In this document: in pieces, positions 1-64,000 of the stretch | Layout: each line of letters starts with the position of its first letter | Position numbering within the stretch: the first letter of the stretch is position 1 | Assembly (NCBI GenBank): GCA_951406725.2 | Contig: OX597818.1 | Coordinates: forward strand, 102,424,001-102,488,000 | Source: Octopus vulgaris | Lineage: Eukaryota | DNA length: 64,000 bases | Direction of reading: 5' to 3' | Translations under genes and position numbers: made by a program | Notes under the pieces: generated by a model | What the model was told of the DNA's origin: nothing | Seen by the model: the letters and a program-made list of their open reading frames with translations, nothing else | The model's database searches: none

Positions 1-199
1 TGTCTATAATATAGGTTTCAAAATTTGCTTACTTTACCTGATAAATTTAAGGCTAAGAATAGTCGCTTGGTTCTTGAGTCTGTGTTACAGAGAGTGTAGA
101 GTAAAAAGTAATAAATAAAGGAAGCATAATAAAATTATAGATGCAATTATATGGAAATATACGAAAAGATATATACATAAACAGAGCTAATTATATATA

Positions 200-390
200 C
201 TGAGAATTAACAAAAAAGAAAAGTCGAAGACGGGTGTGTAAGCAACAAACGGATGTATTAGTTTAACGCTACGGAAGTCAGAAAGTGTTTTACATTTCGA
301 GCCTACGCTCTTCGACAGGCTGGAACACAGAAAAAAGCTGGGAGAGAAAATAGCCAAAAGGTATAGTGGCTAGAGATCTTTCATAGCGAA
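200..390 (-). mobile_element. Short terminal fragment of a Penelope-like/non-autonomous repeat with a degenerate minimal hammerhead-like motif
   Basis: Minus strand reads ...TCGAAGA GCGTAGGCTC GAAATGTA... (286-320), resembling the minimal hammerhead motifs of PLE termini; preceded by AT-rich/TA sequence. Family assignment is from recalled motif similarity. Confidence 0.35.
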
Positions 391-901
391 TGATATATAA
401 TCATATGTACCTTGAACATGATCTAAAATTTTATTTCGCTTTCATTTTCTCTTGCTTAGTACACAAAATTGTATATGCTATGTCTGTGCGTTTGTACAGA
501 TTACAGTATGCAGCACATTTAGTTTGATGCGGAGGAACATGTGTGACACGTACGTGTTGAATCATTATGTTGTGTTATTATTACGTTAAAGCTAAATATT
601 AGTTAACAATGGGCTGCACAAGCATACAAGCATCGATTTTGGATTTTAATGACAGTGAAAGTGATATTTCTACCCCTGATCAGCATTATCCCAATGCAAC
701 ATTTCTGCTGACCGATATGAACAATATGTGTAGTTAACCTTATTTTAATACAATTGGTTGTTGTTTATACTATTGTTGCATATGCTCCAGGTCGTTATTT
801 TTTGTATTATACATACTTACGTGCACATACATGCACTTACATATGGTAATGTGCTACCAAGTATGTATGTATGTATATACATACATACATATATATTTAT
901 A

Positions 902-955
<54 letters not shown>

Positions 956-1004
956 TATAGTGGTTTTGTCTCGAATTATATTATATATATATATATATAT
1001 ATAT

Positions 1005-1642
1005 ATGATACAAAATGGGACAAGAACGCAAGACATCTGGACAGCTAGGTGATACAAAAAGGGACAACAAATTATCCAGATAGACGATACAAAGAAAACA
1101 AGGACTGGTCATTAGAAGTTTTCTTTCCTCAGTCAAGCACCAGATTACCCTCGCAATTTCGGCTGATTATTCTTGAGATTGCTTCAATCTGGCCAGCCCC
1201 CCGAAATCTAAATAAGAGTATTAGATTCCTTGGAAGGAAGCACCGGATCTATACAAAAACAAGGACGGAAAAAAGCGGACAATGTTGCCCAAATATAAAT
1301 ACAGTAAAAATACAACAAAATGATAATAGAACATAACGACAGGTGTATTTCGACTAAGGCCGAATTGAATTAAGCTGGCGCGTGTGGAAATGGAGCCTTA
1401 CGGTAGATATACAAAAGTTTCATAAACACAGGGAAGAATATCGATATTGCTCGGACAACAATCAAACAAAGGAAGAAAGAACAGGCTTAGTCGAGGCAGT
1501 AACGTGGGAAGAGAAGAGAGGGAAGTAGAAACAGAGGAACAGAAGAATTATGGAGGTGCGAGGAAAAATGACAGGAATACAGTGAAATGAAAAGAGCCGC
1601 ACAAGATTTAGAAAAATGTGCACTTACAAATAAGAGACCAAA

Positions 1643-1723
<81 letters not shown>

Positions 1724-1780
1724 TTATTTATATATATATATATGCGACAAGAATGCAAAACATCCGGACAGCTAGGTGAC
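1005..1780. repeat. (TA)n-flanked ~640-bp interspersed repeat with a partial direct repeat of its left end; probably PLE-derived
   Basis: GACAAGAACGCAAGACATCTGGACAGCTAGGTGA (1019-1052) recurs as GACAAGAATGCAAAACATCCGGACAGCTAGGTGA (1746-1779); all segments are bounded by (TA)n tracts. Confidence 0.5.
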
Positions 1781-1781
1781 A

Positions 1782-1827
<46 letters not shown>

Positions 1828-1829
<2 letters not shown>

Positions 1830-1956
1830 AATCCAAACATGAACAAGCAAGAAAAACAACGCGAGAATCCCATATACAAGCGTATATACTTACCTCTTTA
1901 TATGCAATAGAGTTACATATACTCTATGTATATGCATACACATATATAAATAAACA

Positions 1957-2009
<53 letters not shown>

Positions 2010-2150
2010 GTATGAGTATGTGTTTATTTATATATGTGTATGCATATACATAGAGTATATGTAACTCTATTGCTATATAAAGGGGTAAATATATACGCTT
2101 GTATATGGGATTCTCGCATTGTTTTTCTTGCTTGTTCATGTTTGGATTGA
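1828..2150. repeat. Inverted repeat, ~130-bp arms (1828-~1958 / ~2017-2150) around a (TA)n spacer
   Basis: TCAATCCAAACATGAACAAGCAAGAAAAACAA... is mirrored by ...TTGTTTTTCTTGCTTGTTCATGTTTGGATTGA with only a few mismatches; flanked by (TA)n. Confidence 0.9.
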
Positions 2151-2184
2151 TGTATATATATATATATATGCGTGTGTATGTATG

Positions 2185-2229
<45 letters not shown>

Positions 2230-3327
2230 TGTATGTGTGATATACGTGTGTATAAATTCATAGGAATACGTATTTTGCCGTTTGATTCCAATGACCGAAT
2301 TAGATTATTCACACTCTATTTACATTGAGAGTTTTTCTCCTTTCTATACCATTAACTTGTGCATCCACACATACTCCCAAACTCACACACACACACACAC
2401 CCACGCACACATTCATATATATCTTCTAGTATTTTGTGAATATTCATATAAGAGCATATATATTCAGTCCAATTCTCAATATTGAAATCAGTTAGGCATG
2501 ACGTTTTAATTCAACCTGATGCACACAGGCCTATATAACGATACATCTATGTAATTATGTATGTGTTAACAGATATACACACAGATACACACACACACAT
2601 ATATATGTATATATATATATATATGTATATGTATATGTATATATATATGTATATATATATATATATGTATATGTATATATATATATGTGTGTGGGGGGTG
2701 TATATATATATATATATGTATGTATATATATATGTGTGTGTATATATATATATATATACATTTAAATATACATATATATTTATATTTATAAATATACATA
2801 TACAAACACAAAGCAGTGTGAGGTTGTGCACGCATGTGTGTATATGCTCGTATATAGTCCTGTTTTTCTCAGTTTGTTCGATAAATTCTATTTTAATATT
2901 GAGAAGTATTGGAAGTTTTGGTATTCCGATAAGAGCGGAAAAAAAGAATCATTCATCGTAATGGAATATATGACATAAAATAGGAAAACCGTATTGAGCG
3001 AACAGTTGAAGACGTCCAATGAAGCTGAAAGATAAATTAATAATATATGAAATTTCTTTAACAGCATCTCAGGCAAAACTTTGGACAGATTTTACGACTA
3101 ATTTGAAATTCGCCTCACTCATTGCCTGAGAAGAAAAAGAAGGAACCTCTTATGGACTCATGATATTTACGCATGGCATATATCAATAAAAGTTATTTAT
3201 ATATGGGTTCACAATACCATTAATATTCATTAGAATATGGAAGGAAAAGAACTTACAGCTCAATGGATCATGATTCAGATAATTTGATGCAATACTAGAT
3301 GTATCTAATGAAAACAATATTATTTTC

Positions 3328-3429
<102 letters not shown>

Positions 3430-3512
3430 GGCGGTGAGCTGCCAGAATTGTTAGCTTCTAAGGTTAAATGCTTGGCGGCATTTCGTCCCTCTTTATGATG
3501 TAAGTTAAAATT
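3430..3512 (+). mobile_element. tRNA-derived SINE head fragment
   Basis: GGCGGTGAGCTGCCAGAATTGTTAGC...AAATGCTTGGCGGCATTTCGTC matches the 5' head of the SINE copies at 6810-7033 and 15748-15975. Confidence 0.55.
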
Positions 3513-3892
3513 GCGTATGACATAAAGATATCGATACTTCGGGCCCGTTTTTTTTTCCTGTCATGTTAACACCTTCAATATCTCTCTTCCCTTCCTGAAT
3601 CTTTCTATTAAATCGCATAGCGAATTCACACAAAAGTCTATTTTTTGTGATTCTCTAATGCCGCCTCTCGTTTTTGCTCATTCCATTTAGCTGCACTTTC
3701 ATACCGGCATTTCTCATTTATCATCCAGTGGATATATATTTGGTGACATAATCATGTCGTCTTCCATACTCTCGCTCTTCCAATTTAGCACCACGCATTC
3801 TACATAACGGGGATTGTTTCATTCTGTCAATATTATGCTTATTGTTTTAGTCCAGAGATCATTCTCCTGGGTGTTTATTACTATTATTATTG

Positions 3893-5250
<1,358 letters not shown>

Positions 5251-5311
5251 CCGTTAGAAAAAATTGTTAAAAATCTTCATGTATATATACATATATATAT
5301 AAGTATATATG

Positions 5312-5388
<77 letters not shown>

Positions 5389-6659
5389 TATATATATATA
5401 TATATATATGTATGTATATATGTGTATATATATATATTCCAAAAAGAAGTCATCCGATTTTAAGCTGATAGCCTTCTATTCAGAAACAAATTTCATGTAT
5501 ACTCCTAGTAGTTTTTATAATTTTCAGAATAGAACATATTTAAGCAAATGTTTTAATTTATATTGAAGCATTTCGCTAATCTTTGGGAAAAGCGGTATTT
5601 TAAAAAACAAAATAAAATTAAAATTAATTTTTAGAAAAAACAGTAGAATTCGCCTAAGGTAGAATTCGCCTAATTCAACTCTAGGAGCTAACTGAATATG
5701 ACGAATTAGGTAAAGTAACGAATAAAACAAAGACGAATGAGGCTAATTCTGCAGTATTAATGCTAACTAATAAATTTTACTTCATTTGTCAGATTAATAT
5801 ATCTTTTTTTTAATGTGGAAGAATTGACCGAGCATATGTTTGATTTGAAACCATTTAATGATTATTTTGCTGCACGCAATGCTTTTTTTTTTTTGGTAAT
5901 GGGATTTCAATTCATGTGAAAAAATCTTGTGACATATTATTTACAACTTCATATTTTATAGTTTGTGCTTGGTACAACTAACCAAAATGACTATTTTAAT
6001 CGTATACTACAAATGTCATAATACTAAAAAATATTTTTTGTTTAAATCTATTTTTGATTATTTTTCTGTTATGTTTATAAAGATTTACTTTTTCTTAGAT
6101 TCTCGTACTAAATAAAACAAATTGTCTAAAATTCACTTGTACTTTGATTTTTAAAATGTCATTCTCAGCTTCAATTCAGTAGAATTTTAATTTTAGTTTC
6201 CTTTAGAGGTGACGAATTATGCAAATTCTCCTGTTAAAATCTTCTGCTGAACATTTCCAGGTGTAATAACTTAAGAATATTAACATGCGTGCACCAGCAT
6301 TTTTTATTCTAATCCACTTATTTCCAGACAATGCAATAGAACTAATAAATATTCTTCTTTTGAAAAATATTTGAATTATTTTTCATTGTTGCTTGAATAA
6401 AAATAAGAATATTTATTTTGTGTTTTTAATTTTCACACATAATTTCTTATATTCTAAACTGAAGGAAAATTTAGCTGCACAGTGTTTCGTTTTATTAACT
6501 AATATAAAATGATCTTAAAATGCAAAAGTAGCCAATCCATCTACCGTAAGGCACGAGGAGCCACCTGCCCTTTTGCAGTTTCAGAACAGCATTATTAGAA
6601 ACCTTCACGTCTGTCCATTGAAAGAAAGAAACAATGACAATGTTCTTTTCTACACTAGA

Positions 6660-6800
6660 CACAAGGCGCAAACTTTTGGAGGAGGGGGACAGCCAATTAG
6701 TTCGACCCCAGTACACAACGGATATTTCATTTGTCGACCCCAACGGGATAAAAGGCAAGGTCGACCTCAGCGGCATTTGAACTCAAAACGTAAAAAGAGA
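6660..6800 (-). mobile_element. SINE with Deu/Nin-like central domain, partial copy
   Basis: GTCGACCCCAACGGGATAAAAGGCAAGGTCGACCTCAGCGGCATTTGAACTC is the reverse complement of a B-box followed by a 'CCTTTCATCCTTTCGGGGTCGATAAA'-type domain. Confidence 0.7.
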
Positions 6801-6809
6801 GACGGAGTA

Positions 6810-7033
6810 CCTATTTCTTTACTACCCACAAGGGGCTAAACACAGAGAGGACAAACAATGACAGACAAACGGATTAAGTCGATATATATCGACGCCAGTC
6901 CTTAATTTATCGACCCTAAAAGGATGAAAAGCAAAGCCGACCTCGGCCGAGTTTGAACTCAGAACGTAGCGGCAGACGAAATACGGCTACGCATTTTGCC
7001 CGGCGTGCTAACGTTTCTGTCATTTCGCCACCC
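6810..7033 (-). mobile_element. tRNA-derived SINE with Deu/Nin-like domain
   Basis: tRNA-like head with B-box GAGTTCAAACT and the Nin-like domain; colinear with 15748-15975. Confidence 0.8.
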
Positions 7034-9476
7034 TGAAATAATAACAATATTATATCATTAAGACTTGAGGTATAATTTTTATTTTAACTGAAGATTACAT
7101 ACATGTGCTAAAATCTCATATTATAATCCAATTTTCACAAATCATTTTAAAACTGCAATTTCTATAAAGAAAATATAATCCACTCATTTTTTAAAATGCA
7201 AAAATAGCCGATGCATCCACCATCTGGGAGGAGAAATTCAAAAGTTCTCACAAAGTTGGTTGTCGTAAAACTTTGCTTTCGTTTGTTTAATAAAAAACAC
7301 CCCTCGTATAATGATTTTATTATAGATATGTATCATGAAAAAAACGCCAATTTCTAAATCCTGTTTTCGGATTAGGTGAAAGGGATTAAACGTTAAACCC
7401 AAGTAACATTTTTATGGAATAAGTATGTATGTATATGTATGTGTATGTGTGCGCACGCGCGTGTGTGTGTGTGTGTGTGTGAGAATGTTTAGTTCCGATG
7501 GACAGTAGGAAAGAGTCCACTTCCCATCAATTATCATCAACTCACCCCTCTCCCTTCAAAGCTACGTATTCATCACACGTGTGTGTTTGTGTACGTGTTT
7601 ATGTGTGTATTTACGAAACTATGTACGCAGCGTTACGGGTATATACCTGAAGTCTATTTCAGGTGTTATTTTATACCTTTTTGACCAACATAAGTTGAAA
7701 TGTCAACCTATTTTCTAATGAACCAAATTTCAAATTTTTCAGCTCAAAATATAGATTAGTGGGTGATCAATTTAAAAATATATAAACATAATCAAATTTG
7801 GTGACAAACTGAATTAGTGACAAATCCTAGAAGTGGTCACGAGTGAGTAAATGTTGACTTCAACAATATTATTCACGCACTAAGGCGGCGAGCTAAGAGA
7901 AACGATTTCATCATCCTCTTCTATGGTTTTATCGTTGCGTCTATGGCTTATAAATACTCTATCGGGCAGTGCCTCAAGTTCTGACCTTTCCAATTTTCTG
8001 CTTTTTTATTTTGTATTTGCAGAATGCTCATTTTCTCTTCGAGGTGATAAATAATGACCGTCGAGTCCTGCCGAAATTTCTTCCACTTTAATTTTAGTGG
8101 TTTGCCTTCTGCTCCAGGACGTCGTCGGTTATATCACCTCTTCCTTTTTTAAGGTCATTGTACATAAATCCTTTGCCGTTATTTCATCGGTGAATTGCGC
8201 TTCGATCGTGGCAGTCTTTCTTCCAAAGCCGACGTAAATTATTCTGTACCAGATTGGCGACAAACATCTATCGCCTCACTTTACATGTCGTAATTCTCTT
8301 TTCTTTCATTCAGTACGTTTTCTACACTACAGTACACAACACTAAGAGTTAACAAATAAACAACAGTTCAATTCCAACATGTGCAACAATAACAATAAAA
8401 CATTAAATATATAACAACTTTTAACACATGAACATAAATAAGCGACAACCAAAAACATCTGGCACGAATCTCGTAGAGATGGTATTAGGTTGCTTCTGCT
8501 CACAAAACATATATTTCATGCGAACACAGTCGCTGATTTTGCTGCAAGCAAAAATGCTAGTTCTTAAATCATTCTAAGAGAACGCAGTAGTTTAGTGACA
8601 AGTAATATTCGCAGTCATTTTAACATGGTTGTCCGTTCGAACGGATTTTACTGCTATTTTGTAACCCCAAGAAAATATCACCTCTAGCTGGTTAACGATG
8701 TACACCTACATCCTATAAACTGCGAGCAGGGGGGCGTTGATCTCTTAAGGATATTTTAGAACAAGCAATTTTGCTTAGGTTTTGAATTTGCCTTCAGGCT
8801 TTACCAATGTTTTCGGCATTTGGCCCCAGTAGTTTTTATTTTAGCTATTCTCTTTTTAGATATAATTAGCACCATGGGATTCCTGCTGTCGAGATCTATC
8901 AGAAAAGTTAAATTTAAATATAGTTTTCTTTTGCAAGAATAATATTTTGAGTCAAAATCGATTTCAAGCGCTAAACTCGTTCTATTTTTTCGCCGATTTT
9001 TACCTCGATACATTTCTTCTACTGAATATTTTTGCACGTAATTAACATGGATAGATTCATTTCGTCGCGATCTATCGTATCAGCTAAAATATAATATACA
9101 TTTATTCATTTTTTTAAATACTTGTTGTCAAAGTCGATTTCTGGTGTTATTCTGTTTGTGACTTCACATATTTGACTGAAACTTTTTTCTACTGAACCAA
9201 TTTTCAAATTCTACTAAAATTATGGTCCAACACATATGAAACACTAAACTACTTCTCCAATATACAGAACACGAGGAACAACAAATTCATACAGATAGTC
9301 CTAGTAGATTACGATTCCTCAATTAACACTTTTATTTTTCCTACATTTTCTTCTTGCATATAATTTCTGTTACTGTATACCTTTTACCAAAGACTGTACC
9401 TACGCAGGTAATCACCACGAGCGTCTGTGGAATTAATCATCCCTTTTTACACACCTCTAACATATACCTATATATA

Positions 9477-9522
<46 letters not shown>

Positions 9523-10720
9523 AATAACGAGGCACGTATCCGTTTCCTTCTGTTTCCGATTAATTTTAAAATAAATAGTAACGAGAAAGAAATGTTGAGC
9601 AATGAAACGCATGTCTTCTTTTCCACGCAAAACCTTCACGAAAATAAATTACCTATGAACAGGATATATAAAGAAACATTTAACAGTATATAATTGCCAA
9701 ACAATACTATTTCTTCCGTTTCACGACTGTCATTATCTATGTACGAATTTATATTTATAATCCATAATTCTATAATTCTACTTTCATATTCTTTTCATTT
9801 CTGTTTTATATGAAAATAGTAATTTCTATTAGGCGAAACCAACAGTTTTTGTAGAAGTGGAGAAATTATAGTCGATTATATTGGGGTATTAAAGACAAAA
9901 ACCTGAATAAGCTAAATATGCTTAATCAGTAATTCTTTTCCCTGCTTAAATATAACACTTATAGCATTTAAATGGGTTACAAATGATTCTCTGAAGTATT
10001 ATTTACACATGTTTGCTATTTAAAAAATGTTGAAATATATTTTGCATAAAAATATAGATTTCCGTTTGAAAGTTGATAACATATTTCCTGGTAAATGGAA
10101 AACAAATTAGGAAATAACAAGCCAGAAATCCTTAAAAAATACAATAGGAAACAACAAGTAACCATCGATAAATATTGAAACAAATATTGGAATGAACGTG
10201 TAAGATTAATAACACGAAAGTCGATAGCTCAGAAATCAGTTACGCTTGTATTTGAAATGAAATTCCGTGACTGAAATTAAAGAAATGGCAAAAATTAAAG
10301 TAAAAAATTATCATAAATATGGTTGAATAATTTATTCTTTTGAAGGAAATATACTAAAGTAATATCAGAAAAATTGGGTTATTATTTCTTTTCTTTTTGT
10401 TTTGTGATAGCTATAGAATAATAGTCACGCGATTAATATCAGCCATTTTCGTGATCAAATATAGCGAGAAATGATTGTAAAATTATTGCATCAGAAGGAT
10501 TGCGCAGTGTAAGCAACATTGCAGATTGAAACGTAATTGGATCCGTATTTCATATCGCTGATCTCGTTATAAATTCTGGCTTATCTTTGATGATTCTAAC
10601 TATTACTACTAATTGGCAGGACAAAGAACTTTCTATAAACTCCAAATGTTTTATCTCGAAAAACAAAAATGTTTCTTAGCATTTCAACTACATTCCTCTA
10701 TTTTTCATTATTATTATTAC

Positions 10721-10774
<54 letters not shown>

Positions 10775-11194
10775 GATTATGATTATTATTATTATTATTA
10801 TTGTCATCATCTAAGAAGCGGGGTAAGGGAGATCAAAATTTTGGATAATTACAAGTAATTACTTATGGAAAAAAATCGAAACACTAGAGTTGTAGATTTC
10901 TCTTTCACTATTTTGAAGGAAAAATTTGATGGAAATACCTCGGGTGTTCTCCATACTTGATATGACTCCTGGTTCTGGTAGTAATTAATGTATTTGAAAA
11001 ATAATCATTAGCTTAAATCATCAGTACACTCAATATGAAACGCATGTCTCTATTAGAGCAGAACACTTGAAACAAAAATATAAAAGAGAAAACTGACGGC
11101 GGCTGACATAGTATTAAGTAAAGAAAAGTGTTGGAAATAATGGTTATGTATAGAAATTTTAAAATCACCACAGTTGAGATGGAAGCGTTGCTGA

Positions 11195-11580
11195 CTAATG
11201 GTTTATTGCACAACGACGTGATTCCTGATTCAATCCCAGTGCATGGTACCCAAGTCAAGTGTCTCCTAGCTCAAGGCCGACCAAGCAATTGTGATTTGTT
11301 TTGTTTAAAAGCAACTAAAAGTAGCTTATATGTATTAGTATATGTGTAAGTGTGTGTGTGTGCGTATATTTGAATCTGTCTTTGTCTCCTCAGCGCTTGA
11401 AAACGGGTATAAATTTGTTTACATCCACCGCACCTTGTGGTTAGACTACGATGAACCGCAGCATAAGTACCAGGTTTTACAAAATATTAGCTAGGGGTCA
11501 ACTACACCGCTTTGGCGCGGTACGCCTCTTCTAAACGGTATGCGGTCCAATGGTTGAAACAGCAAAATTATGAAAACAGA
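11195..11580 (+). mobile_element. Diverged CORE-like SINE with internal (TG)n
   Basis: GATTCAATCCCAGTGCATGGTACCCAAGTCAAGTGTC head; body colinear with 12185-12585 and 52300-52692. Confidence 0.6.
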
Positions 11581-11700
11581 AATGATACAAATTGTTCAAG
11601 TCATATTCACTGTGCAGACAAAGCGAAATTACATTTAAACATCGTTTATATCAAGAGGTTGTCTTGATGGGTCCTTTTTATATGAAATTGTTTTGTTCAG

Positions 11701-12841
11701 GAAATACATTAAAATGCACTGCAAAATTTACCATCCAACGCAATCATCTGTGTGTCAAAGGCATTTTAAACATTAATGCATAGTCCTTTGCCTTGTTAAT
11801 TCTCAGGTTATACTCGACTGAGTAGTACTAAGTCGAAGCTTATTCAAGTAGGGAGCGTATCACATTTTGCATCCTCTTTTACGCATGTAAGCAGGCAAAT
11901 AACGCTTTGGGAATGATTGGACAAGGCGTAGACATACTAAATGGTTTTATTACATTCGAATTTTTAAAATTCTTGTTTTTTTTAATATAACAAAAATAAA
12001 ATATATATCCTCTTAATTTACTTGTTATGAAAGAAATGTGGACCGTTGTTATGTTTGGAAATAATTCGCTCAACTTACGTATTCTCAAAACAGCGTCTGT
12101 GTGGTAAACATATATTTAATAACTGTATATTAAATATAATGTACATATTGAAGTACGTGAAAGTAATAATATGGATCATTTATATGAATCGTTCCGGGTT
12201 CAGTCACAATGCGTGGCTCCTTGGGCAAGTGACTACCACTACAGACTCGTACCGAACACAGATTTCTGAGTGGATTGGGTAGACAAAAACTGAAAGTATC
12301 CCGTCGTATATATGTATATATGCGTGTCTGTCTGTTTGTCTGTGTATGTGTCTGTGTGCGTGTGTGTGTATTTGTGCATTTTTTATTGTAATTGTCCCTC
12401 CACAATCGCTTGAGAACCGATGATGGTGTGCTTATGTCCCTGTAACTTAGCATTTCGGCAACAGATACCGCTATGGTAAGCACTAGATTTACCAAGAATA
12501 AGTCCGGGAGTCGGTTTGTTCTACTATAAGGCGGTGCTCCAGCACGGCCGCAGTAAAATGACTGGAACAAATAAAAGAATATAAATAGAAATGCGTGTGT
12601 GCGTGTGTTTATGTCTGTGCGTGTGTGTGTGTGTCTGTGTGTACGTATATACACACTTACGTAAAAGAGGATGCGAAATGTGATAAGCTCCCTACTAGAA
12701 TAAGCTTCGACATAGTACTACTCAGTCCAGTATAACCTGAGAATTAACAAAACAAAGGACTATTCACTACTATTCAAAATGTCTTTGACAGACAGATGAT
12801 TGCGTTGAATGGTAAATTTTGCAGTGTATTTAATGTATTTC
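11701..12841. repeat. Inverted repeat pair, ~183-bp arms (11701-11883 / 12660-12841)
   Basis: ...TTGTTAATTCTCAGGTTATACTCGACTGAGTAGTACTAAGTCGAAGCTTATTC... is mirrored by ...GAATAAGCTTCGACATAGTACTACTCAGTCCAGTATAACCTGAGAATTAACAA... Confidence 0.88.
12185..12585 (+). mobile_element. CORE-like tRNA SINE with internal (TG)n
   Basis: GGTTCAGTC B-box, GCGTGGCTCCTTGGGCAAGTG CORE-like motif, and a 3' GGCGGTGCTCCAGCACGGCCGCAG tail shared with 52300-52692. Confidence 0.7.
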
Positions 12842-12933
12842 ATGTATATATCGATATGAACTTATACAATTGCCGGTACCATTTCCAAACAAAAAAAAAA
12901 CTAAGAAAGGTGTGAATGATTATATGCAACCTA

Positions 12934-14172
12934 CGAGGGGCGTTCAATAAATAATGCCTCTGACCCACTTGCAGTTGTTTGATCTAGCTGAGATTTTGCA
13001 TGTGCAATTATTTATATCTCTATAGAGATATCTCTAATTGTGGTTTCTGATTTACAGGTGTTTGAACTGAGTCAAGTGTGAAATGGAGCCTGTTGAGTGT
13101 TGAGCAGTGATCCGGTTTTTGTATTTGAAAGGACGCACACCACGGGAGACTTTTGATGAAATGAAAGTAACTTATGGTGATGATGCCCCATCATATGATC
13201 TTGTAAAACGCTGTTATCGTGAATTCAAACATGGTCGGAACTCTTTGGAAACAGCTCCCAGATCTGGTCGCCCCCTTTCTGCCATTGATGAGGCATCTGT
13301 CCGTCAAGTTGAGGCTGCCATTTTGGAAGATCAACGCATAACTATTCGCCAAATAGCCCATGAGGTCAAGATTAGTACCGGGTCTGTGGAAACTATCATT
13401 CATGACCATTTGCATATGCAAAAGGTGTCTGCCAGATGGATTCCCAGGTTGCTCACACCTTTCCAGAAGGAAGAACGCGTCGAGTGCTCGAGGATGAATT
13501 TGGAGATGTGCCAAGAGGATGAGTCAACATTTTTCAAAAGACTGATTACACAGGAGGAAACCTGGGTCCATCACTATGATCCAGAGACCAAAGCCCAGTC
13601 AATGCAGTGGAAGCACCGTGACTCACCTCCTCCAAAGAAGGCAAGGGTGCAGCCCTCCGCTGGCAAGGTCATGCTCACAGTCTTCTGGGATCAGGACGGA
13701 GTAGTGATGACAGATTTCCTGGCAAAGGGTACCACAATTACAGGAGCCTATTATGCTTCACTTTTGAGGAAATTAAGAGAAGCTATCAAAATCAAGAGGC
13801 GGGGCAAGATCAGCAAAGCATCCTCCTCCTGCAGGACAACGCTCCGGTCCACAACTCGCGTGTAGCCAGATCAGAAGCACAGACGTGCGGCTATGAACTC
13901 CTCCCTCATTCCCCCTACTCTCCTGGCATTGCACTCTCTGATTTTCACCTCTTCCCAGCCATGAAGTTGTTTTTGAAAGGAAAGCGTTTCCCAGATGATG
14001 CAGCCTTGATTTCTAAAGTCACGTCGTGGTTGGAGGAACAAGCTGGGGTCTTCTACAAAAACGGTAACTCTGGGTGGTTTCTATGTAGAAAAAGACTAAT
14101 ACCTGTGCCAATATTCGTTGCTCTACTGCTATGGGAAGTGGGTTAGTGGCATTACTTATTGAACGCCCCTCG
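12934..14172 (+). mobile_element. Near full-length mariner DNA transposon (Hsmar2/irritans-like TIRs)
   Basis: TIRs CGAGGGGCGTTCAATAAATAATGCC / GGCATTACTTATTGAACGCCCCTCG, TA target duplication on both sides, 1239 bp. Confidence 0.95.
13083..14099 (+). pseudogene. Mariner DD34D transposase pseudogene
   Basis: ATG at 13083 with an early TGA; motifs RSGRP, WIPRLL, TQEETW (first catalytic D lost), LLQDNA after a frameshift near 13818, and PYSPGIALSDFHLF; apparent deletion near the 3' end. Confidence 0.93.
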
Positions 14173-15747
14173 TAAGTCTGGAAAGACATCGTCAACCTCG
14201 GTCGTCGTACAAATAAAACAACTAGTACAACATAATTTGAATGTCTTCTGAGAAAGTATTAAATATTTCATGGTTATATGCGGGATAATAGAGAATGTTG
14301 AGCAAATTTCCTGTCGAATTAAGTCTAAGCTTCTATTTGTTTACTATTTCTTTAGAACCATCCTCATCTCTAAACAAATATTTTGTTCACGATTGACAAC
14401 AAGTGAGTTATCTATGGAATTTTAGTGGTTGTTATAACTATTAATAATTTGTATTTTTCATATATTTTTCCGTATCAATTTTTAAAATAATCTGTCATTT
14501 TTCTAATATTATTTTCTTTGATGATTCCTTTTCAAATCCCAATTAATTTTGAATCAAATAACGAAGAATATATCATTTAAGAGATAATTGAAAAATAATA
14601 AATAAATGCTCTATAGAATTACTCACACGCACTTCACTATGTGTATTATATTTAACGTATATTTATTAAACTGGCTTGTAGATCATAGTGTGCCATCATT
14701 AGTAGCATATCACTTGAACTTGCTTAATATTTACGAACACTAAAGTAGTGAGGGAGAGTAGTTAATTATCACTTAAAGATTTACGTTCATGTCAATGAGT
14801 ACTGTACAAAACGTTACACATCAACTCTATTCACGGAAATTACCTGGAAAATGCACAACGTGCATCTCAGGAGAGAGACATGTATTGATTTCAAAGAAGT
14901 ACAAAAGTCCTGTCTGTTTCAAAGTAGGATGCTCTGACTTCAGTGCCCTTGTGATAATGATCCAGAAACATCGAATGCCCTGTGAGTGTCCCCTAATGGG
15001 AAAGTGTCTAGGCCCATAATCACAGCCATCGTTATCTCCTTTTGTTTGGGGAACAATCAAAAGTTACAGGTAACAAAATCTTCACTGTTTCGGGCAAACA
15101 ACAGTTTTAGCGCTCATCTCTGTCAAGTCGTTGATGACCAGAATAGAATTGTGGACGGTTTCATTATCAGGATGCAGCTTGTCTAGGCTTTTGCGAGGAA
15201 ATATCTTCACAAACTCCCCTAAAAGCTCAACAACATACTCAGTAGGTGTAACTGATGCAGTTGCTATCTAAAAATGTGATTATCAAGAGCTTACAGATGT
15301 GTTTCCTTTGCCTCACCTCGGACGTGTAGCGGTAGCTAAATAGTTGAGTGATCCCCCTTGCAAGAAAGATTACAGAATAACCTCCCTTTCTAAGTTTCTC
15401 AAAGTATCTGTATCATGGGACGTGATTCTTAATTATTCAAGACGCTTAGCGTTTCTCTTGGAATTTTCTAGAATGTCTAGCGTTCCGTTAATAAAACAGC
15501 TTGTTAACACTGCACTTCGCTTCTTAGTCAATTATAATTAGAGCCATTCAAGTCTTTGCAATGTGCTTCTTTTACTGAAAACCACCACTTAGCTGTTTTT
15601 CTACATTTTCTATCTCTGATCTTTCTTCCATAGATTACTTAATTCAACTAGATTCTACATTTTGATTATGTACCATCATCGACCAGTAAATTAATATATT
15701 TTCATGTAGTAAATATCTAGTTCTTAAATATATTCTTCATCTCTTAT

Positions 15748-15975
15748 TTATTTACTGCCCACAAGGGGCTACACACAGGGCGCAAACAAGGACAGACAAA
15801 CGCATTAAGTCGATTATATCGACCCCAGTGCGTAACTGGTACTTATTTAATCGACCCCGAAAGGATGAAAGGCAAAGTCGACCTCGGTGGAATTTGACCT
15901 CAGAACTTAGCGGCAGACAAGATACCGCTAAGCATTTCGCCTGGCGTGCTAATGTTTCTGCCAGCTCTTCACCCT
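15748..15975 (-). mobile_element. tRNA-derived SINE with Deu/Nin-like domain
   Basis: ATCGACCCCGAAAGGATGAAAGGCAAAGTCGACCTCGGTGGAATTTGACCTCAGAAC; colinear with 6810-7033. Confidence 0.85.
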
Positions 15976-16477
15976 TCTTCATCACTATATGGTCTCTTAA
16001 TATACACGCAGCCACATCAACACCAGGTAATGACTATATATAGCCACTACAGACTTATTGAAATGATTCCATGATCAGTGTGAAGTATTTCGTATATTTC
16101 TTTAGGGACTATGACCAACTTGATGCACACCGAGCATCTAAATTTTCTTCACGTCGCGACTGCATTTTACAAACTAGTCAACGTTGGTAAGCACTGTTTT
16201 TCAGGGTGTCTTCAAAGCGCCGTTACATTTGTCTCTTTCAATTTGGAGTAGATCATTAAACATGACAGGTCAGCTTATTAGATGTAGAGTAATGATATAC
16301 TAAAATTAAAATAATTTTTGAGTGTTAGAACTGTCACTTGTACAAAGAAGTCTCGAAAGCAACTTATTTGTTAACTGCTTCAGTTTCTGAGATATCTTAG
16401 ATGAGATATATAAGATATATAATTATTATTATTATAAGATATATAATTATCATAATAATTATGATTAATTATTATTA

Positions 16478-16610
16478 TAGAGCAGTGCGTGCCATGAAAG
16501 TGACACTGGTGTAAAATATACAAAGTTCTAAATACCCATTATGACTACCCCTCTGATAAAGTTACACCAGACATCACAACCACATATGCGAGACATGATC
16601 TCATATAAAG
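16478..16610 (-). mobile_element. 5'-truncated copy of the ~545-bp (TAA)n-associated element
   Basis: GAGCAGTGCGTGCCATGAAAGTGACACTGG...CTGATAAAGTTACACCAG matches the left end of the copies at 22795-25149. Confidence 0.85.
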
Positions 16611-16611
16611 G

Positions 16612-16656
16612 TATTGTTGTTGTTGTTGTTGTTAGTATTATTATTATTATTATTAT

Positions 16657-16724
<68 letters not shown>

Positions 16725-16727
16725 AGG

Positions 16728-16780
<53 letters not shown>

Positions 16781-16805
16781 CATCATCATCATCATCATCA
16801 TTATT
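16612..16805. repeat. Compound microsatellite (TTG)n(TTA)n(TAG)n(TTA)n(TCA)n
   Basis: Directly visible in the sequence. Confidence 0.97.
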
Positions 16806-19800
16806 AATATATGTTTGATTTTGGCTTTGCATTTGTAAGTTAACTCCAAGTCTCATCCAGAGACCTCAAGAGACAAGTCAGAACTTGGTGTTAAGCCTAG
16901 GGTATCGTTTATTAGTATTGTTCCAGAGAACGTGTAAGAAAATGTGAGTTGACATAGACAGTGTTTTACGTAGGATATTTTGGAGTTTCGTGGCATCAAC
17001 GCTAGATAAGAATCAGCCCCTTTTACTCTCATTCCTAGGAAACACATGACAATACGTATTGTTTTAGTCTTGAGGTTCTACATTTTGCCAATTTCTATTT
17101 CAAAATATACCTGCTGAGTTTTTGGTAGGTGATGACAGATATATTTACGTCGATTGGGACAGACGTATCAATGAGGAGGCATGATTTTTGTCTGAAGCCC
17201 TTCAATATAATCCCAGGCCTATTCGCTTTTATCTTTCTGTCAGTTTTAACGGTGAGATGTTATCAGTTTCAAACAGTAGAGATGGTTTGTGTTCCCATAG
17301 GTCTTTATAACGTAGCATATCCAGGTTTTAGCAAATTACCCAGCAAATATACACTGCTGCTCTATCATGGCTATTGAGATACTGTGTAGACGCAAGAAAA
17401 CTGCACATGGAGACAACATGATCAATGGTTTCATTTTGTTGTTTACATACATGACATGTTGGATTACTGCCGCTCCTTAATATGTTCGCTTGGTAGTTCC
17501 TGGTAGGTTGGCACTGATCTTGGGCTGCTATGGTACACCCTCCTGTCTCTGAGTTTAAACCAAATGCACTAACCATTGATAGGTAAGGGCTTTGTCAACA
17601 TCGACATTTTTGGCCCTTTGTAGGTATTTGCCATAAAGGTTTTTTCTTGCCATTTATCAGTAAGAATATCTAAGGCAATACTTTTAGCACAGGTTTGCAT
17701 ACGCTTAGCTTTTTCTGTGCTGTTTTCCAGTATGTCTAGTTGTTGGATTTGTGGTATCTGGAATTCAATTGGGTATCCCTTCCGGCGTTTTGTTACTGAG
17801 TATGATGCGTTCTTGTTTTCATGCTTTAAGACAAGTTTTTACATCCAGTAATCAGAGTTTTTCAGATAGTTGTTTAGGCCAATTTTCGCAATCGTCATTA
17901 TTATTTGAATTTGTAAATGTCTACGGCCACCCTCTTTTTTTGGAAGGTAAAATCATTCTATATCTACCTTAGAGTGGGGCATTCTATTCATTGTCAACAA
18001 TTTTCGTATTTCCCTGTCAACATTACATATTTCAGTAATGGACCAGTTAATGATATTGAAATTATAGGTCACGACCAGTATGGCAAAGTTATTGATAGGT
18101 TCGCTCTTGTTTCTTGCATCTAGCCCTGCGATAACATTCTCTTCTGAACCTTTCCCTCATCCTTGAATGTTTGATCCCATTACATTCAAATACCCCTATG
18201 TGTCTGTAGTTTTCCGCGGGTTCTAAATCATTCTGCTGGTCAAGATTAATCTTGGATGCTTCTGACATTTTCCTTTGATAAAGGTAGTTTTTGCACATTT
18301 ATCGAGGCCAGATTGCAGTCTTATGTCATCACATGTTTAACAATTGCTAGTAAACGTTGTAGTTCTTCGTCGTATTTTGCAAAGAGCTTTAAATTATCCA
18401 TCTAAAAGAGATACTTTAAATTTTTATCATATATTTTACAGCGATATTGTATATCATTGAGCAATTTCGAGTGAGCTATTAAGACTAAACAAAAGAGTAG
18501 TTGTGATAGAAAGTCACCCTGGAAAATGCCACATGGAATTCTTACATCTACAGCATTGTCACTGTTCTAAGTCGGTGTGGTTCTCCTTGGTTTCATACTG
18601 ACAGACAAGAAGTTCCGGAAAGTAGGTGGTATTTTATACATTTCCAGACATTTCCAGCTATGTGATCGACTATCAAATGCTTTTTGTATAGTGTACCAAG
18701 TCTATTGATAAGTTGTGTCGTTTGTGACAATCTTCCAAATTCATTTTATTGATGAGTAGCTGATCTTTACAACCATAGGACCCACATTTATATCATATTT
18801 GCTCATTAAAAAAGCTATAGTTGTATTCATTCAAGACAGTTGCTTAATTTGTTTCTTCATTTTTGGAAAGTAGGAATATTAGTCCATTAGCTAGTCAAGA
18901 GGGAATCATACTAGTTTGTTGCAAAACATTGTTGTACAGTTTTGTTAGCAGTTCATGACTCTCTTGGAATGCATTCAACCAGAAGTCAAGAATTTTATCC
19001 TTTCCTGAAGACCTCCATTTGCTTCACTTCCTGAGAGCAGATCTTACATCCTCTACCTTGATACCCTCCCACATTGGTTTTTCTAAGTAGTCTAAGTCAG
19101 TAGATATTCTATCAATCGAAGGGAACGTTTTTGTGTGTCTTTTCCTCCGTCCAAATTTTATTCCAAAATTCCTTCACTTCTACTTTTGAAGGGACAGACT
19201 TTACTCTAACTGACATTTTCCTTGTCTGCCTGTAAAAGGTTTTTGAAGAATCTAAAGCGTTTTTTCATATATTGCTATGCGGGCAACTTTAGCACACCTT
19301 TTGCTTGATAGGTTCTATGCTGGTTTCGATGTGAAGTATGGTTTTCATATTATATTTTTTCTTTAATTTGCGGATTTTTGTTAGTTTAATCGTCTTGTCA
19401 AACTTAAGGTTTTTAGACCCTCTATGCCAGACCTAAGTAGCTGAATTTTGTTGAATACGCTCTCACCAAGTAGGGTTTTCGTGCAAATGTTGTTTTCTAA
19501 TCTTTTCACCACATAGAACCGTTTACATATTCGCGGATGCCTAATATAGGTGGTTGAGATCAGTAATATCGACATCATTAGCTGAAATAACATCCATAAA
19601 TGCATGGTGGATTTCAGAAATTACTTTCAGATTTTGGTTTGAGTTTCGAATATTTGGGAGCGTGTCACGTTCGTTCATACTGGTTTCTTTACTTTTCAGT
19701 CATTCAATCATAATTTGAAGTTTTAGATGATCTAGTTCAGTTGCATGAATTTCTGTGTAACTTTCTACATCTATCTGATTTTCATCTGCCTTGGTGCTTA

Positions 19801-20400
19801 TGGTTGGTAATTTGTTTGTCATAATGTTCCTTCTGACGTTGGTAAGTTTGTTACTTTTTATGTAGGGTCTTCAAGGTGCTTCTGACTTAAGTTTAGGTAG
19901 GTTTGCTCAGTATTAGATATATCATGTATGAGAGAAAGCCTTAAGAACATATTTCTTATCTTCCCTAGATAATTTTTAATTATTTTTCTTTTGGTTATTT
20001 GATGACGAGCATATACAGTCATCTGTTGGAATATTCCGTTTGTGGGGTACTTCCAGCTCCAGTGCTTCGGGAAGATTTGAACCAGTAGTTGCGTTTTCGT
20101 ATCCAGGGTGGTCTCTCAATGGTGTACAGGACCCTTGTTTATCGCGTGACGGCTGATCTGCTTTGTATTTTACTTTATTATCATCGAGACGTTAGGAAAC
20201 GGATCTATCTGCTTAGGGTTAAGCTTTTGCGACAACACCGCCACCGACTCCTCTGAAAGAAAACATTGTTCGCAACGCAGCTTCATAAGGCTTCGTATTC
20301 GTCTGTATTCGTCTGTATTTAGCTTCGGGCAATTTTTATGGGGGTTTGTAATCTTATGATTGTTTACTCTGTCTTTGTTGGTTCGAAAGATAGAAAAAAT
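16806..20400 (-). mobile_element. Degenerate, near full-length R4/Dong-like non-LTR retrotransposon
   Basis: Minus-strand remnants: KAFD, GIFQGD, a (Y)MDDLKL-like RT motif, AAQDQCQPTRNYQ and the CCHC knuckle CHVCKQQNETIDHVVSMC..HD; many stops and frameshifts; the 3' UTR ends in a (TAA)-type microsatellite. 5' boundary is approximate. Confidence 0.85.
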
Positions 20401-21145
20401 AAAAATTTATTTAGTTATTTTTTCACTTCGGTTGAGACATGTACTTTAATTTGCGTATATGTGTGTCATGTAAATTCCACGTAGTTGTGTAAACATTGGG
20501 ACGGGGTTATTTCTAATTGTATTATTGTCATTATTTCAGGCATAATTTATCTTGTACTTCATAATCCCCACATGTATTTCTCTTTTGTATTTACAGTCAA
20601 CGATTCTCGTCAACGCACAAGGCAGTCATTATGCTCCCCACCAAAAAACATCACCACGTGGACTCTGTTGAAAGTTGTAAGAAACAATTATGAACTTTTT
20701 TATTACACTTAACTTTTTAAAATATTTTTGATAAGCTTCGTTTTTTCAAGAATAACCAAAACATGGAAGAATCTCTAAGAAAATTTTTTTAAAATATTTT
20801 TTATAAAAATATACCCACTCGTATGCCACCTACACTTTTTATTTTAAAATATATATATATATATATATATAATTTCAACAATTGAGGGTAAAATTAATTA
20901 ATTAATCAATTTCACCAAGTATTCAGTATGCAAAGGGACCATTTAAGGCGAATTCAAATTATTACATTATATAAAAGGGCTTAGTAAAATAAATTACTTT
21001 GCCGCATACTGAACTCATTAGAAATAGCAGCTAAAAAAACTTTTTTTAAACTATTTCCAATACTTAAAGAAAATCTCTCTCATATAGTGTTTGCTCAATT
21101 CAACTCACGAAAGTATGGGGTAGAGACATTAAAAAATCAAATGCA

Positions 21146-21215
21146 AAGGTTATTTGAGAACGTACGTTTCAAGATCAGTCAAACTCGACACTTCTATCAT
21201 CAGCTCAGAACTCCC
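21146..21215 (-). ncRNA. Type I hammerhead ribozyme (left arm)
   Basis: Minus strand: TGAG-CTGATGA-TAGAAGTGTCGAGTTTGACTGATCTT-GAAAC-GTAC-GTT^CTCA; intact core, stem I TGAG/CTCA, stem III AC/GT with palindromic GTAC loop. Confidence 0.75.
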
Positions 21216-21950
21216 TGGTTTGGATTTGAAAACACTGAAAGTGGGAGCATACCCTTTCGGCTTCCTATCGCTTCTGAAGACCTGCTCGAAACTAACAGTG
21301 CTAGCAAATTCAAATATGCAAGCGAAGAACTTCTGCTCTCCCCTTTCCACCAGCGTGGGTTAAAATCAGTAAACACTATACTTTTTTCGGTAAAATCCGA
21401 GGCATTAAATAGAGAGAGATGAATTATAATTTCAACAATTGAGGGTAAAATTAATTAATTAATCAATTTCACCAAGTATTCAGTATGCAAAGGGACCATT
21501 TAAGGCGAATTCAAATTATTACATTATATAAAAGTATTTCTTTAAGTATTGGAAATAGTTTTAAAAAAGTTTTTTTAGCTGCTATTTCTAATGAGTTCAG
21601 TATGCGGCAAAGTAATTTATTTTACTAAGCCCTTTTATATAATGTAATAATTTGAATTCGCCTTAAATGGTCCCTTTGCATACTGAATACTTGGTGAAAT
21701 TGATTAATTAATTAATTTTACCCTCAATTGTTGAAATTATAATTCATCTCTCTCTATTTAATGCCTCGGATTTTACCGAAAAAAGTATAGTGTTTACTGA
21801 TTTTAACCCACGCTGGTGGAAAGGGGAGAGCAGAAATTCTTCGCTTGCATATTTGAGTTTGTTGGCACTGTTAGTTACGAGCAGATCTTCGAAAGCGATG
21901 AGAAGCCGAAAGGGTATGCTCTCACTTTCAGTGTTTTCAAATCCAAACCA

Positions 21951-22020
21951 GGGAGTTCTGAGCTGATGATAGAAGTGTCGAGTTTGACTAATCTTGAAAC
22001 GTACGTTCTCAAATAACCTT
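21951..22020 (+). ncRNA. Type I hammerhead ribozyme (right arm)
   Basis: CTGATGA at 21963-21969, stem II AGA..GTC/GAC..TCT, GAAAC at 21996-22000, predicted GUU cleavage after 22007, stem I TGAG/CTCA. Atypical U10.1-U11.1 closure. Confidence 0.75.
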
Positions 22021-22192
22021 TGCATTTGATTTTTTAATGTCTCTACCCCCATACTTTCGTGAGTTGAATTGAGCAAACACTATATGAGAGAGATTTTCTT
22101 TAAGTATTGGAAATAGTTTTAAAAAGTTTTTTTAGCTGCTATTTCTAATGAGTTCAGTATGCGGCAAAGTAATTTATTTTACTAAGCCCTTT

Positions 22193-22225
<33 letters not shown>

Positions 22226-22396
22226 CATTCATCTTACTAAGCGTAAATGCCTCACGCTTTGAAGTCATACTAATTAAATAAATATACACGGCACCGAAAG
22301 CGTAGGAATGCAACTTGGAAGCTAACGTTTAGAAAAAGATTTAGTCGCAAATCATTAATGAGACGTGGTTGACGTAACACACTTTCGAATCATCAG

Positions 22397-22452
22397 ATCT
22401 TTGTATTTTGAAAGTTTCTCCGTTTCTTTAGACAAATATTGCCACCTGTAGT
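22397..22452 (-). pseudogene. Tiny restriction-like-endonuclease fragment of an R4/Dong LINE
   Basis: Encodes LSKETEKLSKYKDL, matching SLKEMEKLSKCKDL in the 44-47 kb LINE. Confidence 0.6.
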
Positions 22453-22478
22453 AGTTGTTGTTGTTGTTATTCTCATCA

Positions 22479-22545
<67 letters not shown>

Positions 22546-22547
<2 letters not shown>

Positions 22548-22728
22548 GTCTCACTTTTGACTTGCACTTGTACAAGTTGACTCTAAGTCTCACCCAGAGA
22601 CCTCCATAGACAACAAGATTGACGTTCATGTTGGTGCTATGCCTAGGGTATCACATATTTGGTTTTGGGCATAGTATTGTTCTAGAGAATGTTAAAGAAA
22701 ACATAAGAAAATTGAGTTAGTTTTAAGG

Positions 22729-22730
<2 letters not shown>
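22546..22730 (-). mobile_element. 3'-UTR-only fragment of an R4/Dong-like LINE
   Basis: AAGTCTCACCCAGAGACCTC...GCCTAGGGTATC...TAGTATTGTTCTAGAGAA matches 16845-16930 and 25151-25335. Confidence 0.75.
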
Positions 22731-22794
<64 letters not shown>

Positions 22795-23343
22795 GAGTGA
22801 GAGAGCAGTGCATGCCATCAAAGTGACACTGGGGTAAAAATATACGAAGCCCAATATACCCATCATGACTACACGTCTAATAAGGGTACACTAGGCACAT
22901 GCATTACAACCATATGTGCGCGACATAGTGATCTCATATCAATATAAACAGCACATGATCTTGCAGGTGGGGCCCAGTTAGAATTTTCTTCTGGTCGAGT
23001 AACCCATCCTGCTCAAAAGGTCCCTGAATAAGGGTTGTTTAAGGATGTTGAACGAAACACCCATATTTCCAGAGGTGAATTATTCAAAGCCCAAACAATC
23101 CCTCTCAACATATGGCTATGATGCTCCCCCACTACTTCTGCTCGTGATCAGAGATGCACATACCATCAGCCACTAAGGGACATGCTCAACTGGTTAAGGT
23201 CAAACAACTGACAAGCAAATCTGTGGTATTGAGCAGAATATTTGCTGTAGCCCATCTTTTATACCAAGACAAAACAATATACATGATAACACTTCCAATC
23301 AGTTAAGATTAGAAGCCATGAGAGCCACTGCCTGGTACTGCAT
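22795..23343 (-). mobile_element. ~545-bp non-coding (TAA)n-targeting element, copy 1
   Basis: GAGTGAGAGAGCAGTGCATGCCATCAAAGTGACACTGGGG...GAGCCACTGCCTGGTACTGCA, flanked by (TTA)n. Confidence 0.9.
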
Positions 23344-23365
23344 ATTATTATTATTATTATTATTA

Positions 23366-23430
<65 letters not shown>

Positions 23431-23445
23431 ATTATTATTATTATT

Positions 23446-23985
23446 GAGTGAGAGAGAAGTGCATGCCATTAAGTGACAGTAGGGTAAAATATACGAAGCC
23501 CAGTATACCAATCATGACTACTCGTCTGATAAGGGTACACCGGGCACATGCATCACAACCATATGTGCGCGACATGGTGATCTTATATCAAGATAAACAG
23601 CACATGACCTTGCTGGTGGGGCCCAGTTAGAATTTTTTTCAGGTCGAGTAGCCCATCCTGCTCAAAAAGTCCCTGAATAAGGATTGTTTAACGATGTTGA
23701 ACGAGTCGCCCATGTTTCCAAAGGTGAATTATCCAAACCTCCAAGAATTCCTTTCAACACACGGCTATGATGCTCCCCCACCACTTCTGCTCATGATCAG
23801 AGATGCACATATCGTCAGCCACTAAGAGACATGGTCAAAACAACTGACAAGCAAATCTGTGATATTGAGCAGAATATTTGCTCTAGCCCATCTTTTATAC
23901 CAAGACAAAACAATGTACATGATGACACTTCCAATCAGTCAAGATCACAAGCCATGAGAGCCACTGCCTGGAACTGCATCAGGGC

Positions 23986-23987
<2 letters not shown>
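23446..23987 (-). mobile_element. ~545-bp element, copy 2
   Basis: Colinear with copy 1; ends ...GCATCAGGGCATT followed by (TTA)n. Confidence 0.9.
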
Positions 23988-24062
<75 letters not shown>

Positions 24063-24072
24063 TCTTTTATTA

Positions 24073-24137
<65 letters not shown>

Positions 24138-24639
24138 GAGTGAGTGAGAGTGCAGTGCATGCGATCAAAGTGACACTGGGGTAAAATATACAAAGCCCAG
24201 TATACCCATCATGACTACCCATCTGATAAGGGTACACCAGGCACATGCATCACAACCATATGTGCGCGACATGGTGATCTCATATCAAGATAAACAGCAC
24301 ATGACCTTGCAAGTGGAGCCCAGTTAAAATTTTCTTTTGGTCGAGTAACCGATCCCGCTCAAACGGTCCCTGAATAAGGGTTGCTTTAGGATGTTGAACG
24401 AAACACCCATGTTTCCAGAGGTGAATTCTGCTTGTGATCAGAGATGCACATATCGTCAGTCACTAAGGGACATGCTCAACTGGTTATGGTCAAACAACTG
24501 ACAAGCAAATCTGTGGTATTGAGCAGAATATTTGCTGTAGCCCATCTTTTATACCCAGACAAAACAATGTACATGAAAACACTTCCAATCAGTTAAGATC
24601 AGAAGCCATGAGAGCCACTGCCTGGTACTGCATCAGGGC

Positions 24640-24641
<2 letters not shown>
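24138..24641 (-). mobile_element. ~545-bp element, copy 3 (internal deletion near 24427)
   Basis: Colinear with copies 1-2 but lacks the ~60-bp CAACATATGGCTATGATGCTCC segment. Confidence 0.9.
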
Positions 24642-24696
<55 letters not shown>

Positions 24697-25149
24697 GTGA
24701 GAGCAGTGCATGCCATCAAAGTGACACTGGGGTAAAATATACGAAGCCCAATATATCCAGCATGACTACCCGTCTGATAAGGGTACACTAGGCAGATATA
24801 TGATAACCATATGTGCGTTACATGATGATCTCATATCTAGATAAACTGCACATGTCCTTGTAGGTGGGGCCCAGTTAGAATTTTCTTCTGGTCGTGTGAC
24901 CCATCCCGCTCAAAAGGTCGCTGAATAAGTGTTGTTTAAGGATGTTGAACAAAACACCCATGTTTCCAGTGGTGAATTATTCAAACTCCAAAGAATCCCT
25001 CTCAACATATGGCTATGATGCTCCTCCACTACTTCTTTTCATGATCAGAGATGCACATACCTTCAGCCACTAAGGGGCATGCTCAACTGGTTAAGGTCAA
25101 ACAACTGACGAGCAAATCTGTGGTATTGAGCACAATATTTGCTGTAGCC
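24697..25149 (-). mobile_element. ~545-bp element, copy 4 (5'-truncated)
   Basis: Colinear up to GCTGTAGCC, then joins the LINE 3'-UTR fragment. Confidence 0.88.
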
Positions 25150-25150
25150 T

Positions 25151-25335
25151 ATCTTGACTTTTGCTTTGTACGTGTACAAGTTGGCTCCAAGTCTTACCGT
25201 GAGACCTCAAGAGACAACAAGTTAGATGGTCATGTTTGTGTTATGCCTAGGGTATCAAATATTTGGTTTTGCGCATAGTATTGTTCTAGATAATGTTTAA
25301 GAAAGCATAAGAAAATTATGAGTTTGTTTTAAAAT
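25151..25335 (-). mobile_element. 3'-UTR-only fragment of an R4/Dong-like LINE
   Basis: Colinear with 22546-22730. Confidence 0.75.
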
Positions 25336-27675
25336 TCATTATTATTATTGTTGTTGTTGCTGTTATTTTATCCATGCTGAATATGTATTGTGATATATTT
25401 GTTATTGAGTTGTTGGATGTTGGTGTAATAAATGCAAAGTGTTAAAAATAGACAACGACAAAGATTGGTGTATATGAGGATGCATGGCAAAAATCGGATC
25501 TGTGTATGATAAAGATTTATACTGAGAGATTTCGATTAGATTTGATTGGAATCACCCAGGTTATATGGCATAAGAATTACTGCTACGGAAATATCGAGCA
25601 ATGAGCAATAAAAATTTTAGTGAGGATGCAAGAGAGAAGTTGTTGCAGTGAGAAGCGGCTGCAATTATTGTAACAAGTACGAGATCAGTTGAAATGGGAG
25701 GAACGCATCTAGGGAGAGATTAATTGAGGCGGGAGATAGTATTAATGACAGTGGTTAACTGAAAGAGATGAAATACGCGCACACGGCACACTCACAACAG
25801 TGCATGTCAAGTGGACTGAAGATCCCAGTAGGAAGACGTTATAATGAGCTTAAAGAGAACTGAGATATCTAAGGAGTGATGAATAATGTAGAGATACGAA
25901 TTAATAACATAATCAGTAGAGTGTCACACTAAATGTCATGCGATGTTTCGTCAAATCTTTAATTTGTGAGTTCATGTAACATCAAAGTCAAGCATTGACT
26001 TTCACTCTCCCGTTAAGCTGCCAACAACGTACAGGAATTGATAGGATCACGTATTTCCTGACCATTAAAAATCATTGAATTTGAGCCCAAATTTGTAACT
26101 GTTATTACATGATATATCCGTAGGTTTCATTGTTTCATTCGAAAGAAGTTGATGGAGAGAAAACCGTAATTTATAGTACGTAACAAGAAGGATCAAAAAC
26201 AATATAAAACACGAGTTAGGATATCTTGAACATTACTCCGAACGTCCAGCAAAATCCTACACTGTCTTTTTATTAATGACTTTACGGATTTGTCCTTAAA
26301 TATTGTTTAACTGTCAAGTTTAATATTTCCGCCACATATTAGATATAAAGCAGTCACAACAAGTAAAATGGTAAGCGAGTTATGCCCACACGCATACACA
26401 GATGTGTACTCATGAATATATTCACATACACTCATAACAGCGTACGCACATGCGTGTATAAATTCATATGTATATAAATAAATATATATATAAATACATA
26501 CATACATACATACATACATATATTTATATATATATTTAATTTTATTAATTATGGAATACAAATTCCGGCATAACAGGGGTTCAAATTATTCTCAATGAGG
26601 AAATACATATTTTCATTTAGAGATACTAGGCCCCTTCATCTCACCATATAAAAAAGAATTTAAATTTAAGTACTAACTGCTTTATAATTTGGCTACACGT
26701 GTTTCATGAAGTACATTTCTCGGTTTCTAAATCACACCGTGTTTTGCTGAAACCATTCTTAAAATATAATCCCAATCATCAGGCCCTTATATCACTTTAT
26801 CATCGTTCAATACTATAAACAATATTTTAATTTTTTTTAAACCAATAAATATGTGTAAAAATATGTGTGAAAATATGTTCGCCGGACCCTACTTTACAAG
26901 CCATAATTTAATTCGAATAATAAATTACAAAAATTAAAAATAATTAAAAATAAAAAAAATAAAAAGAAATAAATAAAATTTTAAAATTTCATATATATAT
27001 TCATAAGAGTAGGTTGACAACGCGAAGAACAGATATCAAAAGTGTAGTGCTTAGATACTGAGATAACAAATTCCTACCCCTTCAACCAGTGCCTCAGGCG
27101 TGAAAATTTAGCTATAAAACGTGTAAACTCGAGCTAATGTGGAACTAGTCGTTTTATCGCCGCTTACAACTTTTTTAGCGTTATTCATCTTACCTTCCAG
27201 GTCAGTTTAATTATGTTTGAATTTACAACAGAGATAGCATAGTATTTTTACAAATATATCTCTCTGATTAATTAATCGAATGATTAATGGCTAAATAGCA
27301 AATTGAATGATGAATAACAAAGAAGTGAAATAGAGTGTGATTTTTGCATAATGACTCTCTCGGGACACTACCAGTATATAATTCTTTCGGTTTAAAATTA
27401 ATCGTACACTACCATGCATCACATACTTACATGATTTCTTATTGCCGTTGCTGTTCAGCATCAATTAAAAACTATTTTAATACATCTATGATTAATACTG
27501 TTGATGCAGCATTTAACTCTCCTCTATAATGCGTAATCCGTTGATCAAATATTGTAGAATACTATTCAAGAGAAAATTTGGTTGACATATTTAGTAGATC
27601 GTGCTATAAAGAATGTTTCATTGCGTTGAGTTAATTTACAACCACTTTATTCAAATCAAAGTTAGGTTTGCTATG

Positions 27676-27852
27676 CAGTGGGGTGAAATAAATATTCGTA
27701 GTGTCAAAATTCTTTATTTATTCAATTCATAATGAACATAAATGCTTATGCATGTGTATGCATACATAGTATTGGTATAACACATTTATGTTCATTAGAA
27801 ATTAAATAAATAAAGAATTTTGACATGCACGAATATTTATTTACTCCCACTG
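27676..27852. mobile_element. Tc1/mariner-type MITE, ~177 bp, almost entirely TIR
   Basis: CAGTGGGGTGAAATAAATATTCGTAGTGTCAAAATTCTTTATTTATT... / ...AATAAATAAAGAATTTTGACATGCACGAATATTTATTTACTCCCACTG followed by TA. Confidence 0.8.
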
Positions 27853-27954
27853 TATATAGTGTTGAGAACATTAGGAAATATAATTGCGAACTGTAACATG
27901 ATCATAATTCTGTAATCATTGAGGGGTGGTTATATACGGTTATATTTGCAATAT

Positions 27955-28250
27955 GTGGACGCATGTCCTAGTAGTTAGACTGTTGCAGTAAACGATCGCG
28001 ACATATTGGATTCTAACTCCTGAACCGCGTCACACATTGTGATCTTGGGAAAATAAAATACCTCACACGGTGCTCTGCCATGACGTTGACATTAATGCGT
28101 TGTACCTGTCCAGGCTACTTCGATTTGGCGAAGCGGGTAAACTTATGTACGGCACAAAAGTTTGAGTGCAATAAAGAAACCATTAAATCATTTGTGCAGA
28201 TTGTTAATTAAGATATTGTAGAACCGTTTTGTTTCGAACTACGAGAGACC
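27955..28250 (+). mobile_element. Old tRNA-derived SINE remnant
   Basis: A-box-like TAGTAGTTAG and a following CATTGTGATCTTGGGAAA motif, similar to 36600-36815. Confidence 0.4.
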
Positions 28251-28429
28251 ACCATCATCATATAGTTTGTAGTATTTCATTGAATCTGTTGGGATAAAAA
28301 TCGTGGACGAGGTTTGAACTCGGGACTAAAGTATTGCATTTAGACAGTGAACTGCATTTTGATAAATATTCTAATCATTTCAACACTCCGTTCTCAGGAT
28401 AATATTGGTATGGAATTTTGAGACCTGAC

Positions 28430-28612
28430 CAATTTCGGTGAAGAGTGTAAGCCGATTATATCGACCCCATGTTTTCAGCTGGTACTTATCAATGCTGAAA
28501 GGATGAATTGCAAAGTGAACCTCAACGGAAACTGAACTGAGAACCTAAACTTAGGCAAAATGCCACCAAGCATTTTGGCTACCATGTTACTATTTCTACC
28601 TCTTCGCCACCT
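28430..28612 (-). mobile_element. Diverged Deu/Nin-like SINE
   Basis: CGATTATATCGACCCC...GGTACTTATCAATGCTGAAAGGATGAATTGCAAAGTGAACCTC. Confidence 0.65.
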
Positions 28613-29358
28613 TCGTACCAAAGATAATATTAATATGAGCATGATGTCATTCGCAAAGAGTGAAGGCAACCTTGACTTTTGTGGTAAAACCATGTAATGA
28701 TAAATATCCCGAACATTGAAAGAATGATACGACGTCTATGTGTTTTATGCATTTATTTTGTATTACCATTGTAACTTTTAGATAAGATTTCCTCTTTGGA
28801 TTTGTGTTGCATTCTGGCGAAGGAAAAAAGAAAGGGTGCAGAGATTATATGCAGTTGTGCAGCTATTGTATATAAACTGAAGTCAATATGTATGAAATTA
28901 CTTCAGATATTATGCTCACTTGGGAAAAGCGGACAAGCAAAAACGTAAACAATATATTTTGTAGAGATTATAGTTTTAATATTACAGAATTACGATCATG
29001 TTAAAATTTTGCAATTATATTTCCTAACGTTCTCGACAGAATGTTTAGCAAACACAACTGGTTTGATTTGAATTAAGTGAATGTAAATTGATGCAATTCA
29101 AAGAAACATTGAAATAAAAAAAAAACTGTAAAGTAGTCCATTAGGGACTACTAAGCTTTGTTTTACGAAAAGCAGAAACGTGGTAAACCATTCTGAGTGG
29201 CGACGGTAAGGTCCGCTTGGAACACAGATATTTGCTCGCATGAATTCATTAACAGGGAACTTTTCAAAGCTGTGGTTACAGTCATGAAAAAATTATGCAT
29301 CTGTACACATCCTGCAACAAGTACTGTGTATATGTATGTGTGCATGTATGCATGTATG

Positions 29359-29402
<44 letters not shown>

Positions 29403-30266
29403 TGTGTATATGTTTTATGTGTATGTATGTATATGCATGTATAAAACATATACACACATACATACATAATACATACATTCATACATACATACATATATAA
29501 ATGAGTATTAAGGAATTTTTATTACTAAAATATTTTGATGTCATTCCATATATATAAGGACATTTTTTTGTAATATTACTTCTACAATTTGGAATTTGAT
29601 AATACCAATTTAGAAGGAATTATACAATACGTTTCTTCTCGACTAATCACAATTAAAATTAGCGGTATTTCTTGATGCGGTATGACTAATATTTGACTAC
29701 TTAAATCATAGTTAATGTCTCTGTCCAAAATGCACATACTAAGATTCGTAGAATTACATTTATTTCTAAACTTAAATGGATAAGAACAGTTACGCAATCT
29801 ATTAACCAAATTGTAACGGAAAATCCCGTGTATTAATACTTATGAAGCACTATTATGAACTTGCATGTCTACACTATATTCTTCTTTAAAAATAACTTTC
29901 TAAAGAACATATTGTTTTTGAAGTTACAAACATTTTTATTTACTTGTAATTGGTAATTATGGTTACAGAATCTAGTATTAATCTTCCTCTTTGAAGTAGG
30001 TATTAATGCATGATTATTAGCAGTATTATAATCACTATTATTAATAGGTGTTATCTAAGACACATTAAGAATTTCAGAATTGGAATTACTTTTACCTCAC
30101 CTATGAAATTCTACGTCAGGAAAATTACCAATAGAGTTATTTTCACAATTGTGTATGTAACTGTACATACACAGATGCACACACATAGATATACATAGAC
30201 ACATACATTTATGATTATATATAACAGATATACATATGTAAATATGTATATACATTTATACATATT

Positions 30267-30339
<73 letters not shown>

Positions 30340-30613
30340 ATAATTATTATTTGAGGGAATATTAATCCTCCTAACTTACACGGAAAAAAATCAATTTAGA
30401 TATACTAATTCAAATTTCACACAATATAATATATATATAAATTTGAAAAAAACACGTTTTATCAATTCAAAATGAACAATGAAATTACACTATCTAGAAA
30501 ATTACATATAATAGAAATATTAAAATTAAAATAACAATAAAACACCGATGATTAAGTAAATTGCAAAGAAAGTAAAAACATAGATATATACATATATATA
30601 TGTATATATATAT

Positions 30614-30749
<136 letters not shown>

Positions 30750-31736
30750 GATGAGAATATGTGTCAGTCTGTCTCCCCCTTCTACTAAATAGAGCTGACA
30801 GCTTTTGCACTTCTGGAAAGTTTCGAGCGTCATACTCCAAATTTGCAAGCATATCCCTCGGGTCTTCAGCCTTATTCTATAGGTATTTGATAACAACACA
30901 AGGTCAAACTGTCTCCATTTTCAAAATAAGTAGCTACTAGATATTTTTTCCTTTGAATAGTTAGAGGTTAGTTTAAATGAAAAGAAACAACTAAGACCTT
31001 ATGATATAAAGACTGGAATTTGACGCATGAAAGTGGTGTGACTCCTTCGTACACAGCCTGTGAACATTTCACTTCACCTTCATATATAACAATATTTCTA
31101 TACAGAACATATGTGAATAAAGACTCATGAAATTACACGCCCACACACAAGCACAGGCACGTATATATGCATATATGCGTGTGAATGTATATGTATATAC
31201 CCAAATTGTTTAGCATAGATGCGTGTAATATTTGGGTATATATGCATATACCCAAATTGTTTAGCATAGATGCGTGTAATTATGAAAGTCGAGACCATGT
31301 TTGAATATATTGTATCACTAATATTCTTCACAAATAGAGCTTAAAATCTTTCCAAATCCCATTTATAACTACATTCCTTTTAACTCTAAAAGTAATCACA
31401 CGCTTGTTTTCAAATTATCTTTATATTTGTCTGCGAAAGTCATTAGTTTGTCTACTGATAATTGTATTACAAGATAACCAATTTGCTAATTTATATAATT
31501 TCTTTTGTAGTATAGAGATCATATATATACATGCATGCTCACATACACATATATACACACACAGACTCAGAGGCATATACTTTCGCAGATATGTATATAT
31601 GTATGTATGTATGTATGTTTGTATCTCTGTCTCTGTCTCTATCTCTATCTCTCTCTCTCTCTCTTTATATATATATATATACTGAGAGAGTGGTGTGTGA
31701 GATGGTATGTATGTGTGCACGTTTCCATACACATGC

Positions 31737-31781
<45 letters not shown>

Positions 31782-32597
31782 GTATTTACACACACATCAA
31801 TACATCCATATATCCTTAGACACATCATTTTGAAGAAGCAAAGCTCATACACCACAAATGTTTAGAACACTAGCACGGATTCTAATTCATATTTGAATAT
31901 ATTCTTAAGTACCCATCGTTGTACCATAGAATCCATTTGTTTTTTACACCATCTGTATATAGACTTCATTGGCGATTCAGTTCACCTCCAATTCGATACA
32001 TGTACGGGGTATTTATCATTCACAAAAATTATGAACCTCTATATGCATCGTTCCTTAATGGGATTTGGATGCAGGTGTCACGTCTGTCTACGGCTTTCAT
32101 TTATTTTAATACCTGAGGCCTTGAGGAAGTCATCCGGACTGCGATCACTCACCTTACCAGTAAACGACGCTGTAAAAGTTACTTATGTATATGTGCAAGT
32201 ATGTGTGGGTTTGTATGCCTGTAACTATGCATTTACGAGTGAATGTTTGCACCATCGGGTGTATATCCGTGAACGTGAGATGCATTAACGTTATTGTCCC
32301 ACAGTCACTCCATAATTGTCGCTTACACAACTTTGATTTTCCCCTCTCTGACATCAGCCGCACGCATTATGCAACCTCCTTTCCCTCATACTTACACGCT
32401 GGCACCAGTCTCATTTCATCAAAGAACACATCAACCCTATTAGGGGACCGATTATAGCTTTTTATTGCAATCCAATTAGCCTATTATTGAAGTAGATGCT
32501 AGTTTCACATGTGAGCAAAGTTTCGTCAAGATCTATTCACTGGTGTAGGCAAGCAAGATGGTAAAATCATATCGACAGTGAGAAATTAACACTTTTC

Positions 32598-32642
<45 letters not shown>

Positions 32643-35600
32643 GGTATATTATATTCTATTAAGAACATAGGAAAGTACATATAAAGCTCGGATTTCACCT
32701 TGTGCTCTCCAGTAGTAGTATATTACTTACTTTCAGGTTTGTGTTTGAGCATCTGTCGTGAGTGAATAGATAAATGAAAAGAATTTGGAGTCAACAAACA
32801 GGAGTAGTTTTGGATACTTTTTTTTCAATCACTACAATTGTTCCTACGCGAAAAAGTTCACCAGGCGTGCAGGTATGTGAATAGGCAAAAGTTTCCATGC
32901 GTTATTCAGTTATATATGTATTACTTCTTTCAGTAATTACAATGCGCTTTTTGCAACTATTGTTGTGTGCGGTCTTCTTGTGAACTTGGTTTTCTATTTT
33001 CCCTTTCCTCTTTGCTTTCTATATGTCCAAAGAATTTGAATTCAACTAAATTGGAAGCTATGAAGTTATGCTACTCTCTGAACAAGACATTGTAACAGAG
33101 GCGTAGCATCAGAAGTCAAGATTTTTTATAGGCACAAATACACTATACACAATTTCATGCTTACTGTTATTTTTTCCTATTTTGTTCTAATAAACGTGTG
33201 ATTGCCATTTTATGAGATGTGCACTCCTCATCGACATTTAAGACTATTTAGATAAATTATCTCTGCTAATTTTCACACCATCATTTCTACTTCATATCTA
33301 ATTCATATTGGTTCTTATCTTCGTAATTATAATATCATATAGCAATTAATTTTTTATATCTTTTGCATACATCGTATAGTAACCTTTCTATTATATATAC
33401 ACTTACTATAATAAAGTCGTACGACATTTCTTGCATTTTCAATTATCTGGAGTTACAAAACAAACATTAGAACGAAGGGACTCACGTGTCCGCATATATG
33501 AGTGTGTTCATCTCTTGATCTCTGTATGCGTCTGTGCATGTAACTCTACGTAAGCATAGATGCAAACAAAATAATTTCTGAGAAGAAAATTAATAGGTTT
33601 ACTTTCCAACATTGATTAACTCATTAAAAATTAATTAAATATTATCATACGCTAATAGCTACACCTCTTATGTAAAAGTCATTAGTCTTTAAGAATATTT
33701 ACTTCATATTAAATTTTAAGAAATTCTCAAGGGAAACGGAAAGCAATTTACATAATTTTCCACTCATTTTCAGATTGAATTACTAATTTGTTATAAATGA
33801 TTACATTTTGTGCTTTGTGATTGTCATTAGGCGTATGATGGTGTTTCTAGTAACGAAGGTGATGCTATTTATAACTCATAATGTCTCGTAATTATTTTTT
33901 GCAGACATTTACGTATCTATATACATGTATATATATATGTAAATACGTACTAGTATGTGCGAGTGTATGTGTACACATATATGTGTCCGTGTATGTGCGT
34001 TTGTGTGTGTGTGCGTCCGTGTGTGTTTATATGTGCGTTTGCGTGTGTGTGCGTGCGTATGTGTGTATATGTGTGTGGAGCACTACCACATCAGTTAAAA
34101 TAATAAGCAGCCTTTTCACCGGTTCTTCCAATTAAGCGATCAAATGCTGTCGAGGTTCACTTTGCCGTCATCGTTTCGTTGTTGATACATCAATCACGAT
34201 ATGAGAGACGACATCAAGGTGATCGAATTTTTCGATTTATCCACCAAACTATGACTTTATTACCTGTAAGTCAATGAAAGAGAAATATTTTTATAATTTT
34301 CTTAGATTGTTGAGTGATGGAAGAAATTACTTATGTTTTAACAGAGCTCTCATGTCATCCCCTTATTTCATATTCAAAAGACAGTATGAACTATCTATAT
34401 TATTTTAAATTCATTATTTCCTTAATCGAAATGAAGTAAATACATAGTGTTTTGACTGCACAGAATTTGCTAACTTAAAAGGCTCCCTTCGAGTCTTAAT
34501 ACAGTGTGTACAGCCTTTATATATTTTCTCCCGAGTATGTTATACTTTGATTGCAAAATTACACCTAAATCATAGCGAGAGGGTGCATTCAATTAAAGGA
34601 ATATATGCATCAGGTCATGCCGAACATTGCTCTAATTGGTGTACAAATCAAGTGGTATCTTCTATTGTTTCAGAGGAGAGGAGAATTACTAGGATACTTG
34701 TAAAAATATTTTGAATATCATGGAATAATAAAAGAAAATGTTCGGAACTTTGCTAATATGTTGCGAATAATCCGAACTCTAAATATTTGATAGATATATA
34801 AACAGCATGTAGAAAGTATTTCTTCCATTAAATTTTATCTCGTCAAACCTTAAATTTCGATGTGTTATTAAACTGAGAATTTGGGCAGATTAAATATTCT
34901 ATATTCATTCAATAAGCTAGTTATGATAATTCAATATCTAACACTGACTATGGACTATATAACGAATAATATTTCGGTAAATTAGTAGATCTCGAATAAA
35001 TCTATTGGATTCATTACTATAGATTATACTATATAAAATTTCATGAGCTGGTGGTTTTGTCCCTTCTTCAAAAGAACAATTAGTTTCTTATGATATAACA
35101 ATAATTACATCTTATTGAAATGAAGAATCGCAATAATATACGTCTCAAAATATTAGCTGGTGGTTGTATTGCAGCAATGCCCAATTTTAAATACCAATTT
35201 TTTGAAAACATAAACTATACAACAGAGAATGTAATATTCATTTAATGTCAAAATATTCTCGTATATGATATTAACACATCACATGGATAAAGGCGTGATA
35301 TTTGCTGCTGCAAATATATTTTCAATATTTGTTTATAATATCAATAAATGTTTATGGCACTAAATGGAAGCCAAAGTTACATTTAAATACAATTAATGTT
35401 CTTTCATTAACCACATATACCTTTAATTATAATAGCTGCAGCCGAATGGGAAAACGATAAATTCTCTTGTCAGAAAAGAGACCAGTTTATATATAAAAAG
35501 GAATAAATAAACAAATAAATTTAATCAATAGAATTTATATAAAATCAAATTTTATAACGCTATAAATCAATAATTCTGTCTAAGTTCTGTTAAAATCTAT

Positions 35601-36599
35601 TTTATTTACAATTAAATATATATCTAAACTGAATCATATATTTCGTTTTAAGTGATCGTGAATACATACAAGCACACAACGGAACGCATACTTACATTGT
35701 ACTTATGTTTCTCTGATTATTTTTGGTCTTTTGAGTTTTCATTGTCGAATTGCTCAACAGTAGTGACCCACTCCTTTGAACCACTCCTTGCAGAATCTTA
35801 TATATCTCACCAAATATGGAGACTTGGAAATGAAAATGTAACCTGCAAATGAAGACTTGGAACTCAAAAATACACTATTAATTATGGGACGATTCGGCGC
35901 GAATGTGTAAATGTCTATTTGTTTAACAGTGGATATGTATGATATGTGATTTATATTTTTGTCGCTAATTGGTCAGTAACAAGTCAGGACTGACTTGTAA
36001 ATTCAATGATAAATTACATTGAGTATTTGCTTATCATGTAGATTTTCACGTATAGCGTATCTAAACGTTTGTTATATGAGTACACCACACATTTCCTAGT
36101 ATTACAGACAGATTAATCACTTTATTCTGGACCACCTGTTGTCACTAAATGATAATTCAGTAACACACGTTCTAACCTACTGATCATACATTTCCTATGC
36201 GGCTGAAGTACTATGAGCTGCTAGTAATTTACGTACCGAATACTAGTCAATTTCGTGGATCAATATGGGCTGGAGTTTATGTCTTGGCCCTTTAAATGAC
36301 GCTCTCAGTTGCCATACTCGGTGATAGCTACATACTAAGTGTAACTTCAAGCAAAACGTTTGGTAAGCACAACGCTAATTTAGTCGCTTAGTAAACTAGA
36401 ATGAGAGCCAAGGGAATCTCAAATTACCCTCGTACGTCATGCGGATTAAAGGAGGTGTCGGACATGAAGTTCGATGGTGCACATATATATATATACTCCC
36501 ATATTCCTTTCATCTTTTGCGATACGTTTTAATTTAAACCCTGATGTGTTCTCTTCCATGTGACAATATATCAACGTTTAAATCTATCAGATGTACTTC

Positions 36600-36815
36600 C
36601 ATCTTAACTTACATAGGCTCATAGGGCTTGGTGCCTCGTTTCGGTGGACTGGACACCTATTTACCGTAGCGATACATATTTTCGCCAGCTTAGTGAATTC
36701 AAACAACGTAAAATACAATGCATTTCTCAAGAACTCAACGCATCACCCGGTCCAGGAATCGAAACTACAATTATACGACCACGGATCCAACATTCTAACT
36801 CCTAATGTACGCGCT
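36600..36815 (-). mobile_element. Old tRNA-derived SINE
   Basis: Minus strand has the B-box AGTTTCGATTCCTGGACCGGG followed by GCGTTGAGTTCTTGAGAAA. Confidence 0.5.
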
Positions 36816-37234
36816 GATTCTATACTCACAAACATACAGAAAAAGCAGAGGCACAGGGGATGAAGGATACGGGTAGAGAATGTAATGTCGACACATCTAT
36901 GTGTGTGTGTGTATGTGTAAACACATTTACTCTTCAATTGCCTCCGTCATTTGGGTTCTGTCATGCTGGAACAACATATAGTTTTAATAACATACCATAA
37001 CTGATTTTAACAAACAGGCAATTTAGATTGATTGAAACGAAGCGACACCAGTTGTCTAAACGGGAAGGAGTACAACACAAAACGCAAAGAGAATTATGCA
37101 CGTATACATCCAGACACACATGCATATATGTATATATACTCTGGTATGTATATGTACGTATACACTCATATATATTATTCTATTACATGTTTCTGCTCTA
37201 AGGGTGTTGTTACACACACGCACACACATACACA

Positions 37235-37281
<47 letters not shown>

Positions 37282-39459
37282 TCACACACATATATGTGTG
37301 AATATACAATATATGTATGTATATGTATGTATGTAAATACATATCTACAGACATGATGTGCTCCTGCATAAATGCACACATACAGAGTAATAGACAGGAA
37401 TCCTGACATCAGTAGGAGGTGTCCTGTTCACGCATCTCAGTCAAAGCCACTTCTACAATATACATAATATCACCATCTTGTCTGAAAAGCTACTTATATT
37501 CTATATATTGTTGTAGCAATATTTTGAGGGGGGTACGTCAGAGGTACGTCGAGTGGACGCTTGATATTGTTAATGACCAGTCTGCTTAAATTACGTGATA
37601 TAGGAAAGAAAAAAAAGAACTTAAAGGTTCGCTGTGCTACTGGAATCCATGCTTCCTGAAAACAGGACAAGCTTTCTATCATTTAACCAAAGCTATACCT
37701 AGAATTTCCCCAACTGTTTTAGAAACATTATTCTTACCAGGGAGAATTGTGCGTTGCTGACGTCCTAAGAAGTTAGAAACTTTGAGGGAACAGGGAGTAA
37801 TTCCTATTTTCTAACGGTTTCGAAGCAGATAAAACGATAGCATGTAATTATTTGCTTAGATGTTTTAGAGAAGACTGACGTTTGCCTTTGGGATTCGAAT
37901 CGAACCCACATCACCTGTAAATATGGCATCAGCACTCACATACATACACACATATGTATGTTTGTATGTATTTTTAGGGAGAGACAGGCAAATAAGCGGA
38001 GAGACGGGGATGAAATATATGCACGCAAGCACACACAATCCTAAACACGTGCGACGAAGGAGAAATAGAAAAATTATAGCGATTCATGTCAATTTCAATA
38101 GGATTAGTAATGGAGTCCCAGTGTCTGTAATTAATAATTTTTTTTAGATATTTGAAACCATTAACCTCAATTAATTCAAAAACTATTGAAGCAATCGTCA
38201 AGAAGCAACATCTCATACATCATTAATAACGTTAAGGAAAAGAAAATAATTATCCTTAGACAAAGGTCGGAATAATAAAATAATGCCTCTTAAAAAACTC
38301 AAATCCAGCCAGTTTATTTTCTATTACCTCTCTGAAAACCCCCACGGACCAACTGGAGAATAGTATTTTCTATGTTTCGACTAAGAAATATTGATTTTTC
38401 GCAATATAAAATCAAGTGAATCAAGCGACAAACCTGGTATGAAAATAACTTTGATAACGAAGTGTTGCTGCATCTGAGATAATCTCGAAGCTCGTACATG
38501 CAACGCAATTTATTCAGGAATTTTACCATTATGCGCTCTATCACATAACAAACAACAACATTAATGACAAACTTTTAACAATATAGCAAAATTATTGTCT
38601 ATATCATTTAGAATGAGTACCAATTATATGCTAATTTTTGCAACAATAATGTCTGCAAACATATAACAATTGATTCCTTTGATCAACTATTTATACGTTT
38701 ACTAGAAGTGGAGTGATTATCTTATTATGAACAACTACAGCAGCAGGAATGTAAATATATTTCTGTCTCTACATGCTAACTAAAGATAGCAGTATATTTC
38801 TACGCAAAATAATAAAATGTAATAAAGTTTCTGATTCCTAGCGTTAGACAGACGAATGACGAATCTCATATTGCATGAATGAAATTCTAAAGCAGACTAT
38901 TTCTCTAGAAGCAGCTGTAAATTGCTTATTTCTGGTATTGGAAGGATTCTAATTTTCGAATGTAAAATTGTTGAAATAAACGTGTAAAGGAATATTTTTT
39001 CTGTCACTTCAAAAGCCAAACAAATTAATTATTAATAATGCACATGACACAGGTATGTAATCATGTATAAATATACATGCAATATATGCATATGTACAGG
39101 ATGCGAAAGTTATTTGTGACATATATTGTAATTTGAAAAAATAGTACAAGCCAATGTACTGTGATAAAACAAAAAGCACCATTGTTTTCAAAAATCCTTC
39201 TTATATGATAAATGTATGAATCTATCTGCAACTGCGATGAATTCTTCGACTTGAGGTTGTAATCTTTGATATACCTACGCTAAATTGTTTATTCATTTCG
39301 GACAACCTAAAAACATCGACCTCCCCCAAAACATAAGACTTGTATCGAATGTCCTCATGCACCACAATTCATATAGCATCTGTATTGTCGTTCACTAAGT
39401 ACGTTGTTTTTGTCTTTGAATTTTGGGAGCGTTGATCCTCAGAATTGGTAGAGAATCGA

Positions 39460-39992
39460 TCAAACAAATATTTAATAATGTCTGTCGCCACTTCAACATG
39501 GCTGTACTGTACGAACGGACGTTACTGCAAATTTTTAACCCCAAGTGGACATTTCCCCTAACTGGTTAACGAAGCAACTTGCATCTCTTATATTACAAAC
39601 AAGGGAGACAAAACCTTCAACCTTCTAGCGACAGGACCAACAGACCAGCCTCGTTTGGGGCTATATCTGCTCTTACTCAGTGGTACACACCTTGTCAGCA
39701 AGAAATGGCAGGAGCTCGTGTCAATTTGCAATATATAGAAATCCAAGTGACATTTACTCTCTGATGTTGCAACAAGCAAAACAGCTAGTTATAAAATCTC
39801 TGTAACAGATGAACGCAGTATCTCTAGTGGTGAGTAATGTTTGTCACCACTTCAACATGACTGCTCCGTTCGCAAAGACATTCCTGCGTCACTCTGCTCT
39901 TATGGAACAGCGATATTGAAGTGGCGACAAGTATTACATGCCATTACAGTTACTGCGTTGATCACTTATATAGATTCTATAACTAGCTGTTT
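39460..39992. repeat. Dispersed repeat with local direct and inverted copies
   Basis: TAATGTYTGTCRCCACTTCAACATG at ~39476 and ~39835; inverted copy at 39900-39992 (AAACAGCTAGTTATA / TATAACTAGCTGTTT); related copy at 8545-8710. Confidence 0.7.
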
Positions 39993-40993
39993 TCCTTAAT
40001 TTGTGATACATAATTCCTATTGCTTATAATACTCTATTATCTCCAGCTCTAGTTTATTTCGTCTGCTATCATCGTAGGACGATAGAATTAGTACCAGGTG
40101 GCATTGACGTCTTTGCATAATATATGATGGCTATAGATTGAAAATATTTGATAACTTATTTGCTCAATTATTGATGACAAAGGGTCGTTGGACATCAAAC
40201 CATATCTTCCAGACGTGTAGATAATTAAAATAAATATTTTGCAGCGTTTCTTTTTATATCGCTGCCTAAAGTCTATATTCATATTTCACATTGATGCTTT
40301 TAGTCTAATCACCCTTTAAGTTAGATGTAGTACTGATGAACTATATTTGCATTGATTATTCCCAAACTATTGTTTGAATTATAAAACAACTTGTAAGCAT
40401 TCTAAGACAGTCTTAATTCATATCATTAATATTTTTTAATCTTTTTCAGATGAAACCGTATATCTTCATAACTTAAAATATGATTATATTACAAAATCGA
40501 CCAACAACGAAACTAATTCTTTGTTTCACTTGTCATTAGTTGTCCATAAATTCAGACTAACAACAGAACGTTGAATGCAATAACGACGTTATTTTCCAAT
40601 TAGTTTGTTCGTTGTTAGGAGGATGAATAGCTCAATTGATAACTTATCCTAATGCATCGTAGTGTTGCAGTCTATGCGGATCAATTTACTTTCTCCTGCA
40701 GCTCTTTAGCATCAGCGCTTACTATTATTTAATTGTTCTCAAGTTTAATTTGACTTCATCACAAAGCAGCTGCTTAAATAATTCTGGCAGATACTTTGCA
40801 ACGTTTAAGAAAATAACAAATGATGGAACTATGCAATAATTAACGAGCGGGGACATCAATTTCATTCAATAAGTAAAGTACGAGTTTCTATTATTGAAAT
40901 GAAACAGAACTTTCTTTCTCACTTAATATCAGAGAGATAGGTGAGCCAATTTGAATATCATTGCGCAGATATTTACTCTTATTGGTTATGAAG

Positions 40994-41084
<91 letters not shown>

Positions 41085-41107
41085 CATGTGTGTGTGTGTG
41101 TGTGTGT

Positions 41108-41242
41108 AAGGCGTAATGACTCAGTGGTTAGGGCAGCAGACTCGCAGTAGTAGGATCGAAAACACCTAAAACAATGCGAAGCGCATTGTGACCAGCGATG
41201 TGTAGCAACATCTGATAGACTAGTCGGTCATGGTGATCACGG
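41108..41242 (+). mobile_element. Internally deleted tRNA-derived SINE
   Basis: A-box TGACTCAGTGGTTAGGGC head joined directly to a 3' tail. Confidence 0.5.
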
Positions 41243-42014
41243 AGATATCTATATTTACCCAAACATACACACACACAAACACCCACACACACGCACACAC
41301 ACACACACATACACACACACACATATATATTTATATATATTTACGTCATGCTCTCTATTTAGGTTAGGGTTTATTAAAGAGTCTAGGGACTAGGATATTC
41401 AAGCTCACTCACTATCTCTCCTCTATTGCTTATGCATAACAGAAATTGTAGATAGATGGATTTCTAACATCTCACCTGCTATGTCTAAATATAATTGGAT
41501 GGAAAAATATGCACTTATACGTGCATGATTCAGTAACTACTTGTATTAGTGTTTATGAGGCGCGTGAGGCACATGTGTGTGTGTAAATGCGCCTTTACAT
41601 GTGTGTATTTATATATATATGGGTGGGTAGATCATTTGCTTTAGCTGTCTTATATTAATTAACTGATCAGTTTCACAATTGGTTTGACAATATCTAAACT
41701 TTTCCGAGCAGATGGATTTAGATCAATCACATTCTCTCACCATAAAACGCTGTTACACATATAAATTTCACTTCATATCATGAAGGTCATACCACCAACT
41801 TTTAGAAATTCTGGTTGTAGGTGTTAACACATTCATTCTTCCAACCGAAAAGTGAGGGTTTTTTACAAAATTTTGAGAAAACGTTATGAAAAATAAAATG
41901 TTATACATAGTCATGATTTAAATGCGGCATTAGGCACTCACTCACACACATATATATATAAGTGTGTGAGTGTGTGTGTGTGTGTGTGTGTGCGTGCGTC
42001 TGTGTGTAACCACA

Positions 42015-42120
42015 TCAAGACTATAGTAGAAGACACTAACCCAAGGTGCAACACAGTGGGACTGAACCCGGAACCATGTGCTTCGTAAGCTACCTACTTA
42101 CCACACAGCCACTCCTACCT
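42015..42120 (-). mobile_element. CORE-like SINE head
   Basis: Minus strand GGAGTGGCTGTGTGGTAAG...GGTTCCGGGTTCAGTCCCACTGTGTTGCACCTTGGG; matches 52600-52692. Confidence 0.75.
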
Positions 42121-42127
42121 TTCTAAC

Positions 42128-43225
42128 ATGGAAGTATCCAAAGAGTATGTGATGCACATGATACTTTATGTGTACAAAAAGTAATCTCTGCAGCCGAAGC
42201 TACTCCAAACATGCACTTAGTTTATGGGAAAGAATGCTTGAATGAAATAAATTGCAGAACATCCTCTGCAAATTTCAGAAGTGGAGGATTCGGCCTTGAA
42301 GATGAAGATCGAACAGGATGTCCAGTTGAGTTTGATGATAAGCTCCTTGAGGCATTACTTGAAGAAAATCCTGCTTTATCAGTCGAAGAATTGGCAATAA
42401 AGCTTAGTTCAAACCATACAACTGTTTATTGTCATCTTCAACATTTCGGAAAGGTTCCTAAACTTGGAAAATGGGTACCTCATGAATTGTCCGAAAGAAA
42501 CCGCAAGTCCGGAGTTAACATTTGCTCTTCTCTCTATTCTCTTGAACGCATTTCACCCTTTTCCGATAGACTTGTGACTGGTGACGAAAAATGGATCTAT
42601 CGAAATGATAAACGTCTGAAGCAGTGGCTTAGTAAAAGGGACAAAGCACAACCGAGAAGGGAACTTCATGGGAAAAAGATTCTTCTCCCTATCTAGTGGG
42701 ATTGCAAAAGAGTAATTCACTTTGAATTATTACCACCTAATGCAACAATCAATGCTCAAGTCTACTGTCAATAATTAGAACGTTTGTACCAAGCTTTGAC
42801 GAAAAATAGAACCCGCTTTAGTGAATCGAAAAGGAGCGATGTTTCATCAGGACAACGCTCGACCACACGCTGCAAAGATCACATCAAAGACGATCGAAGA
42901 TCTTGATTGGTAAAAAAACAATTCTTATCCACCTTATTCTCCTGAACTTGCTTCTTCGGAATACCATTTGTTTCGTAGTTTACAGAATCATTTGTGGGAC
43001 ATAACTTTCGCAAGCCAGGTGGAGGTCAAAACTTACATTTCGGATTTCTTCGTTTTGAAACCAAAAGAGTTTTACATTGGTGGGATTAAAAAGCTTGTTA
43101 ATAGATGGAAGGAAATCATAGATAATCAGGAAAAGTACATCGATGATTAAATTTCAATTAAAAATGACATTTGATCACTTGTTTTCTATATTCAAAATTC
43201 GGACAGAACTTATCGAATGACCTGA
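42128..43225 (+). mobile_element. Mariner relic (DD34D pseudogene, 3' TIR present, 5' TIR missing)
   Basis: Motifs KWVPHEL, VTGDEKW, FHQDNARPH, PPYSPELASSEYHLF and KYIDD*; ends GGACAGAACTTATCGAATGACCTGA followed by TA; several stops and frameshifts. Confidence 0.92.
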
Positions 43226-43439
43226 TAATGAAGAAGTTTTAAACAGGCCATATTCAAAATTGGTAAAACTAACCATTGTCGAGTATAAATTAAATTTATT
43301 ATTGTTACTGAATATGTTAGCATTATTTAATATATTAAAGATTTTGCTGACTTTTGTTTATATAGTTTAATTACTTTATCCATCAGTTTCTACTAACTCA
43401 GAGATGCGCGTAAAATTAATAATAGAGAAGCGAAAATAA

Positions 43440-43751
43440 AGAAAATAAAACAGTAACGACGCTATGAATTACGTGGGTACCATGAGCGTGATTTTAAGGG
43501 AGATAATCAGATACAGATTTGTAAACGAACGTAAGATCGTAATATTTCATCTAATGTAAATATAACAAATAATCCAGAATCCTTGTCGTATACCGGATCG
43601 ATGCTAAAATCGAATCCGCTCGGGCTAGTCACGTGGCCAAACATCAGTGAACATTTCATCCGAATTCATCCAGCGGTTCTTGAGATGTCATGTCCAGAGT
43701 CAAACAAACAAACACGACTGAAATAATACCTCCGCCTTCGCTAAGGCGGAT

Positions 43752-43755
<4 letters not shown>
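43440..43755 (-). mobile_element. Helentron-associated (HINE/DINE-like) non-autonomous element
   Basis: Terminal hairpin TCCGCCTT-CGCT-AAGGCGGA (43731-43750) followed on the minus strand by a (GTTT)n microsatellite and a core; organisation typical of HINEs. Left boundary uncertain. Confidence 0.5.
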
Positions 43756-43830
<75 letters not shown>

Positions 43831-44039
43831 ACCGGGGGACGTTTAAGATGTAAGAACGATAAAACAGAGCTCCGAAATCTATCCACAAACATCGAAAACA
43901 AGGACATCGTATGGAGCCAAAGATTTACTAACAAAGGATTGGACTGTATCCGAGTAAGTAATACTCATTGAAATTTATTACTATTTTCGAAACGAAATGA
44001 TGTATTTTGACTCGATATCATCTCCACCTCTAACACAAG

Positions 44040-47364
<3,325 letters not shown>

Positions 47365-47368
47365 TAAT

Positions 47369-47405
<37 letters not shown>

Positions 47406-47461
47406 GTAATAATAATAATAATAATTATTATTATCATTATTATTATCATTTTTTTCAGAAT

Positions 47462-47645
47462 CGGTACAGTGTTTGAAATCTTTCGGGAGGAGCTGTCGAT
47501 TACCTCGGACCCAGGTTTTGACTAGTTCTTATTTTATCGACCACGAAAAATGAAAAGCGAAAGCGAGCTCGGCGGGAATTTGAACGTAAAGCAAGAAATG
47601 TACCTTTGCATTTTGGCTGGTTTGCTAACGACTCTGCCAGGTCGA
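47462..47645 (-). mobile_element. Diverged Deu/Nin-like SINE
   Basis: TTTTATCGACCACGAAAAATGAAAAGCGAAAGCGAGCTCGGCGGGAATTTGAAC...GCTAACGACTCTGCCAG. Confidence 0.7.
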
Positions 47646-47650
47646 TGAAC

Positions 47651-47783
<133 letters not shown>

Positions 47784-47841
47784 GATGATGAAAATAATAA
47801 TGATAATAACAAAAACAACAACAACAACAACAATAATAATG

Positions 47842-47872
<31 letters not shown>

Positions 47873-50299
47873 GAGTTCCTACTATACTTTCAATATTTTG
47901 CGTAGCGCAAAAGACGAAAATATTCAAATTAAAATATATACTTATATTATATGGCGAATGATGTTGAACAGAAATAACGATACGAAAGATATTGCTCTAA
48001 TTTATTTTGCCACATGCCCTTTGGGACATAAAATGTCGTTACACGATTACATTTTCCCTTCACCTCTACATATAAGAACATGTCTATAAATCTTTAGAAG
48101 CCATCGATATAATAAATATGTTTCCTCCGTTAATGCCATTTTTGCATTGGGAATTTCATAAATTACGTTTCTTACGCAACGATATCCCAACATAGATATT
48201 GATCTGTAATTAACAGATACTCCAGCCAAAAGATTAAATTGAATTTCAACTTGAAGATGATGTTGTCTTTGAACATTTTATTGAATACCTATTTTTGAAA
48301 TAAACATCAAAGTGACACATAAAGTAAAAACCAAATCTAAGACATTTTTGCCAATAGATAACGATGTATCCTGCGGTAGATAGTATTATTATCATTTTTT
48401 GCCATTGGCAACTCTGCTCAGGAGTTTTAGCAACTAAATTACGTTCCTTGCGACACGCCAAATTGAAACACTACAGAAGTTTCTCTAGTAACATAACGCT
48501 TCAGCCATCTAGAATATGATTATTCCACTGATATTCATAAGCACGGAAAACCAGCACAGAATTAGACACAGAATCAAATCAGATATAATCTAAATATATG
48601 GATAGTTATTTACTCAAAATATGGAGTCTGCTCGATAATTATGTAATATTCATTATCTATTTGGCACATCAAGATAGTCAATGAGTAAACCGGCACCAAT
48701 ATGTGATGTGCATTTTTTTTGTGTGTTTTGCTTTTAATATATAGGCAATTATGCTGTCTGGTTTATTACATTATTTTTTAGCATTCCTTTCATGCTGAAT
48801 TTTCTATTAGAATATTAAAATTATTTTCCACCGTCTATATTATGCTTATGAATAGGTTCTATATCTGTGTAATTACTTTAGTTAACGACAGACAATACTA
48901 AATTATCGATTGCTATATTGATATATTTTTCTTTTTGAATAATGCATTTTTTCTTTCTTAAATTTTAAATGACTTGGCTACTGTACCATTTGATAACATA
49001 AATAGTAGCTACTTTAACTGGTCTGCAACGTTTTCAAAAGGTCCTATGCTGTCCATACTTCGGTTTCATGTTAAATAACCGGAAATTAATTTCATGTCAT
49101 CTTCACAACGACTGACGTTACCTGTAAGCGACTTGTATTGTTCAAGCTTTTAAGTTTTCTTATCTAATGAAAGTACCATATAGTTATGTATATCGTCGCC
49201 AGTGTGAAATTAGAACGATTCAGAACTAAAGAAAATTCTTATAAAGTTTAAGTGTCATCACAGAAAACAAACCTGTCTAAGCTGAACGAAAGAAAAAGAA
49301 TATTAATCATTCTCTGATCCTTATCATTCAACCTAATTATAGGGAGGTTAATTCTGCGTCCTAACGTATGATATATGAAGTGCTTCCTTCTTTGTCTGTA
49401 AACCCATTTCATCTATACTGGATCTTAGAAGAGAACATTATAAGACACATCAATATTTATCTTGCTGATGATCTGTTTTCATAATATGGAATTTAGCCTA
49501 AAATAATTGAAACTACACTGATTGAATGAAGTCTTCCTATATTTACATATAGTTATGTTAGTAATTTGCAAATATAACTATATCAAATTGTAAAAAAAAT
49601 GAGATTGTTAACGGTCTGGATAAACACAGACCTGATTCGTTTTTTTTTTTATCCTTGATTTATTTCACAGCTTTAGGAATGTTACTGGTTGAATTCTATC
49701 ATTAATGAGTAGATGGTAACTGAGAATTACCAACACTTCTCTCCCGCTGTTTACAGTCAGACGGATTTCAATATAGTACATTCGGAAGAAAATAATATGT
49801 AGCTTGTTTGCGCGTAAAACAATTTTGCCACTTAGTGGAAGGAAGGAATTTGAAAATTTATGTACACCTAAAGTCGTTAACGCTTGATTTATAGACGTAA
49901 TTTCACGAAATGTTTTTTCATATTAAATTGGTTTTAGGTAATTGGCTACTTGAACAAATCAGTAGTATGTTTTACAGAAAGGCATCTTCTTACTCCCTAA
50001 ATTCACCTATTCATTTCCTATGGAGTCCAAAAAGTAAGACAAAAAAATATACATAATAACCAACAAAAATTATGCTACTTCCTAACAGCAAACACGATAT
50101 ATATCATTAACCTTTTGACTGAGTAATTAAATTTTATAGTAATTACACTAATGATGTTAATTATTCACCCAAAACAGAATTGTTATTTTCTGCAATTATA
50201 ATATATTTTTGTCTGTCGTGTAGGTACAGTTTTTGTATCTAGCATTAAGCTATAGGATTCCGGCTCTGTAAAATGATGCTTGTTGAAATATATAGAACT

Positions 50300-50685
50300 A
50301 CTAGCAGTATCGCCCGGCGTTGCTTGGGTTTGTTTCAACCCTTTAGAATTAGAATGTTTGAAAAGTAACAAGTTTGCCTTATGTAGCGTGTTACTCTCTT
50401 TAAGTTAACCCTTTTTTTGGTTGAAATATACCGAAAAATGGCGACACAGCAATAAAAAAAAATCGTTAAAAATAGGGATTTTCATAAAAAAAGCACCTTT
50501 GTGATATAAATAATGCTTGGTCTTAACACGGTCCGATTTGAATTTCATTTTCTACGGAATGAAGAGCAAGCCTTTTTCTATCATACTCTCAATTTTGGTC
50601 AAGTTCCTCCACAGGGTCTCGAAGGGGATAGTGTTAGTTGAAGGCTACCAAACCTGCCACACACAGACAACTTCAGATTAATATC
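50300..50685 (+). mobile_element. Helitron/Helentron-like non-autonomous element
   Basis: Starts ACTAGCAGTATCGCCCGGCGTTGCTTGGG (hairpin-forming) and ends ...CACACACAGACAACTTCAG; organisation recalled from Lep1/DINE-type elements. Confidence 0.5.
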
Positions 50686-51574
50686 TGAAAAAACTGTATA
50701 TAGTAAAATGCGTCGCTGCGGATGTCATTGTTTGTTGCAACCTGCGTTGTGTGGTAACAAAGCTCTCCGCAGTCAACTATAATAACATTTTGAGAGAGTA
50801 TATCGGTTTCACAGGATTTGAGGTTGAATACGCAACAAAAAAATATCAAAAATATGAAGAAACTATCTTTTCTAGTAATAGATTATTTGCTTAATTTATT
50901 ATACAGGATTTTGTTTGTTGAATATTGAATATATTCCCTGCTAAATATTTGTACATGCAAAACATGAAATTATATTTTAATGTCGTATTGTCTCATTGCG
51001 AGTTGTTTGAAACGCAGAGAATTTATTTATTTTCTTCGTCTCTCGATATACATTCTGTAACTTTCATGGAAAACTGTTTAATTCAATATATTCTATAAAT
51101 TGAATTTCAATTTCAAATTTCTCGAATTAATTTTCCATAAATTTGTCACATTTTGTCATTTTAGCTGATCTCTTGGATTCGCATATCTTCATTCTCTTTT
51201 GTCTATTCTTTCTAATTTTCGTTTAAACTATTACAAAATACTAAATTTATGAGAATATTTCAATGGCATTAGCGTCTTGTTTTGGTAATTTTATTGTTAG
51301 TATTAAGGTCGCTGTAAAGCGAAGAAATGTTAGAGTGACTAAGCGCGCGAGAAATATACCTTCGGATTTCAGCTTAACTGCTTTCAAATTTGGTTCTAAA
51401 TCACATTAAATTAACATTTGTATCTTCCTATCTTCAACTCTTAGAAGATAAATAATATATTTAGTAGTTAAATAATATATTTACAATAAAACGCAAATAT
51501 TCTCTGTGCCTGTGAAATCCTCTATCCCTGCCGAAAGGCTTTATTTCCACATACGCCAGCTTAATTCATTTCGC

Positions 51575-52130
51575 GGTTGCCTGTGTCCATGAGCTGAGCG
51601 GTGATGAGCAAGCAGACCAGCGGAGATTGTGGTTCGTTGACTTTTGTTGTTGTCACTTAAAGCATGTGGAACACATGCTCCAATTTTCTGAACCTTTCCC
51701 TACGAATGAAGATGCTTCTCTATAGCATTGTGGGATTATTCTATTTTCTCTGCCATTTCCATTGTCGTTTGAAGAGAATTTTCGTGCAAAAGTGTGTTTA
51801 ATTGCTCTTCATCGAATTCATCTGAATGGCCAGAACAAAGTGCATCTTTGAGGTCAAAATTTCCATTTTGAACTTAGCAAATCAATCACGAGTGGTTCAT
51901 TCAGCTATGGCATCCTACCTCACCATACACAGCACAAATGGCGTTAGCAGTTTTCGTGGCCTTAGAACCTTGATTAAAAGCAAAAAGGAGGTGTCGAAAA
52001 TGCTCGTTTTTTCTTAACTTGACATTCCATTTTGATGATCTGAAAACAAACACAAATTAACTAAAATTAAGTAGAAAAAAATAGATTCCAAAATTTTTTA
52101 AACGGCGGGAACTTAGTTGCTAACACAATT
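51575..52130 (-). pseudogene. 5' half of a mariner element (TIR plus HTH region)
   Basis: Minus strand MECQVKKNEHFRHLLFAFNQGSKATKTANAICAVYGE...NGNFDLKD; TIR-like GGCGGGAACTTAGTTGCTAACACAAT at 52104-52129. Confidence 0.75.
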
Positions 52131-52193
52131 CTGATATATATATATATATACAGAGACACAGAGATACACGCACATACATACACCAACATATAT

Positions 52194-52264
<71 letters not shown>

Positions 52265-52299
52265 TATGTGTGTGTGTATAAGTTTCTATCTATGAATAC

Positions 52300-52692
52300 T
52301 TTTAGTCTTTTATCCTCTTAGTTTTTCAGTTTTTTTACTGCGGCCATGCTGGAGCACCGCATTTAGTCGAACTAATAGAACCCAGGACCTATTCGTTGTA
52401 AGCCTAGTACTTATTCTACCGGGCACCTTCACTGGACCGCTAAGTTACGGGAACATTAACATACCAACATCATTTGTCAAGCGATTAGGAGTCAAACACA
52501 GACACACAAATACATATACACATATATATATACGACAGGTTTCTTTCAGTTTTACATTTCCAAATCCACGGACAAGGTTTTGGTCGTCGCGTGGCTATAG
52601 CAGAAGGCATATACTCAAGGTTCCCCGCAGTGGTAGTGAACCCGGAACCATGTGCTTGGGAAACAAGTTTCTTTCCATACTGCCGCTCCTGT
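52300..52692 (-). mobile_element. CORE-like tRNA SINE
   Basis: Reverse complement of the 12185-12585 family (ACTGCGGCCATGCTGGAGCACCGC; GAACCCGGAACCATG). Confidence 0.75.
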
Positions 52693-53057
52693 ATGTATAT
52701 ACATCATATAATTGAATAAAATAATGAAATATAATAACTTATGGAATTTAAATCCTTAATATTGAATATGTTAATCAATTACAACTATATATTTCAACAT
52801 ATATTTCTGTAGTTAGTAGTTATTATTCCATTGAATAATCTTATATATTCAACAGAAGAGTAGTTATAATTGACAGCTATCTAAAGTGATGGACATATAA
52901 GCAGGTTTGAAGAAGAACGTCACAACACATTATTCAGATATGAATAGATGACATTTGAATTTAGATGTAGCATATAATATGAGCTCCTTTGCTGAACAGC
53001 TACCTATTAATCACTCAGACAACTCCTTCTTCTCTCTCCTTTCTTCTTTCCCTTTCT

Positions 53058-53097
<40 letters not shown>

Positions 53098-54804
53098 TGT
53101 TCAAGATAGGGAAGGAGAGAGAATCTAAACATACTACACACTGCGAACTCACATTAATAAATAAATACAATATTGAAATAATACATTCGTATTCAAAGCA
53201 TGTCATTTTCAATCCTTACGAAACATTGCCATCGTGTCTCTGTATGTGCGTGTATTTGTATTCTTGTGTGGGTGTATGTTTGTGATATACATCGACACAT
53301 CTGACACCGTACATACATCAATGTTCTTCAAATGGCTGTGATTTTATTCCAGTGCTGGCAATTTATGGGTTGATGCCAGTGTGCATGTATGTTTCATTAT
53401 TGTTGCGTTGTTAATCATACACAGAAGCAAGCAGAATTATGTTGACATTTGACATACATAACAACTGCTTGCGTCTGTTTTTATCTGTGCACGAATCGGA
53501 ATATACGTGAAGCATTATGCTCATCTGTATGTCAAGAAAGGCGCATTTCTACAACGTCATCTGTCAAAATCTGCAAATGACTACCGGACAAACATCAGCA
53601 ACTGCCCGACAAAAGAAAAAAACATCTCAGCTAAATGAAAAACCACTTATTATTTACAATACAGACACCAAACAAAATATTCAATTTCACTGTTAAGCTA
53701 CTTTTTATTTATGGAATTTGAATTCTTGACAGACGAAATTTATAGGAGCGGTAATGGTCTAAACAACTATGGCAATATTTAAAAATTAGCATGGGAAAAT
53801 ATTTCCCCAAAGCCACCGGTTCTAACTCATTCCATTAGTTCTAGCAGAAACACGAAGTCACATATTGTATGGAAGAGAGTTATTCGTTATATTTCCGCCC
53901 TTATTTCTTTGACTGTTTTCTTTACCGCGTTGATGACAATAAAATGCAACACATACCTACGCTACTTTAAACTGAAAATATAAAAGAATTAACATAGCCT
54001 TTATTGAAATATTCTACAGATTCTACCGTCTGATTTAACAACAATATTAACAATTAATTTTTTTATGATTGGCCCTGTGTCAAACATATTTTCCAGCTGG
54101 TGTACTGTCTATTGTAGATTCATTCAAACTTTTATAGTTATTTCTAATAATATATAAAATTGATGCCAAGGGACAGGTCACGTAATATGGACAAGATTAC
54201 ACCCGATTAAATCGATTCAGTTGGTAAAAGTTTCGACTTGTGAAGGAGGTGTTCTTTATGCTATTCTACGTAAATGCTAAGCCAGCATATGTTATTATAG
54301 CCTATCTCACTCTAATTGTGAACTTTCTAATATCCCTCTAGAAACACATAACGAAAAAGATACCAAATATTCCCCTTAATACAATATAAAACGAACAACG
54401 TAAAATGGATACTAGAATATATATTAACACTTGATTGCACATGCGGTTTCAAAGGATATGCGTATTCTTCAACACTGAAGAAATGAAGTGTCCTCGACCA
54501 TTATTTTTACTGGTGGGCATATTTGCAAAAGAATCCTAGCTTTAAATTGTAGAGATGTAAATGATTACGAAGACGGAAGAAACATAGAGAATATATAAGA
54601 TGGAATATTGCAGATTATTATGAACTATAAAAAATTAAATTAAATTAAATGGTTAGCGTAATGAAGAGGAAAGAGATATAATACAATCCATCGGTTACAA
54701 CGACGAGGGTTCCATTTGATCCGATCAGATGAATAGCATGCTTGTGAAATTAAGGTGCAAGTGACTGAGCATTCTACAGGCACGCTTACTCTTAACGTGC
54801 TTTA

Positions 54805-54948
54805 CGTTCTGAGTTCAAATTCCACCGGGTCGACTTTACTTTTCATCCTTTCGGGTCGATAGATTAAGTACCAGTTGCGTACTGGAGTCGATCCCATTGA
54901 CTGGCCCCTTCTCCCCAAATTTCAGGATTTGTCCCTATAGTAGAAAGT
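54805..54948 (+). mobile_element. Deu/Nin-like SINE, 5'-truncated, fused to another repeat fragment (54685-54800)
   Basis: GAGTTCAAATTCCACCGGGTCGACTTTACTTTTCATCCTTTCGGGTCGATAGATTAAGTACCAG. Confidence 0.8.
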
Positions 54949-55070
54949 ATAACTTTTAGTCAGAGTCATACTGACAAAAACTCATCATACCACTTACTTT
55001 CCCTCTCTTTCTCTAGCTATCTACCTATCTCTACATCTCTTTGTATATCCATCTATCTCTCTCTCTATCT

Positions 55071-55138
<68 letters not shown>

Positions 55139-55145
55139 ATATATA

Positions 55146-55675
55146 TGGTGCCTGCTCCCTCGTTATCGAGTATGCCCATTGCACGAAGCTTAATCAATAT
55201 TGTTATCATGCAATGCCTGTGCAAGAAAATGTTTTTAAAGTGAGGAAAGGCTGTGCACTGAGTCAATCCTACTCACTAAGCAGCAGCACCCATAATCCGA
55301 AAAGAAGAACAAGTCAACATCATCGGTAACCCCTGAGCCGCAGGTTTTATGTCGGAGTTATCCCAGTTACCTGAGTTACCTTCTACTAGAAGGATGCCCA
55401 AACAAAGGCTAGGAGTCCTTCACTCCCAATGGTTTAACTGCGTGATCGGGTATTCAGTCCGATTATTTCTATGTCCCCGCGCATGATACACCATTAAGAC
55501 ATTTATTGGATGGCCGTTGACTCTCAAGAGTTCCTCCGCCCTTTGACGGGTTTTGTTTTCATCCCGCAGTGTGTCCAAGCTTGCTGCGGCTGCCTGTTTA
55601 GTCGCCGACGACCCGACCATGGAATAGGTTGTACTGGGTTACATGTTACCAGTAGCACTCGAAAGTGTCCTGACA
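55146..55675 (-). mobile_element. GC-richer island, probable 5' UTR of an RTE-like LINE
   Basis: Bounded by microsatellites; AGTTACCTTCTACTAGAAGGATGCC..AAGGCTAGGAG resembles antisense RTE 5'-UTR motifs from memory; no ORF. Confidence 0.35.
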
Positions 55676-55678
55676 CAA

Positions 55679-55751
<73 letters not shown>

Positions 55752-55850
55752 TATATATATATATTTATAATAGGATTAGCTCGTATACGAGTAGGTATAT
55801 ATTTGTAAAAAATGAAGTTCGAAAATGCTGCTGTATTATACAATTTTTAA

Positions 55851-55921
55851 TTTTTATATATACATTATAACATGTTTCAGTTCCTGAAATGAACCTTATC
55901 AAAAAAAGTTATATATAAAAA
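55851..55921 (-). ncRNA. Variant type I hammerhead ribozyme in the left pLTR
   Basis: Mirror copy of 60269-60339. Confidence 0.55.
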
Positions 55922-56243
55922 GAGACAGCTCATGCCGTCAAACACAAGAAATTCATTTATAATACACAACGGAGTCAGACATCTTAGAGTTCATGTATAG
56001 TTGATATATAGTTCATGTATAGTTGATATATAGTTTGAAGTATATTTCAAAGTGTTCGATGCAGTGGCCCACGGTGGCGATACGTATTCAATACAAAAAA
56101 CAGATCAAAGTGGTGGAAAGCGGTCAATACAGAAGATTGATGTTTCCGAAAGAGCGAGGAATTCATTTTTACCTTAAGCAATTGTGATGACCCATGGTGG
56201 AAGTTCGCTGGGTGGTTCTAGTGATTTTTTGTGAAATGCTTGG

Positions 56244-56616
56244 TTTTATAATGCCTGTTAGGTGGTCAATCTAGCGTAGCGTGACGTCATCAATGTTTTG
56301 ACCAATCGTTTCGTTAGGTGGCTTTAATCAAGTGGAACGGGACGTCATCATTATTTTGACCAATCGCTGCATTATAACTCCTCTTGTTTGTTTCCTGTCT
56401 TGACCAGTCGCTTCGTTAGTCAAGCATAGCGGGATGTCATTCAGATTCTGCCCAATCACGACTTATAGCTACATTAGATCTGCCCCCTGTCTGTACTTGT
56501 TAGGTGACTATTCAAGCAGAAAAGGACGTCATCAATATTCTGACTAATGACTGTCCCCTGTTTGTATCCTGTCCATTCTAGCAGAGCTAGACGTCATCAA
56601 CTTGTTGACCAATCAG
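56244..56616 (-). promoter_or_regulatory. pLTR promoter: 5x (ATTGG-N12-TGACGTC) plus TATAAAA, pointing left
   Basis: Mirror copy of 59573-59946. Confidence 0.7.
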
Positions 56617-56782
56617 AATCGGGTCTGACCCTTAGCTGTATCGTATGTATCAGGGTCAGATTTGCACGAAAGAATTTTTTTCCTTTTTTTACTAAGGCAT
56701 ATTTCCGTCAGAGTGAGTGTCTGTTTGAAGTAGCGGCCGTGGTGAAATTTGGTTCTCCTTTTCGGAGGACTTATCTTTTGTT

Positions 56783-58939
56783 TTAGTATTCCTGGCCCAG
56801 GGTGTTTAAACTTGGTCTAAATTTTTTTATGAAATATAGTTCTTTATTTTGGCGTTGTGTGAAGGTTGCGTTGTCACTGAATTTATAGAGCGGGTTAGTT
56901 GTAAATTTCGGATTTACATTTCCAGCACATCTATCTATGTGTCCGCTGACCGGTATTTTGCGGTAATCAGGGTTTCTAATTTGTGATTTATGCACCGCCA
57001 TCCTGTTACGTAAGCTATTTTTTGTATGGCCTATATACTGCCTATTGCAGCCTGCGCATGTTATGACGTAAATTAAGTTTTCTGATGCGCAGGTGAAGTT
57101 TGTTCTAATGGTGAACTGGTGGCCTTGTTCCAGTATAAATTCTGATCCTTCTTTCAAGATGACACAGATTCCGCAGTTGGGCCTTCCACATTTTCTAACT
57201 GCTGGTTTTGTGGTTGATGTTGAGTGCAGTGTAGCTTGGGTTAAAATCCTTTTCAAGGATTTTGGTTGCCGTTTACTTTTAATGATGGTGTGTGTTTCGA
57301 GGATCCGGTTCATCTTTGGGTCTCCCTTTAGTAGGGCTGTGCTTTGTAGTATGGTGTTGAAGGCCTCATTGTTGAGTGGGTTGTGTGTAGAGATGTAGGG
57401 AAGGGTTTTTAATTGTTCTTTCTTTTTTGGTTTTGTTTGTCTCAGGTCTTCTATACTTAATTTAAGTACCCGTTGGATTGCACTGTCTATTAGGGGCTGT
57501 GGATAGTTTCTATTTGTGAGTGTGGTTGTAAGTTCCTGGAGACGTGTGTGTCGGGTGTTTGTGTCTGATATTATGGTGCAAATCCTTCTAGCTAAACAAA
57601 AAGGGACATTCATTCTAGTGTGTCGTGGGTGGCATGAATCAAAGGGTAGGTACTGTTTAGAGTCTGTCGGTTTATAGTAGATATCTGTCTCTATTTTGTT
57701 GCCGGTTATCTTAATGAGGATGTCTAAAAATGGTAATTCTTTTTCGTTGTGATCCATCGTGAATTGTATATTGTCATTTATTCCATTTAATAGAATTTTA
57801 AATTCCTCAAGTTTCTCTATGCCTTTGTCCCAGATGATGAAACAGTCATCGAGGTATCTTTTCCAGTTGTTATGGATATAGGTGGCGAAGGTGTTGCCAT
57901 ATTTCTCGAGTGTCATCCGGTATAGTATTTTCTCGAGGTATCCCATCACTAGGTTGGCAAAAGATGGTGCAGTACGCGTGCCCATCGCTGTTCCCGATCT
58001 TTGCCTGTAGAAATCATTGTCAAAAATAAAATAATTGTTCTCTAAAATGAATCTAAGTCCTTCTATTATTAGGTCTTTGTTTATGCGAGTTGGGAGTTCA
58101 AAGGGGTAGTTATTCAGCCAGAAGGTGATTGCTTCTATTCCTAGGTTGTGAGGGATGTTAGAATAAAGATTAACTACGTCGAATGATACTAGAAGGGTTT
58201 TCTCATTGACTGTTTTAGGGAGGTGGTTGAGCATATCTATATCGTCTCTTACGTAGCTTTTGATGTGTTTTAGGAAAGGTTTAAGAAGTGTGTCTAAGAA
58301 ATTGCTGAGGCGGTGAGTTTCCCATGCTGGCCCTGCTATTATCGGTCTTCGTTTAAGATCATTTGGTGAAGGGATTTTGATGAGTGTGTCGGTGGATGTT
58401 TTGCACGTTTCTCTAATGGTTTGGCTTTTGTGTACCTTAGGGATACCATAGAACAAACTCGATTTGCATTTGAAGTTAGTGATGTATTCATACTCCTTGT
58501 TCGTGAGTCCTTCTTGGTATGTGTTGATTAATGTCCTAAGGTTATGCATTATTTTTTGCTGGTTATACTGTTGGGCCCTTTCATAATACGTTTCATCTCT
58601 TAATAGGGATAGCACTAAATTTTTATAATTGTTTGTATTCATTATTACTATCGCGTTGCCCTTATCTGCCTCCTTAATTGTTATTGTTTTGTCTTCTTTT
58701 AGTTTGATGAGGTCGTTCCATTCTCTTTTGTTGAAGTTAGGGCTGTGTTTTTGTTTCTTGATGAATTGAAACGGGAAATTAGTTATGTAGTCACAATAGC
58801 GGTCTAAGGCTTTATTCTTACCTTTGGTGGGGGTGTAATTGCTCTTGTTTCTAGCTATTGAGTCCTCCTCTATTTGTTTGTCTTGAAATGCCTCGGTGAG
58901 TCTTAGTTTTCTGCAAAATTCCGAAATATCATCTTTCAT
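56783..58939 (-). CDS. Penelope-like reverse transcriptase / GIY-YIG endonuclease (Neptune-like), 5'-truncated; frame open up to ~59027
   Basis: LSKGLKFTPTP upstream of the listed Met; ADKG, FYGIPKVHK, RPII, SFDVVNLYSNIP, GTAMG, RYLDD, LPFLD; Cys linker CGRPNCGIC; GIY-YIG NLIYVITCAGCNRQYIGHT..R..H. Confidence 0.95.
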   Translation of the reverse strand: MKDDISEFCRKLRLTEAFQDKQIEEDSIARNKSNYTPTKGKNKALDRYCDYITNFPFQFIKKQKHSPNFNKREWNDLIKLKEDKTITIKEADKGNAIVIMNTNNYKNLVLSLLRDETYYERAQQYNQQKIMHNLRTLINTYQEGLTNKEYEYITNFKCKSSLFYGIPKVHKSQTIRETCKTSTDTLIKIPSPNDLKRRPIIAGPAWETHRLSNFLDTLLKPFLKHIKSYVRDDIDMLNHLPKTVNEKTLLVSFDVVNLYSNIPHNLGIEAITFWLNNYPFELPTRINKDLIIEGLRFILENNYFIFDNDFYRQRSGTAMGTRTAPSFANLVMGYLEKILYRMTLEKYGNTFATYIHNNWKRYLDDCFIIWDKGIEKLEEFKILLNGINDNIQFTMDHNEKELPFLDILIKITGNKIETDIYYKPTDSKQYLPFDSCHPRHTRMNVPFCLARRICTIISDTNTRHTRLQELTTTLTNRNYPQPLIDSAIQRVLKLSIEDLRQTKPKKKEQLKTLPYISTHNPLNNEAFNTILQSTALLKGDPKMNRILETHTIIKSKRQPKSLKRILTQATLHSTSTTKPAVRKCGRPNCGICVILKEGSEFILEQGHQFTIRTNFTCASENLIYVITCAGCNRQYIGHTKNSLRNRMAVHKSQIRNPDYRKIPVSGHIDRCAGNVNPKFTTNPLYKFSDNATFTQRQNKELYFIKKFRPSLNTLGQEY

Positions 58940-59031
58940 TTCATAATAATTAGAACGTTGTGGGGTGGGTGTAAATTTAAGTCCTTTGGAGAGTATGCTT
59001 ATTTCGTTAGGTGTAAGTTCTTTGTCCTATC

Positions 59032-59406
59032 TTGAAAGAAGGATCAGAATTTATACTGGAACAAGGCCACCAGTTCATCATTAGAACAAACTTCACCTGC
59101 GCATCAGAAAACTTAATTTACGTCATAACATGCGCAGGCTGCAATAGGCAGTATATAGGCCATACAAAAAATAGCTTACGTAACAGGATGGCGGTGCATA
59201 AATCACAAATTAGAAACCCTGATTACCGCAAAATACCGGTCAGCGGACACATAGATAGATGTGCTGGAAATGTAAATCCGAAATTTACAACTAACCCGCT
59301 CTATAAATTCAGTGACAACGCAACCTTCACACAACGCCAAAATAAAGAACTATATTTCATAAAAAAATTTAGACCAAGTTTAAACACCCTGGGCCAGGAA
59401 TACTAA
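59032..59406 (+). pseudogene. Inverted duplicate of the GIY-YIG C-terminus within the right arm
   Basis: 124 aa identical to the end of the 718-aa ORF except T->I; no true start codon. Confidence 0.92.
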
Positions 59407-59572
59407 AACAAAAGATAAGTCCTCCGAAAAGGAGAACCAAATTTCACCACGGCCGCTACTTCAAACAGACACTCACTCTGACGGAAATATGCCTTAGTAA
59501 AAAAGGGAACAAAATTCTTTCGTGCAAATCTGACCCTGATACATACGATACAGCTAAGGGTCAGACCCGATT

Positions 59573-59946
59573 CTGATTGGTCAACAAGTTGATGACGTCT
59601 AGCTCTGCTAGAATGGACAGGATACAAACAGGGGACAGTCATTAGTCAGAATATTGATGACGTCCTTTTCTGCTTGAATAGTCACCTAACAAGTACAGAC
59701 AGGGGGCAGATCTAATGTAGCTATAAGTCGTGATTGGGCAGAATCTGAATGACATCCCGCTATGCTTGACTAACGAAGCGACTGGTCAAGACAGGAAACA
59801 AACAAGAGGGAGTTATAATGCAGCGATTGGTCAAAATAATGATGACGTCCCGTTCCACTTGATTAAAGCCACCTAACGAAACGATTGGTCAAAACATTGA
59901 TGACGTCACGCTACGCTAGATTGACCACCTAACAGGCATTATAAAA
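59573..59946 (+). promoter_or_regulatory. pLTR promoter: 5x (ATTGG-N12-TGACGTC) plus TATAAAA, pointing right
   Basis: ATTGG/ATTAG at 59576, 59641, 59733, 59826 and 59884, each exactly 12 bp before TGACGTC/TGACATC; TATAAAA at 59940-59946. Confidence 0.7.
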
Positions 59947-60268
59947 CCAAGCATTTCACAAAAAATCACTAGAACCACCCAGCGAACTTCCACCATGGGT
60001 CATCACAATTGCTTAAGGTAAAAATGAATTCCTCGCTCTTTCGGAAACATCAATCTTCTGTATTGACCGCTTTCCACCACTTTGATCTGTTTTTTGTATT
60101 GAATACGTATCGCCACCGTGGGCCACTGCATCGAACACTTTGAAATATACTTCAAACTATATATCAACTATACATGAACTATATATCAACTATACATGAA
60201 CTCTAAGATGTCTGACTCCGTTGTGTATTATAAATGAATTTCTTGTGTTTGACGGCATGAGCTGTCTC

Positions 60269-60339
60269 TTTTTATATATAACTTTTTTTGATAAGGTTCA
60301 TTTCAGGAACTGAAACATGTTATAATGTATATATAAAAA
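60269..60339 (+). ncRNA. Variant type I hammerhead ribozyme in the right pLTR
   Basis: TTGATAA (U3-A8 in place of C3-G8) - GGTTC ATTTCAG GAACT - GAAAC AT GT T; distal stem I TTTTTATATATA/TATATATAAAAA. Confidence 0.55.
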
Positions 60340-60383
60340 TTAAAAATTGTATAATACAGCAGCATTTTCGAACTTCATTTTTT

Positions 60384-60440
<57 letters not shown>

Positions 60441-60445
<5 letters not shown>

Positions 60446-61952
60446 GCTCGTATATTAATGTTAAAATGTCGTTTGTGAATTAAAATGTATATCAAAATAA
60501 ATTGTACGAGCTTTAATATGGTAAAAACTCTACCAGGTCAACATGTAAATTTTAAATTAAAAATAATCGTTATTTTGCGTAATTTACGTCGCCACTTAAT
60601 TTAAGAACGATTTGGAAAATTTAATTTTTTGGCGTTATTGCCTAATAGAAAGGTAGGATAATTTGCATCTAGTTAAAATGTTTAAATTACGCCATAGTTG
60701 GGATGGGTAAAAGACAAACTTATCAATAGAAATCAGAGCGAGGATCGTTCAGCTTAGTAAGCTGAAATGGTCATATAGATCTATTTCAAACGAAATTGGA
60801 TGCTGTAAAACAGCCTTCTAGAATGCTGTCCATCTTTATACAGAAACTAAGGATTATAAAGACCGCTCTCAACCTGGGCAACCGACAAAAACAACGACAA
60901 GAATGGTTAGATACATTCATAGATTGTCCCTCAAAAGTGAAAAATGAACACTTTTGACATTTTAAAAGAAATTCGGCAAAAATATTGACTTACCATTGGC
61001 GTGTCCACCACAAAAATCTGTCTGAAAGAATTTGGATTTCTAGGAAGTTTCTCGCAAAATACTATACATTCTTTTAAAACATCGACGTGCACGAATACAG
61101 TTTGCATTTGAATTTGAGTCCAGCAAATTAGTCGAATGTGTTGCGGTCGAACGAGTTAAAGTTCAACGTGTTCGGCAGTGATGGCAGGGAGCATGTAAGG
61201 AGGCGTATAGGCGATGAATATCATCCAGAATGGATCTGATCTACAATTAAGCAGAGTGGTAGAAGTATGATGATGTGGGGGTGCATGTTTGGAAAAGGCG
61301 TCGGGTATTATGGATAGTAAGCCCTATATACAAATATTGTATAAGACTATGCTTCCACACAACCTAAAACATTTGGGCCGATCTTGGACCTTCAAGCATG
61401 ACAACGAATCGAAAGACAACTCGTACCGTGTCGCAATTTACACTAGGTCTAAGAGAGTTCGGTTTATGTAGTGAGCGGCGCAGTCACTCGACCTACATCC
61501 CATCGAACATTTTTGGGAAAGGTTGGGTAGAGTTGTACAAAAATAGGAAACCAAAAGAATAAGGATGATTTTCTTTTAACTTTATTAGTCAAAATAGCGA
61601 AAAAATATAAAGATCAGTAATAAATGATCTGAACAATTCTGTTTCACCGATAAAAAGCTGTACTAAATAATTTGGGATACCCAACGACATACTGACTGTA
61701 AGAGCTTATTATTTTTTTAAAACTCAGAATGAACTTCTTAAAGCAAAGAATTTTTACAAATCGTTCTTAAATGGAATGGCGCTATAACTTACGATGATTA
61801 AGCTTTTTATTTTCAGTTTAAAATTAATATGTTGATCCTATGCTGTAAAGATGTGCAATTTTCTTTATGCTCATATGAATCTTACTTCACAATTTACAAC
61901 TTGAATACATTAAAAAATGGCATTTTAGCATTAAAATTCAATGCCGCCACTG
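60441..61952 (+). mobile_element. Degenerate Tc1 (DD34E) transposon with long (~180-200 bp) inverted repeats
   Basis: Peptides MGKRQTLSIEIRARIVQL, SNELKFNVFGSDG, SMMMWGC, FKHDNESK, QSLDLHPIEHFW and GYPTTY*; inverted ATTTAAGAACGATTTG / CAAATCGTTCTTAAAT; right end CACTG followed by TA. Confidence 0.85.
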
Positions 61953-62079
61953 TACATGTAGGTATGTATATCTGACATGAAATTCACAAGTGTGTCACAT
62001 GATATATTCTGTTCGTAGTTATTTGTTTTTGTAAAGAAAGACATCCGAGAATATTTACACATGTTGATATGTATGTATT

Positions 62080-62112
<33 letters not shown>

Positions 62113-62123
62113 ATATATATATG

Positions 62124-62174
<51 letters not shown>

Positions 62175-62441
62175 CATATTATACACGAACACATATATGC
62201 GTGTTTTTGTATGTGTGCGCATGTGTCTGTATGTTTGTAAAAACAAATAAAGGAAAAAACCTTCAAACAATGTTATTTTTTACCTTTTACATGGACTTCG
62301 ATATATGTGCAGGTGAATGGAAACATGCGTAATTGAAAGGAACATTCACATATATATACTTGCACACCTGTATATGTAAGCACTCAAACACACACAAACA
62401 CACTCACACACACACATCCACACACACATATATATATATAT

Positions 62442-62475
<34 letters not shown>

Positions 62476-63477
62476 CATGTATGTATATACACATAATTGT
62501 GTATGCGTGTGCGTATATTTTCTATTGTATTCCAATTTCTCTATCTCATTGTATTTTTAACAATCGGATTTCTGCAGCCCTATTGGCAAATCCGAAAAAT
62601 ATTTTCTTTTTATGTTTTAATTTTTTATTGGGTAATGTTTTAATATTTTGTCCTCTAATTCATGTCTTTTTGTCACGTTATTTTTATTGGTAATATGACA
62701 ACGCAAGGATGAAAAGAATCTGAACAGTATTGTTAGAAAGGCTGTATTGACTTGCAGTAACACTTTTACAAAGAAAAGATTTTAGGAATATGCGTTTATT
62801 ATGTTCTCTTATATGATTCTCTGGGGGATATTAGAAATATATTTTCCTTATGGATGACATAGCTCGAAAGGGCATATTTCCCATATAGTCGGCAAACCTC
62901 GCCTTTCTGAATAGGAAAGGAACGCATTGATATAAGCAGAAAGCTAGGAATCATTACACAAATACCTTTAATGATAGTAAAAATTAACGATACTTTGCTG
63001 GGTGGAGAAACCAGTAATGACAAATCCCACTTGATCTATAATGACAGTGTGAACAATATTGATTTTTAATAATAATTTGGTCAGATTTCACAAAACAGTT
63101 GACAATAGGATATCAGTGACAGAAGTAATACCTGCTCGAAATTTTTAACAATGGACACGGCTATTATGAGAAAACGGTTTGCAGCAAAGAATTATTTTTA
63201 CATGTTTCATTAGATAAAAAAATTAACCTGAATGCTGAAGAATATAGAAGCATTGCCTCAGGTGTGTTGAGAATCTAATAACACTTAAAAACCGAAGAAA
63301 ATGAATACAATTTAGTAACATCTACAGCCATTTTATAAATGATAACTCAGCCAGAGAAGGTTCAATGAAACTTACACTAGGTTTAAAATAAGGAAGACAT
63401 CAATCTAGTATCCAAACAGAGTTATAATAATCACAAAGGTTATTTAGTTGTATAAGTATGAATGCATAGTTTCAAAG

Positions 63478-63527
<50 letters not shown>

Positions 63528-64000
63528 GCACAGCATAATCGATAAAATGAAAATATAGAAGTTTATAGCGTAATATTGTCCTGATCATAGGTCCACAAAT
63601 AGATTTGGAAGAGTGCATAATACACGACTTCTCTTCTGGCATAAATGGTATGTATTATAAATTACGATAAATGTTATAGCAGAGTCTTTGGTGAGGAAGA
63701 TGAGCGATTTGGAGGTGATGATGATGAGGCGGAGAATAATAAGAAGGATGAAGGTGATGATGACGAAGGAGTTGAGGAATGATATTCTGCAATTGATGGC
63801 TGTACTGGTACTATCGAGTATATTCTTGATTCAGTGTGATGTCTTCATTTAAGCCGTATTTATATGCGTTTTAAATGACTTTGATGTGGAGCTCTGAATG
63901 AGATTGTTTAGTAATGAAAGATATCCATTGACATTCATCCTCTCTTACAAGTCTCTTAAGTGGATTTTTCTGTCACATTTGATGTTGCATTTGTAGGAAA

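Follow-up and report, generated by a model that had tools for sequence, protein, structure and literature searches.

A hammerhead retrozyme family in Octopus vulgaris whose insertion ends point to Penelope-like priming from both sides of the target

We found that a non-coding hammerhead repeat of Octopus vulgaris belongs to a large, young and dispersed family whose RNA was probably reverse-transcribed in trans by the reverse transcriptase (RT) and GIY-YIG protein of a Penelope-like element (PLE), starting from both ends of a (TA)n target. By its sequence features, the element fits the animal non-LTR retrozyme type mobilised by a PLE. This class of element is already known, and the family is a real addition to it. 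A search of the openly available literature returned no description of the family, which Dfam, Repbase or the bioRxiv supplements may list under another name.

Anatomy of the window locus

The window, the whole 64,000-nt stretch of DNA that we analysed, contains at positions 20868–22200 two back-to-back arms of a 557/558-nt unit, flanked by (TA)n target tract on both sides (left part, delimited from the sequence, 20849–20867; right part, 22201–22225). Unit positions (u) are counted from the base after the predicted hammerhead cut, so that u1 is window position 22008. The left arm (20868–21534, minus strand) is 667 nt or 1.2 units long; it runs from a 5′ end at u183 to a 3′ end at a site that we call B (u292), and its internal repeat matches at 110/110 nt at a spacing of 557. 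The right arm (21537–22200, plus strand), likewise 1.2 units with a unit of 558, runs from u88 to a second site, A (u192–197), and its end is ambiguous up to 22203, where the arm runs into TA. These two 5′-truncated arms meet head to head at 21535–21536 with two extra bases. A complete 3′ module that holds sites A and B (about u98–292) and is common to three sister families occupies 20868–21062 on the minus strand. The right arm carries an internal complete copy of this module (21547–21741, plus strand) and, at its end, a partial module (22105–22200, plus strand) that stops at site A, an AU-rich segment predicted to be single-stranded. The GC content of the unit is 0.34, the locus has no terminal repeats beyond the tandem overlap, and the sole long open reading frame (144 aa, antisense, 20988–21422) had no Pfam match. 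Together with the descriptor matches given below, this layout confirms the original prediction of two inverted arms of a 557/558-bp non-coding unit, each with a type I hammerhead. Equal arm length (667/667) was rejected as a family feature after comparison with other loci, being a coincidence of this one, and an Rfam match to mir-2513 at the locus was rejected as the inverted junction itself. An old PLE 3′ end at about 20600–20848, roughly 78% identical to pLTRs in two other records (L055 and L059), has its end in the (TA)n tract that also received the retrozyme, so that this tract was hit twice.

The hammerhead motifs lie at 21155–21207 (minus strand, predicted cut between 21159 and 21158) and at 21959–22011 (plus strand, predicted cut after 22007). 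In the right-arm copy, the core comprises CUGAUGA (21963–21969) and GAAA (21996–21999), with a 4-bp stem I, a U-U at the base of stem II and a 2-bp stem III with a palindromic loop; the core of the minus-strand copy starts at 21203. A loose descriptor (C3-G8 form) gave two matches in the window, both in this element, compared with 0.025 matches per 64-kb Markov control (40 controls). Genome-wide, the exact pattern occurs 1,429 times (716 + 713), and the reversed control gave 0 matches. The original prediction had proposed a check with Rfam type I hammerhead models; here no hammerhead family was matched, either by the whole window at the gathering score or by the locus at E ≤ 10. In local folding the hammerhead lies at −2.4 kcal/mol, above the best structure at −11.9 kcal/mol (z positive). 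In animal type I hammerheads, helix III is usually weak and requires a second copy, according to the available text of PMC4209133.

We sampled variation of the hammerhead in loci chosen independently of the hammerhead pattern. This yielded 31 distinct strings, one of which was an antisense artefact, leaving 30. Position 7 is U, C or A and position 17 is U or A depending on the subfamily, and subfamilies also differ in loop 3, in stem II and at the 10.1/11.1 pair. In three strings, one record each, the CUGA-GA or GAAA core is damaged, and a few other single records have changes in stem III. The hammerhead varies among subfamilies mainly at positions tolerant of change. Folded as a circle, the monomer reaches −151.9 kcal/mol, compared with −113.9 ± 6.8 kcal/mol for 60 shuffles (z −5.6) and −124.5 kcal/mol for its antisense. 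When 18 diverse natural units were placed on the structure, 98.2% of cells paired, and changes on both sides were found in 14/152 pairs, compared with 2.8 in shuffled and 2–5 in slid alignments; the structure behind these counts was itself obtained from the same set of related units, so the counts give support, not proof. Judged from these comparisons, the ribozyme and the unit fold look selected. Sites A and B are predicted to be unpaired (0.74 and 0.74) and the other two TATA sites paired (0.01); no arm ended at either of the latter.

Several other elements lie in the window. Four copies of a ~550-bp repeat, 88–96% alike and separated by (ATT)n, occupy 22795–25155; the repeat is unclassified, and an older fragment of it is found at 16479–16609. 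A Mariner-type transposase in two overlapping frames lies at 13104–14146, and a non-LTR-type reverse transcriptase gene in several frames at 44034–46846.

The family and its insertion ends

A search of the unit against the genome (2.80 Gb, 227 contigs) gave 1,624 candidates, and among the 40 that were scored there were full-length family matches at 94–98% identity. The mapped set comprises 86 separate insertions: 39 were chosen by similarity, from 49 records of which eight duplicates were dropped and two neighbour pairs read together, and 47 by position on one contig, C1 (14 of 30 records after removal of same-insertion records, plus 33 fetched stretches). They are dispersed on many contigs with distinct junctions, and TA tracts lie on both sides in 76/86 and on one side in 10/86. 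The family is large, young and dispersed, and it is mobile and not a single satellite, as anticipated for a non-LTR retrozyme in (TA)n. A tblastn search over 172 + 20 + 30 family records found no attached PLE open reading frame, only separate neighbouring pieces, which agrees with the expectation that the repeat is not an ordinary pLTR. Most of the element is covered by contigs from four runs of uncertain kind, a type of data blind to ends, strand and circles, and no RNA run was listed among those with the sequence; neither observation bears on expression.

Earlier reading had the arms starting at different permutation points. This holds for the 5′ ends, which are scattered (chi-square p = 0.08), and not for the 3′ ends, which are fixed at A and B, two AU-rich sites separated by about 95 nt. 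Only 3/122 arms have a 5′ end at the predicted cut (3.3 expected), so there is no pile-up there; at least one cut site is crossed by 103/122 arms and two by 27/122. Because arms cross the cut sites without a 5′ pile-up, the template was continuous through the ribozyme site. Site A falls mostly at u192–204 and was counted as u165–210, and site B falls at u292 and was counted as u283–312; these limits were set on the first (similarity) set and applied unchanged to the position-picked set. Ends at A or B run straight into TA, taken as (TA)3, in 144/147 cases. Both ends fall at A or B in 62 two-armed insertions, of which 61 are A/B, one is B/B and none is A/A; A/B was found in 34/35 of the position-picked set. 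The remaining 24 of the 86 insertions comprise 11 with a single B, eight with a single A and five others. B/B insertions occur in divergent subfamilies, at L119 and at L201 (the latter outside the 86), which are 76–85% identical to the window unit, and the reciprocal rule may differ among subfamilies. A further candidate rule, suggested by the window locus, that the 5′ end of one arm always meets the 3′ site of the other, was rejected because it held in only 12/55.

When both arms of an insertion are compared over 85 shared polymorphic columns, 1.1% of these differ (n = 44), against 24.8% between loci at the same columns. The 70 loci compared fall into 46 haplotype groups. Of the locus-private changes, 39 (16 in the divergent L119) occur throughout, in all copies of both arms, and 85 are confined to some copies. 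The window locus is the only mosaic among the 44 two-armed insertions compared. Its arms differ at 12 positions (11.9% of shared polymorphic columns), and a patch in the right arm (u408–473; 21857–21922, plus strand) matches another family haplotype at 10/10. This patch may have arisen by a template switch or by later gene conversion, and because of these differences one uniform circle is insufficient at the window locus.

Two-end priming and the form of the template

The reciprocal A/B ends amount to the 'tail at one end' signature of Penelope elements and are best explained by two-end priming on one RNA; the insertion anatomy thus directly supports the earlier suggestion that the element is likely to be mobilised by Penelope. 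Like a PLE derivative, the element has an inverted truncated arm, a one-sided tail and a microsatellite target. EN+ PLEs (Penelope/Poseidon, Neptune, Naiad and Hydra) share with it partial tandems, an inverted 5′-truncated copy, a tail at one end, (TA)n targets and a hammerhead upstream of the 3′ ends; of these, the inverted truncated copy, microsatellite targets and a tail that is often confined to one end are given as their marks in the available parts of PMC8557442 and PMC3846280. The mechanism of tandem and inverted one-tailed PLE insertion is still described as undefined (PMC8557442, available text), and the link between retrozymes and PLEs is presented as resting on co-occurrence and pLTR similarity (bioRxiv 10.64898/2026.07.22.740005, available text). 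In vitro, the purified protein of one PLE, a predicted dimer, cuts both strands of the target and extends them, and its two internal start sites on the RNA define the tail (PMC11167929, available text); this counts in favour of our explanation. EN+ PLEs differ in having an open reading frame and a tail of 30–40 bp; the present family has no open reading frame and a tail of ~95 nt, and this difference in tail length counts against our explanation. So does the behaviour of the anole PLE, which primes without target homology and prefers uncut RNA in vitro (PMC11167929), whereas the ends here show TATA microhomology to the target. We also count against it the missing Rfam hammerhead match, the B/B insertions and a report, in a single study, that 8/9 predicted frog retrozyme dimers failed to cleave (bioRxiv 10.64898/2026.07.22.740005).

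We propose that insertion would begin with transcription of a tandem copy. The weak hammerhead would cut this RNA, probably as a dimer formed through the palindromic stem III, and the monomer would be ligated to a circle. A PLE protein, probably itself a dimer, would bind the ~200-nt 3′ module, and DNA ends in ...TATA would pair with two exposed AU-rich sites, one B and one A, of the same RNA. Both cDNAs would then run through hammerhead cut sites and stop at variable points, and the two would be joined head to head over a microhomology or filler of a few bases.

In L1 twin priming, both target ends prime on one RNA, which gives a head-to-head inversion with short microhomology. L1 differs in its poly(A) and variable second site, where the present family has no poly(A) and a fixed second site, and the arms here overlap by whole units, unlike those of L1. 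We found no application of twin priming to PLEs in a search of the openly available literature.

For the template, we favour a unit-length circle only slightly over an uncut linear multimer. The permuted 5′ ends do not prove a circle because an uncut linear multimer gives the same. We count for the circle that there are many haplotypes yet clonal insertions, that B/B is rare and that no template ends are seen, and also a modest excess of coincident 5′ ends. Circles have been demonstrated for other retrozymes (PMC7229834, available text), and circular templates for PLE RT had already been proposed in part of the earlier literature.

In its full form, the multimer alternative would have PLE priming at two sites on a long linear uncut transcript of a homogeneous array, the hammerhead trimming or acting later and no circle being made; we consider this unlikely. 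Arms and arrays of up to ~16 units exist, and uncut RNA is the dominant substrate of the anole PLE in vitro, in the available text of PMC11167929. The window locus is mosaic, and long arrays contain periodic variants (period 5 in L023 and L024, period 2 in L026), which suggests higher-order expansion after insertion or multimeric templates; this periodicity counts against our explanation, with the reservation that long arrays may grow after insertion. B arms end near site A (u155–210, an interval chosen after seeing the data) in 12/55 insertions, compared with 5.5 expected (p = 0.007), and seven of the 12 do so on a second passage, one unit further. Such second-lap stops are as L1-type twin priming on a multimer predicts and are simpler on a linear multimer. 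On the other hand, 46 haplotypes among 70 loci would need many sources, yet only 27/122 arms cross two cuts, and daughters would shorten with each round. A multimer would offer free B sites upstream, yet only one of the 62 insertions is B/B, and the cut site has no 5′ pile-up. In addition, both 5′ ends fall within 12 nt of each other in 8/55 insertions (2.7 expected, p = 0.005; six, p = 0.05, once long palindromic overlaps are left out), in some cases offset by one lap.

A bolder version of two-end priming on one RNA is that two Penelope RT active sites copy one ribozyme-made circle of unit length simultaneously, one for each target end, from the two exposed sites of a conserved ~200-nt docking module, that this module is portable and has been retained in at least four families whose hammerheads differ, and that the same geometry explains the one-tail inversion of PLEs. 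We offer this tentatively, as possible rather than probable.

The inverted arm could instead stem from fold-back (self-priming) of the first cDNA or from recombination after insertion. Self-priming has been proposed for palindromic PLE junctions (PMC3846280, available text), shared haplotypes would follow from it trivially, and 5/55 junctions have identical 5′ positions. Most junctions, however, join unrelated unit positions, both ends lie at fixed sites joined to TA, and either arm can be far the longer: the A arm is longer in 28/55, the B arm is longer by more than 110 nt in 21/55, and the extreme case, L106, has an A arm of 3307 and a B arm of 133. This asymmetry in both directions already largely refutes fold-back, which we regard as highly improbable. 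It is equally hard to credit that the repeat is a satellite, an error of assembly, or a pLTR or 3′ end that has come loose from an autonomous PLE. In favour of such readings, frog retrozymes have a relationship to pLTRs (bioRxiv 10.64898/2026.07.22.740005, available text), PLE fragments lie near several copies, and the GIY-YIG scan for PLE families of the genome had 150 of its 6,136 candidates scored. Against them, in the loci inspected the module is preceded by the previous unit, an inverted arm, TA or unrelated flank, the nearby PLE pieces end in TA tracts of their own or face away, the 86 insertions are dispersed with distinct junctions, and the sequence is present in runs of three organism labels.

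The shared 3′ module and related elements

Through a 70%-identical relative of u120–292 we reached three sister families. Family 2 (1,800 candidates) has a unit of about 580–595 nt and a different hammerhead, the hammerhead of family 3 (1,930 candidates) carries U3, with position 8 either G or A, and family 4 has a unit of 591 nt. All three keep the 3′ module, and they have the same two ends where inspected by eye. The module motif has 5,510 matches in the genome and none in the control, and changes on both sides occur in 4/39 module pairs across families. From this conservation, the 3′ module is likely to be an RT-binding signal. In one record (L156:1304–1865), three solo family-2 modules stand in a row, separated by TA and without the hammerhead part. 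Another (L058:454, plus strand, with an inverted copy) may represent a fifth retrozyme family: its type I hammerhead is canonical, stem II is long and the palindromic loop differs.

An autonomous PLE with the module was not found among 51 PLE locus records by blastn and module profile, and the sampled PLEs of this genome have no sequence similarity to the retrozyme unit; the absence of a module-bearing partner from the sampled records counts against our explanation. The published consensus files for Naiad, Chlamys and Hydra (PMC8557442 supplement) contained none of three short exact motifs of the module. The window contains a young PLE in (TA)n (55765–60388), with an open reading frame on the minus strand (56783–59026) for RT and GIY-YIG; this frame, of 747 aa, is 5′-truncated relative to 781-aa copies elsewhere. 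An inverted 3′ piece starts at 59017, and a tail of ~40 nt is present on the left end only. Its layout is the same as the retrozyme anatomy and counts in favour of a PLE mechanism. The window PLE also has a hammerhead-like motif with a U3-A8 core near 60285–60325. Full 781-aa frames have many copies in the genome, with an overlapping upstream open reading frame. A second PLE family (L053, L185, L186 and L194) has a CUGAAGA hammerhead ~150 nt before its (TA)n-joined 3′ end.

The family agrees with animal non-LTR retrozymes in its tandem non-coding units with one type I hammerhead each, its lack of LTR, PBS and PPT, its low GC (34%), its ends joined to (TA)n, its highly self-paired unit, its dispersal as dimers to long arrays and the presence of PLEs in the same genome. 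Axolotl HHR_Amex2, as described in the available text of PMC7229834, likewise combines a 2-bp stem III with a U-U at the base of stem II. Validated retrozyme circles, of ~170–400 nt in the same text, are smaller than the 557-nt RNA predicted here. The unit had been called unusually large, which does not stand: vertebrate retrozyme families span 51–972 bp, with a mean of 650 in ray-finned fish (bioRxiv 10.64898/2026.07.22.740005, available text). The available parts of PMC7229834 and bioRxiv 10.64898/2026.07.22.740005 mention neither two-armed inverted insertions whose fixed ends are reciprocal nor a shared 3′ module, and the word 'inverted' does not occur in PMC7229834.

No copy tested has the attached RT and GIY-YIG open reading frame of an autonomous PLE with an ordinary pLTR. 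Its type I hammerhead in (TA)n tandems also differs from plant LTR retrozymes, which have a type III hammerhead in LTRs and a 4-bp target duplication. Chlamys MRC1 is, like it, a non-coding PLE parasite with multicopy head-to-tail insertions; Chlamys elements as a rule have 3′ sequence in common with a known autonomous family, where we found none here among the PLE records sampled, and their clade is without canonical hammerheads, where one is present here (PMC8557442, available text).

With two target ends, two fixed RNA sites and reciprocal ends in 61/62, the family is a large, young natural data set in which both arms come from one sequence variant, and it provides an unusually clean, testable record of PLE insertion. 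Mutants of the ~200-nt structured module and of the two candidate priming sites could be compared in an in vitro PLE assay, and the family would allow a direct test of circular against multimeric templates.

Follow-up and report, generated by a model that had tools for sequence, protein, structure and literature searches.

A putative Penelope-mobilised hammerhead retrozyme family of Octopus vulgaris with a conserved, viroid-shaped predicted RNA fold

The window (the whole 64,000-nucleotide stretch of Octopus vulgaris DNA analysed here, contig OX597818.1, positions 102,424,001 to 102,488,000 of the forward strand) contains an insertion of a non-coding, high-copy hammerhead retroelement. Our main reading, to which we give a probability of roughly 0.7, is that the RNA fold of this element is under selection, and that its RNA, likely excised as a monomer by hammerheads predicted to act in pairs, likely closes into a circle and is then likely copied into (TA)n, from two fixed starts, by a Penelope-type enzyme. 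Judged from its sequence, the element would be an animal non-LTR retrozyme that works like a non-autonomous Penelope element.

Results

A two-armed insertion from a dispersed family

Positions 20868-22203 form a single insertion between (TA)n runs, made of two 667-nt arms lying back to back, each with a 110-nt terminal repeat and the two in differing circular permutations:

20849..20871, no strand: left (TA)n target microsatellite, seen in the sequence
20868..21534, minus strand: arm A, 1.2 turns of a 557-nt unit, ending 3' at site S2 and bearing a 110-nt terminal repeat
21537..22203, plus strand: arm B, 1.2 turns of a 558-nt unit in another circular permutation, ending 3' at site S1 and meeting arm A 5'-to-5'
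21836..21922, plus strand: mosaic segment, with alleles that match another subfamily, carrying the G that makes the proposed mask (see below) perfect
22193..22225, no strand: right (TA)n target microsatellite

The unit length of 557 nt given in an earlier note on this DNA is thus that of the inverted arm A, whereas the hammerhead-strand arm B has 558 nt. No ORF of at least 170 aa was found at the retrozyme locus. The two arms differ by 2.5%, an outlier against the median of 0.6% (48 insertions). Over the inner hairpin, arm B is a mosaic of two subfamilies, which could have arisen by template switching or gene conversion.

The element belongs to a high-copy, dispersed, non-coding mobile repeat family. 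Ribozyme-core matches in the genome exceed 2,400: exact matches to four variants of the core motif numbered 1,422, 12, 1,016 and 132, against 0, 0, 7 and 0 for the reversed-pattern controls. Compared with the window unit, identity falls from 98% in the closest subfamilies to about 68% in the most diverged, and arrays hold up to 11 full units with 0-2 changes between neighbours. Additionally, there is a distant 594-nt family (L214), whose BLAST likeness to the window family is limited to the hairpin region, at about 72%, with none detectable in the rod. It has the same rod, three hairpins, inner hairpin and ribozyme, and its fold scores z -6.1. Members of this family (L214 on contig C4:94554697-94557872; L203-L252) have a GUA site and a long stem II, with the same fold and the same two 3' ends, and its hairpin region gave 1,805 first-look candidates. 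A further group (L101-L112) comprises copies with a CCGAUGA core, mostly of a 545-nt subfamily that lacks the tip of the inner hairpin, in arrays of up to 5; letters similar to these copies are also present in sequencing runs labelled as a second organism.

A predicted type I hammerhead on one strand

Each arm contains one hammerhead motif, in the order TGAG, CUGAUGA, a stem II opening with U.U, GAAA, ACGUACGU, GUU and CUCA:

21959..22011, plus strand: predicted type I hammerhead, called from core motifs and covariation
21959-21962 with 22008-22011, plus strand: stem I
21963-21969, plus strand: core CUGAUGA
21970-21995, plus strand: stem II, first pair U.U
21996-21999, plus strand: GAAA
21999-22006, plus strand: palindromic stem III, ACGUACGU
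22007, plus strand: predicted cut site, after GUU
21155..21207, minus strand: arm A copy of the hammerhead, core starting at 21203

The call rests on these motifs and on covariation rather than on Rfam, which gave no match in the whole window at gathering thresholds and, at E up to 10 over 20700-22400, five weak matches with no hammerhead among them. Viroids replicate from RNA to RNA, and hammerhead viroids carry ribozymes on both strands; in contrast, when the unit was scanned on both strands, a CUGAUGA...GAAA core with stems was present on one strand only. The window ribozyme departs from the usual form in its GUU site, in a U.U replacing the usual G10.1-C11.1, and in a stem III of 2 bp, and by its sequence it looks weak. 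The core variant CCGAUGA gave its 12 matches at five loci, four of which are tandem. Since this variant still occurs in tandem and the window ribozyme looks weak, ribozyme activity may be dispensable.

The body of the unit is predicted to fold as a branched rod

The earlier note had described the unit as a compact branched rod of nested helices. All 16 of the motifs that it paired lie where it placed them on the plus strand, and all eight helices, including the one proposed to mask the ribozyme, occur in the circular minimum free energy (MFE) structure. Read directly from the sequence, five of the pairs are perfect and three contain a bulge, mismatch or G.U. With start positions, they are AAACACTATA (22075) with TATAGTGTTT (21786), GAGAGAGAT (22086) with ATCTCTCTC (21746), CTCTACCCC (22041) with GGGGAGAG (21823), CGTGAGTTGAA (22058) with TTTAACCCACG (21802), TTCAGTATGC (21596) with GCATACTGAA (21678), GGTGAAATT (21693) with AATTTTACC (21714), GAAATAG (21552) with CTATTTC (21582), and the masking helix, CTCAAATA (22008) with TATTTGAG (21850). 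The helices nest as described, but they do so on the plain linear sequence from 21537 to 22094 without requiring a circle, so nesting by itself is no proof of one. The structure comprises:

21547..21593, plus strand: hairpin H1 of 13 pairs (GAAATAG/CTATTTC), with a second copy from about 22105; in 24 representatives, mean P 0.78, pairing in 94% of cells and one double-change column
21595..21688, plus strand: helix H2 (TTCAGTATGC/GCATACTGAA), with an inner hairpin and an A/U-rich open loop containing S1; C-G to U-A in 14 of 24
21693..21722, plus strand: hairpin H3 (GGTGAAATT/AATTTTACC); mean P 0.87, 99% paired and no double change in 24 representatives
21746..21849, plus strand: rod, first strand, pairing with 22021-22094; lowest identity (0.71) yet paired, with several double changes
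21852..21947, plus strand: inner hairpin, base 21852-21861 with 21938-21947; conserved partner of the 'masking' site
22021..22094, plus strand: rod, second strand

Folded as a circle, 21537-22094 reaches an MFE of -151.9 kcal/mol, compared with -112.5 +/- 6.7 in 100 dinucleotide shuffles (best shuffle -130.5), giving z -5.9. The arm A unit gives z -5.8. Five other subfamilies also fold, at z -4.1 to -10.0, and a self-paired circle is predicted in eight units over the same range. The antisense strand scores z -5.0, so the z-score alone does not pick a strand.

Changes among copies preserve pairing on the ribozyme strand

Neither of the outcomes that the earlier note had named as refuting its fold was seen: the compact fold beats its shuffled controls, and copies carry compensatory changes. 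These were counted on a tree of 24 subfamily representatives, six of an initial 30 having been dropped as chimeric across the inversion or internally duplicated or deleted, and on 131 pairs taken from the window copy alone. Double changes on the same branch that keep a pair numbered 9, against 1.6 +/- 1.2 expected (maximum 7 in 300). Single changes that keep pairs were in excess (117 against 97.5 +/- 5.6), and those that break them were depleted (137 against 174.3 +/- 6.2). A separate count over 14 sequences and 119 pairs, a structure that was itself chosen from the ensembles of the same 14 sequences, found 27 cells changed on both sides, against 7.9 +/- 2.2 and reached by none of 500 shuffles; 96.5% of cells were paired, compared with 39-47% in slid controls. 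RNAalifold on gap-projected rows distorted the rod, and its result was set aside.

Similarly, in the young subfamily (77 full-turn arms), paired sites changed mostly from A-U to G.U or from G-C to G.U, and shared events that break pairs numbered 35 against 54.3 +/- 4.6 expected, with a slight bias because the structure was taken from one of the copies. Among shared events, A-to-G changes exceeded T-to-C (48 against 19). We considered A-to-I editing as the source of this excess; singletons within insertions are symmetric (15 against 13), however, and selection for wobble pairs therefore explains it better.

One could suppose that the helices are simply relics of old inverted duplications in a MITE- or satellite-like DNA repeat with no RNA function. 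Such a history might account for the near-equal folding of the antisense strand and for the inversions seen at almost every insertion of the family. However, at the 77 pairs shared by the two strands, single changes that preserve pairing number 46 if the RNA is sense and 19 if it is antisense, suggesting selection on RNA of the ribozyme strand and not on DNA hairpins. The double changes above the null expectation, the persistence of the layout through complete sequence turnover in the distant 594-nt family, and insertion ends that match a reverse-transcription pattern (below) also speak against relics. The strand-biased changes and the distant-family fold largely refute this explanation, which we regard as highly improbable, and we conclude with confidence that the body fold is under RNA-level selection. 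Conservation is uneven: identity between representatives is 0.71-0.78 in the rod strands, 0.83 in the ribozyme, 0.90 in the tail that follows S1 and 0.93 in H2 up to S1. The best-conserved part of the unit is therefore the hairpin module around the two copy-start sites, not the ribozyme.

The proposed masking strand is not a family feature

The earlier note had also suggested that, once the RNA is circular, a body strand captures the 3' strand of stem I and switches the ribozyme off, as in viroids and plant retrozymes:

21850..21857, plus strand: TATTTGAG, the proposed masking site, varying among copies

The helix does exist in the window copy, where 22008-22015 pairs with 21850-21857 in the MFE of arm B with probabilities of about 0.6-0.7. 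Moreover, seven of its eight pairs survive in most young-subfamily copies, and in that subfamily the active fold is never the predicted majority (+3.3 to +13.7 kcal/mol, 59 copies). As a conserved switch, however, it does not hold: its probability exceeds 0.5 in 6 of 61 copies, and averages 0.08 in the 24 representatives, just two of which have two or more expected pairs. The perfect site occurs in arm B only, within the mosaic segment 21836-21922; arm A of this insertion has TATTTGAA instead. Of 77 arms, 42 end the site with A and 34 with G, and the A turns the end pair of the mask into C.A while remaining compatible with the other partner, 21938-21947. Indeed, it is with 21938-21947 that the bases of the site are predicted to pair instead (mean P 0.53-0.75, 97-99% of cells, 24 representatives). 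One outer column of the masking helix does change from A-U to G-C in 7 of 24 representatives, but it sits beyond a bulge and a mismatch.

The energetics point the same way. In calculations that leave out tertiary contacts, the active fold already costs +6.0 kcal/mol in the isolated ribozyme and +6.9 in the window circle, so that the rest of the circle adds 0.9 kcal/mol (median 0.7 in 23 representatives), although in 5 of the 23 the body penalises the active fold by more than 2 kcal/mol. In the distant 594-nt family, stem I folds at P up to 0.92. The available part of PMC7229834 predicts a blocked ribozyme for some mussel retrozymes. Across 61 copies, 24 representatives and the distant family, we found no conserved blocking strand of the viroid or plant LTR retrozyme type. 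On these predicted folds masking fails as a family feature, and we consider it very unlikely as the general off-switch, while a mask switch may act in some copies.

A likelier off-switch, in our predictions, is the palindromic stem III. This stem has 2-4 pairs and is self-complementary in five different sequences of 6-10 nt; in 260 contexts, which were not fully de-duplicated and of which the commonest variant was selected by motif, nine were not self-complementary, and these represent three variants (seven contexts plus singletons). A double hammerhead is predicted at -29.0 kcal/mol against -14.4 for two single active folds, while the unconstrained dimer fold is lower still, at -34.0. In the available part of PMC4209133, such an arrangement of stem III is described as one that lets multimers cleave while sparing monomer circles. 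We lean slightly towards dimer gating of this type as the main off-switch.

Insertion ends follow a Penelope-type pattern

The 3' ends of the arms fall at two fixed sites within the hairpin module:

21641..21646, plus strand: S1, first fixed 3' end, a putative reverse-transcription start
21647..21741, plus strand: 'tail' of about 95 nt between S1 and S2 (S2 at 21741), holding the 3' strand of H2 and hairpin H3

S1 lies in the H2 loop and S2 just after H3, both in A/U-rich and only partly paired surroundings. Among 75 insertions, 53 had S1+S2, one had S2+S2 and none S1+S1; 15 combined one S1 or S2 end with a truncated other side, and six had other arrangements. One-of-each ends were therefore present in 53 of the 54 insertions with both ends at fixed sites (P 3e-15 if each end were chosen independently and evenly). 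Older subfamilies and the distant family use the same two ends with some exceptions, and departures from the two-end rule are L113 (S2+S2) and L251 (S1+S1). Within one insertion the arms differ by a median of 0.6% (48 insertions), whereas arms of different insertions are about 4% apart; the two arms of an insertion therefore come from a common template lineage. Insertions are flanked by (TA)n, and the start sites show TA microhomology to the target.

These features resemble what the available parts of the literature describe for Penelope elements. Penelope traits include inverted 5'-truncated arms, tails on one side only and (TA)n targets (PMC8557442), and an anole Penelope reverse transcriptase (RT) used in vitro two internal start sites that delimit a tail, nicking and extending both strands, with a dimer predicted (PMC11167929). 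We think it very probable that the retrozyme is Penelope-mobilised. The term 'viroid-like', applied to the unit in the earlier note, is true of its shape only; in the genome the unit leaves the footprint of a retroelement mobilised by Penelope.

The genome also contains a young Penelope-type family with RT and GIY-YIG domains, the same two-end (TA)n layout and many intact 781-aa open frames, as seen among the 150 of 6,136 candidates that were scored. Its copy in the window is a candidate helper:

55770-60390: Penelope-like element, two back-to-back arms in (TA)n, one arm about 26 nt longer
56783-59026, minus strand: 747-aa open frame with RT (E 2e-6, just under the Pfam cut-off), a cysteine-rich linker and, at the C terminus, GIY-YIG

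The tail of this element is about 26 nt, against about 95 nt in the retrozyme. We found no sequence link between the two (best E 0.063), nor, among the 150 candidates scored, any sequence shared with 25 GIY-YIG loci, next to which only one retrozyme fragment lay. A relaxed type I scan of 18 GIY-YIG loci returned one match, L154, on the minus strand near 249 from that end and beside a Penelope copy. Penelope protein matches adjoin eight retrozyme loci (L055 overlaps L054), as possible parts of the element, and no such match lies between the members of five widely spaced ribozyme pairs. The 3' region of the window Penelope-like element has repeated CCAAT/TGACGTCA-like motifs, which we take to be a possible internal promoter.

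Other repeats in the window include an array at 22545-25370 of diverged units of about 600-650 bp (82-93% alike) with (TTA)n runs between them, and related pieces near 16400-16950. Two broken frames at 13104-14146 and 42127-42696 are, by eye from their translations, presumably mariner-like transposases, and the frames at 44034-46846, also broken, are what we take to be those of a non-LTR retrotransposon; they include a reverse transcriptase and an inserted (GAA)n run, which translates as poly-Glu.

Circular or linear template

Because the ribozyme is kept and the arms are long, we prefer a circle over an uncut multimer, and from the sequence evidence the template was probably circular. The same element and enzyme could instead use a linear, uncut multimeric array transcript, with the fold selected for Penelope binding and RNA stability and circles a by-product or absent. 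Such a template would produce an identical genomic footprint, and it would also fit the linear nesting of all helices and the arrays still formed by the CCGAUGA variant. The available part of PMC11167929 reports that, for the anole Penelope, the one tested in vitro, RT worked on unprocessed RNA and the ribozyme was not required, and, in that of 10.64898/2026.07.22.740005, eight of nine predicted frog retrozyme dimers did not cleave. The predicted cut junction is clean: the exact upstream 12-mer is present in 186 of 200 pieces, and the two flanking bins contain 0 and 1 indels against up to 78 elsewhere, in a test biased by loci chosen partly for an intact core. Uncut RNA would explain this equally well. 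An RT jumping across a cut end was rejected, since the junction is nearly free of indels and only about three arms end within a few bases of the cut site.

On the other hand, copies as low as about 68% identical, and the distant family too, retain the ribozyme core, stem I, the covariation of stem II and the palindrome. Arms of 4-11 near-identical units, which in some insertions occur on both sides, are more simply derived from a circle, and related animal retrozymes make abundant circles (PMC7229834, in the part available). We therefore regard a linear template as unlikely and retain the circle. Among runs recorded as RNA, none was found to contain the unit. Contigs from four runs presumed to be RNA extend over it; with no silent-stretch control they weigh neither for nor against expression, and contigs do not reveal circles.

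Discussion

These results suggest a model whereby a multimeric transcript would fold with the rod closing around the ribozyme, and two hammerheads would pair via the palindromic stem III and cut. In the resulting monomer, stem I would hold both ends together for ligation, giving a one-ribozyme circle that would be stable without a masking strand. The H1-H2-H3 module would then bind a Penelope RT/GIY-YIG dimer and present S1 and S2; both nicked (TA)n strands would prime on a single RNA template, one per site, on A/U microhomology. Each cDNA would run on round the template, and the far ends would then be joined.

The closest relatives are the animal non-LTR retrozymes, as described in the available parts of PMC7229834 and 10.64898/2026.07.22.740005. 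Like the window family, these are non-coding tandem units with one type I hammerhead per unit, low G+C, a highly self-paired predicted circle, a mostly unblocked ribozyme and Penelope as the likely helper. The 558-nt window unit exceeds the 170-400 nt RNAs of PMC7229834 but lies within the 51-972 bp of 10.64898/2026.07.22.740005, where many Xenopus retrozyme families link to a Penelope pLTR, a link that we did not find for the window family. Covariation for the body fold, two-armed insertions and fixed 3' ends occur in the window family and not in the available parts of either source.

From the EN+ Penelope-like elements (PMC8557442, PMC11167929 and PMC4209133, each in the part available) the family differs in having no ORF and a tail of about 95 nt rather than 30-40, and it shares with them an inverted 5'-truncated arm, a tail at one end, two internal RT starts, A/T-rich or (TA)n targets and a palindromic stem III. 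Its start sites show TA microhomology to the target, whereas the anole element needed none, according to the same part of PMC11167929. With hammerhead viroids and plant LTR retrozymes, as far as the available part of PMC7229834 describes them, it shares the rod-and-branch predicted fold of a ribozyme-bearing circle; unlike them, it has no conserved blocking strand, a type I rather than type III hammerhead and no LTR layout, and it spreads by genomic insertion. According to the same source, the ribozyme is free of blocking in most animal retrozyme circles, in contrast to plant retrozymes and viroids, some mussel circles being the exception.

Our literature search, mostly outside subscription papers, supplements and Repbase, returned no paper on compensatory changes in circular metazoan retrozymes, on which the supplementary folds of PMC7229834 may bear, and none on non-autonomous Penelope-like hammerhead elements with a microsatellite target, inverted arm and tail. 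Judged by title, none of the papers on octopus retrozymes or octopus hammerhead ribozymes concerned the window family. What the locus adds is covariation in support of the body fold, evidence that a distant family keeps this fold, a module of hairpins surrounding the start sites, and the rejection of masking as a family feature.

Animal retrozyme folds in the available literature were drawn from single-sequence predictions; to these the window family adds covariation across subfamilies and a second family. The stability of a circle would more likely come from a ribozyme that needs a partner than from a masking strand. The element is also a short, well-delimited RNA with which one could test template recognition by Penelope enzymes and the way they begin synthesis on both DNA strands. 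Tentatively, and with the odds against it, we propose that these are viroid-shaped circular RNAs under RNA-level selection in an animal genome, in which the rod and ribozyme are swappable while a constant landing pad of three hairpins holds a Penelope RT dimer, whose two protomers would begin at S1 and S2, respectively, of a single circle and copy it into both strands of one (TA)n cut. If true, the family would be a minimal natural substrate showing how Penelope enzymes choose their RNA and why their tails are one-sided.
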